Of a DNA stretch of 48,241 nucleotides, positions 1-48,241 are shown piece by piece. A program made the translations under genes and the position numbers. How positions within the stretch are numbered: the stretch's first letter is position 1; the number at the start of each line of letters is the position of its first letter. The notes under the pieces are model-generated. The model made no database searches. It was not told the origin of the DNA and was given only the letters and a program-made list of their open reading frames with translations. Location of the stretch: assembly GCA_947565505.1 (NCBI GenBank), contig CANOGH010000001.1, positions 1 through 48,241 on the forward strand. The letters are read 5' to 3'. Origin of the DNA: an uncultured Candidatus Saccharibacteria bacterium. GTDB taxonomy: Bacteria; Patescibacteriota; Saccharimonadia; Saccharimonadales; Saccharimonadaceae.

Positions 1-1256
1 GTATTGAGGGGGCGATGAATGATATCTTGACGGGCAAGGACGGTATGTTTAAAACCGTGAAAGACGTGAATAACGTGGCGCTTTCAATTGGTGATAGTAA
101 CGTGAAGGAGCCTGCTCAAGACGGTGAAAACGTTGTTTTAACCTTGGATAAGACTTTACAGTATAACGTGGAGAAGATTATTGCAGAGAAGTCTAAGGAG
201 CTGGGTTTTGCTAATGTTAGTGCATTGGTGATGAATCCACAGAATGGGCAGATTTTGGCGATGGCAAATTATCCAAACTATGATCCGGCAGACTTTGGTA
301 ACGTAGCTGGGGCGGCGGCGTATCTGAATCACGTGGTTGATGATGCTTACGAACCGGCCAGTGTGTGTAAAATTTTTACGTTTGCGGCAGGGGCAGAGTA
401 TGGTTTGGTGACGCCAGACAAGACGTTTGTTAATGAAGGAGTGACTTATGTGGACGGTTGGCCGATTAAGAATGCTGAACAGGGGCCTGAACTTTTGGGA
501 ACGCAGACTTTACAGATAGCGTTAAACTATTCTCTGAATACTGGATCGACTCAGGTTTTGAGGTGGCTAGGAGGAGATGAGGTAAATATTAACGCGACTG
601 GTAGGGAACGGTTATACGACATGTTTTACAATAAGTTTGGCTTGGGGCAGCCGACGGGTGTAGAGTTATTCGAAGCGGTCGGTCAGATTGTTGAGCCAAA
701 TGCAGAGGCGTGGGGTTTAGATTCGACTTATGCTAATATGACTTTTGGGCAAAATTTGCAATTTACAATGTTGCAAGTGGCGGCGGCGTTTTCGTCACTG
801 GTGAATGGGGGTATGTATTATACGCCAACGATTGTGGCAGGAAAGATGCAAAATGGGGAATTTATCAAAAGCGAGGAGCGGTTAGCGGTGAGAAGGACGG
901 TATCTGAGCAAACTAGTGCGATGATGCGAGAGATGCTTTATGGAACAAGGCGAGCTTGGCGGGCGAATGGCACCGATAAGACTGGTTACGTGGTGGGAGG
1001 GAAGACTGGAACGGCGCAGGTGATTCGCGATGGGGCTTACTCCATGAATGAAACTACGGCGACTTATATCGGTTACGGTGGCACGGAAGGGGAAATTCCA
1101 GAATATGTCATTATGGTGCGGATGTGGGAAGATGGGAAGATGGCTGGTGGTCAGGATCATGCTTTGCCAACTTTTAATGCAATTAAGAATTATGTGCAAG
1201 ATTATTTAAGAATTCGTCCACGCGTGGCCGAGGAAACCGTCGAGACAAAGGAATAG
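1..1256 (+). CDS. ftsI: Class B penicillin-binding protein (FtsI/PBP2-like transpeptidase), 5'-truncated by the window edge
   Basis: SxxK (EPASVCK), SxN (YSLN) and KTG (GKTGTAQ) motifs. The frame stays open upstream of ATG 15 (..IEGAMN), so the true start lies before the window. Directly upstream of mraY. Confidence 0.9.
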   Translation, partial: IEGAMNDILTGKDGMFKTVKDVNNVALSIGDSNVKEPAQDGENVVLTLDKTLQYNVEKIIAEKSKELGFANVSALVMNPQNGQILAMANYPNYDPADFGNVAGAAAYLNHVVDDAYEPASVCKIFTFAAGAEYGLVTPDKTFVNEGVTYVDGWPIKNAEQGPELLGTQTLQIALNYSLNTGSTQVLRWLGGDEVNINATGRERLYDMFYNKFGLGQPTGVELFEAVGQIVEPNAEAWGLDSTYANMTFGQNLQFTMLQVAAAFSSLVNGGMYYTPTIVAGKMQNGEFIKSEERLAVRRTVSEQTSAMMREMLYGTRRAWRANGTDKTGYVVGGKTGTAQVIRDGAYSMNETTATYIGYGGTEGEIPEYVIMVRMWEDGKMAGGQDHALPTFNAIKNYVQDYLRIRPRVAEETVETKE

Positions 1257-1278
1257 TGTGATATAATTAGGGAAGATT

Positions 1279-2307
1279 ATGGAAGATACCTTTGGGAATG
1301 AGACGTTTTATGGCTTGATCTTGTCGCTTTCGGCGTTCTTTTTGGCAACTTTTTTGACGCCGATCTATACACATTTTGCTTATAAATATAAGTTTTGGAA
1401 AAAACAGAAAAAAGATACGGTGACGGGCGAAAAATTAACGGTAGTGGCGAAGCTTCATGCCGGGAAGATCGCTCGTCATTTTCCAACTATGGCAGGTATG
1501 ATTGGTGTGGTGACGGTATTTACGGTAACTTGCATTTGTAACTTGAATCGAGAGCAAACTTGGTTGCCACTGGTGGGGTTTCTCGGTGGAAGCTTGGTGG
1601 GGTTCATTGACGATGTAATTAATGTGTTTGGCAGTGGAAAGGGGGCGGCAGGGCTTCGAGCGCCAGTGAAGTTTGCGATGATTACGATTATTGGTTTATC
1701 GCTTGGCTGGTGGTTTGCGGTTAAGTTGGGGTGGACGAGTATTGAGGTGCCATTTTTGGGTGATTGGTATGTGGGGACGGTGGGAATGATTATCATTTTC
1801 GCTTTTGCGGTAGTGGCGACAAGCAATGCGGTAAATATCTCGGACGGATTAGATGGGTTGGCTGGTGGATTAGCGCTAATGGCGTATGGCGCTTATGCAA
1901 TTATTGCCCTATTTCAGGGGCAATGGATGCTGACCGGTTTTTGTTTGACGGTGGTGGGATGGTTATTGTCATATATTTGGTTTAATGTACCGCCGGCACG
2001 CTTCATGATGGGGGATACGGGTTCGTTTGCGATTGGTGCTGGTCTCGGAGTGGTAGCGATGATGACGAACGCATTTTTCCTTTTGCCGATTATCGGGATT
2101 TTGTTTGTGGTGGAGGCAGGGTCAAGTTTGATTCAAATTTTCTGGAAAAAAGTGTTTCATAAGAAATTGATGGTGTCGGCACCAATTCATCATCATTTGG
2201 AGGCGAATGGTTGGGGTGAGGCGAAGATCGTAATGCGTTTTTGGGTGATTGCGGGAGTTTTTGCTATTATTGGCGTATTCTTGGCAGCGCAGGGCGGAAT
2301 TATATAA
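1279..2307 (+). CDS. mraY: Phospho-N-acetylmuramoyl-pentapeptide transferase
   Basis: PTMAG, GFIDD, NAVNISDGLDGLA, FMMGDTGS and APIHHHLE motifs; multiple TM helices. Confidence 0.97.
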   Translation: MEDTFGNETFYGLILSLSAFFLATFLTPIYTHFAYKYKFWKKQKKDTVTGEKLTVVAKLHAGKIARHFPTMAGMIGVVTVFTVTCICNLNREQTWLPLVGFLGGSLVGFIDDVINVFGSGKGAAGLRAPVKFAMITIIGLSLGWWFAVKLGWTSIEVPFLGDWYVGTVGMIIIFAFAVVATSNAVNISDGLDGLAGGLALMAYGAYAIIALFQGQWMLTGFCLTVVGWLLSYIWFNVPPARFMMGDTGSFAIGAGLGVVAMMTNAFFLLPIIGILFVVEAGSSLIQIFWKKVFHKKLMVSAPIHHHLEANGWGEAKIVMRFWVIAGVFAIIGVFLAAQGGII

Positions 2308-2330
2308 ATGTAAATAAGGAGTAGGAACGG

Positions 2331-2435
2331 GTGGATTTTCAAAGTTTACTAAAATTGGCGGCTGCGGCGTTGTTAATTGTGAGCATAGTGATGCTAGTGG
2401 CTTCGTTCTTGATGGATTTAGGCATTATTGGTTAG
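2331..2435 (+). CDS. Small single-TM protein, 34 aa (MDFQSLLKLAAAALLIVSIVMLVASFLMDLGIIG)
   Basis: GTG start at 2331 with AGGAG at 2317-2321, TAG at 2433-2435; strongly hydrophobic; too short for the ORF track. Confidence 0.55.
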   Translation: MDFQSLLKLAAAALLIVSIVMLVASFLMDLGIIG

Positions 2436-2470
2436 GTTTTTTCTTGAAGTATGTTATAATTATAGTGTAA

Positions 2471-3739
2471 ATGCGTAGACATAAAAGTGATCGGGCTATT
2501 GCAGTTTTAATATTAACCCTCTTAATTGTGGGGCTGATCATGATTTATATGATTGGGCCGATGCGCGCGAATGTCCTGAATGCAACTTATGGTACGGACT
2601 ATAGTGATAATTATTTCTTTTTGCGACAGTTATTGAGCGTAGGTTTGGCACTGGCGGTGTTGGTGTTTACTTTTAAAGTGCCTTACCGATTAGTGCAGGT
2701 ACTAGGCAAGTGGATATTTTTTGCAGGTATTGCGCTTTGTATAATTTTGATGATTTTAGCGCCGACGGGTGGTGATTTGGTGAGTTGTCAGCTTGGGGCA
2801 TGTAGATGGTTTAAACTGCCAGCAGGTCTAAGTTTGCAACCTTCAGAGGTGGTGAAGTTGGGATTGGTGCTATGGTTGGCGGGATTTTTGAGTAAGAGCC
2901 GCGAGAAACGTAGTTGGGAGCCGGCCAAGAGGACGGAGCCGGAGAGTTTGAAGGAGACGTTTTGGCGTTGGTGGCGGAGTTCGATTGTGCATTTTTGGTT
3001 GCCCTTTGGGGGAATGTGTGGTGCGGCACTGTTTTTGGTAGTGATTGTACAGAAGGATTTGGGTACGGGCGCAAGTATGATGGCAATTATTTTAGCAATG
3101 TTGTTTATGAGTGGCATTAAAATGCGTTACTTTATCATAGTACTAGTGACTATTTTGGCGGTAGGTGTCCTGTCGATTGTGACTTCACCACATCGCATGG
3201 AGAGAATATTGACTTTTAGCAGTGAGGATTCGAGCGATGCGTATCATATTGAAAATGCTATGATTGCGATTGGTGCTGGCGGGCTTTGGGGAGTAGGGCC
3301 AGGGAATAGTGTGCAGGCGACGGGTTATTTGCCAGAGTCGATTAATGATTCAGTATTTGCAGTGATCGGTGAGACTTTTGGTTTCGTGGGATTGGTGGCA
3401 CTGGTAATGTGTTTTGCGGTGTTATTAATGAAGTTGTTGAAGGTAGCGAATTTTTTACAGGATACTGAGCAGTCATTGATAGTGATAGGAGTGTTTGCCT
3501 GGGCGACAGCGCATGTGGTGATTAATATTGCGGCAATGACGGCTTTAATGCCATTGACGGGTATTACTTTGCCGTTTCTAAGTTATGGTGGTACTAGTAT
3601 GTTGTTTATGTCGGCGGCGTTCGGTTTGGTTTTGCAGCTTTCGTGTTATACTAGTAGGGAACCAAGGAAGGAAATATTACCCGAACGTCTAGATGAGCGT
3701 AGGGGGCGCCGAGAAGAGTTTGGAAGGAGAAGGCAATGA
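2471..3739 (+). CDS. ftsW: SEDS peptidoglycan polymerase FtsW/RodA
   Basis: GACRW, LQPSEVVK, QKDLGT, YLPESINDSVF and GITLPFLSYGGTS motifs; between mraY and murG. Confidence 0.93.
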   Translation: MRRHKSDRAIAVLILTLLIVGLIMIYMIGPMRANVLNATYGTDYSDNYFFLRQLLSVGLALAVLVFTFKVPYRLVQVLGKWIFFAGIALCIILMILAPTGGDLVSCQLGACRWFKLPAGLSLQPSEVVKLGLVLWLAGFLSKSREKRSWEPAKRTEPESLKETFWRWWRSSIVHFWLPFGGMCGAALFLVVIVQKDLGTGASMMAIILAMLFMSGIKMRYFIIVLVTILAVGVLSIVTSPHRMERILTFSSEDSSDAYHIENAMIAIGAGGLWGVGPGNSVQATGYLPESINDSVFAVIGETFGFVGLVALVMCFAVLLMKLLKVANFLQDTEQSLIVIGVFAWATAHVVINIAAMTALMPLTGITLPFLSYGGTSMLFMSAAFGLVLQLSCYTSREPRKEILPERLDERRGRREEFGRRRQ

Positions 3740-4995
3740 AAATTTTAGTAGTTGGTGGTGGATCAGGTGGGCATATTACGCCAGCAGTGGCGGTGGTGCG
3801 GGAAATTTTACGAATGAAGCCGCGGACTCAGGTTGAATTTTGGACTGATCGAAAATATTACAAGAATGTAGTCAAGATTACGACGGAGATTGGCGTGCAG
3901 TGGGGCTCGGAGCGCCAAAAGCGCGCGCGCGTTAAAAAAGCTCCGTATATTCGGGTGCGAAAGATTTGTGCTGGAAAATTTCGACGTTATGCCGGCTGGA
4001 CTAAGAAGGACTATTTAAAGAATTGGCAAATTACATTAAATGACTTAATTTTGAAAAATATTGGTGGTTTTTTCGGTTTTTCGGCGGGTATCATACAGAG
4101 TTTTTTGCGGTTATTGTTGCCGATGTTGCGACCGGATGTGATTTTTTTGAAAGGCGGTTTCGTTGGCTTGCCAGTGGGGTTGGTGGCGCGTTTCCTCAGA
4201 ATCCCTTACGTTGTGCATGAGTCGGATATGGTGCCAGGTTTAGCGAATCGAATGCTGATGGATCATGCGGCGGTGATTGCTACCGGTTGGGACGAGTTAG
4301 GTAAAATTACGGATCGCCCGGTAGTGACGGTGGGAATTCCAGTTGCGCCAGAGTTCAGAGAAGTGAATTCGATTCGGCAAAAAAGCTTGAAGAAGGAATT
4401 TGGCTTTGCCGAGGATAAGCCGCTGGTTGTGGTGACGGGAGGAAGTCAGGGAGCGGAGAATATTAACTTGGCGGTGCGAGAGATTTTGCCGGAAATGTTG
4501 AATTTTACGAGCGTGGCCTTGGTGGCGGGGCGTAAACACTATGAAGATATGGTGAGCTTGAAGCGTTTTGAGGTGTGGGAGCGGGCTCGATTAAAGTCGA
4601 ATTTTCGTATGTGGGAATTTAATTCGGAAATGGACAAATTATTAGGGGCAGCCGATGTGGTAATCAGTCGAGCTGGGGCAACTACAATTGCAGAGTTAGC
4701 AGCCTTAAAGAAGGCAGTGATTTTGGTGCCGTTTGAGCGCTTGCCAGGTAGTCATCAGCTGAAAAATGCTGAAAGGCTAAAGGAGGATAATGCGGTGGTT
4801 ATGGTTACTGATCAAAGAATGTCGCAAAAACCAGGTATCTTGTTAAATGAAGTGCGGCATTTAATTCGTGCGCCACGTGAGCGGCAGGTTTTAGCGGAGA
4901 ATTTGCATAAAACTGCTAGATTGGATGCGGCTGAAAAGTTAGCGGATGTGATTATTGATGTAGCAAATGAGAAAACTGATAAGTATAAGAAGTAA
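3736..4995 (+). CDS. murG: Lipid II GlcNAc transferase MurG
   Basis: GGGSGGHITP, KGGFVGLP, HESD, TGGSQGA, SRAGATT and HQLKNA motifs; ATGA overlap with ftsW. Confidence 0.96.
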   Translation: MKILVVGGGSGGHITPAVAVVREILRMKPRTQVEFWTDRKYYKNVVKITTEIGVQWGSERQKRARVKKAPYIRVRKICAGKFRRYAGWTKKDYLKNWQITLNDLILKNIGGFFGFSAGIIQSFLRLLLPMLRPDVIFLKGGFVGLPVGLVARFLRIPYVVHESDMVPGLANRMLMDHAAVIATGWDELGKITDRPVVTVGIPVAPEFREVNSIRQKSLKKEFGFAEDKPLVVVTGGSQGAENINLAVREILPEMLNFTSVALVAGRKHYEDMVSLKRFEVWERARLKSNFRMWEFNSEMDKLLGAADVVISRAGATTIAELAALKKAVILVPFERLPGSHQLKNAERLKEDNAVVMVTDQRMSQKPGILLNEVRHLIRAPRERQVLAENLHKTARLDAAEKLADVIIDVANEKTDKYKK

Positions 4996-5004
4996 GAGGG
5001 TGAA

Positions 5005-5565
5005 ATGCGTGGGCGAAAACAAAATGAGCGGCTGAAGTCGGGGCGTACAATTGTGGCAGAGCTTGAGCAGGCGGTACCTACTTCAGATCGAATTGAGGAA
5101 CATAAAAAAACTGAGCGCAAGCATCGGTTTCTGGCGTTTTTGTTCGTTTTGATGTTTGCTGGTGTAGGAATAGTCGGATATTTGACTATTTCTGATTTTT
5201 ATGGTAAAATGTTGGAGGAAAGACGAGAGGCGAAATCGCCATTGACGTATGATCCGGAAGCTACAATTATTGATGAAGACAATCGGGAACGGATTTCGCT
5301 GCGCACGAAAGAATATATCGGGAGATTGGAGCAGGATCTGCAGGATTTGGGTTACAAGGTTGAAAAAGTGACTTTACCGACAGGCCTGATGCGGACGCTA
5401 TATGTTGATGTGGTAGGGAAGACTCTATATATTAAAGTAAATCTAGATCGGGATACAGCCGTTACGGCGGAAGATGCGGCGAGGATGATGGAATATTTAG
5501 ACGCACGGGATTTGCACCCAGAATATGTTGACGTGCGCGTGGAAGGGAAGGGTTATTATAAGTAA
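5005..5565 (+). CDS. FtsQ/DivIB-like bitopic cell-division protein (reduced)
   Basis: Single TM near the N-terminus; C-terminal EYVDVRVEGKGYYK resembles the FtsQ YxDxR tail; dcw position. Confidence 0.65.
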   Translation: MRGRKQNERLKSGRTIVAELEQAVPTSDRIEEHKKTERKHRFLAFLFVLMFAGVGIVGYLTISDFYGKMLEERREAKSPLTYDPEATIIDEDNRERISLRTKEYIGRLEQDLQDLGYKVEKVTLPTGLMRTLYVDVVGKTLYIKVNLDRDTAVTAEDAARMMEYLDARDLHPEYVDVRVEGKGYYK

Positions 5566-6309
5566 TGGGGAATGAACTATAATGTAATATAAGTATAATT
5601 TGTCAAGGTTTGAGGTGAATAGGATTTGGGAGGTGGTTGAAGAACGAGTAATATTTTGCGACATGGCTGGTTAGACTTGATCGTGAACTCCTCAAAGCCG
5701 TTAAAATGGTCGATTTAGGATCGGTAAAGAGTGATTCTAGTTCGGGTTTAGTTCGGGTACTCGGCAGAGGGAAAAATCGAGTTATGGATGAGGCCGGTCT
5801 TTTGAGGTGCTGAGGAGATTAATGTTGGTGTAAAACAGATTAGTAGGTAAGGGAAGTAGCGAAATCCAAAAAAATGATTGAAAAACGGCTAGACGGGACC
5901 GCGCCAGTAGGCTGGAGGACGCATGGCTTGATCACCAGGTTTATTCCTCTGTAATGTCGTAAAATATGTATTGTGCGACATTAAAAATATATCAAAAAGA
6001 TGCATATACATATGTCTTTTTTATACCTCCAATGATCTCTCATAGTCAATTTAGTATAATTTTGGTGGTAATACCCAATAATGTGCCTTTTGGAGATTTC
6101 AGAGGTTCATCCGGGCAAACTATGGAGAGTGAGGATATGGCATTGTGGTCTGAAGGGGATAGAAGCAATAATGTTAATTTTGTAGGATAGAGGGAACGAT
6201 AGGAAGAAAAGATTGAGTAAGCTGATGGTGGTATTTTAAAGCTAATAGTTCCCTGTTTTCGATCTATTGAACGGCAAGGAGCAACTTTGATCAGAAATAC
6301 CTTAGAAGG

Positions 6310-6383
6310 TGTCAAAACTTTGACACTGAGAAGTTTTTTGTCCAAATTTGGACATTCTAGCCATATTTGTCCAAGTTTTGACG
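6310..6383. promoter_or_regulatory. Three 16-bp palindromic operator-like sites at a 29-bp period
   Basis: TGTCAAAACTTTGACA (6310-6325), TGTCCAAATTTGGACA (6339-6354), TGTCCAAGTTTTGACG (6368-6383); same motif as 38413-38475. Confidence 0.7.
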
Positions 6384-6441
6384 AATGTAACAGTATATTA
6401 TATATTATGTAGACGGTAAAGGCGGTCTGGAGATAGCGATT

Positions 6442-7176
6442 TTAGGCAATATGAATTAGCTTATCTTGTAATTGATCCTTGATCCAGAGAGTAAGGCTGG
6501 TATAGGCGGGGTCGCCAATGCAACCGGTAATGGCAGCGTGGTAGGCAGATTTCTTTTCGGAATTACTGCGGGGGAAGCCAGCAATAATTGGGATATATCC
6601 CAAGGCAACTGCGAGCTGATCGGTCACCACTCGGGCAATTCGGCCATTGCCGTCAAAGAATGGGTGGATACGAATAAAATTATAATGAAAGCTGGCTAGG
6701 AAGCGGCAGACCTCACTAATATTATGGGCTTCGACATAAGGCAGGCTATTGCAAAGGTTGCGAGCAAGACCATAAAGCTCGTTATAAACTTCTGCACCAC
6801 CATGCGGAATATGGTGCAGATCTTCGTCTCCTGGGTTTCCGAAACGTACGTCGTGGCCTTTGGCACGGAGCTCGCCGGTCCTACGGTAGACACGCTTGAA
6901 AAGGGCGGTATGCATCTGTTGCCAGTTGGCTAGCCAATCACCTTCAGTGCGATTGCAAAGCAAGAAATGGATGTCGACTGGACGGCGTAATTCTTTGACA
7001 AATAGCAGGATAACGTCACTGAGACCTTTTTCCTCCCCGCTGCGCACTAATTTGTGTTCAGAATTGATCGAAAAACGTCTGCCACTTTTATATTCGGGTG
7101 TTTTGCGGTATTGTCGCCAGAGAACTTTGGCAGCGTCTTCCATGGCGATTTCATAGCGTTCATTAGTGCTAGTCAT
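6442..7176 (-). CDS. Fic/Doc-family protein (putative toxin)
   Basis: Canonical HPFFDGNGRIAR motif. The likely start is ATG 7176 (MTSTNER), overlapping the upstream stop; the track's start at 7254 lies inside the upstream gene. Confidence 0.9.
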   Translation of the reverse strand: MTSTNERYEIAMEDAAKVLWRQYRKTPEYKSGRRFSINSEHKLVRSGEEKGLSDVILLFVKELRRPVDIHFLLCNRTEGDWLANWQQMHTALFKRVYRRTGELRAKGHDVRFGNPGDEDLHHIPHGGAEVYNELYGLARNLCNSLPYVEAHNISEVCRFLASFHYNFIRIHPFFDGNGRIARVVTDQLAVALGYIPIIAGFPRSNSEKKSAYHAAITGCIGDPAYTSLTLWIKDQLQDKLIHIA

Positions 7177-7771
7177 CGTCTTGATGCTCCAAGTCTGTAC
7201 TTTCTTTGACGATGTCGGACAGCATCGCCTGTAAGAGTGCCGCTTGCATGGCACCGATTTGGTCGCTTTCGTTCCCTTTCTTTTTGGGTTTGAGAAATAC
7301 TTTAATGTTGAGTTTAGAGATAGAATTTTTTAAATCGTCTTTTGAGATTACAAAATTTGCCCCATTGTTATTTTTGGCCCAGCTTGGGTCTTGGTGACTG
7401 GTTTCAATTAGCTCAATGGTGCCCCGTGCGCTGAGGGTGTTAATTGCATTTTGAACGATCTTGAGAATATCATCTTTACCACCAATCATAATATCTGGTT
7501 GACCGTCAAGGCTGTATTCTTCAGATTCGTAAGCTAGTTTAGTATCAGGAGTTTTGATGACGACAATGTCTGGATGTTCATCGGCTAGAGTCATAAAACC
7601 GACTGGTACCGGCCCGAGTGGCATGCGCACATAAGCGATATCTCCAGGCTGCATGAAACCTTTTTTAACTAATTCTTTATGTACAAAATAAATTGTCTTG
7701 GCAAAACGGACACGCGAAAGCGGCCCTTCATTGAGCAGGAGGATAGCAGCGGCAAGTTCATAAAGATTCAT
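7169..7771 (-). CDS. Panacea (DUF4065/SocA-like) antitoxin-domain protein
   Basis: KTIYF, RMPLGPVP and SHQDPSW match Panacea-domain hallmarks; directly upstream of and overlapping the Fic gene. Confidence 0.75.
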   Translation of the reverse strand: MNLYELAAAILLLNEGPLSRVRFAKTIYFVHKELVKKGFMQPGDIAYVRMPLGPVPVGFMTLADEHPDIVVIKTPDTKLAYESEEYSLDGQPDIMIGGKDDILKIVQNAINTLSARGTIELIETSHQDPSWAKNNNGANFVISKDDLKNSISKLNIKVFLKPKKKGNESDQIGAMQAALLQAMLSDIVKESTDLEHQDDD

Positions 7772-7954
7772 GTTTGTCCTAATTTAGTCTTATTTACTAT
7801 TATATAACGAGAAGTATATTTATGTTGTTGTGGAATTTACAACAATTAAGTGAAGGTTGTTTTTTTGAGAGTGGGTTGCGGCGTGGTTCCTTGACACTAT
7901 GCCAATTTACAGGATATTTTGTGAGTTGTGGTTCCCAGGCTTTTTATTTTTCTA

Positions 7955-7983
7955 TTGACAAATTTTATAATCTGTGATATAAT
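7955..7983 (+). promoter_or_regulatory. Consensus sigma70 promoter pointing into the 3' end of the VirB4-like gene
   Basis: TTGACA-17 bp-TATAAT with extended TG. Confidence 0.6.
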
Positions 7984-7995
7984 GGAAGGATATGG

Positions 7996-10797
7996 CTATT
8001 TTTTAGGCCTATTTTTGTTGAAATGACGGTTTGGTTTGAAACTTCTTTTGTTCTGGTTCCCTGGGGTGGTTTTGGGATTAGGCGCAGGCTTGTCTTCTGC
8101 TGATGTACCGGTTTTTATGGGAGTATTGTCCGATGTCTGGCTCTGTTTGGCGATGAGTTCGCTAAGGTTAGCCAAGGTGGCGCGATCATCTTTGCCCTCA
8201 GCGGAATTGGGCGACAGTTTAAGCTTTTTAAAATCAGCTTGCGGAGTGGGGTCTGGACGATACTGAAAATTGCTATTAACTGGTGGTAAATTGGGAATAA
8301 ACGGCCTTTCAGCGCCGCTAGTTCCCTGCCCGGCTTGACGACCAGAATCAGAAAGTTCTTGTTTATACTTGTTGGCACCTTCGATAGTTTCACGAATCTC
8401 TGCTTCAATTTCGGCTTTAGGACGAGCATTGACGCGGCGGGAATACTCCACAATTTCGTCAAAATTGTCTTCTGGAGTTTTTGGTAGAGCTAAGGTAGTA
8501 GCAGAAAAGGCGGGGGCTTTTTCGCCGGCAATGATCATGGAAATGACGAAGTGGCGGTTATTCATTTGGATGAGGTCGGACTGGTCGAAGATAGGTTCAA
8601 ATTGTTTAGAGAGGATCGGCGCATCGTCAGCAGAAACGCGGAAAGAAATGGTGGTACCAACGTTACCGAAAACAGCATCTCTGACTGATTCTGTCATTTG
8701 AGAAATGTACTGGTTGGCTACAGTGAGATTTAAGCCATATTTTCTGGCTTCAGACAAGATTACGGCGAAGGAGTCAGTCGCGAAGTTCTGGAACTCGTCC
8801 ACGTAGAGATAAAACGGACGACGATCAGCGACATCGGGGATATCACTGCGGCTCATGGCGGCTAGCTGCACTTTGGTAACAATGAAGGCGCCGAGAATTG
8901 CGGCATTATCTTCGCCGATTAGCCCTTTAGAGAGGTTAACTGCTAGAATTTTACCTTCGTCCATAATCTTGCGAATATCAAAGCTAGATTTTGGCTGTCC
9001 GATGATATTTCGAATAATAGGGTTGGCGGTAAAGGCACCGACCTTATTGAGCACTGGTGCAATACTTTCATTGATCTGCTTTTCATTCCATTGACCAAAC
9101 TCGTGTTTCCAGAATTGTAACACGGTTACATCTTGGCAGTAATCGAGAGTTTCTTTGCGGAAGTCTTTATCAGTAAGCAGTCTGGAAATATCAAGTAAAG
9201 TGGTTTCGGGCCGATCTAGCAGGGCGAGTAGAGTATATCTTAAGATGTGTTCAAGTCGTGGGCCCCAAGAGTCGCCAAACATGCGTTTTAGCACGCCAAT
9301 AACTTCCGAACAGACGTTGGGCTTACGGGAAGGGTCACTAAGTTCAAGGGGATTAAAGGCTACCGGATAATCAATATCGGAAGGGTTGAAATAAATGACA
9401 TCCTGAATGCGGCTTTTGGGCACGAAGCGGAGATTATTGGTGGCGAAGTCACCGTGAGGGTCGACAATACAATATCCTTGATTATAAAAAACGTCAGATA
9501 GGGCAAATAACTCGAGCATACCACTTTTACCAGCACCAGTTTGTCCGATGATATAGACGTGACGAGAACGATCACGACGCAGTAGCCCAAATTGGTGATT
9601 AATTCCACGAAAATTGGTTAGACCGAAGGCGGAAATGTTTTCATCGTGTTGCGGGTCGCCAATAATTAATGGTAATTTTGCGGGAGGCTCGGCGGTTTTA
9701 GACGTAGCCCAGACGATGTTAGGAGTTTCTACACTGGTATGCGGGAGGTGATAAACGCTGGCGAGCTCAGAGATATTAAGGATGAAGCCATTATCTGCAA
9801 ATTTACGAAGTTTGAAGTCATCAAGGTCTTCCATTTTAAAACTACCACCTGTAAGCTTGAAACCGTTCAGGTTAGTGGAATTGTATTGTTTAAACGTGCC
9901 GACTAGGGCTTGCATGTTGAGCTTGGCGTTGATCTGGTCCTTACCAAGATAGGCAAGCCGAATTTTAACCTCGTAGCCTAATTTGGTGGCTTTTTCTTCA
10001 GCTTTAGCAATACGGGTTTTGTCGCGTTCGGAAAGTTCAACTTTCTTAGCGTTTTCGCCGCTGCCGCCAGTAGGAGGGGTAAAGAGCGCGCCAAGAGCTT
10101 CTATGATCCAAGTCCAGTCGATGCCTAGTCCACCAATATTAATGAGTTTCTTGCCACTTTTAACTCGTTTCACCCACTTGTCCGTAGTGTTTTTGTGCCA
10201 ATCATCCGGTATCGGCCGGGTAAGAATTTGGATCCATAGTTCTTCAGAGTTGTCTGCGTCTAGTTTTGCTAGAGTTCCGGTGATACCGGCCAATGGGTCA
10301 ACCTCAAAAGTGTCAAAGGTTTTAATTGGCAAGGCTTCATTTTCGGTTAGGCTAAGTTCGGCTGAATAAACTGTGGGATACTTTTCGCGATCATCAATGT
10401 AGTCATCTTGTATTTTGTAGATTTGAACAGTAGGGTATTGGGCATAGATTTGCCCTTCTACGAAGCTTTGGAGGATTTTGGGCACCCAGACGTAGAAGCG
10501 AATTTGTCCAGCAGTAGAGACAATTTCAAAACTGAGATGTTCCTGTACGCCGTTAGAATTTTTGAGCTCTGCTTTATCGCGTAGAATACCGTGGAGGCTG
10601 GCAAAGAGTTGCTCGGCGGCTAGTTCCTTTTTGTCGTTGGCGCGCGGAATTTCCAACATCAAAAGTACTGAATCCACATTCAGTACTTTGAGACGGTTTA
10701 ATTTTTTGTAATTACGATAACTGAGGAATGCAAAAAGCAGGACAATTGGAATCCAGACGACAGGCATTAAGAGAAAATTGATAATTTGTGTAAACAT
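7996..10797 (-). CDS. VirB4/TraG/HerA-like P-loop ATPase of the CPR type
   Basis: N-terminal TM; Walker A GQTGAGKS, DPHGD, WGPRLE, Walker B LYVDEFQ, LSEARKY; low-complexity C-terminal tail. Confidence 0.85.
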   Translation of the reverse strand: MFTQIINFLLMPVVWIPIVLLFAFLSYRNYKKLNRLKVLNVDSVLLMLEIPRANDKKELAAEQLFASLHGILRDKAELKNSNGVQEHLSFEIVSTAGQIRFYVWVPKILQSFVEGQIYAQYPTVQIYKIQDDYIDDREKYPTVYSAELSLTENEALPIKTFDTFEVDPLAGITGTLAKLDADNSEELWIQILTRPIPDDWHKNTTDKWVKRVKSGKKLINIGGLGIDWTWIIEALGALFTPPTGGSGENAKKVELSERDKTRIAKAEEKATKLGYEVKIRLAYLGKDQINAKLNMQALVGTFKQYNSTNLNGFKLTGGSFKMEDLDDFKLRKFADNGFILNISELASVYHLPHTSVETPNIVWATSKTAEPPAKLPLIIGDPQHDENISAFGLTNFRGINHQFGLLRRDRSRHVYIIGQTGAGKSGMLELFALSDVFYNQGYCIVDPHGDFATNNLRFVPKSRIQDVIYFNPSDIDYPVAFNPLELSDPSRKPNVCSEVIGVLKRMFGDSWGPRLEHILRYTLLALLDRPETTLLDISRLLTDKDFRKETLDYCQDVTVLQFWKHEFGQWNEKQINESIAPVLNKVGAFTANPIIRNIIGQPKSSFDIRKIMDEGKILAVNLSKGLIGEDNAAILGAFIVTKVQLAAMSRSDIPDVADRRPFYLYVDEFQNFATDSFAVILSEARKYGLNLTVANQYISQMTESVRDAVFGNVGTTISFRVSADDAPILSKQFEPIFDQSDLIQMNNRHFVISMIIAGEKAPAFSATTLALPKTPEDNFDEIVEYSRRVNARPKAEIEAEIRETIEGANKYKQELSDSGRQAGQGTSGAERPFIPNLPPVNSNFQYRPDPTPQADFKKLKLSPNSAEGKDDRATLANLSELIAKQSQTSDNTPIKTGTSAEDKPAPNPKTTPGNQNKRSFKPNRHFNKNRPKK

Positions 10798-10843
10798 ACA
10801 ATCCTATTTTATCATAACTTGAGTAAAGTTACTACTTAGGTAA

Positions 10844-11905
10844 TTATTGGGCAGATTTTGCTAAAGTGTAGTAATCTTTGTCAACTTTATCAAACAGTTT
10901 CTTGTTCTGTAAATTTAACAGCACGGTGGTTTCCTTAACTTTGCGAGCGTGTAGTACACGTTTGACAATTTCTTCGCGGCTAAGTGGCTCGCCGGCTTCT
11001 TTGAGAATATTGGCGATGATGTCAGAAACGGTACCACGAGCGTAGCCCCAAGAACTAAGGGCGTAAATTCCGCGGCCAATCAAGACGAATCGAGAATCCT
11101 TAATTAATTCGTTATGGATCGCTTGCACGGTGACGTTTTTGCGCTTAAAGTTGGACTGCGAAATAGCCTCGGCGATTTCTGAGAAATGCATCGGCTCTTT
11201 CTTGGACTCTAGTACTACGAAGATTTTGTCACGAATGTTGCGTGGGTTAACCGTTGGCCATTTTGACAAGCCCCACAGGCCGTTGAGGGTGGCTAGCTGC
11301 TTAGAAATGGAAGCGGTAGCTTTAATGTGATCAGGGTGCTCATAATCTAGCTTTGCGTCTAGCTCGTCAATTGTCATCGGAGTTTTATTAGCCTTGATAA
11401 TTTCGACAATTTTAGCGACGCGTTCTTTGATAGTTTTCTCGTCACCATACTCAGCGATTCCGACAGTCGAGTAGAAGAGATCGTTTTCATCGATGACGGT
11501 TAAGTTCTTTGAAATTGATCCAATAAAAACTAGGTTGGCTTTTTCAACTGGGGTAGCGATGCGACCGTAAATGCGATCGGCTAAATCGGTAGTGCGAGAA
11601 AGTCGGCCAAGCTCTGTTAAATTGCGGATAATTAATTTTTCGGCGGCACCAAGATCTGGAATCTGTTCTTCGTCGGCGCCAATCCGTAAGCGCACGAGAA
11701 TAGCTTTTTCGAGTTGGCGTACGCGTTCGCGTGTAATGTTGAGTAATTCACCGATTTGTTCTAAAGTTTCTTTTTGGCCAGAGAGACCAAAGCGGCGTGC
11801 GATGATTTCGCGCTCGCGATCTTGCTCGATAATGCTCAAGCTACCTTTGATGGCTTTATCGATGATGCTGGCATTTTGCTCCATTAGGATTCCCTTCATG
11901 TCCAC
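10844..11905 (-). CDS. Sigma-70 region 4 HTH plus HARE-HTH/RpoE-like domain protein
   Basis: RRFGL..ETLEQIG..ITRERVRQLE (sigma region 4); PMHFSEIA..IHNELIKDSRFVLIGRGIYAL (HARE-HTH-like). Confidence 0.8.
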   Translation of the reverse strand: MDMKGILMEQNASIIDKAIKGSLSIIEQDREREIIARRFGLSGQKETLEQIGELLNITRERVRQLEKAILVRLRIGADEEQIPDLGAAEKLIIRNLTELGRLSRTTDLADRIYGRIATPVEKANLVFIGSISKNLTVIDENDLFYSTVGIAEYGDEKTIKERVAKIVEIIKANKTPMTIDELDAKLDYEHPDHIKATASISKQLATLNGLWGLSKWPTVNPRNIRDKIFVVLESKKEPMHFSEIAEAISQSNFKRKNVTVQAIHNELIKDSRFVLIGRGIYALSSWGYARGTVSDIIANILKEAGEPLSREEIVKRVLHARKVKETTVLLNLQNKKLFDKVDKDYYTLAKSAQ

Positions 11906-12237
11906 CCGGTTAATTTAATATTTCTACTTATATCTATCATAGCATAATTATATAGTGATGTCAATGACTTTTCTTTAGATTTTCTAGCTTAATTATATCA
12001 CTTATTTGCTAAAATTGATAAATTTTGAAAAAATGATTATGGTTTGGTTTGCTCTTATCGTTTTTGTTTGGGATTTCTTGTAATTATAAGTAAAGATTAG
12101 CTAGTTTTACTTAGATTTACAAAAAAGCGTCAACTGCGTGACGAGTCTTGTTAGGGTGTGTATATGATTTTATCAAGTCCCTATAGTTCTATTATATCAC
12201 ACATTATGTAAAAATGCAATAGTTTTTGTGAAGATTT

Positions 12238-12495
12238 TTAAAAATGGTAAAAAAGTTGAAAATTTTGATAAAACGTGTCTTCTAGATGAACTCGTGAAGA
12301 CAAAAAGTTGAATATATAATACTGTTCATGAATTGCACCTTGAGAAATAATAAAATCATATTCAATCTTCTTTATTTTCTTTCTAAGCTCCTTAGCTTGT
12401 TTTATTCCTGTTTCATTTAAGTCCTCATCTTCTCGATTATGCAAACTATATAAATTATGATTTACTTCTCCATGCCTTACTAAATATAGCTTCAT
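12238..12495 (-). pseudogene. Truncated histidine phosphatase (phosphoglycerate mutase family)
   Basis: MKLYLVRHG..LNETGIKQA..YDFIIS, then the sequence diverges where SPLxRA is expected; only 85 aa; AT-rich. Confidence 0.7.
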
Positions 12496-12505
12496 TTATT
12501 CACAC

Positions 12506-13108
12506 CTATAATCTTTTTTCATATATAAAAGCTCTTTCACTTGATACGTTTCCTAATTTGCCATGCTCTTGATTTTTAACAATGGTTTCATAGATTTTTT
12601 CGCACCCACAATTTTCATAAAACTTAAAATTACATGATTCATCTGTTAATATTTTTAGATTTTTAATATTATCTTTTTTTGCTAACTTAAATACTTCAAG
12701 TAATAATTTTTTTCCAATGTTTTTTCCTCTATAATTTTTGTCAACTATCAGTATAGAAACTTCTCCATCAAAATGATTTTCTAATTCTTTAGGTAAATAA
12801 TCATAATTGTTTTCATAAGTCTTTAAAGCCTCTAAATCCTTAATATCTTTACTTTTGTATAATTTATTTTTAATAATTGTGTAAAATCTCTTTTTCAATA
12901 AATGTTTTTTAGAATTACTTTTTGAATATCCACTAAATCCAATTAATTTTCTTCCATCCATATAGGTAATAATTTTTTCGCTTTCTTCTAATATTGTAAA
13001 TAGATCGATCCATGCACAAATATTACCTGTTGCGCCACATTCTTCTTTGCCTAAATCCCATTCATCTGCAAGAAGTTTTACCGCCTGTTTCATTTCTGAA
13101 TAATGCAT
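12506..13108 (-). CDS. GNAT-family N-acetyltransferase
   Basis: VDKNYRGKNIGKKL acetyl-CoA-binding motif and FYENCG; AGGAG RBS; very AT-rich. Confidence 0.85.
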   Translation of the reverse strand: MHYSEMKQAVKLLADEWDLGKEECGATGNICAWIDLFTILEESEKIITYMDGRKLIGFSGYSKSNSKKHLLKKRFYTIIKNKLYKSKDIKDLEALKTYENNYDYLPKELENHFDGEVSILIVDKNYRGKNIGKKLLLEVFKLAKKDNIKNLKILTDESCNFKFYENCGCEKIYETIVKNQEHGKLGNVSSERAFIYEKRL

Positions 13109-13109
13109 A

Positions 13110-13341
13110 TACTTCTCCTAATTCTCTCATCTAGTACGCTCTTTATATCTTTTAGTTCAAATTTATATTTTTGACCATTTTTATTAACTTCATCTAAAAA
13201 CATATCCTAAGGCCTTGCCTATAATTTATTATCTCCATATAAAGCGATATATGCAACTGTTTTTTCTCCTGTTTCACTAAAATCCTGATATTTCATCATA
13301 TAACATTCCTTCTGGAGTATCATTATATATTTATCTTTCAT
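13110..13341 (-). pseudogene. AT-rich degraded gene fragment
   Basis: MKDKYIMILQKECYMMKYQDFSETGEKTVAYIALYGDNKL* followed by a protein-like stretch in another frame (DEVNKNGQKYKFELKDIKSVLDE). Confidence 0.4.
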
Positions 13342-13493
13342 AAATGCCTTCCTCAGGTGCCAGGCGAAAACGAGTTGCATAGGGGATTGCGAGTTGCTTA
13401 TTAGAAGGTGTGAAAAATTTTAATGAAAAATAGTTAAAGTACCAAAATAGTAGTAATATTACTACCTTTTTGGCGTAAAAACCGCTTTATGTA

Positions 13494-13522
13494 TTGACTT
13501 TTTTAATGAAGTGTGGTATAAT
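13494..13522 (+). promoter_or_regulatory. Consensus sigma70 promoter pointing into the 3' end of topA
   Basis: TTGACT-17 bp-TATAAT with extended TG. Confidence 0.6.
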
Positions 13523-13538
13523 GGAAGTGAGAGGGTCT

Positions 13539-15956
13539 CTAAGCTTTTGCCTTGGCAGTTTTCTTAGTCGTAGATTTTTTGGTTTTAGCGGTAGTTTTAG
13601 AGGTGGACTTTTTCGTGGTTGCACTTTTGCTTCCGGTTTTTTTGGTGGTGGTCTTCCTGGCTTTCTTGGTCGTACTCGCTGTTTTGGTGGTTTTCTTGGT
13701 TCCCTTCCCTTTCCAGCCACCTTTTTTCTCTTCTAGCATTTGCTTGGCTTCTTCGAGGGTGATTTTCTTGGGGTCTTGGTCTTTGGGGATTTTGACATTA
13801 TTAAAACGCCCTGGCCCTTTGACATATGGTCCGTAAGCGCCATTAATAATCATAATCTCGTCCCAATCGGCGATGATCGTAGCTAGTTTTTCTTTGTAGA
13901 GTTTTTCGGCGGTTTTAAAGTCAATAGTGTAGGGGTCGTAATCTTTAATTTGAATATTATATTTTCCAGCTTTAAGATATGGTCCGAAAGGTCCACTTGA
14001 AGCAATGATGTTAACCCCATCTTTAGTATTACCCAAATCTCTCGGTAGGGCAGGCATGGCTAGTTGTTCTAGCGCTTCTTTCAGGGTGACAGTTTTTTCG
14101 GTTTTGCCTTTGGGCAAGGGTGCGAATCGAGGTTTTTCTCCGCTGGATTTTTCATTATCTCCTAGCTGGATAAATCCACCATTACGACCGGTTTTAGCAT
14201 AGATGGGTCGACCGGTTTTGGGTTCTTTGCCGAGTTCCCGGGCGTTATTGTACCTAGCGGCTTCATCCGATTTGAGTACTTCTTTTTGGAAGGGTTCATA
14301 AAAGTCTCGGAGCATTTTTACGCGTTCTAGTTTGTGTTCGGCGATTTTGTCCAGGTCTTCTTCGATGTTGGCAGTAAATTGGTAGTCAACGATGTTGTTA
14401 AAATTGTCAACCAAGAAGCCGGCCAATAGTTCTCCGATAGGAGTTGGTAATAATTTACCTTTGGTGGCTCCAGTTTTTTCGGTGACGATTTCGCGTTTGA
14501 TTTTGCCACGTTTGAGACTGAATTCAATTACTTCGCGAGGCTCACCTTCGGAATCACCCTTAACCGCGTAGCCTCGGGTTTGAATGGCGGACATAATGGT
14601 GGCATAGGTGGATGGGCGTCCGATTCCGAGTTTTTCTAGTTCACGCACTAGTGAACCTTCGGTGTATCTTGCAGGTGGTTTAGCGAAGTTCTGTCTCGCA
14701 ATAATTTTGGTGGATTTAAGCTGATCCCCGGCGGTTAGTGCTGGCAATTCTTCTTCCTTGGTGCGACCAGTCACTTTGAGAAAACCATCAAACACAATCA
14801 CCTCGCCCTTAGCTTCAAAAAAGTAATCGTCGGTGGTGCTAGTGGCGATCTTAATGGTGGTTTTTTCGGTTTTGGCGTCAGCCATCTGGGTAGCTAGGGT
14901 ACGATTCCTAATTAATTTATATAATTTCTTTTCGTATTCGGTTTTGCCAGCCACTTCTTGTTCGATATGGGTGGGACGAATTGCTTCGTGAGCTTCTTGG
15001 GCGCCGGCAGATTTGGTCTTAAAATTGCGAGTTTGCAGATAATTTTCACCAAAATTGGCTTTGATGTAGTTAGAAGCTTGCGCGATAGCTTGTTTAGAGA
15101 GGTTGAGGCTATCCGTACGGTGATAAGTGATTAATCCGGCTTGATAGAGCGACTGCGCGGCTGACATGGTAGTTTTGGCAGAAAAACCCAATCTAGAGTT
15201 AGCTTCAATTTGCATGCTTGCGGTAGTGAATGGTGGGCTGGGGCGTTTGACTCCAGGAGATGTGACGACATCGGTAACGGTATAATTGGCGCCTACAAGA
15301 GAATTGAGGTAACTTTCGGCGCTTTTTTCGTCTTTAAAGCTGTGATTGAGAGTGGCTGGAACTTGGTCTTCCTCTGTTTTATAGAATTCGCCAGTAACTT
15401 TAAAAGTAGATTTGCTAGCGAATTTTTCGATCTCATGTTCCCTTTCAACGATGAGCCTGAGAGCTGGTGATTGTACGCGACCGGCTGAAATTGCGCCAGG
15501 AACTTTACGGCGTACTACACCTGATAGGTCGTAACCTACGAGCATATCAAGAGTTTGCCTGGCTTGTTGCGAATGCACCATGTCCATGTCAACTTTTCTA
15601 GGGTGCTGGATAGCATCTTCAAGCGCAGGTTTAGTAATTTCGTGAAAAGTGATGCGATTGGTAGATTGGGGTAATTTCAAAACTTCAATCAAATGCCAAG
15701 AAATAGCTTCACCTTCGCGGTCTTCGTCAGTTGCGAGCCAAATGGTGTCAGCGGCGCTGGCAGCTTTTTTGAGTTTTGCAATAATATCTTTGTGTCCTGG
15801 GTCAATTTCATAAGTCACGTCAAAGGTTTCTTTGTCGACTTGGGTATCTTTACGAATATGGCCTACGGAAGCCAGTACATGAAAATCTTTACCGAGATAT
15901 TTCTCGATGGTGTTAGCTTTGGCAGGAGACTCGACAATTACTAAATTCTTTGACAT
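13539..15956 (-). CDS. topA: DNA topoisomerase I with Topo_C repeats and a Lys/Thr-rich tail
   Basis: LVIVESPAK, ATDEDREGEAI, SAGRVQS, LITYHRTDS (catalytic Tyr), QEAHEAIRPT, GIGRPSTY, GxxGPY repeats. Confidence 0.98.
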   Translation of the reverse strand: MSKNLVIVESPAKANTIEKYLGKDFHVLASVGHIRKDTQVDKETFDVTYEIDPGHKDIIAKLKKAASAADTIWLATDEDREGEAISWHLIEVLKLPQSTNRITFHEITKPALEDAIQHPRKVDMDMVHSQQARQTLDMLVGYDLSGVVRRKVPGAISAGRVQSPALRLIVEREHEIEKFASKSTFKVTGEFYKTEEDQVPATLNHSFKDEKSAESYLNSLVGANYTVTDVVTSPGVKRPSPPFTTASMQIEANSRLGFSAKTTMSAAQSLYQAGLITYHRTDSLNLSKQAIAQASNYIKANFGENYLQTRNFKTKSAGAQEAHEAIRPTHIEQEVAGKTEYEKKLYKLIRNRTLATQMADAKTEKTTIKIATSTTDDYFFEAKGEVIVFDGFLKVTGRTKEEELPALTAGDQLKSTKIIARQNFAKPPARYTEGSLVRELEKLGIGRPSTYATIMSAIQTRGYAVKGDSEGEPREVIEFSLKRGKIKREIVTEKTGATKGKLLPTPIGELLAGFLVDNFNNIVDYQFTANIEEDLDKIAEHKLERVKMLRDFYEPFQKEVLKSDEAARYNNARELGKEPKTGRPIYAKTGRNGGFIQLGDNEKSSGEKPRFAPLPKGKTEKTVTLKEALEQLAMPALPRDLGNTKDGVNIIASSGPFGPYLKAGKYNIQIKDYDPYTIDFKTAEKLYKEKLATIIADWDEIMIINGAYGPYVKGPGRFNNVKIPKDQDPKKITLEEAKQMLEEKKGGWKGKGTKKTTKTASTTKKARKTTTKKTGSKSATTKKSTSKTTAKTKKSTTKKTAKAKA

Positions 15957-16048
15957 CTATTTTATTATAGCACGGTTGTCAAGGATTAAAAAATTGGATT
16001 TTTTGGGAACTTGAAATGGAAAAGACTATACGGCGGCTGTCTTTTGAT

Positions 16049-16212
16049 GGCTAAAGGCGATGTTTTAACTGAAGACGAGAGCACTCTCACGATTCCGGTA
16101 CTTTTGCTTAATATGATTGTTCGGACGGTTAACATAGAACGAGTTCTGCATGCAGCATATTTAGCTCATTGAGTATACTGGATTGATATTTAATAAAACG
16201 CATAGTTTAGCT
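16049..16212 (+). ncRNA. Candidate rod-shaped small RNA with an internal bubble (6S-like shape)
   Basis: Nested long-range stems GCTAAA/TTTAGC, GTTTTA/TAAAAC, TCCGGTA/TACTGGA, GCTTAATATG/CATATTTAGC; G-U pairs favour the + strand. Confidence 0.35.
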
Positions 16213-16240
16213 TTTCATATTGTATGATACATTGCAAAAG

Positions 16241-17113
16241 CTATGAGATTTGACATTTTTGAGTAGTACAGTGTTCGTTTAGGTCTTCGAACTCAATGGT
16301 GAGGTGGCTGATTTGCTGTTTGGCGAGTATAGAGCTAATTTGATGTTTGAGTTTAGCATTTGGTTGAGGAGTGATGACATGAAGGGTGGCGCAGTGATGA
16401 ACGCCATCTAGACTCCAAATATGTAAATGATGAATGTCTTTAATGGTGGAGATTTCTAATAACTGTTTCTTAATTTTGGCTAATGAAATATTGGCGGGAG
16501 TTTTTTCGAGAAAGACTGCAAAAATTTCGTTCAGATTAACGAGAGCGTGCTTCAAAATAAAGAGTGCTACTAAAATTGAAAGAATGGGATCAAGGTAAGT
16601 AATATCTGTAAGGCTCATAATAATAGCTCCGGCTAACACGACAGCCCACCCTAGAACATCTTCAAGCATGTGGAGGTTGACGGATCGTTGGTTAAGCGAG
16701 TTCTTATCTCGAGTAATATAGGTGGCAATTAGGTTTACGATTACGCCTATGATGGCTAGTATAGTCATGCCGCCATAGTTAATAGGTGCTGGATTCAGAA
16801 GGTGAACAACGGCATTGTAAATTACGAAGGTAGAGCCAATCAGTAAAATGAGCGTTGTAAGGAGTCCACCAACTAACGAATAACGAATGTAGCCGTAAGT
16901 GTAATATTCGTTGGGGTGTTTGGTGCTCTTTTTTTCGAAAAAGTATGCCAGACCAATACTGATGGCGTCACCAAAATCATGGACTGCGTCAGACATAATT
17001 GCGGTGCTACCAGTGAAGGATCCACCAATAAACTCATAAATTGAAAAACCAAAGTTAAGCAGAAACGCTAATAGAATTTGATGTTGGGGTTGATGTGAAT
17101 GTTTTTTAGACAT
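16241..17113 (-). CDS. czcD: Cation diffusion facilitator (Zn/Co/Cd efflux)
   Basis: SDAVHD, YTYGY, LHMLED and HHLHIWSLDG motifs; six TM segments. Confidence 0.92.
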   Translation of the reverse strand: MSKKHSHQPQHQILLAFLLNFGFSIYEFIGGSFTGSTAIMSDAVHDFGDAISIGLAYFFEKKSTKHPNEYYTYGYIRYSLVGGLLTTLILLIGSTFVIYNAVVHLLNPAPINYGGMTILAIIGVIVNLIATYITRDKNSLNQRSVNLHMLEDVLGWAVVLAGAIIMSLTDITYLDPILSILVALFILKHALVNLNEIFAVFLEKTPANISLAKIKKQLLEISTIKDIHHLHIWSLDGVHHCATLHVITPQPNAKLKHQISSILAKQQISHLTIEFEDLNEHCTTQKCQIS

Positions 17114-17260
17114 AAAAATCCTTTATTTAAGTTATTGCTGGTTTAGCTCATCAAAAAGTCTCGCGAAAACTAGATGTGAGATTAAGATTTTATCAATATT
17201 TTATAAGAAAGGCTCAATAAATCATTGCCACCGACATTGTCTGAAATTCTAACTAGTATT

Positions 17261-17289
17261 AGTATAGTCCAAGTGTATTAAAAAAGCAA
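17261..17289 (-). promoter_or_regulatory. czcD promoter giving a ~140-nt 5' UTR
   Basis: TTGCTT-17 bp-TATACT on the minus strand. Confidence 0.55.
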
Positions 17290-17381
17290 GTTGTTCGATA
17301 AAAGGCGATGTGCTGGGTATTTTTAATAGTTTATCGAGCTTATAGTTGTATTTTGAGAAGATTTTGCTATATACTAGTCGG

Positions 17382-17914
17382 TAGAGTGTAAGTTTGAGAG
17401 ACTTCGCAGTCTAAAATTAGCGGATTTTAGTGGTGATAACGGAAGAATTAGACAGGAGGAGAAGGATTGTGGGGTCACTTGAGTGAAGGATCTTAGCGAA
17501 AGTAATGAGGTCCGGAATGGGTTCGCTCAATTAGCTTGAAAGACGGCATCTATGAGCACTGAGGATGAAGGTTCTTTAAGAATATCGAGGCTTCAGTGGC
17601 GAAAATAGTACGCTGGTGGAGCGTGGATTGAATGTAAAATGTGGAGAACTAGCGTGTTTTCATGAGAAGCCGCAAGCGCTTGGCGGCGCATAGATCTCGT
17701 GCGCAAGATTAAGGGTGGCGTGGAGCAGCTATGGTCGGACATGTGTATTGGTGATATTAGAGGAGGATACATGTCTGAATAAATGACGAGGACGAAAGAT
17801 GACTTGAGGTTTTCCTATGAGGCGGAGGATTAGCACTTGTCATGCTGGGTGAGTGAAAATAGCTGCAAGGTGGAAAATAGCCTTAAAACATAGTAAGGGT
17901 CATAAAGCCACAAA
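17382..17914 (+). ncRNA. ROOL-like large ornate ncRNA
   Basis: ORF-free and follows a TATACT -10 (17370-17375). Many helices: CACTGAGG/CTTCAGTG, GCTCA/TGAGC, ACGCT/AGCGT, GCCGC/GCGGC, GCGCA/TGCGC, GACATGT/ACATGTC, long-range GCAGCTAT/ATAGCTGC. Ordered motifs CTTGAGTGAAG, CACTGAGGAT, GAGAAC, GTCGGACATG, TCTGAAT and GGTGAGTGAAAATAGCTGCAAGGTGGAAAATAGCCTTAAAAC resemble ROOL RNA as recalled from memory. Ends approximate. Confidence 0.75.
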
Positions 17915-18241
17915 GCCCCAGAGGGAGTGCAGGTAAGGGTGGGCATCACCTGACTATGGTCCTCTGGGGCTATGTAGCCCTACAACACATCGTCGTTCGA
18001 CTCCGGATAGCTCCGGAAGCGCGACCCACCTCACACAAACACGGGGCCCGCCGGTTATAGGGATTGTAATGCTTTTGAAAGATTCCCTAAAAGTGGAGGT
18101 AGTACTTACAGTTTGCGACATTAAGAAGAAATCGCAAACCCTAGGGGTTTCAAAAGCACACAATTATCTATTGCCTAATCGAGACTAGACAATAGCAATT
18201 TGTTTTTTTAGGTACAGTTGGAGTCTGTTTAACTCTAACTA
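17914..18241 (-). ncRNA. Unassigned structured RNA convergent on the ROOL-like RNA
   Basis: Perfect promoter upstream; a series of hairpins, several with G-U pairs that form only on the minus strand; possible GGTGGG/CCCACC pseudoknot; ends in the 11-bp stem AGCCCCAGAGG/CCTCTGGGGCT. Confidence 0.55.
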
Positions 18242-18247
18242 ATAAGC

Positions 18248-18276
18248 ATTATAGCACACGGAGGATTAAATGTCAA
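18248..18276 (-). promoter_or_regulatory. Perfect sigma70 promoter overlapping the dprA RBS and start
   Basis: Minus strand TTGACA (18276-18271)-17 bp-TATAAT (18253-18248) with extended TG. Confidence 0.7.
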
Positions 18277-19577
18277 TACTTTTTTCAGACTTTTTTGCAA
18301 AAAACAATGAAATTCGACCCCAAGAAGCGGAATTTACAGAGGTGTTAGAGTCCATTGCGCTAACGCCTAAAACATTATATTTTTATGGAAAAATTCCCCA
18401 AAAGAGGGTTAAAACGGTAGCAATTGTGGGTACACGAAAGTTTACTAAATATGGCGAAAATGTGGCTTACCAGTTGGCTTATACATTAGCGAAATGTGGG
18501 GTGGTGGTGATTTCGGGATTGGCTTACGGGATTGATTCAATTGGCCACCGTGGGGCTCTGGATGCGGGCGGAGTGACTTTGGCGGTTTTAGGAACGCCGA
18601 TTAACGAGATTTATCCGCGAGAGCATCGAGGTTTGGCGGCAGAGATTGTTGAGAAGGACGGAGCGGTTATTAGCGAATTGGCTCCAGGAGAAAGTTATTA
18701 TGCTAAGACCTGCTTCTTGCGGCGAAATCGTATCATTGCTGGATTAGCGGATGCAGTGATCGTGGTGGAGGCGGCGGAGAGGAGTGGATCTTTAAATACT
18801 GCTGCGCACGCCGTGGAGCAGGGTAAGGAGGTGTTTGCGGTGCCAGGAGATGTGACTAGGCCGATGTCACGGGGTTGTAATCGCCTGATTGCGGCTGGGG
18901 CTTATGTTTGTTCTGGGGCGGAAGATGTTTTGGCGGTATTATTTCCAGAAAGGGTAAGCTTGGGTCGAGAGAAGGATGAGCGTAAGTTTAGGCGAGCTAG
19001 TTCCTCTAAGAGGCGGATTATTCAGGATAAAACTTGTCATGATGGTAATGAGTTTAAGGGCAGGGTATCGGATACGAAAACTGAAGCTAGCACAATATCA
19101 TGTTCTACTGCAAAATCAGTTAGTTATGAGTGCGATGCTAGTGAGGCTGACCAAATTAGGCCTGAGAGCCACGAAAATGCCCTTTTGGGGCATACTGTTA
19201 CAAAAGCTGGGCATAATCAATGTCGGAGTAAACAGGCCTTGCAGGATAAGCAAAAGGTGGCAAAAACGGCGATTTCGCATCGATCTGGGCGGGATATTGG
19301 AGCCTTAGCTATGGCGTCGCAACAACAAAAACCTCAATTATCTCAGCTACTTACTGAATCTGGATCTGATAAGAATCTAGAAGCTGAGAATTTTCAGGAT
19401 AATTTGGATCCGGAAAAGCTGATTTTGAAGGAAATACGCAGCGGCAAGCGTGGTAGTGAAGAGCTGTTTCAGGGTAGTGGGTTGGAGATTGCTGATTTTA
19501 ACCGTTTGTTGATGACCTTGGAGTTAAATGGCCAAATCAGGACGACGGATGGGTTGAACTGGTATTTGGCGCAATGA
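18270..19577 (+). CDS. dprA: DNA-processing protein DprA with a long linker insertion
   Basis: VAIVGTRK, ISGLAYGID, RRNRIIAGL, SGSLNTA and FAVPG motifs; C-terminal LMTLELNG winged helix; GGAGG RBS. Confidence 0.93.
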   Translation: MSILFSDFFAKNNEIRPQEAEFTEVLESIALTPKTLYFYGKIPQKRVKTVAIVGTRKFTKYGENVAYQLAYTLAKCGVVVISGLAYGIDSIGHRGALDAGGVTLAVLGTPINEIYPREHRGLAAEIVEKDGAVISELAPGESYYAKTCFLRRNRIIAGLADAVIVVEAAERSGSLNTAAHAVEQGKEVFAVPGDVTRPMSRGCNRLIAAGAYVCSGAEDVLAVLFPERVSLGREKDERKFRRASSSKRRIIQDKTCHDGNEFKGRVSDTKTEASTISCSTAKSVSYECDASEADQIRPESHENALLGHTVTKAGHNQCRSKQALQDKQKVAKTAISHRSGRDIGALAMASQQQKPQLSQLLTESGSDKNLEAENFQDNLDPEKLILKEIRSGKRGSEELFQGSGLEIADFNRLLMTLELNGQIRTTDGLNWYLAQ

Positions 19578-20255
19578 AGTGGTGGTTATATATAGGTAAT
19601 TTGGAGATTATGGTTTGCGCAAGGTGGTTAAAGCCCATGATGACATGGAGACGTTATGGCTTTTCTAATAATCTTATTAACTGTCCGGTATGACAAGCTG
19701 CTAGTTAAATTCTTCTAATTAGTGCAGAGCGTGTCTGAGGCGTGTTATTCGGCTGCTTAATTGTATAAAATAAAATTAACTAACTGAAGATCTAGGATAC
19801 ATCTCTTTTTTGACTATTTCCAGTTGGCTGAATACTGTCGTAGCCATTGAATAAATAGATCTGGAATAGGGTTATTTTTGATTTTCCGGTCGCGTTTCAT
19901 TACTTGTAGGCGTGCGAGTGAAAAAATAATCTTGCTTGTTTTTTGTGTCGATCCTTAAGAAGATAAGGTGAAGCGAATCGAGGCCTATCCTGTTCTGCGA
20001 CGTTGCAGAATGATCCTGTAAGAAAAATTGATTCTCGAAAGCAATGGAGCGACCGATTGCGGGAGCAATCTGCCAGAGTTTACTCTGAGAGTGTTGAGCT
20101 TGAGTAGTAAAAGTAATGGAAGAATGGGACTTTATTCTATCTCTTTGGAGAAAAACCGTTTTAGCGCAAGATGCTAAGGCTGACATTAATTTATTAAAGT
20201 GAGGTTGGAAATGAAGGGATTTTTAATTTGATGGTTTTTGTGTTATAATGACACT

Positions 20256-20588
20256 ATGAAGATGTGTCTCAATACTGCTGGTGAAGTGTGTGAATTACGA
20301 CTAAACAAAGAGGTGTATTTTTTTGAGGATAAAATGCATTTAGCGGAAAAGATTTTTAGTTTTATAGAGGAAAAGTTGACTGATTGTGGTGCGAATTGGC
20401 AAGATATTACAGAGATCGAGTTTTTTACTGGTCCAGGTTCGTTTACTGGGTTGAGGATTGGGGCGGCCGTAGTGAATGCCGTGGCTGATTGCCTCGGCAT
20501 TCCCATTTTGGATCAAAATGGTCGGCAACACAAAATTGTGTTGCCGGACTACGGCCGCCCCGCACGTATCTCTACGCCGCGAAAATAA
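20256..20588 (+). CDS. tsaB: Short TsaB (t6A biosynthesis) homolog
   Basis: GPGSFTGLRIG motif; probable leaderless start ATG 20256, 6 nt after TATAAT. Confidence 0.85.
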   Translation: MKMCLNTAGEVCELRLNKEVYFFEDKMHLAEKIFSFIEEKLTDCGANWQDITEIEFFTGPGSFTGLRIGAAVVNAVADCLGIPILDQNGRQHKIVLPDYGRPARISTPRK

Positions 20589-20595
20589 ATTATCT

Positions 20596-20629
20596 AAAAA
20601 CGAAGTCCTCTGTGCTGGACTTCGTTTTT
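20596..20629. terminator. Bidirectional intrinsic terminator
   Basis: AAAAACGAAGTCC-loop-GGACTTCGTTTTT between tsaB and the CRISPR trailer. Confidence 0.85.
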
Positions 20630-20637
20630 GCTGGTGA

Positions 20638-20729
20638 ACGTTAGTTTAACACAGTACTCAAACAGATTTCAAGGAATGCACTACGGTATTTACGTTCAGT
20701 TACACGTTAGTTTAACACAGTACTCAAAC
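20638..20729 (-). CRISPR. Minimal orphan type II-A-like CRISPR array (1 full repeat, 1 spacer, 1 truncated repeat)
   Basis: 36-nt repeat GTTTGAGTACTGTGTTAAACTAACGTGTAACTGAAC (20694-20729); 30-nt spacer (20664-20693); identical 26-nt partial repeat (20638-20663); no cas genes in the window. Confidence 0.85.
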
Positions 20730-20836
20730 CTCAAATTAGTTTAAGTATCATGTTAGAACGATTTTACACACAACAAAACAATCGCTAACGTGTAGCTGAT
20801 GAGTATAATTGTACTTCTAATATCGTTACTTAGCAA
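20730..20836 (-). promoter_or_regulatory. CRISPR leader with promoter, leader-anchoring sequence and anti-repeat
   Basis: ATTTGAG abuts the first repeat (20730-20736); TTGCTA-17-TACAAT (20836-20808); TCAGCTACACGTTAG (20799-20785) is complementary 14/15 to the repeat 3' half. Confidence 0.8.
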
Positions 20837-20923
20837 GTAGGGCTTTTAATTCATTAATTATTTACTATTGTGGTTAGGGGTATGGCTAAGATACTAATTA
20901 CATTTACAACTTTAAGTAGTTGT

Positions 20924-21050
20924 TGCTAGACTTAGGCTTGGAGAGTTAGAGACTCGGATAATCTTGCTGATTAGAGAATCTTGGATCTAATGATATATAC
21001 GACTAATTCTCTCCACCAAAACCCTAGCCCAAGTCTTGCATTGTGCTTAT
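20924..21050 (-). ncRNA. Candidate hairpin small RNA with its own promoter
   Basis: TTGACT-17-TACAAT (21085-21057); stems GACTTGGGCT/AGCCTAAGTC (G-U on the minus strand) and TGGAGAG/CTCTCCA; no ORF. Confidence 0.4.
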
Positions 21051-21312
21051 ACTATCATTGTATCACAGATTTGGTAAAAAGTCAATAGGAAAATCATTAA
21101 TTAGGTGTCATCTCGTGGTTAACACGCCTCATCTTTGGAAAAAAGAATTATTTTAATGCAACGCATTGAGCATAAAAGTTCATTATAAAAAACAAGACTC
21201 AGCTGGTAAGAAAAATGTCAACAGTTCATGAAGGAGACACTATGCTCATCCCTAAATGAGGAGAGTAGCATTTTGATGGGTGGTTGACAGAACTTTTATA
21301 GATTTTGGCAAT

Positions 21313-21621
21313 TTATTTAACTTGATCGGCAAAATCTTTGACTTTATCAGTGTATTGTTTAAGGTTGGAGTCGGGCAGATAGCGGTTGACCGCATCGTCA
21401 ACATCGTCTGGTTGAATAATGCCGAAGGTTAGTAGGAGGAAAATAAAAATTCCAACCGTAAAGGCAACGGAAAGTAAAGAAAGCAAGATTTTGATGGGCC
21501 AAAAGACGGTTTTAAGGGCCTTAAACACTAAAATGAGAATCATGACCCCGATGACGGCGGCTACAATCCAAACCCAGCTAGGCAGGGTGGCGAAATCAAT
21601 CTTTTCAAGGTTGTTAAACAT
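21313..21621 (-). CDS. Two-TM membrane protein of unknown function
   Basis: Two hydrophobic helices; 1-nt overlap with the pth stop. Confidence 0.75.
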   Translation of the reverse strand: MFNNLEKIDFATLPSWVWIVAAVIGVMILILVFKALKTVFWPIKILLSLLSVAFTVGIFIFLLLTFGIIQPDDVDDAVNRYLPDSNLKQYTDKVKDFADQVK

Positions 21622-22151
21622 TATTTTTCTCCTATAAAATTATTAATTTTAGAACAAATTTGAGAAAGTAACGTGGGGAGAGCAGTTTTTTCGTCTGTCG
21701 TGAATTTACCAAGTACGAATTTAGTGTCACCGAGTCTTTGACGAATAGCCGGATTATTGGTGCCTAATCTGATTCTGGCAAAATCACTAGTTTTGAGAGC
21801 TTGAATGATGGATTTGAGACCGTTGTTGCCACCCGCAGAACCTTTAGCGCGGTAACGTATGGTACCGAAGTTGAGATCGAAGTCATCGCAAATGACTAGG
21901 ATATTTTGTAGCGGGATTTTGTAGTATGCTACAAAATCCCGCACGGCGCGCCCCGAATTGTTGTAATAATCTTGGGGCTTGATAAAAAAAGTGTCATCAA
22001 GATTATTTTTAAAATAGGGCGCACCGAACCGGGGATTTTGCCACGCAAAATCCCCAACTTTGGCGTAGTAATCAAGTGCTAAAAAGCCAAAGTTATGTCT
22101 TGTGAAATTATACTCATTTCCGGGATTGCCTAACCCTATGATGAGTTTCAT
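21621..22151 (-). CDS. pth: Peptidyl-tRNA hydrolase
   Basis: LIIGLGNPG..TRHNFGF, KPQDYYNNSG, GSAGGNNGLKS. Confidence 0.95.
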   Translation of the reverse strand: MKLIIGLGNPGNEYNFTRHNFGFLALDYYAKVGDFAWQNPRFGAPYFKNNLDDTFFIKPQDYYNNSGRAVRDFVAYYKIPLQNILVICDDFDLNFGTIRYRAKGSAGGNNGLKSIIQALKTSDFARIRLGTNNPAIRQRLGDTKFVLGKFTTDEKTALPTLLSQICSKINNFIGEK

Positions 22152-23248
22152 GATTCTTTAAAACCTTCATGTATCTTGTCTAAAAGTTGTTTATTTTTTA
22201 CTTTGAGTGTGCGTAGTCTCTGGATGTTTTCAGTAGCGTAGCGATAGGTCGGCATAAAGCGCATGACAGTTTTTTTGAGGCGTACAGGACTCAAATAAAA
22301 ACGGTTTTTTGCACTAATGTGGCGGATATTCTCTCGGACGGTAGCATTAGCTTGATCGAAGTGTTGCTGGTGTTCGTTGATGAAATTGCGAGCACTTTCT
22401 TTAATTACTTTGACTTGAGCCTTAGATTTACTATTGTTAATGGCGAAAATTTCAAAACTTTCAAATAGACGCCAAAAAAGTTCATTATACTCGTTGATCA
22501 GGTGATTCTGATTTAAGAAATCAAATAAACGGAAGGCAATATAGAGATGGTCAATGGCGATATCTTTGTCGGATTTTTCTGACCACGTGTCAGACATAAC
22601 ACTGTTGTCGTGTCGAATATAATTATAAAGCCGTTCGTTAACATAGTATGCGGTTTTACTGATGCAGAAATACGCAGAGCAAAAGTATGCGTCTTCATAA
22701 TGCAGGTTTTCCGGGAAACGGATACAGTATTCATTAATTAGGGATTTCTTAAAAATTTTGTTAGTGGGCGCAAGATCCGTAAAGAAGATGAGGTTTTCAT
22801 TAACTCCTTGGAGCCCGCTATATTTTAATGCGTAATAATTATCATCGCTAATCTTCATGTCGCGATGAGCTTGATAAATAATATTGATTTCGCAAATCGC
22901 TAAATCGGTGTCGTGATCGCTGATTGCCTGATACATCTTGGCACACATTTCTTCATCAAAGTAATCATCGCTATCACAGAAGAGTATATATTCAGCTTTT
23001 GCTTGGTCAATTCCAAGATTTCTAGCGATCGAAATGCCAGAATTCCTTTCGGTTTTTAGAATGCGAATATTCTGATTTTGCTTACTGTATTTTCGTAAAA
23101 TATCGTTAGATTTATCCGTAGAGCAGTCATCTATACAAATGATTTCGATGTCTTTGAAACTTTGATTGATAAGACTATCTAAACAATGCTCAAGATATTT
23201 TTCGGTATTATAAACTGGTACGATAATGCTAATTTTTGGTGTTTTCAT
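22148..23248 (-). CDS. Family 2 glycosyltransferase
   Basis: ISIIVPVYN, IDDCSTD, ARNLG, FCDSDD, YED motifs. Confidence 0.93.
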   Translation of the reverse strand: MKTPKISIIVPVYNTEKYLEHCLDSLINQSFKDIEIICIDDCSTDKSNDILRKYSKQNQNIRILKTERNSGISIARNLGIDQAKAEYILFCDSDDYFDEEMCAKMYQAISDHDTDLAICEINIIYQAHRDMKISDDNYYALKYSGLQGVNENLIFFTDLAPTNKIFKKSLINEYCIRFPENLHYEDAYFCSAYFCISKTAYYVNERLYNYIRHDNSVMSDTWSEKSDKDIAIDHLYIAFRLFDFLNQNHLINEYNELFWRLFESFEIFAINNSKSKAQVKVIKESARNFINEHQQHFDQANATVRENIRHISAKNRFYLSPVRLKKTVMRFMPTYRYATENIQRLRTLKVKNKQLLDKIHEGFKES

Positions 23249-24416
23249 GATTTGCTTCCTGATGTTTTTTACGTTGATCTTCTAAGAGCTTGAGCCGTGT
23301 TTCCACGAGGTCGCTTTCTGAATATAATTCGGTGATAAGCTCAGAGATGAGTGCCTGCTTGCGGTAGGTGGGGAAAATAGTCAAATAGATATCTTTTAAT
23401 TTACTACGAATGAGTAACTTGAGCTTTTGGCGCTTAATGTAAAGTTTGATGCTATTAATATTGTGATGGTTTAGAATATATTGTAACATTTCCCATTTGG
23501 GGGCATCAAAATAATTTTCAAATAAGATATGTTCGTTGTCGGCTTTTTGGAATTCTTCCTTAGTACGTTTGATAAAGTCTCTCAGAAGTTTTGGTTTAAG
23601 CCTTAAAAGATTCCAATAATAGGCGCCGAATTTGGCTGTTTCCATAATCGGACCAAGTTCTTCAAAATAGTGATATTTGCGTAAATATTCTTCGATGCTC
23701 TCATATTCGTAACAAACGTTCATTACTTTGCCGGGATTATTGACCGATGAAGACTCGTTATCAATGCGATAATGTAGAAAAGCTTCGGTTGTGAAGTAGG
23801 CGCGTTTGGCGGCGGCCCAAACTTTGAAGTTGAAACCGGTGTCTTGATACGAAGCTCCTGGTGTCGGCAAAAAACGGATATGGTTTTTATTCAAAAAGTC
23901 TCTCTTATAGATAGCTGACCAAATGGCGGGAGCTTGGAGGAAGATCCAAGTATGTCTTGCAGGGTCCACAACCTTACCAGCATCAACCGGATTGATGTAA
24001 TAGAGCTTTTTATCGGTGTGGTTTTTGTTAGTGTAATAATTAGCGCGGACAACTTCTGCATCATTGATTTTTGCTAAATGGTATAGCTTTTCAAAAGCGT
24101 CTAAATCTATATAGTCGTCAGACTCGACAATGCCGATGTACTCTCCCTTGGCTTTTTCTAGTCCAAGGTTCATGCTGTCGCCGTATCCAGAGTTTGGTTT
24201 ATCAACAACGACAATTCTTGAATCTCTTTCTTGAAAGTCTTTAATAATTTGTAGGGAATTATCTGTAGAGCCGTCGTTCAGACAGATAATTTCAATATCT
24301 TTAAATGTTTGATTAATAATGCTATTTAAACATTGTTTGAGATACTTTTCTACATTGTATATTGGTACTAGAACTGAGATTAGTGGATTGGACTTATTTT
24401 CTTTATGCTTGCTCAT
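23229..24416 (-). CDS. Family 2 glycosyltransferase
   Basis: ISVLVPIYN, NDGSTD, NSGYG, IVESDD, TPGASYQD motifs. Confidence 0.93.
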   Translation of the reverse strand: MSKHKENKSNPLISVLVPIYNVEKYLKQCLNSIINQTFKDIEIICLNDGSTDNSLQIIKDFQERDSRIVVVDKPNSGYGDSMNLGLEKAKGEYIGIVESDDYIDLDAFEKLYHLAKINDAEVVRANYYTNKNHTDKKLYYINPVDAGKVVDPARHTWIFLQAPAIWSAIYKRDFLNKNHIRFLPTPGASYQDTGFNFKVWAAAKRAYFTTEAFLHYRIDNESSSVNNPGKVMNVCYEYESIEEYLRKYHYFEELGPIMETAKFGAYYWNLLRLKPKLLRDFIKRTKEEFQKADNEHILFENYFDAPKWEMLQYILNHHNINSIKLYIKRQKLKLLIRSKLKDIYLTIFPTYRKQALISELITELYSESDLVETRLKLLEDQRKKHQEANHENTKN

Positions 24417-24486
24417 ACTGCCTTAATTGATTAAGTTAATTGCTAGACTTATACTATTGTATCTTTTTGTAGATTAGCTAATGCAC

Positions 24487-24531
24487 AAAAAGTAAGTAAG
24501 AAACAGAGCGAAACTCTTGATTCTTACTTAC
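24487..24531 (-). terminator. Intrinsic terminator downstream of galU
   Basis: 11-bp stem GTAAGTAAGAA/TTCTTACTTAC followed by a U-tract on the minus strand. Confidence 0.65.
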
Positions 24532-24594
24532 ATTGTATCATATTTTAAGATAAATAAAGTTATATATCTTGAGATATTTCTGTGATGTTTCTGA

Positions 24595-25425
24595 CTATTT
24601 TTTACAGACCACCTCATTAGCATGTACCCAACCCTCAACACTGCCGCCGTCTAGGTATTCGCCAGTGGTTGGGGCCACTCTCATGACTCCTCCTTTCTGG
24701 ATATACGTATCGATTGGGTCAGTGATTAAATACTCCTGTTCTTTAGGGCCGAAGTTGTTCTGTTTGACGTATGAGACAATTTCTTGTAATAGTGCAGCTG
24801 ACATTATGTATTTACTGACGTTAATTAAATTTGATGGGGCATTTTCTGGCTGAGGCTTTTCGACTATGGTACTTAGTTTTTCGTTCGTAACTGAGAGTAC
24901 GCCGTATTTCCCTACTTGTTCTTGGGGTATTTTCACACCTAAAATGGCGGATTCGGTTTCGTCTTGCACGGATTTCATTAGTGATTCACTAGCTGATTCT
25001 CCGTGAGGATTCCAGATAAAATCGTCTCCCATAAATACTAGAACGGGTTCGTTAAGATTATATTCTTCTACCGCCATTGCTATTGGCACTGCGGTTCCGT
25101 ATTTACCAGCGGGGTCTTGAGCTATATAGTGAACTCGGACATTCTCTGGTAGGGTTTTTGCTAACTTGAGTCGATCTTCTTTTCCTCTATCAATTAAGTA
25201 TTGATTGAGCGCAATGTTATCTTGATAAAATGCCTTCACTTGGCACGGCTCAACGTTAGATATAATAATGTAAATATCTGTTACACCTGCTTGAATTAAT
25301 TCCTGTACGGAATAATCGACTAATGGTCGGTTGCCAACTGGTAGCATTGATTTTTCAATTATTTTCGTAATCGGAAGTCTTCTCGTTCCCCAGCCAGCTA
25401 CAGGAATAATAGCCTTTGTAATCAT
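24595..25425 (-). CDS. galU: UTP-glucose-1-phosphate uridylyltransferase-like sugar nucleotidyltransferase
   Basis: KAIIPVAGWGTRRLPITK..KSMLPV, GDD, IVEKP..APSNL, EYLITD. Confidence 0.8.
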   Translation of the reverse strand: MITKAIIPVAGWGTRRLPITKIIEKSMLPVGNRPLVDYSVQELIQAGVTDIYIIISNVEPCQVKAFYQDNIALNQYLIDRGKEDRLKLAKTLPENVRVHYIAQDPAGKYGTAVPIAMAVEEYNLNEPVLVFMGDDFIWNPHGESASESLMKSVQDETESAILGVKIPQEQVGKYGVLSVTNEKLSTIVEKPQPENAPSNLINVSKYIMSAALLQEIVSYVKQNNFGPKEQEYLITDPIDTYIQKGGVMRVAPTTGEYLDGGSVEGWVHANEVVCKK

Positions 25426-25558
25426 AGTTTCCTCGCTTTTTACTTCTTATAATTCTAGCACAGTCAGATGAATTTTGCTATATGTTTGGGCGATTTAAAT
25501 TCGTTATAGCTGGCTTTGGAGAAATATTCAGGGGATTCTGTTGAAATAAATTTTATAT

Positions 25559-28168
25559 TTATTTTTTTACCACTTTCCACTTTTGGGCTTCGGTGTTATT
25601 AACATTCCAAATTTCAATATTGGTATTGTTGGCGGTATTGCCACCTGATAGATCTAGGGCACGGCTAGGAGTACATAGTGATAATAATGTAATGCTACCA
25701 TCTTCATTGCTTAGAGCCTTCCAACGCTGTGCGCAGGTGGAATTACGTGACCAAAGCTGGACGTTAGTACCTTGAGCTGTATTTCCATTGGTAATATCTA
25801 AGGATCGTCCTGTGGTGGGATTGATAACATAGTATGAGTCTGTACCGGAGTCGTAAGTGAATTGCCAATTTTGAGCCCAAGCGCCGTTAGTCTGCCAGAG
25901 TTTAATATTGGTGCCGTTTGCGTTAAGAGAATTGTGGATATCTACGGCTTTTCCGTAGTCGAGCTTACTGAGAATGTTATAGGTGCCATCAGCAATGGTT
26001 TTGCCAGTGTAGAGCTGCCATTTTTGAGCTTTACTACCATTGGTTTGCCAGAGTTGAATGTTGGTATTAGCGCTTGCTTCAGCGTTGAAGATATCGGCAA
26101 CCATTCCAGGGGCGCAGGCTGACTCAAAAGTGAGGTAACCGTCACTTGTCTGATAGATTTTCCAGTGCTGGGCGCAAGTAGCGTTGTAGCTCCAAGTTCG
26201 GATATTAGAACCATTAGTGGTCCCAGCATCAAAGATGTCTAAGACGCGATTAGTAGACATATTGGTTAGCTTATAGTAGCTTGTGTTATTAACTTGCTCG
26301 ATTTTCCATTTTGAGCTTTTAGCGTTCTTATCGGTAGCTAATTGGGCGTTGTTGGAAGCGTTTGTTCCGATGACGTAATTACTAGATATAGCTGATGATA
26401 GGGCGTATGTGCCGTTGGGGATATTGATTGGTGTGCCGGAAACCGGTTTTACCACTTTCCACTTTTGGGCTTCGGTGTTATTAACATTCCAAATTTCAAT
26501 ATTGGTATTGTTGGCGGTATTGCCACCTGATAGATCTAGGGCACGGCTAGGAGTACATAGTGATAATAATGTAATGCTACCATCTTCATTGCTTAGAGCC
26601 TTCCAACGCTGTGCGCAGGTGGAATTACGTGACCAAAGCTGGACGTTAGTACCTTGAGCTGTATTTCCATTGGTAATATCTAAGGATCGTCCTGTGGTGG
26701 GATTGATAACATAGTATGAGTCTGTACCGGAGTCGTAAGTGAATTGCCAATTTTGAGCCCAAGCGCCGTTAGTCTGCCAGAGTTTAATATTGGTGCCGTT
26801 TGCGTTAAGAGAATTGTGGATATCTACGGCTTTTCCGTAGTCGAGCTTACTGAGAATGTTATAGGTGCCATCAGCAATGGTTTTGCCAGTGTAGAGCTGC
26901 CATTTTTGAGCTTTACTACCATTGGTTTGCCAGAGTTGAATGTTGGTATTAGCGCTTGCTTCAGCGTTGAAGATATCGGCAACCATTCCAGGGGCGCAGG
27001 CTGACTCAAAAGTGAGGTAACCGTCACTTGTCTGATAGATTTTCCAGTGCTGGGCGCAAGTAGCGTTGTAGCTCCAAGTTCGGATATTAGAACCATTAGT
27101 GGTCCCAGCATCAAAGATGTCTAAGACGCGATTAGTAGACATATTGGTTAGCTTATAGTAGCTTGTGTTATTAACTTGCTCGATTTTCCATTTTGAGCTT
27201 TTAGCGTTCTTATCGGTAGCTAATTGGGCGTTGTTGGAAGCGTTTGTTCCGATGACGTAATTACTAGATATAGCTGATGATAGGGCGTATGTGCCGTTGG
27301 GGATATTGATTGGTGTGCCGGAAACGCTAAATTGGGTGCTACCAAACCAGTCGGTGAAGTATAAGTAGAAGTTTCTGTTGCCATACGATGAGCAGCCATC
27401 ACCAGTACCATATCCCGCGCTGAGCGCAGCATTGTTGGGCTGATATGGCGTATATCGGTATAGGGCTGCGGTAGCACGATTTTCTATATATACTTGGGTT
27501 TTGCCACAAGCGGCGTTTGGATGGTAACCGACATAAACGCCGTTACGTTTTTCCGGATAAACAGAATACCCATTATCAAGGACGTGCCTGAAAAGTGCTG
27601 CCGCGTTACGTATTTGGTTTTTAAAGCCGTAATATTTTGAGTCACATGCTGCGGTATCAGGACAGCCGTAACCAGTAGCTTTGCGGTAATCATGATCGTT
27701 GGGGATAGGGTCGGTGATAAGGCTGGTCTCCTTTTCTAATAGTACCAAGAGAACTTGTGGGTTGATTTTGTAATCCTGACCTGCTTGCCAAATAATCTCG
27801 GCGGCAGTTTGTCCGGTGCCAATGGTTTGACCATCGCCAAAGCGCTCTTCAGAAAGACAAACAAAGTGTCCATCTTTCCAATGCCACTTGTAGTTTGGCC
27901 GGGCGCCGGAAAGCTGCAGATAATAATTATAATCACGATTATTGCAGCTATTTTTGGAGGTTAAAAAGTTTTGAATATCTTGTACTGACATTGAATTATG
28001 ATTTGACATTACTGCGTCACTAATAATGTTACCAGCGCGAAATCCACTAGTTGAAGCTGCTATACTGTTTCTAGTGTAGCTAGTAATTGTCAGAAATGCT
28101 GAGCTGAGTAGCAATGTTGTCAGTATGGATAATAGGGTGAAACTTTTTTTTATTAAATTCTTTCTCAT
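25559..28168 (-). CDS. Secreted protein: conserved N-terminal domain plus four ricin-B (beta-trefoil) lectin domains
   Basis: Signal peptide; INPQVLLVLLEKE..ATGYGCPD..ALYRYTPY N-terminal domain; repeated QxW motifs. Confidence 0.88.
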   Translation of the reverse strand: MRKNLIKKSFTLLSILTTLLLSSAFLTITSYTRNSIAASTSGFRAGNIISDAVMSNHNSMSVQDIQNFLTSKNSCNNRDYNYYLQLSGARPNYKWHWKDGHFVCLSEERFGDGQTIGTGQTAAEIIWQAGQDYKINPQVLLVLLEKETSLITDPIPNDHDYRKATGYGCPDTAACDSKYYGFKNQIRNAAALFRHVLDNGYSVYPEKRNGVYVGYHPNAACGKTQVYIENRATAALYRYTPYQPNNAALSAGYGTGDGCSSYGNRNFYLYFTDWFGSTQFSVSGTPINIPNGTYALSSAISSNYVIGTNASNNAQLATDKNAKSSKWKIEQVNNTSYYKLTNMSTNRVLDIFDAGTTNGSNIRTWSYNATCAQHWKIYQTSDGYLTFESACAPGMVADIFNAEASANTNIQLWQTNGSKAQKWQLYTGKTIADGTYNILSKLDYGKAVDIHNSLNANGTNIKLWQTNGAWAQNWQFTYDSGTDSYYVINPTTGRSLDITNGNTAQGTNVQLWSRNSTCAQRWKALSNEDGSITLLSLCTPSRALDLSGGNTANNTNIEIWNVNNTEAQKWKVVKPVSGTPINIPNGTYALSSAISSNYVIGTNASNNAQLATDKNAKSSKWKIEQVNNTSYYKLTNMSTNRVLDIFDAGTTNGSNIRTWSYNATCAQHWKIYQTSDGYLTFESACAPGMVADIFNAEASANTNIQLWQTNGSKAQKWQLYTGKTIADGTYNILSKLDYGKAVDIHNSLNANGTNIKLWQTNGAWAQNWQFTYDSGTDSYYVINPTTGRSLDITNGNTAQGTNVQLWSRNSTCAQRWKALSNEDGSITLLSLCTPSRALDLSGGNTANNTNIEIWNVNNTEAQKWKVVKK
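25565..27325. repeat. Tandem duplication, period 882 bp (25565-26443 and 26447-27325)
   Basis: The two copies look identical by eye; the alternate-frame ORFs in the track are also duplicated exactly at offset 882. Confidence 0.95.
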
Positions 28169-28170
28169 GT

Positions 28171-28743
28171 CTAGATGTCTATTCCGTCGTTATCAGTTAT
28201 TATTCCAGTTTTTCCGTTACCTGAAAGTTCAATCTTTAAGTTCCAGTGACCTTCGGACAAGTCATTAAGCGGTACTTCAAATGCTGAACAGACTGATGTG
28301 GTGATATCTGCTACCGCCTCTCCATTAAACTTATATTCCTCGCCTGTGGAATTGCTGATTATTAGTGTGCATGTGCCACTATTTTCAAGATATTGATCAA
28401 TTGTTGCAGCAATATAAAGTGTTCCAGCGCTAATGTCTTTCACGCTGATTGATCCAGTTAATTCCTGAGAATCATTAGGATCTTCACCTTCAAATTGAGG
28501 CGGCTTATCACTATCGGTGTCAGTATCGGTCGGATCAATGATGACTGGCTGGTCGGGATCTCGAATGGTGTCTTCTTGGTCTGGAACTGTCGTCGAATCT
28601 TTTGCCGGTTGCAAACTGCTAATAATGAACACGGTAATGGCCGCAATCGCAACGATGATTAATAGAAAAACTACCACAATGATCGGTCGTCGATATGGCG
28701 GTACGCGATGTGTGGATTTAGTTGGGGATTTTGTATTTGTCAT
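28171..28743 (-). CDS. Membrane-anchored protein with an acidic linker and a beta-rich (Ig-like) C-domain
   Basis: N-terminal TM, D/T/P-rich linker, two Cys, GxWNLKI strand pattern. Confidence 0.75.
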   Translation of the reverse strand: MTNTKSPTKSTHRVPPYRRPIIVVVFLLIIVAIAAITVFIISSLQPAKDSTTVPDQEDTIRDPDQPVIIDPTDTDTDSDKPPQFEGEDPNDSQELTGSISVKDISAGTLYIAATIDQYLENSGTCTLIISNSTGEEYKFNGEAVADITTSVCSAFEVPLNDLSEGHWNLKIELSGNGKTGIITDNDGIDI

Positions 28744-28925
28744 AGCCTTTTACTCCTGTAATTTATGATATAGAAGGTCGGTGCAAATGTCAACGTATTT
28801 TTGTGGTAATCGGTAATATTTTAAGGTTGTTTTTATATAAGTGTTGACTAATCTTTATGGGCTACTATCTAGCCAAATGGTTGTTTTTCTTTATTTGTGG
28901 CTGCGGATATGTTAAAATAAACGGT

Positions 28926-30548
28926 ATGGAATGCGTTGTCAAAGATAAAAAAAGTGATTTTACTGCGTCTAGACTGTGGACGTTGCGTTTCGTATGTATC
29001 GTTTTGACGATTGGTGCGGTATTTTCATCTTGGATTTTATTTTTGAGAGCTAATTCGGGTTTGGAGTTAAATTTACCGAAGTATTTAGTGTTGGGCTTTT
29101 TGCTTCTGATACTAGTTGGCGTATTTTGCGTTTTATATAAGAGAAAGCAAGCCACCTGGCTGACTAATAAGTGGTTTTTAACTACTCTGGTTGTAGCTAG
29201 TGTAGCTCTTGGTATTTTGGTGAGATTACTTTTTTTGAAATTTAGTAATGCCTATTCACCGCTTGGCTTCGGTAGTGATACCGGAATCCACTGGTATACT
29301 GGGCAGGAGATTTTGCAAACTGGTAAAATTTCTTCTTTTGATGCCGGCACATATGAGGCAAATTTCCCTTATTTAACTACTTACACCGGTATGGTAGCTT
29401 TATCTATGAAAATTTTTGGGGTAACATATGCCGCAATCTTGATTCCGAACGTGTTGTGTGATTTATTGGTAGCAGGTATTGTTTATTATTTGCTTTTGAA
29501 GTGGAAGGGGCGGCAGACGGCAACATGGGGGGTGGTTTTGGCACTACTTAATCCGTTAAGTGTGTTTTTTTGCGTTGAAGGATTAGCATTATCGTATACA
29601 AATCTTTTTGTAGCCTTAGTATTTTTGGGTGTTTACTTTTTGTGGCATTTTCTAAAGCAGCGACAATATTGGCGGTATTTTTTGGCGGCTTTCGTTGTTG
29701 GTTTATGTTTGTCGTTAGGAAATGCGTTTAGATCACTATTTATAGTATTTTTATTGGCGATTATTATCCTTCTAATGACTGATTTTGCTACTTGTCCGAA
29801 AGCACGGAGGTTCTTTGTAAGATTTTCCGGAATTGCGGTGATTTTATTGACTTTCATGGTTTGCAATTTTGTGATTGATATGGTGCATCATCAGCTTAAT
29901 CCTTATTATCAGGATAAACATGGTTCTCTGGGTTGGAGCTTCTTTGTTGGAGCCAATTATCAAAGTTCGGGGCGTTGGAGTGAACAAGATTGGGATTTAT
30001 TATCTCCTAAGATATATGGCGAGAAAAGTGAAAAGGATGGCGTGGAGATTGTATTAAATGAACCATGGTCCCCTACTGAAATTAATTCAAGCTTTATGCA
30101 GGCTGGTCTTCAGCGCTATCAGGAAATGAGCGTTTTAAACTTACTGTTTCATTTGGTTAACAAGACGGAAATTCTGTTTTGCCGTAATGAAATTACTCTT
30201 TTTCGAAATCTTGAAGAGCAATTTACCAATGTGTTTGGAGTGAAGGAGTGGTACTTATTAGCTAATGATATGGGCATTTGGATGCTAAATATTTTTGCGG
30301 TTTTAGTTTTTATTTTCTGTTGGAAAATGGCTAAAAATGGCTGGAGGCATGAAATAGATTATTTCGGTTATTTTATTGTGCTTTGCTTCTGTGGATTGTT
30401 TGCCAGTTCCCTATTGGTTGAAGTGATGTCCAGATATATATCAGTCTTTGTCGTGCCTTTTACCGTGATGAGTGCGGCGAGCTTGGTGAATTTACTATCT
30501 AGGCTGTCAAATAAACATAGCATTACTAAAGCTCGGTTAGCTAAATAG
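28926..30548 (+). CDS. Polytopic membrane glycosyltransferase (GT-C fold, ArnT/PMT-like)
   Basis: More than 10 TM segments, SD acidic motif in the first loop, VEVMSRY near the C-terminus; probable leaderless start ATG 28926 after TAAAAT. Confidence 0.65.
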   Translation: MECVVKDKKSDFTASRLWTLRFVCIVLTIGAVFSSWILFLRANSGLELNLPKYLVLGFLLLILVGVFCVLYKRKQATWLTNKWFLTTLVVASVALGILVRLLFLKFSNAYSPLGFGSDTGIHWYTGQEILQTGKISSFDAGTYEANFPYLTTYTGMVALSMKIFGVTYAAILIPNVLCDLLVAGIVYYLLLKWKGRQTATWGVVLALLNPLSVFFCVEGLALSYTNLFVALVFLGVYFLWHFLKQRQYWRYFLAAFVVGLCLSLGNAFRSLFIVFLLAIIILLMTDFATCPKARRFFVRFSGIAVILLTFMVCNFVIDMVHHQLNPYYQDKHGSLGWSFFVGANYQSSGRWSEQDWDLLSPKIYGEKSEKDGVEIVLNEPWSPTEINSSFMQAGLQRYQEMSVLNLLFHLVNKTEILFCRNEITLFRNLEEQFTNVFGVKEWYLLANDMGIWMLNIFAVLVFIFCWKMAKNGWRHEIDYFGYFIVLCFCGLFASSLLVEVMSRYISVFVVPFTVMSAASLVNLLSRLSNKHSITKARLAK

Positions 30549-30771
30549 TAATTAGTGAAGGTTAAACAGTTTAGGATCTAGTCGGGTGGTGACTTTGGCA
30601 ATATTTTTTGGGCACAAAATAAGATCTTGTATTGTTTTTTTGAATTCTATAATATGCCGCGAACTCCTTTGATTTATCGGTCAGATTTTATACTCCGTAG
30701 ACAGCTTCATGGACAATAATGAAGGAGTAGACATTAGATGTGATTCGAAAAACTTCTAATAAATAGACTCA

Positions 30772-30848
30772 TGGTGGTTCTTATTGGGCTCGAACCAATG
30801 ACCTTACGAATGTGAATCGTACGCTCTAGCCAGCTGAGCTAAAGAACC
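30772..30848 (-). tRNA. tRNA-Val (anticodon CAC)
   Basis: Full cloverleaf GGTTCTT..TACGA-TTCACAT-TCGTA..GGTTCGAGCC..AAGAACCACCA with encoded CCA. Confidence 0.97.
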
Positions 30849-30947
30849 ATGGAAATTTTTGAGTCTACTTATTAAATTTCTTTCGTGCTGCAATAATTTT
30901 TGGAGAAGTTGATGATTTCGTTCCCCTTCTGTGCTATAATAGCACAA

Positions 30948-31997
30948 ATGAATGATAAATACCAGAATTTAAAGCAAGAAAAAGGTAAAATTGAAGCTTT
31001 TTTGGCCCAGCCAGAGGCGTATGCGGATGCAAGTTTCGCGGAGCAATCCCGACGTTTGGCAGAGATTAATGAGATTTTGGATCTTGCGATGCAGATTGAA
31101 AAGAAGACGAAGGAACTAGCTGGTGCCGAGGAATTACTGAGTGATCCCGAGCTGAGTGAGATGGCTAAGGCGGATGTTGAGGCGTTAGCAGCGGAAATCG
31201 AGCGATTGGAGGGTGATTTAGAAGAAAAGTTGCTGCCGAGTGATCCGAACGATGATAAGCCTGCGATCGTAGAAATTCGGGCGGGTGCTGGTGGTGATGA
31301 GGCTTCGTTGTTTGCTAATGAGCTCTTGAGAATGTATTTGCGTTATGCGGAGCGTCATCAGCTAAAATCGGAGCTAATGTCAAAGAACGAGAATGAGGCG
31401 GGTGGCTTAAAGGAGGCGATTGTGCGTTTTTCTGGCGCCAAGCCTTATGGACAGCTAAAATTTGAAGGTGGGGTACATCGTGTGCAGCGGGTACCAGTGA
31501 CGGAATCTCAGGGTCGGATTCATACTTCGACTGCGACAGTGGCGGTTTTGCCGGAAGTAGCAGAGACGGAGGTCGAGATCAAACCCGAGGATTTAAGAAT
31601 TGATATTTATCGGTCGGGCGGACATGGTGGTCAAGGCGTAAACACAACGGATTCAGCAGTACGTATTACTCATTTGCCGACCGGTATTATGGTGGCGATG
31701 CAAGACGAACGCTCGCAACAGCAGAATCGAGCTAAGGCAATGGCAGTACTGCGTAGTCGATTGGTAGAACGCAAGTTACAAGAAGATCGGCAAGCGGCTA
31801 GTGATGCAAGAAAAAGCTTGATTGGCTCAGGTGATCGCAGCGAGAAGATTCGAACCTACAATTTTCCGCAGGATCGGGTAACTGATCACCGGATTCACTA
31901 TTCAAGATCTAATATTCCGGCAGTGATGGATGGTGACATTGAGGATCTGGTGCAAGAACTTGCGCGACATGAGCGTGAGATGATGGCGATCAAATAG
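30948..31997 (+). CDS. prfA: Peptide chain release factor 1
   Basis: GAGGDEA, RVPVTE (PxT) and GGQ motifs; probable leaderless start ATG 30948. Confidence 0.97.
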
Positions 31998-32137
31998 GCT
32001 ACATTTTTGTTTGTCAAGGGTTTTGTACAAATATTTTAGACAAAATGTTGTAAAACTTACAACATTGGGCTTAAAAATGGATAAATTTATTGATTATTTA
32101 ACAAATTTATGTTACAATAAGGAGAGAGGATGATTCT

Positions 32138-33310
32138 ATGACGTTGCGAGATTGGTTAAAGGGTGCCAAAACTAAGGTAGATAGTTTAGATGCAGAATTG
32201 ATTGCGTTGAATTGTTTTGTGATTGATCCGGAGAAGCGTGACCGAAGTTGGATCACGCTGAATGAACAGCGTGATTTATTAGATATTATGAAAGTGCAGG
32301 TGCTGCCAGAGCGGCAGACAGTGATGCAGGTGCGAAGAGTAGGAGAGAAGTATGTGACGGCATGGGTACCCAAAAAGCTGGGAATTGCTGATGTATCAAT
32401 GGCGTCGATCTATTCTTATAAAGATACGATTCGTAATACTTTTGGGGAGTTAGATTTCGAGAAATATTTGGCTCGCGCTGAGTGGACGGTAGATATGCGG
32501 GCTAAAGGCGTGCCGTTAGCTTATTTGACTGGACACCAAGAATTTTATGGTCGACAATTTTTAGTATCACCAGATGTTTTGATTCCTAGGGTAGAGACGG
32601 AGGCGTTGATTGATCTAGTGAAAGGCTTAAAGTTGTCCAACAATCCTCGGATTTTGGAAGTAGGAACGGGTAGTGGTTGCGTGGCGATTACCTTAGGGCA
32701 GGAGCTGCCGCAGGCGAGAATTTATGCGACAGACATTAGTGATTCGGCGTTGGACGTTGCGGATGTCAATAACGATTTTTATGGTCAACGTGTAGAATTA
32801 AGTTGGTCAAATATGTTGGGTGAATTTATTGAGACCGAGTGTGGCGGTGCCGTGGATTTTGATGTTGTCGTGGCTAATTTGCCTTATGTGAGCAAGGAAT
32901 GGGAGTGGGTAGATCAGTCTCAGTTGAGTTTTGAACCGCAGAGAGCGTTATATGCACGAGCTCATAATGGCCTATCTTTTTATAAGCGACTTTTTAAAGA
33001 GTTGTATAGTGATACTTCGACTGATTACGTTGTTGTTGAGGCGGATCCGTGTCAGCATCAGGATTTGATCAAATTGGCTAGGTGGCGTGATTTTATTCAT
33101 GTGCAAACTTTGGGGTATGGCTTATTGTTTGAGAACCGTTTTCGATATTGGTGGGATTATGGCGAACAGAAATTAGTGCATAAGACTGAAGCGGAGTTGG
33201 CAGATGAATCTGATAAGTACGCTAAATGTAAAAACTATGAGGCGTTTACGAACCAGGAACTGAAAGCGCGTCGTGAGCCTGCAGCGGAGTGTGAAGAGTG
33301 GTTTCGCTAA
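32138..33310 (+). CDS. prmC: Release-factor glutamine methyltransferase with insertions
   Basis: PLAYLTG..FYG..VLIPRVETE, EVGTGSGC, ANLPY; downstream of prfA. Confidence 0.9.
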   Translation: MTLRDWLKGAKTKVDSLDAELIALNCFVIDPEKRDRSWITLNEQRDLLDIMKVQVLPERQTVMQVRRVGEKYVTAWVPKKLGIADVSMASIYSYKDTIRNTFGELDFEKYLARAEWTVDMRAKGVPLAYLTGHQEFYGRQFLVSPDVLIPRVETEALIDLVKGLKLSNNPRILEVGTGSGCVAITLGQELPQARIYATDISDSALDVADVNNDFYGQRVELSWSNMLGEFIETECGGAVDFDVVVANLPYVSKEWEWVDQSQLSFEPQRALYARAHNGLSFYKRLFKELYSDTSTDYVVVEADPCQHQDLIKLARWRDFIHVQTLGYGLLFENRFRYWWDYGEQKLVHKTEAELADESDKYAKCKNYEAFTNQELKARREPAAECEEWFR

Positions 33311-33513
33311 GTTTGCTAATCTAACAACTGGTGCAGAGCTGGATTATGGAGTAGGGGTGTTAGTGGGTTGCCGAGGTGAGAGTTTTCCGTAGTGCAACTT
33401 TTAAGGTTGCTATTTTTTTGATATCTGGTGATCCAGACTGAAAGTGTAGCAAAAAGTTAATAATTTTAATAGAGTTGCGGTATATTTTTCGTGTGCATCC
33501 CTCATGATCAAGA

Positions 33514-33541
33514 ATCGCATGGAGGTGGCTCTCCATGCGAT
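33514..33541. terminator. GC-rich hairpin between convergent prmC and htrA
   Basis: ATCGCATGGAG-GTGGCT-CTCCATGCGAT, 11-bp stem. Confidence 0.65.
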
Positions 33542-33582
33542 GAGGTCAGGTTAATTTTTCTATTCCTTCAAATGTAGCCAGA

Positions 33583-34908
33583 CTAGTTTTTGTTGGTCGT
33601 GGTCTTCGTGTTGATTTCGTTGTAGCTACCGAGAGTGACCTTAATTCCGGTCTCTTTTTGATCTCTCAGGACGGTCAACTGGACTGTGTCCCCGGGGCGA
33701 TATTCGCCGAGGAGTGAGGAGAGCGAGCTGGAGCTGCCAATCTTGACGCCGTTAACCGCCGTAATGATGTCTTTATCTTTAATTCCGGCTTTATCAGCTG
33801 GGCCACCAGAAATGATTGGCGAATATTGTTGGTTACTGTAAACGTAGGCGCCTTGCGAAACTGGTAGGTTGAGGCTGGTAGCTAAGTCTGGCGTGATGTT
33901 TAGATAGTAGATTCCGATATAGGCTCGGTCGGCTTTGTTGTTTTCTAGAACTTCTTTTAGCATTCCCTTAACGCTGGAAATTGGAATGGCAAAACCGATA
34001 CCATCAGCGTTGGTTGAGGTGGCTGTGTTGATGCCGATCACTTCGCCAGCAGCATTAACTAGTGGTCCACCGGAGTTACCGCCGTTAATGGCGGCGTCAG
34101 TTTGGATCATATCAGTGAGAGATTCGGCGGATGATCCAGTACTATCAGTAGCAATTAGAGATCTACCAGTACCAGAAATGACGCCCGCAGTGATAGTATT
34201 TTGATATTGACCAAGAGCGTTGCCAATGGCAATGACTTGTTGTCCGGCGGTGAGGGTCTTAGAGTCGCCTAGGGTTACTGTAGGCAGATTATTGGCATTG
34301 TCAATTTTGAGGAAGGCAACATCATTTAATGGATCACTACCAATTAGTTTAACGTTCGTAAAAGTGGTGCCATCATCTAGGACTACACTAATAGTGTTAG
34401 CTCCGTCTACTACATGTTTGTTGGTTAGTACGTATCCGTCCTGAGAGATGATCATGCCAGTGCCAGCAGAGGTGGCGGTATCACTACCAAACCAGCTAGT
34501 TGTGCGAGTTTCGGTAACGATGGATACTACTCCTGGAGCTACTTTACTGGCGATTTCAGCAATTGACCCTTCGGTGAAATTGGCGGAGTTGCCGTCGGTG
34601 CCGTCCCCAAGTAGGGTGAGGGGTACGTCGTTACGTAAGATGTCATAGATCATGTAAGTGAAGCTACAGGCAGAGGCAACCAGGGCGATCGAGACCAGAA
34701 CAATGATAGTGGAACGAAAATCAAGGCTAGAAGGCTGATTGCTCTTGCGGCCGGTAGTGACTTTAGTAGATTGCTTGATCTTTTGATCCGGATTTTTGGT
34801 TGAATCTTTGATGTTTTTGGCTGGGCTAGTGTCGGTTGGGTTTGTGGGTGCATTTTGTGTTTGATTAGTGTTTGCTTCTTCTGATTTTGTTAAATCTTTA
34901 GTATCCAT
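33583..34908 (-). CDS. htrA: HtrA/DegP serine protease with a PDZ domain
   Basis: TNKHV, DVAFLK, DAAINGGNSGGPL; one TM and one PDZ domain. Confidence 0.95.
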   Translation of the reverse strand: MDTKDLTKSEEANTNQTQNAPTNPTDTSPAKNIKDSTKNPDQKIKQSTKVTTGRKSNQPSSLDFRSTIIVLVSIALVASACSFTYMIYDILRNDVPLTLLGDGTDGNSANFTEGSIAEIASKVAPGVVSIVTETRTTSWFGSDTATSAGTGMIISQDGYVLTNKHVVDGANTISVVLDDGTTFTNVKLIGSDPLNDVAFLKIDNANNLPTVTLGDSKTLTAGQQVIAIGNALGQYQNTITAGVISGTGRSLIATDSTGSSAESLTDMIQTDAAINGGNSGGPLVNAAGEVIGINTATSTNADGIGFAIPISSVKGMLKEVLENNKADRAYIGIYYLNITPDLATSLNLPVSQGAYVYSNQQYSPIISGGPADKAGIKDKDIITAVNGVKIGSSSSLSSLLGEYRPGDTVQLTVLRDQKETGIKVTLGSYNEINTKTTTNKN

Positions 34909-34922
34909 GTTGTATAACCTCC

Positions 34923-35711
34923 TTAGTAAATATTAAATCTTGGTTGACTAAATCCAATTACAAGTACCGCAATCACAGCGACGCTAAAAATGATGGGTAG
35001 AGCCACCTCGGTAAAACGAATTTTGTGGCGGTGCTCGCTAGCGTAACTGTAGATTTTGTAAAAGGCAAATGTAAGAACGGATAAGATGATGCCGAGTTGA
35101 GATAGGCAGATACCAGTATCGTTGATAGTGTATATAATTAACCATGAGTGAGCCATCCAGGCGATTTCGGCATAGATTAAGCCACCAATTGAAGATATAA
35201 ATAAATAGTCTTCGTCATTGTTTTGGATGACGATATGATGAATGGCGGCGAAGCCGATAAGGAAACAAGACAAGACAAGAACGGCAGCATCGAAGTTGGC
35301 AGTGAGAATGGCGGCAGCAGTCGCTCCTAGTAGAGTTGCGAAAACTGCTTGAATAGTAGTAAAGAAAGCTGACGAACGGGGCTTGATAGCGATTAACCAG
35401 ATAGCATAGCCAGCCATAAGGACGTAATGTGCAGGTTGTAAATCGGAGGTACCGGTAGCATAGGCCAATAGAACAAAGCTGGTACCAACAATAAAGTCAA
35501 CAAGGTTGGCACGCAGATTTAGTAGCCAGTAACGGTGGTTAACAGCAAAAACTCGCCACTTGGAGATAAATACCAGAACGAGTCCAATGCCAAAATTACC
35601 CGTAATCACGGTTGCTAAAATTGAGGCAATCGCTAGCATAAGATTAAGTACGGCATGAATTATCGTACTTAATAAATTGCGACTGCGACGAATAAAAATA
35701 TAATCTGACAT
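34923..35711 (-). CDS. Multi-pass membrane protein of unknown function
   Basis: About 8 TM segments, SKWRVFAV..RYW motif; TATAAT 6 nt before the ATG. Confidence 0.8.
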   Translation of the reverse strand: MSDYIFIRRSRNLLSTIIHAVLNLMLAIASILATVITGNFGIGLVLVFISKWRVFAVNHRYWLLNLRANLVDFIVGTSFVLLAYATGTSDLQPAHYVLMAGYAIWLIAIKPRSSAFFTTIQAVFATLLGATAAAILTANFDAAVLVLSCFLIGFAAIHHIVIQNNDEDYLFISSIGGLIYAEIAWMAHSWLIIYTINDTGICLSQLGIILSVLTFAFYKIYSYASEHRHKIRFTEVALPIIFSVAVIAVLVIGFSQPRFNIY

Positions 35712-35819
35712 GTCTTCATTATAGCAAAGTTAGATTAAAATAACTTCAAAAAAATGAGGATTGTGTTTGAATTTTGTAGAAAGTTGTCGTTTTGCAAATA
35801 AACGTGGTACAATAAGTTA

Positions 35820-36461
35820 ATGGAACAGAAACCAAAATTTTTTCAAAAGCATCCCTTACTTAAAGATATTTTAAGTTTGGTGGTGTTTGTCGTATTCATT
35901 GTTTTGGGTACGGTCGTTTTAAATACTTTTGTATTTCGCTCATACAATGTTGTGGGGTCTAGTATGTTAAACACGCTAGAAAATGAGGATCGAATTATTG
36001 TGAATCGGCTGGCAGTTTCTTTGGCGCATTTTATGGGCAAGGAATATATTCCAGAACGTGGGCAGATTATTGTGTTTGCAAATGGAGAGGCTTCGGGGCC
36101 TCTGACTTGCGGTGCACCAGATAATCAGAATGATCAGTATATTATTAAACGAGTCATTGCTTTTCCGGGGGAGCGAGTAACAGTTAAGGACGGTAAATTA
36201 ACGGTTTATAATGAGGAGCATCCTGATGGTTTTTCTCCGGATGATGATACGCGAGTAGATGAAAATAATGGTCCTAAAGAATATACTTCGGGTGAGGTTG
36301 ACATTACGGTGCCAAAGGGCGAACTTTTTGTGGCGGGCGATAACCGTGAAGGTTCACATTCTTTCGATTCGCGTTCTGGGTTGGGTACGATTCCCTATTG
36401 CCGCGTGATCGGTCCGGCCAGTATGAGAATTTATCCCTTTACTAAGTTTAGATTCTTCTAG
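35820..36461 (+). CDS. lepB: Signal peptidase I
   Basis: VGSSM, YIIKRVIAFPGE, GDNR..SFDSR. Confidence 0.95.
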   Translation: MEQKPKFFQKHPLLKDILSLVVFVVFIVLGTVVLNTFVFRSYNVVGSSMLNTLENEDRIIVNRLAVSLAHFMGKEYIPERGQIIVFANGEASGPLTCGAPDNQNDQYIIKRVIAFPGERVTVKDGKLTVYNEEHPDGFSPDDDTRVDENNGPKEYTSGEVDITVPKGELFVAGDNREGSHSFDSRSGLGTIPYCRVIGPASMRIYPFTKFRFF

Positions 36462-36719
36462 TCAAGAGCTTGGATAATTTAGTATAATATGTAGTGGTTG
36501 ATATGCACGATGACGGTTGGGGCTGTTTGGCTGGTGTTGTGGTTAACTCTATGCTTATGAAAGGGTGCGATGCTTTAATTATCTAAGTACTTTTGAGAAA
36601 AAATGATGGCGGATCGGAATGGTCCGCCGCTTTTAGTCTGGTTTTGTACTTCGGAGTAGCCTGCTGGTGCTTGCTTCGGTGGTATTGATTTTTTGGAGGA
36701 ATTTGTTATGATAAGAAAT

Positions 36720-37739
36720 ATGAATAATGTTTGGGACAAGCTACCGGCGAATTTTACGGTTTTAGCACCAATGGAAGGGGTGACCGATGTGGTGTTTCGG
36801 CAGGTGATTGCGCGAGCTGGTCGGCCAGACGTCTTTTTTACGGAGTTTACCAACGTGTCGAGCTTTGCTTCTGAGGAGGGTCGCGAAAATGCTTTAGAGC
36901 GGCTCGAAGTGGCGACTGGTGAATCGCCAATTATTGCTCAAATTTGGGGTAAAAATCCTGAGCACTTTGCGAAGTTAGCGAGCGCGTTGCAGGAGTTGGG
37001 TCTGAATATGGGTTGTCCCGATCGGCATGTCAACCGAACTGGTGGTGGGGCGGCAATGATTCAGACTCCAGATCTTGCTATCGAGTGCATCCGGCAGGCA
37101 AAGCAAGCGACGCAGTTGCCAGTATCGGTGAAGACACGTTTAGGCTATACGCGAGTAGAAGAGTTTCAGGAGTGGATACCGTTACTCTTGCGGGAAGGAC
37201 TAGTAGCTTTGACGGTACATCTCAGAACACGCAAGGAGATGTCAAAAGTACCAGCGCATTATGAATTGATTCCGAAGCTGGTAGAACTGAGAGACCAAAA
37301 TGCTCCCCAGACGAAGCTAATCATCAATGGGGATATTAAAGATGTCAAGATGAGTCGGGCTTTAGCTAGTCAATATGCAGGAGTGGATGGTTGGATGATC
37401 GGACGCGGAGTATTTGAAAATCCTTATTGTTTTACGGATCATCAGCCAACCAAGGCGGAGTTACTGGATTTGCTGAATTTACATTTGGACTTATTTAACC
37501 AGCAGGATCAAAAGTTAAAAGCGCAGCGTGTGGCAAAAACAAACTTTTCTTGGAAAGATTTAGACAAGCATGGCAATATTCGAGGTCTGCCTTATGAGCC
37601 ATTAAAACATTATTTTAAGATTTATATTCATGGTTTTGAGGGGGCGTCAGAACTCAGAGCAAGATTGATGGAGGCAAAAAATACGACAGAAGTGCGGCGG
37701 GTTTTGGCGCAGTGGCAGCAGATTACGGAAGCTTGCTAG
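36720..37739 (+). CDS. dus: tRNA-dihydrouridine synthase
   Basis: LAPMEGVTD, AQIWG, NMGCP, SVKTRLG, TVHLRT, INGDI, MIGRG; probable leaderless start ATG 36720. Confidence 0.92.
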   Translation: MNNVWDKLPANFTVLAPMEGVTDVVFRQVIARAGRPDVFFTEFTNVSSFASEEGRENALERLEVATGESPIIAQIWGKNPEHFAKLASALQELGLNMGCPDRHVNRTGGGAAMIQTPDLAIECIRQAKQATQLPVSVKTRLGYTRVEEFQEWIPLLLREGLVALTVHLRTRKEMSKVPAHYELIPKLVELRDQNAPQTKLIINGDIKDVKMSRALASQYAGVDGWMIGRGVFENPYCFTDHQPTKAELLDLLNLHLDLFNQQDQKLKAQRVAKTNFSWKDLDKHGNIRGLPYEPLKHYFKIYIHGFEGASELRARLMEAKNTTEVRRVLAQWQQITEAC

Positions 37740-38293
37740 TGGATTGAAACAAAGATTTTGTGGGCGACCTGCTTGAGATAGGTGTTGATTTCGTCGAGGC
37801 TGAAATTGCTCTTGCCTTGAAAATGTTGGATAATGAGGCTGATTGCGCCATTGACGAAAAAGTTAATTTGCATTTTGCTGTCTGGCTGGGATTGATAACG
37901 CATAGCGAGTTCAAGATTTTGAGTAATTTTGCGAGTGAGGTGTTCCATAAAGTGATAAGCATCTTGAGATGAAATCAACATATGATAGATCGGATCGTGC
38001 TCTTTAAGATAAAGGGTAATGCGGTCAAAGAATTCGTCTAAATCGGCAACCGTTTGGATGGTTTTGAAGTTTTGAAAGAATTCCTCCAAAAGCTCTTCTC
38101 GGAAGGTGGAGCCAACTTCGGCCACGTTATTGTAATGATTATAGAATGAGCTACGAGTAATGCTAGCACGCTCGGTCAGCTCAGTAACGGAGATATTACC
38201 CATACTTCCCTTTTCGCGCATTAGTTCAGCAAAGGCTTGTCGAATCTTATTGTCGGTTCTTTTGGAGGTAATATTGAGTTTCAAAATTTTCAT
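37736..38293 (-). CDS. TetR/AcrR-family transcriptional regulator
   Basis: ISVTELTERASITRSSFYNHY HTH; divergent from the MMPL gene. Confidence 0.92.
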   Translation of the reverse strand: MKILKLNITSKRTDNKIRQAFAELMREKGSMGNISVTELTERASITRSSFYNHYNNVAEVGSTFREELLEEFFQNFKTIQTVADLDEFFDRITLYLKEHDPIYHMLISSQDAYHFMEHLTRKITQNLELAMRYQSQPDSKMQINFFVNGAISLIIQHFQGKSNFSLDEINTYLKQVAHKIFVSIH

Positions 38294-38412
38294 AGTATTT
38301 CTAGTATAAGTCGTAAAATGATTTTTGTATAGTCATTCTTCTGGTGCTAAGATGAGTGTTCTGGATGCTTCCGAGGTAATTTAAGCCATATTATAACATA
38401 TTATTCTAATAT

Positions 38413-38475
38413 TATCAAAACTTGGACAAAAATAGCTAAAGTGTCAAAATTTGGACACTTGTCTAAGTTTTGTCC
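38413..38475. promoter_or_regulatory. Putative TetR operator array
   Basis: TATCAAAACTTGGACA (38413), TGTCAAAATTTGGACA (38442) and TGTCTAAGTTTTGTCC (38460) in the divergent tetR-MMPL intergenic region. Confidence 0.75.
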
Positions 38476-38664
38476 TTTATCTATCTGGTAATCTTTGTTA
38501 TAGTGAGGGGGTGACTAAAATTAGGGAAATGATTTAAGGGGTGTAAGTTTAAGATCACGAACCATTGTGTAGTCATGAGCTCTGAGAATGGATACGGACA
38601 GAGCTGCGAGTGTAATTTATGGAATAAAAGAGGTTAAGAATTTAAGAGATAAGGAGTTGGATAA

Positions 38665-41600
38665 ATGAAACGGATCACGGATTTTATCGTAGAGCAGCGC
38701 AATATTATTCTGGCGGTGTTTGTAGGATTGGCTGGGGTGGCACTGTTTTTGAGTGGGCAGGTAAAAATTAATCATGATATGACGGCGTATTTGCCAGATG
38801 ACTCGGAGACTCGTCAAGGTATGGATATTATGGAGGCAGAATTCGAGCCAGAAAAGACTAGTGAATTGCTGGTGATGGTGGCAGATCTTGGTGAATCCGA
38901 AAAACAGCAGACTCGGCAATATTTGGAGAATTTGGAAGGGGTTGCAAGGGTAGATTATGATGCATCTAGCGATTATAACCGTGAAGATCAGACCTTATAT
39001 AAGTTAATGATTGATGATGTGGATGATTCGGAGTTGGCGGCGCAGGTTTATGAGGAAGTTGAGACGCATTTTGGGGCTCAAGAGCGAAAGTTTGAGCTGG
39101 GGGGAGCTGTTGCGGCGCAAAATGCCGAAGTGTTGCCTTTATGGATTGTGATTTTGGCGGTAGGTGTAGCCTTGGTGATTTTGATTGTAATGAGTAGTTC
39201 GTACGTGGAGCCGTTCCTGTTTTTGTTTACTATCCTGATTGCAATTTTACTAAATAAAGGTACTAATGTTATATTTCCAAGCGTTTCCAATATCACGGAT
39301 TCGATTACGGCGATTTTACAACTAGCACTGTCCATGGATTACTCGATTATGCTGATGACTCGTTACACTCAAGAGAAAAAAGTTGAACCAGATAAAGTCA
39401 AGGCAATGAAGGCGGCGCTCTTCAACGCTTTTAAATCAATTTCCTCAAGCTCCGTAACAACTGTGGTGGGTCTGATTGCGCTGGTTTTTATGAGTTTCAC
39501 GATTGGGCGTGATTTGGGATTGGTTTTAGCTAAAGGAGTGGTCTTCAGCCTGGTAGCAATCTTTACCTGTTTGCCAGCATTGATTTTAATGTTTGATCGA
39601 CTAATTGAGAAAACGCAGAAGAGATCTCCAGAAGTGAAATTTAACCACGTGGGTAAGGCGGCTTATAAGTTGCGCTATGTGGGTGTGGGTTTGTTTGTGT
39701 TGGCTTTTGGTGCGAGTTATTTGATGAAAGGCAATTTGGGAATACTTTATACTGATGCTGAGGAGGACGAGATTAGTCAGGTTTTTCCGGCTAATAACCA
39801 GATGGCGATAGTATATACGAATCCGAGCGAAGCGGAAATGGCACTTTTGTGTAAAGATCAAGAGCATAATGAGAAGGTTAAACAGGTTCTTTGTTACGGT
39901 AATACAATCGGCGAGCCTATGGCAGTAGAGGATCTGAATGCTAAATTAACTGATCTTGGCAGCGAAACTCAGATTGCAGATTATTTGCTAGGCATCGTGT
40001 ATTATGATTATTTTGCGGGAGATGTAGAATATCGGTTAACGGCAGATGAATTTGTGGATTTTGTGCAGACGGAAGTCATGAATAATCCTGCAACGGCTGA
40101 AAAAATTGATGCTGCGATGCAGGCAAATTTGACAAGGTTGCGTAATTTTACGAATCCAAGCTTAGCTTTAGCTCCACGTGACGCAGCGACCTTGGCGGAG
40201 ATTTTAGAAACTGATGTGGCGCAGATACAGGATTTGTTGATTTATTATAATGCACGTGGGAATAGTCTGCGTCTTGATATACCAGAATTTATGAATTTTT
40301 TGACAAGCTATGTTTTAAATAGTAAATATGGTGATGGTTTCGATGTTGCGGCACGCACAAAATTACAGACAGTGATAAATTTAGCGGATCGTAATTTATT
40401 ACTAGCGGAGTTGAATAGCTTCCAGATGGCAAATCTGTTAGGCTTAAATCAGGCGGATATTGAGAGTCTATATTTGTATAATTTGACTTTGACGGAGTTA
40501 AATACCCGATTAACGCTAGCGGAGTGGATTGAGTTTACGAATAATTACGTTTTAAATCATCCGAGTTATCAAGGACAGTTGAGTGAGGCAGCACGAATGA
40601 GCCTTGCGCAGCTAGCGAGTTTAACTAATCCTGCTATGATGACGAGGGAAATGACGGCAGCCGAACTAGCTTCGTTTCTGAATCTCCCCCTTACAAATGT
40701 TCAGGGTATTATGATGGCGAAAGCGCAAATTGAGCAACAGACTGTATCGGCGATGAGTCCGTACGATTTTGTGAATTTTGCGGTCAAGAACGCGGATCGG
40801 TTGGGTTTGACCACTGAAGGATTGGCTGCCTTGAGTCAAGCGCAGTATCTGATGACTAGCGTGATGGAGGGTCGTGGCTATGCTTATGCCGAATTAGCAC
40901 AAATTGTAGGGTTAGATCAAACTACCATGAAACAAATTTACGCTTTGTACACTTTGCAGTATGTGGGCGCTACGATGTCGCCTTACGATTTTGTGAATTT
41001 TGTCTTGCTGCACCAGAATGATACCTTCCTTCACGGCAAGATGAATCCAGAAGTGATTAGCAGCTTGCAAACTTTGCAGCAGATTATGACGGGCGTGGTG
41101 AATTGGCAGAATTATAGTGCGATTGAGATGGCGAATTTACTAGGAATTGAAGGTGAGGATGTAGAATTGCTTTATTCGCTATACGAGATGGAGATTTTGT
41201 TGAAACCGGTGACGCCATCATTGGTAGAGTTTACGGATTTTATGATCGATGATGTGATGCAGCACCCGAAGTATGCAAGCAATGTAGATGTAGAAACTGG
41301 TGAGCAGTTAGTAGCGGTGCGTAATTTATTACACGATAGTTTGACGAAGCGCACTTATGCGGCTGGTGAATTGACTATGGCGCTGTCGGACTTTACGGAT
41401 GATCTGGATGAGAACTTAATGGCGGTAATTTATTTGTATCATGGTAGCAAATTTGATTTTAATTACCAGTGGCGATTGACGGTAGAAGAGCTGATTAATT
41501 ATGTGCATGACGAGTTACTAAATGATGCAAGGTTTGCTAATTTTGTAGACGCAGAGATGCGGCAAGAAGTAGCTAGCGCGCATGAAATGGTAGCAGATGC

Positions 41601-42285
41601 TAAAAAGATGTTGGTGGGAGAGAAACATTCACGGATAATTTTAAATACGACTTACCTTGCTGAAGGTTCGGAAACTTTTGATTATATTCAGAATACCAAG
41701 ATGAAGCTTGACGCGGTAGAAGGTGAACATTTTATGATTGGTAATTCCCTGATGGCTTATGAAATGTCGCAAAGTTTTGGTGGGGAGATGGACATGATTA
41801 CGATTTTGACCATGATCTTCATCTTTGTGGTGGTGGCGGTTACCTTTAAATCGATGTTGATCCCAGCGATTTTAGTATTATTGATTCAGTGTGCGGTTTA
41901 TGTGACTATGGGGCTAATGACAATAAGTGGCGGAAATGTTTACTTTATTGCGTTATTGATTGTGCAGAGTATTTTAATGGGAGCGACGATCGATTATGCG
42001 ATTTTGTACACTTCCTATTACGTGGAATCGCGTGCTCAAATGTCAGTGAAAGAGGCGATTGTGAGTAGTTATAATAAATCCATGCATGCTATTGCTACTT
42101 CGGGATTGATTCTGATTTTAGCAACTTTGATTGTGGGAAAATTCTCCAGCGGTATTACTGCTAAAATTTGTAACACGATTGCGGCAGGTACAACATCAGC
42201 GGCAATTCTGATTCTAGTTCTATTGCCGGCCGTGCTTGGAGCGGTAGATCGATTAGTGATTAGAAAAGCGAAAGAGACGAAATAA
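38665..42285 (+). CDS. MMPL/RND-family transporter with a large repetitive extracytoplasmic insert
   Basis: YLPDDSETRQG, LALSMDYSI and MGATIDYAIL motifs; two TM blocks; internal helical repeats (MSPYDFVNF twice). Confidence 0.9.
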   Translation: MKRITDFIVEQRNIILAVFVGLAGVALFLSGQVKINHDMTAYLPDDSETRQGMDIMEAEFEPEKTSELLVMVADLGESEKQQTRQYLENLEGVARVDYDASSDYNREDQTLYKLMIDDVDDSELAAQVYEEVETHFGAQERKFELGGAVAAQNAEVLPLWIVILAVGVALVILIVMSSSYVEPFLFLFTILIAILLNKGTNVIFPSVSNITDSITAILQLALSMDYSIMLMTRYTQEKKVEPDKVKAMKAALFNAFKSISSSSVTTVVGLIALVFMSFTIGRDLGLVLAKGVVFSLVAIFTCLPALILMFDRLIEKTQKRSPEVKFNHVGKAAYKLRYVGVGLFVLAFGASYLMKGNLGILYTDAEEDEISQVFPANNQMAIVYTNPSEAEMALLCKDQEHNEKVKQVLCYGNTIGEPMAVEDLNAKLTDLGSETQIADYLLGIVYYDYFAGDVEYRLTADEFVDFVQTEVMNNPATAEKIDAAMQANLTRLRNFTNPSLALAPRDAATLAEILETDVAQIQDLLIYYNARGNSLRLDIPEFMNFLTSYVLNSKYGDGFDVAARTKLQTVINLADRNLLLAELNSFQMANLLGLNQADIESLYLYNLTLTELNTRLTLAEWIEFTNNYVLNHPSYQGQLSEAARMSLAQLASLTNPAMMTREMTAAELASFLNLPLTNVQGIMMAKAQIEQQTVSAMSPYDFVNFAVKNADRLGLTTEGLAALSQAQYLMTSVMEGRGYAYAELAQIVGLDQTTMKQIYALYTLQYVGATMSPYDFVNFVLLHQNDTFLHGKMNPEVISSLQTLQQIMTGVVNWQNYSAIEMANLLGIEGEDVELLYSLYEMEILLKPVTPSLVEFTDFMIDDVMQHPKYASNVDVETGEQLVAVRNLLHDSLTKRTYAAGELTMALSDFTDDLDENLMAVIYLYHGSKFDFNYQWRLTVEELINYVHDELLNDARFANFVDAEMRQEVASAHEMVADAKKMLVGEKHSRIILNTTYLAEGSETFDYIQNTKMKLDAVEGEHFMIGNSLMAYEMSQSFGGEMDMITILTMIFIFVVVAVTFKSMLIPAILVLLIQCAVYVTMGLMTISGGNVYFIALLIVQSILMGATIDYAILYTSYYVESRAQMSVKEAIVSSYNKSMHAIATSGLILILATLIVGKFSSGITAKICNTIAAGTTSAAILILVLLPAVLGAVDRLVIRKAKETK

Positions 42286-42327
42286 ATTTTAAAGAGAAAG
42301 ATGATACTGATCTTTTATTCCTTCTAA

Positions 42328-42350
42328 ATCCTCCGGCTTAGCCGGAGGAT
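42328..42350. terminator. GC-rich hairpin between the convergent MMPL gene and der operon
   Basis: ATCCTCCGGC-TTA-GCCGGAGGAT. Confidence 0.65.
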
Positions 42351-42664
42351 CGATCCTTTAATCGGGTTTCATTCCTTGCGGTAGGTTTTTGAGAAATGAG
42401 GACAGAACGCGCGTCTTGCGTTTATTTATTCATAATTCGTTTTCTCATGGCTTAATTCACCAGCGATCGAAAAGATTATATAATGTTCCCCTCTCCTCTT
42501 CGGACTTAGCATCTCGGGCTCTGTTCTGTAGCTCTAGATAGTTATGTCTTTTTGTGGTATCGGCATATAACTGTTAACCATGGAAGTTTGTCAAGGTTTT
42601 TGAACTTTTTTAGTGGAAAATTAAGACGTTTTTTGAGTTCTGGAGAGAAAATATGGATTTTCTA

Positions 42665-42693
42665 TTGACTTTTTTGACGAAGTGTGATATAAT
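42665..42693 (+). promoter_or_regulatory. Consensus sigma70 promoter pointing into the 3' end of the flavin reductase gene
   Basis: TTGACT-17 bp-TATAAT with extended TG. Confidence 0.6.
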
Positions 42694-42760
42694 AGAAGTT
42701 TGGGATTAAAACAGGCCAGAATAACATCTTTTAAATTTCCCTGCTTCTATGAAGCTCAGG

Positions 42761-43363
42761 TTAATCCTCTTTTTCCTTGAAGTAACTTTTGCCTAATTTG
42801 CAGATTGGGCAAATAAAATCGTCTGGCACTTCATCACCATAATAGATGTAGCCACAGGCAGTGCAGATCCAGGCGGTCTTGCCTTTTTCGGTGGTGATTT
42901 TAAGTAAATCCTCTTTATTTTCTTGATACTCAGCATAAGTCATCGGTTCTTCGTCTTCAAGAATGTCTCCTTCAATCATCTTGCCGAGAAATAGAGTATG
43001 GGTGCCACAGTCAATGCTATCAACTTTTTCGAGGATAATATAGCCTAAAGATTTTTTGACAACTTTAGTGTTTTTGACCTCGATTGTTTCGATGCCTTCA
43101 AATTTATCGACATCTCGTGAGCAATTAAAACCGAATTGTTTGATAATTTCACCGTCGGCGTCTTTACCTAAGACGGAAATAGCAAATGTAGAATTTTTCT
43201 GCAATAACTGGTGCGTATGATTATCTTTACAAATTGCTACTGCAATAATAGGATTGTCTCCGGCACTAGCTTGAATAACGGCATCAACTACGCAGCCACC
43301 GCCTTCGGTAGTTAAAACGTACATTCCTTGGCTGATTTTACGGGTAATTTTTTTATTCTTCAT
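42761..43363 (-). CDS. Flavin reductase-rubredoxin fusion (high-molecular-weight rubredoxin-like)
   Basis: GMYVLT, FAISVL, SRDVDKF, GTHTLFLG, PMTY; C-terminal WICTACGYIY..CPICK. Confidence 0.9.
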   Translation of the reverse strand: MKNKKITRKISQGMYVLTTEGGGCVVDAVIQASAGDNPIIAVAICKDNHTHQLLQKNSTFAISVLGKDADGEIIKQFGFNCSRDVDKFEGIETIEVKNTKVVKKSLGYIILEKVDSIDCGTHTLFLGKMIEGDILEDEEPMTYAEYQENKEDLLKITTEKGKTAWICTACGYIYYGDEVPDDFICPICKLGKSYFKEKED

Positions 43364-44684
43364 GTTGTTTCTCCTCTGAATTCATTTTGTGATTGCCACC
43401 ATGGAAACTAATCATAATTGGTGTACCGACAAAAGGAAACTTTTCTCTAATTTTACGTTCTAAAAATCTCTTCCAGGACCAGTGCACCAATCCGACCTCG
43501 TGACCATAAACCACGAACCATGGCGGGCAAGTGTCTGTCTGTACCATGTATTTGAGCTTGGGTCGGGTATTTTTAAGCCCTGCAGGCGGATGCTCAATCA
43601 CGGCTTCACTTAAAATCTTGTTCAGGTCGGAGGTTTTAATCTCTTGGTGACGGTTTTCCTCAATCTCAAGTGTGAGCTCAAAAAGTTTAGTAACATTTTT
43701 ACCAGTTTCACTGCTGGTGAGTAGGACTGGTGCATAAGGCAGAAAGTTAAAATCGCGTTCCAAAGAGTCAAGAATTTGATCACTGTCTTCTACTAGATCC
43801 AACTTGGTGACTACCACGATGATACCCTTGCCAGCTTCAATGATTTGGCCGGCCAAAGCTTGGTCTAGCTTGGCGTGTGGCTCAGTAGCGTCAACTAGTA
43901 GTGCGCATACATCTGCCTCCTCAATAGCGGCTAAGGTTCTGAGGGCGGAAAATTTTTCGATGCCGACCTCGCGCTTGCCGGGGCGACGCAGTCCGGCGGT
44001 GTCGAGAATTTCAATAGTTTTCTGGTTGTGACGAATAGCTACTCGATTAATGTCACGGGTGGTTCCCTGCTTAGAACTGACGATGGCTTGCTGTTTGCGC
44101 CCCAAAGAATTAAATAGGCTGGATTTACCAACATTGGGTCGGCCAATGAGAGCTAGTTTGATCTCGCTTGTGGGCTGGTGATTTGGTTGGGGATAGCCTA
44201 GGTTAGCTTGAATAGCGGCTTTAAGTTCTTTGATTCCTTGGCCGGTTGTGGCAGAAACCCGAAAGGTCTGCTCAGGCTTAATGCCTAGACTGCGGAATTC
44301 ATCGGCTGGTAAACTTTCACCAAGGTCAGATTTATTGAGCAAGAGGAGTAAAGGCTTTTGGGAACGCAGGGCTTTTTTGGCGATCTCTTTATCGCGTTGG
44401 TCAAGATATTTGCTGGAGTCAAGTGTCAATAGGATAACGTCTGCTGCCTCAATAGCGTCACTAATTTGATCCTGAATGTTGGCTTCAAAGTCATCTTCGG
44501 GATTTTTGAGACCGGCAGTATCAATCATTAAGAAACTATCCTCAATCCTGGCGGTAACATTGTCCCTAGTGGTACCGGCTTCACGGGCAACAATGGCGAT
44601 GTTTTTGCGTGCGAAACGATTCAGCAGGCTGGATTTGCCGGCATTAGTTTGTCCAATGAGCGCTATGATTGGTAATTTCTTCAT
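43353..44684 (-). CDS. der: Ribosome biogenesis GTPase Der
   Basis: Two G domains (GQTNAGKS, GRPNVGKS; GTTRD and DTAG twice) plus a KH-like C-terminus. Confidence 0.97.
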   Translation of the reverse strand: MKKLPIIALIGQTNAGKSSLLNRFARKNIAIVAREAGTTRDNVTARIEDSFLMIDTAGLKNPEDDFEANIQDQISDAIEAADVILLTLDSSKYLDQRDKEIAKKALRSQKPLLLLLNKSDLGESLPADEFRSLGIKPEQTFRVSATTGQGIKELKAAIQANLGYPQPNHQPTSEIKLALIGRPNVGKSSLFNSLGRKQQAIVSSKQGTTRDINRVAIRHNQKTIEILDTAGLRRPGKREVGIEKFSALRTLAAIEEADVCALLVDATEPHAKLDQALAGQIIEAGKGIIVVVTKLDLVEDSDQILDSLERDFNFLPYAPVLLTSSETGKNVTKLFELTLEIEENRHQEIKTSDLNKILSEAVIEHPPAGLKNTRPKLKYMVQTDTCPPWFVVYGHEVGLVHWSWKRFLERKIREKFPFVGTPIMISFHGGNHKMNSEEKQHEE

Positions 44685-44740
44685 ACTATAATTATATCTA
44701 ATTTTTTAAGAGAGATCAAGTTTAACGCTGTAATTGAAGA

Positions 44741-46618
44741 TTATTCATATTTGAGCCCAGCAATAATGCTTTGCTTGGTTTTCAGGATTGTGGGTAGAAG
44801 CGCGGCGGTCAGGGAGACTAGGAGTAATGCCAGACTCGTTAAAAGGCAGTTGGCTAGCTGTGGCTCGAAAAGTTGAGCTCTTATTGTGTTGTCAAGATTG
44901 AAAAAGCTGGCTTGTAGGAAGGTGGTTAGTAGGCTAGATAACCATGGATTAAGGATTAGCCCTAAGATGAGTGTTAAAAAGATTGATACGAGAATAATAA
45001 AGCTGGTAATTAGACAGGTATAAGTTAAATAGATGGTGATAATTTGCGTGCGCTGAAAGCCAGTAGCTTTAAAAATAGCAATTTCTTTACGGTCGCTAGA
45101 TATTGAGCGCATGATGGAAACGGTCATAAGAATAATTGTTAGGACAAAAATCATGAGAATTGCGATCATGATGATACTGGTGAGGGTTTCAATAATATTA
45201 TTGATGATTAGGCTGTGATTGTTGTCTGCGGTAAGGTAGAATGGTTTATCTTCAGTGGCGCAACCGTTATTAATACCACCTTTTAAGGTACAGCTTTGTT
45301 CGTTAATAAAACGCGTAGCGGTGTTAGCATCTTTAAATTCAATTAGAAAACTTTCACTAGTTCCTAGGTAGTCTGTCGTGCTGGGCGGGTGAAAAATTTG
45401 AGATAATTCGGTGAGGTGAGCCTCGTAGTAGTCTCGTGAAATCAAGGGCGTGGCGAGATTGATCCCGCCCAGAGATTGGATCATTGCTAAAATGTCGGTG
45501 GAGTGCGTAGTTTGACGGATGTCTGGAATAATACCAATAACTTTGAAATTGACAATTTTCTGCACCGGCTCTTCATATTCGCCTAAGGCAGTTTGATAGG
45601 CGATTTGGAGTTGTGCTTGTTGGATTTCGTCGTTGGATCGAGTATCTTCAGCAACTGTGACGGGGCCACAAGGCTCTGATGGCAAATTATGGATTAAGCT
45701 TGGTTTGTTATAATCTTTTTCGTTGGCATGACGGGCGATTTCGTTCTGGATTTGTTGAGCTTGGAAAATGAGGGCTTTTGAAGCTTCATTGCGATAGCAG
45801 GTTGTAATTGTAAGATCTTGTGAGCGTTGGTAAATTTCCCGGAAACGGGCGAGTTTTGCCTCGCTGCTCGCTTGATCACTGAGGGGCGTATAATCAAAAT
45901 ATTGTTCTAGGGTGGTGAGGCTCATGGTAACTGGAATAGTATTTTGTTCTAATTTAAGGTCAGCGCTATCAAATAAATAATATTGGTAAACCGCGCTTTC
46001 TAAAACGTGCAAACCATAAAAGATAGGATTTTCGCTATTGCTGGTGGGGTCTTTGAGGTCTTGCAAGTTTTCGTGACCTTCTTGCAATATGGATAAATTG
46101 CCGTTAGTGCCAATTGTGGATTCTGAATAGACTTTTTGATACGGGTAGTTGTTTAAAATTTGCAATAGTTCGGCTAGACCAGCTTGATGATAGCCTTGCA
46201 TTTTTTCATCAATGGCGAGTCCGGCATACTTAGTGTATTCTTTAAAAATGCGTTCACCATTGAGGTATTCGGTTGGTTTTTCCTCTGATGCTGGGTCGTA
46301 GGGTAGGTTTAATTGTGCGGCTAAATTAGCATGTTCCTTAGTATGCTGATCATATAGCGATTCGGCAAGATCCCAGACTGTTTGATCGTTTTTTAAGTCT
46401 GGATTAACTCGTACGTTGCGCGCGGTAACGATAAATTTTCCATTTAGGCCCTGATTATTAAAGTCGTGAAGACTTGTTTTGAAACCTTGCAGAAAGGATG
46501 ATGCCAATAATACGCCGGTCAGTAAGATGATTTCAGTGCTCAAGAAAAAACCGTGCCAGATTTTTTGGCTAGAAATTTTTGTGAGTGCAAGGGTGATAGC
46601 GTCTTTAAATTTTAACAT
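44741..46618 (-). CDS. FtsX/MacB-like ABC permease
   Basis: One TM, a large extracytoplasmic domain, DRKEIAIFKATG, three TM, ends LKYE. Confidence 0.85.
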   Translation of the reverse strand: MLKFKDAITLALTKISSQKIWHGFFLSTEIILLTGVLLASSFLQGFKTSLHDFNNQGLNGKFIVTARNVRVNPDLKNDQTVWDLAESLYDQHTKEHANLAAQLNLPYDPASEEKPTEYLNGERIFKEYTKYAGLAIDEKMQGYHQAGLAELLQILNNYPYQKVYSESTIGTNGNLSILQEGHENLQDLKDPTSNSENPIFYGLHVLESAVYQYYLFDSADLKLEQNTIPVTMSLTTLEQYFDYTPLSDQASSEAKLARFREIYQRSQDLTITTCYRNEASKALIFQAQQIQNEIARHANEKDYNKPSLIHNLPSEPCGPVTVAEDTRSNDEIQQAQLQIAYQTALGEYEEPVQKIVNFKVIGIIPDIRQTTHSTDILAMIQSLGGINLATPLISRDYYEAHLTELSQIFHPPSTTDYLGTSESFLIEFKDANTATRFINEQSCTLKGGINNGCATEDKPFYLTADNNHSLIINNIIETLTSIIMIAILMIFVLTIILMTVSIMRSISSDRKEIAIFKATGFQRTQIITIYLTYTCLITSFIILVSIFLTLILGLILNPWLSSLLTTFLQASFFNLDNTIRAQLFEPQLANCLLTSLALLLVSLTAALLPTILKTKQSIIAGLKYE

Positions 46619-47297
46619 TTTGGAGGGTTCCGTTTTCTAGGCTAATGATGCGATCGGCCATGTGTGCAATTTGTTGATCATGAGTAACAATGATGAGCGC
46701 GGTATTTTGTTGATTTTTGATATTTAGTAGTAAATTGATGATATTTGCGCCGTTTGCGGTATCTAAATTATCTGTAGGCTCATCGGCTAAGATGGCTTTT
46801 GGTTGATTAATGATGGCGCGGGCAATTGCAGCGCGCTGCAGTTGCCCGCCAGACAAGGTGCTTGGTTTCTGTTGAAGCTGACTAGTGATGCCGACTAGCT
46901 CTGCTACATTTTGGACTAATTTTCGACGTTTTGTGGGGCTTATGCGTGCTGGCATGAGTGGAATTTCGATGTTTTTGGCGATTGTCAGATGTGGCTGCAT
47001 ATAGAAAAATTGAAAAACGAATCCTAAAGTTTGATTGCGGAGTTTGGCGAGTTGTCTGTCAGTTAATTTGTTGGTATTTTTGCTCATGATGTATACATCG
47101 CCGGTAGTTGGACGGTCGATACAGCCTAAGATATGTAGTAGGGTGCTTTTGCCGTTGCCACTTGGACCAACAATTGCCAAAAATTCTCCGGGCCATACCT
47201 GTAAAGTAATGTTTTTGAGTACTTCTAAATTTCCAAAACGCTTAGTGAGGCTGTTGGCTTGAATAATAGGAGACTGTTGGATAGTTGAGGGCTGCAT
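46605..47297 (-). CDS. ABC transporter ATP-binding protein (LolD/MacB-like)
   Basis: GPSGNGKST, GFVFQ, LSGGQLQR, ILADEPT, VTHD. Confidence 0.95.
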   Translation of the reverse strand: MQPSTIQQSPIIQANSLTKRFGNLEVLKNITLQVWPGEFLAIVGPSGNGKSTLLHILGCIDRPTTGDVYIMSKNTNKLTDRQLAKLRNQTLGFVFQFFYMQPHLTIAKNIEIPLMPARISPTKRRKLVQNVAELVGITSQLQQKPSTLSGGQLQRAAIARAIINQPKAILADEPTDNLDTANGANIINLLLNIKNQQNTALIIVTHDQQIAHMADRIISLENGTLQNVKI

Positions 47298-47300
47298 AGT

Positions 47301-47624
47301 TTAGTAGGCACAGTACCAAGAGTAGGGGTTGTTATAGTCATCGTATCCTGCTGTCGCTTTACTCCCGTATGCTCGTCTACATTCCTGGTATACGTTAAGT
47401 TGCACGGATCCAGACTGAATGTAATTCAAATGACACGCCCATCCGTGCACGTTGTATTGCCCTGGCTTAATGAAAACCTCCCAGTGGTGTGCGGCGGGAT
47501 ATTGGTATTTGCAGGCATTATACATTGATACACCCACTTTTGTTATAGCGCTTGTTGATTGAGTATTGATAAATACTGGTTCCAGAAGCATCATTGGAGC
47601 GATCGTTATGGTAGATTTATTCAT
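47301..47624 (-). CDS. Small Cys/Trp two-repeat protein, possibly exported
   Basis: Repeats VSMYNACKYQYP..HGWAC and LNVYQECRRAYG..YSWYC; TATAAT and AAGG upstream; 3 nt from the ABC ATPase start. Confidence 0.7.
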   Translation of the reverse strand: MNKSTITIAPMMLLEPVFINTQSTSAITKVGVSMYNACKYQYPAAHHWEVFIKPGQYNVHGWACHLNYIQSGSVQLNVYQECRRAYGSKATAGYDDYNNPYSWYCAY

Positions 47625-47758
47625 GACTTTTTACCTTTATCTTATTATAGCAACTATTAGCGTTTTGTTGAAGCTATTTCGAATTTTTACTAATGAATAC
47701 GAAAATTGGGCTAGTATTTTGGGTAATGCTATGATATAATCTGGGGTAGGTAGTTTGT

Positions 47759-47835
47759 GGTCTCGTCGTCTAGTGGTCCAGGACGCCTGGTTCTCATCCA
47801 GGAAATCGCGGGTTCGACTCCCGCCGGGACTACCA
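47759..47835 (+). tRNA. tRNA-Glu (anticodon CTC)
   Basis: Cloverleaf GGTCTCG..CCTGG-TTCTCAT-CCAGG..GCGGG-TTCGACT-CCCGC-CGGGACT-A-CCA; TGaTATAAT upstream, hairpin with T-run downstream. Confidence 0.97.
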
Positions 47836-47975
47836 CGGAAGTAAAAACAAGCTCTCGGGCTTATTTTTTGTTGCCGTGATTATGTTTTCCAGGGTTAGGA
47901 AGAACCCACCGTGAAATATGCTATTTACGATAGTGGCTGTATCCGGAGAAAAATGTTTGCTTTTTGGAGATGCGA

Positions 47976-48135
47976 TGGACTGTGATTGCGGATTTTCCGT
48001 TAGGAAAATCCGCAGTTTGCTGGGTCCACTATGTAGGATATTGAGTTTTTGATATAAAATATAACAAGAGAAGCTTTAGGGATAGCGACTTCTCTTGTTA
48101 TTTCGCAGCAACTAAACGTTGCTTATATACCTATA
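47976..48135 (-). ncRNA. Candidate multi-hairpin small RNA with its own promoter
   Basis: TTGACT-17-TACAAT (48169-48141); perfect 13-bp (48061-48101) and 12-bp (47987-48014) stems; no ORF. Confidence 0.4.
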
Positions 48136-48241
48136 TCTCTATTGTATCACACTTTTACTAAAAAGTCAATAGTTTTATCACGTAAATTGGTCTTGTCGCA
48201 TAATTCCATCAAAAAAGTAGTGTTATACTTGTAATATGTAT

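What the first reader, a model, noticed from the sequence alone, without database searches (positions are those of the whole stretch)
17914..18276. Second ~330-nt structured RNA transcribed head-on into the ROOL-like RNA
Seen: a perfect TTGACA-17-TATAAT on the minus strand, then hairpins AGTTAGAGT/ACTCCAACT, CTATTGTCTAGTC/GATTAGGCAATAG (2 G-U), a multibranch domain closed by TGCTTTTGAAA/TTTCAAAAGCA with CCCTA/TAGGG and TTTGCGA/TCGCAAA inside, and TCCGGA/TCCGGA. The final domain AGCCCCAGAGG/CCTCTGGGGCT has an inner loop CCCACC that can pair with GGTGGG ~85 nt upstream (pseudoknot). Its end abuts the ROOL-like 3' end. I recognise no family. Inference: a novel ncRNA, possibly a partner, cargo or antisense regulator, forming a two-RNA system. 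Its promoter overlaps the dprA translation start.
Basis: partly seen in the sequence, partly recalled or inferred. Interest (0 to 1): 0.8.

Follow-up and report, generated by a model that had tools for sequence, protein, structure and literature searches.

The report
Ribosome-tail-mimicking RNA gene of Patescibacteria
The folded element beside dprA is a predicted stand-alone RNA gene, matching no catalogued RNA family, that is kept across many ultra-small Patescibacteria and nearly always displays a loop copying the ribosome's message-docking tail, with which it likely binds and dampens messenger RNAs; the neighbouring 'ROOL-like' stretch was not found in related genomes and is unlikely to be its partner.

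Summary
The promoter and helices are real. The element is a predicted ~330-nt stand-alone RNA gene (18241-17911, minus strand) in a Saccharimonadia genome, with no Rfam match. Homologues occur in 31 of 36 genus genomes, at dprA loci across the order and class, and in 13 families of other Patescibacteria classes, mostly convergent with pth. Core helices covary (18 of 27 pairs change on both sides). The proposed pseudoknot is plausible but confined to one order and has no covariation. The two-RNA idea fails: the 'ROOL-like' stretch has no ROOL match and was found in 0 of 300 genus genomes. Most likely the RNA pairs in trans with Shine-Dalgarno sites of many mRNAs (0.45); a decoy for a ribosomal protein is the main rival (0.3). 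No conserved target was found and transcription is not shown. This scan noted the same family before on other genomes.

The parts
18248..18276 (-). sigma-70 promoter, TTGACA-17-TATAAT with extended -10
   Evidence: same layout in 27 of 27 untruncated genus loci
17911..18241 (-). predicted ncRNA gene, about 330 nt (ends inferred from promoter and terminator)
18216..18240 (-). P1, 5' hairpin; sequence variable, helix kept
   Evidence: at least 5 bp in 27 of 27 genus copies
18207..18215 (-). single-stranded C-rich motif A (GUACCU/GCACCU), conserved in the order
18168..18195 (-). P2 hairpin, variable, optional
   Evidence: at least 5 bp in 26 of 27 genus copies
18064..18163 (-). P3, long covarying helix carrying the aSD hairpin (branched in this genus)
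18091..18107 (-). aSD hairpin: AAGU/ACUU stem with loop ACUACCUCC (AUUACCUCC in 26 of 27 genus copies)
17978..18062 (-). P4 multibranch domain with P5 (loop holds GUGAGGU, stem GGG), P6 and P7
17911..17971 (-). terminator-type hairpin with conserved loop GCCCACCC; possible pseudoknot with GGUGGG at 18030-18025
18270..19577 (+). dprA, divergent; ATG inside the -35 box, GGAGG at 18260-18264 in the spacer
17370..17910 (+). the 'ROOL-like' neighbour: weakly folded, found only in this genome, not part of the system

Best explanation
This is a predicted stand-alone, single-copy RNA gene of Patescibacteria whose long helix holds out a loop copying the anti-Shine-Dalgarno (aSD) tail of 16S rRNA, and which likely pairs in trans with the Shine-Dalgarno sites of many mRNAs to dampen their translation. 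Shown by sequence comparison: a conserved strong promoter, a terminator-type hairpin, covarying P3 and P4 helices, an almost invariant unpaired CCUCC loop, no conserved reading frame, and Shine-Dalgarno use by a minority of host genes. Inferred: that it is transcribed and stable; that the loop nucleates on GGAGG and extends by opening the weak A-U stem beneath it; that the result is broad repression of SD-led mRNAs while leaderless mRNAs escape; and that in Saccharimonadales the extra C-rich elements and the G-rich GGUGGG segment fold back as a pseudoknot that tunes or protects the RNA.
For: CCUCC is kept in 75 of 76 homologues found by blastn or dprA synteny without using the loop, and in 120 of 122 overall; it is predicted unpaired (p >= 0.8) in 108 of 122. 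Bases 5' of it vary (UUA, UAC, CAC, AAU, AGC), as expected if only the GGAGG complement matters. The 16S tail in the two order relatives with an assembled 16S reads GGAUUACCUCCUUUCU; the genus loop AUUACCUCC is identical to nine bases of it. Scaffold covariation: 91.9% of cells paired and 18 of 27 pairs with two-sided change, 0 of 500 shuffles as high; 14 of 14 pairs of outer P3 across classes. GGAG/GAGG precedes 21-43% of unambiguous starts in five genomes, GGAGG 4-14%, against 1.7% GGAG background in G000. Precedent: NfeR1 and RsaE/RoxS use exposed aSD or C-rich motifs on many targets without Hfq (passages read in 10.1101/2025.11.14.688489, and PMC6158497).
Against: No conserved target: none of 256 orthologue sets ranked high in all genomes, and the ssb lead held in only 1 of 30 genomes. 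Most lineages carry ACCCUCC, one C more than the 16S tail, yet GGAGGG is not a favoured SD variant. Retention across several classes of minimal genomes, with a large covarying scaffold, is unusual for base-pairing sRNAs (own knowledge) and fits a protein- or ribosome-binding RNA as well. Transcription is not shown. Shuffle controls ignore relatedness, and alignment A4 includes members found with a model of the same structure.
Confidence: 0.45

Rival explanations
1. The RNA is a structural mimic of the 16S 3' tail that binds a protein or the 30S subunit (bS21, bS1 or a KH-domain protein) as a decoy, store or assembly aid, rather than pairing with mRNAs.
For: Single copy, deep conservation and a covarying long helix with a fixed adjoining domain. 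Ancestral neighbours are pth and der, both translation genes. OLE RNA binds bS21 through an SD/aSD mimic (PMC12054373, passages). bS21 is present in 29 of 29 RNA-bearing genomes tested. In this genus the loop could pair with the internal GUGAGGU to form an SD/aSD-like duplex (-11 to -13 kcal/mol). Saccharimonadia mostly lack era and rbfA (PMC12641178, passages).
Against: bS21 is also in 19 of 21 genomes where the RNA was not found, so co-occurrence does not discriminate. Era, the classic binder of the 16S tail (own knowledge), gave only G-domain matches in other GTPases in 5 of 5 genomes. The internal SD-like partner exists only in part of one family. No binding was tested.
Confidence: 0.3
2. 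The element acts in cis on dprA: its strong divergent promoter covers the dprA start and ribosome-binding site, so its transcription throttles dprA and natural transformation.
For: The promoter overlaps or abuts the dprA start in 27 of 27 untruncated genus loci and at most class loci. Where the dprA ATG sits in the -35 box (20 of 27), 18 carry an SD in the spacer; 0 of 7 others do.
Against: Does not explain the invariant loop or the covarying scaffold. Linkage is not obligatory: one order member lies downstream of dprA and in other classes it is usually beside pth, often without dprA nearby. Interference may be a side effect.
Confidence: 0.1
3. It is a heavily diverged housekeeping RNA (6S or SRP RNA), both of which were not found in this genome.
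For: No 6S match and no SRP RNA match over the cut-off in G000; single copy; strong promoter.
Against: No Rfam hit at E <= 10 for the window copy or E <= 1 for seven other copies, short ones included. The 5' and 3' ends do not close a rod with a central bubble. No SRP-type GNRA domain is seen and the Ffh RNA-binding domain was not found.
Confidence: 0.07
4. It is the partner, cargo or antisense regulator of the adjacent ROOL-like RNA.
For: The two abut head-on in this genome; the neighbour folds weakly (z = -2.4) and has several GAAA-type loops.
Against: Neighbour found in 0 of 300 genus genomes, 0 phage and 0 plasmid records; no ROOL model hit. One metagenome pattern hit shared only 34 nt. 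The two do not overlap.
Confidence: 0.02

Closest known systems
NfeR1 / alpha-r14 'cuckoo' sRNAs of Alphaproteobacteria (10.1101/2025.11.14.688489, passages read)
   Same: Hairpin loops display an aSD motif; Hfq-independent; many mRNA targets.
   Different: Three short redundant hairpins with CCUCCUCCC, versus one CCUCC loop on a 25-35-bp irregular helix plus a multibranch domain here; no Rfam match; different phylum.
RsaE / RoxS of Firmicutes (PMC6158497, passages read)
   Same: Stand-alone RNA with C-rich motifs, one in a loop, that pair with SD regions. In Saccharimonadales this RNA also has three C-rich elements.
   Different: Much shorter and simpler; duplicated identical motifs; no sequence or Rfam match.
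OLE RNA P6 region bound by bS21 (PMC12054373, passages read)
   Same: A large bacterial ncRNA that carries a copy of the 16S aSD.
   Different: In OLE the aSD is paired in a stem with an SD-like strand; here it is an open loop in most lineages. No OLE match in Rfam scans; Oap partners not looked for.
ROOL RNA (Rfam RF03087)
   Different: Neither this RNA nor the neighbour matches the model.

Membership tests
aSD-loop trans-acting sRNAs (works-like class: NfeR1/cuckoo, RsaE/RoxS) | Independent gene with own promoter and terminator | tested here: met
   Conserved promoter in 27 of 27 and terminator-type hairpin of at least 8 bp in 27 of 27 genus copies; by sequence only
aSD-loop trans-acting sRNAs (works-like class: NfeR1/cuckoo, RsaE/RoxS) | Unpaired, conserved aSD/C-rich seed | tested here: met
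   CCUCC in 120 of 122, predicted unpaired in 108 of 122
aSD-loop trans-acting sRNAs (works-like class: NfeR1/cuckoo, RsaE/RoxS) | Pairs with and regulates target mRNAs | tested here: inconclusive
   No conserved single target in a five-genome scan; a broad target set cannot be tested by sequence
alpha-r14 / cuckoo family | Several adjacent short hairpins each with CCUCCUCCC; match to the family model | tested here: not met
   One CCUCC loop; no Rfam hit
RsaE/RoxS | Match to the family model, duplicated identical C-rich motifs | tested here: not met
   No Rfam hit
OLE RNA | Match to the OLE model; aSD paired in a stem | tested here: not met
   No Rfam hit; loop predicted open
OLE RNA | Binds bS21 | not testable with these tools
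   bS21 present in 29 of 29 RNA-bearing genomes; binding untested
6S RNA (RF00013) | Rod with central bubble, ends paired; model match | tested here: not met
SRP RNA (RF00169) | Domain IV with GNRA loop; Ffh partner encoded | tested here: not met
   (genome 96% complete)
tmRNA / RNase P RNA | Model match; would be the genome's copy | tested here: not met
   Both lie elsewhere, on contig C16
ROOL (RF03087), for the neighbouring stretch | Model match and homologues elsewhere | tested here: not met
   (control rang in no genome, so sensitivity unproven)
cis leader (riboswitch/attenuator) of topA | Fixed position directly 5' of the same gene, no separate promoter | tested here: not met
   Downstream genes vary, unrelated ORFs often intervene, and in other orders and classes pth faces it head-on

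The most novel reading that the evidence does not exclude
An ancient housekeeping RNA peculiar to Patescibacteria: a free-standing copy of the 16S 3' tail on a rigid scaffold that works on the translation machinery itself. It would either park all Shine-Dalgarno-led messages, or store a 30S-platform protein, when these epibionts are off their host, or stand in for the Era/RbfA step that Saccharimonadia have lost.
Probability: 0.25. Interest if true: 0.9.

Novelty: new variant of a known kind. Interest (0 to 1): 0.72.

Why it matters
Patescibacteria have shed most regulators and about half of the ribosome biogenesis factors (PMC12641178), and a 2022 TM7x transcriptome preprint states that no small RNA had been validated there (10.1101/2022.03.25.485537, passage). 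A single-copy structured RNA kept across several classes of such genomes is probably under strong selection. Its one fixed feature points at translation initiation. It gives a concrete, mutable target for asking how these epibionts control translation with so few proteins, and culturable Saccharibacteria exist in which to test it (own knowledge).

Tried and rejected
Rfam: no family at gathering or E-value thresholds. tmRNA, RNase P, 6S and SRP identities rejected. Small protein: longest ORFs 20-69 aa, frame not kept (11/8/8 of 27 across the three frames). topA leader rejected. Mobile element: 0 hits for two patterns in viral contigs; one 22-nt chance match in phages. Expression: three mouse-gut metatranscriptome runs, held as contigs, gave flat 2-5x patches over the locus and equally over tmRNA and RNase P, so they say nothing either way. 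Specific targets: ssb lead failed (1 of 30); no long complement of the three motifs recurred in G148, G462 or the first 400 kb of G116; none in 16S, tmRNA or RNase P RNA beyond short matches. Era as partner rejected; bS21 co-occurrence uninformative. My first regex scan of 30 phylum dprA loci missed copies later found by the models (against 68, 72), so absences are not shown. Models R1 and R2 missed all 8 Saccharimonadia genomes in the phylum draw, which include known carriers. An RNAalifold long-range pair between motif A and the terminator stem was set aside: one copy breaks it and it competes with the terminator. G116 was examined for 400 of 764 kb and G092 for 180 kb only. Print: searches found no description. 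Two 2026 language-model ncRNA preprints do not mention Patescibacteria or dprA in the main text (term search only); their supplements are closed and could hold this RNA. In PMC8040213, none of 12 dprA rows is from Saccharibacteria; I saw 14 of 25 TM7x rows, three short ones without listed neighbours could be fragments, and the alignment files could not be read.

Full report
Setting. The window is contig C1 of G000, a 1.11-Mb, 96% complete genome. It belongs to class Saccharimonadia of Patescibacteria: records named Saccharibacteria in a GTDB-wide pattern scan coincide with a genome that the tool labels 'same class'. The finding lies between a CDF transporter and dprA, with topA further on.

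Observation. All helices and the promoter are as described. The minus strand folds far better than shuffles (z = -6.2, 0 of 100). Rfam gives nothing at gathering level or at E <= 10, nor for seven homologues at E <= 1. RNase P RNA and tmRNA lie elsewhere. 6S, SRP RNA and the Ffh RNA-binding domain were not found.

Conservation in the genus. blastn finds the element in 31 of 36 genus genomes and 0 of 24 genomes of other families. Of 30 loci fetched, 27 are untruncated; all 27 have dprA divergent and the same promoter. P1, P2 and the terminator hairpin vary in sequence and length but keep a helix in 27, 26 and 27 of 27. P3 and P4 show two-sided changes, with 9 of 45 consensus pairs covarying. 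No reading frame is kept. The dprA ATG sits in the -35 box in 20 of 27 loci; 18 of these have an SD in the spacer and 0 of the other 7 do.

Wider distribution. At dprA loci of other families the same architecture is visible in 20 of 22 (19 divergent, 1 downstream); the two misses are near contig ends. A two-motif pattern hits 108 of 173 order genomes and 1 of 127 genomes of other orders, never twice in a genome, with 1 control hit in 301. By synteny, read by eye and regex, it is present in 8 of 8 pattern-negative order genomes and 19 of 19 genomes of other orders that had a dprA locus; 3 of the 30 asked had no dprA hit. The shortest copies are about 185 nt: P1, P3 with its loop, P4 and terminator. 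On 17 such copies the named structure gives 91.9% paired cells and 18 of 27 pairs with two-sided change; 0 of 500 shuffles reach this and slid controls reach at most 51%. A model from them finds 8 of 151 phylum genomes. A second model finds 15 of 151, of which 9 were in its training set and 6 were new. Thirteen of the 15 face pth head-on (7 by pth model or tblastn, 6 by ORF resemblance). Looking downstream of pth gave the element in 8 of 27 genomes outside Saccharimonadia. In all, 13 families outside the class carry it. Both models missed all 8 Saccharimonadia genomes in the same draw, so lineages without a hit are not shown to lack it. The GTDB-wide pattern gave 20 hits, none named outside Patescibacteria (2 unnamed bacteria). 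Viral contigs gave none.

The constant feature. Across 122 genomes the loop on top of P3 holds CCUCC in 120 and is predicted unpaired in 108. Part of that set was found through the loop; among the 76 found by blastn or dprA synteny, 75 have it. The bases 5' of the core vary between lineages. CCUCC is the aSD core. The 16S tail of two order relatives reads GGAUUACCUCCUUUCU, and 26 of 27 aligned genus copies show AUUACCUCC (G000 has ACUACCUCC).

The pseudoknot. A terminator loop with CCACC and a GGUGG upstream occur together in 69 of 69 parsed order copies that have the loop. Two more were parsed to a later hairpin, and 16 order rows, G000 among them, were not parsed or lacked the motif stretch. 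In genus g1 GGUGGG sits about 60 nt before the terminator, against about 21 nt in most other families, which suggests that it is kept for a reason. But both strands are invariant, so there is no covariation. G116 has GGGAUGGG with an unchanged loop. In other orders 6 of 11 parsed copies have CCACC without GGUGG, and 11 of 11 parsed copies in other classes have neither. In this genus the same G-rich segment could pair with the terminator loop (-13.6 kcal/mol) or the aSD loop (-11 to -13), and its GGG also belongs to P5. I rate the pseudoknot as a plausible later addition, about even odds.

The neighbour. The plus-strand stretch folds weakly (z = -2.4, 2 of 100). It has no ROOL hit (the control rang nowhere) and was found in 0 of 300 genus genomes, 0 phages and 0 plasmids. 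Whatever it is, the RNA studied here exists without it.

Mechanism. Best reading (0.45): a trans-acting RNA whose exposed aSD loop pairs with SD sites of many mRNAs. Hosts use SD at 21-43% of unambiguous starts and also have many leaderless-looking genes, so such an RNA would be selective for one class of message. NfeR1 and RsaE/RoxS are the precedents (passages read). Against it, no conserved target emerged from 256 orthologue sets in five genomes, two of them partial, the ssb lead failed, and the scaffold is larger and older than such sRNAs usually are (own knowledge). Main rival (0.3): a 16S-tail mimic that binds a protein or the 30S subunit, as OLE binds bS21 (passages read). bS21 is in 29 of 29 carriers but also 19 of 21 genomes without a hit; Era was not found in 5 of 5, in line with PMC12641178 (passages). 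Cis control of dprA (0.1), a diverged 6S or SRP RNA (0.07) and a ROOL partner (0.02) follow. Public RNA runs were uninformative, so transcription is inferred from sequence only.

Novelty. Not in Rfam 15 and not found in the paper searches listed under Tried and rejected; closed or unreadable supplements could hold fragments. PMC9297842 and PMC7160235 were checked by term search only. This scan has noted the same family on at least seven other genomes; those notes agree with what I tested here and are not counted as evidence. It is a new family with a distinct architecture inside a known kind, the aSD-displaying RNAs, with a one-in-four chance of being a new housekeeping RNA of the translation machinery.

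Noticed in passing
window 18270-19577: DprA is 435 aa against about 285-310 aa in most Saccharimonadia relatives, owing to a long low-complexity stretch between the Rossmann domain and the C-terminal winged helix (domain names from own knowledge).
   Followed up: no
window 17370-17910 (+): Purine-rich stretch with several GAAA-type loops and a thrice-repeated GAAAATAG; local fold z down to about -3; no homologue found. A 26-nt promoter-like piece at its start recurs in G036 at the same relative place.
   Followed up: partly
G035 (C28, C16) and G150 (C1, C13): Two copies of the RNA; in G150 each lies beside a dprA copy. Could be duplication or strain mixture.
   Followed up: no
L008, L023, L024, 3' of the RNA: The terminator hairpin with its C-rich loop is tandemly duplicated.
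   Followed up: no
L129 (G139), L221 (G394), L122 and L125 (genus g70): Natural loop variants (CCUUCC, CCCCCC, longer C runs) that would be useful for finding a co-varying target.
   Followed up: no
G000 genome-wide: Many intergenic sites carry a near-identical promoter-like block, CTATTGAC-N-TGTGCTA(T/C)AAT-GGAAG, often with no gene start behind it; possibly a dispersed repeat.
   Followed up: no
G000 C5:22217, C68, C52: Three promoters are followed by the same short palindrome-bearing leader (CTGCCATGATTGGCAG type), possibly an operator or a repeated cis element.
   Followed up: no
G000 C16:9833-10190 (L003): The tmRNA scores 72 bits with Rfam but ARAGORN listed no tmRNA in the contigs shown; its T-loop looks non-canonical.
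   Followed up: no
G148, ORF G148_361 in my script's numbering: A small protein that looks like the KH-domain chaperone KhpA (label recalled, not tested) ranked third in the target scan; candidate partner or target.
   Followed up: no
window 7996-10797 (-): A 933-aa protein with weak VirD4/TraD-like ATPase matches, next to a Fic-like gene.
   Followed up: no
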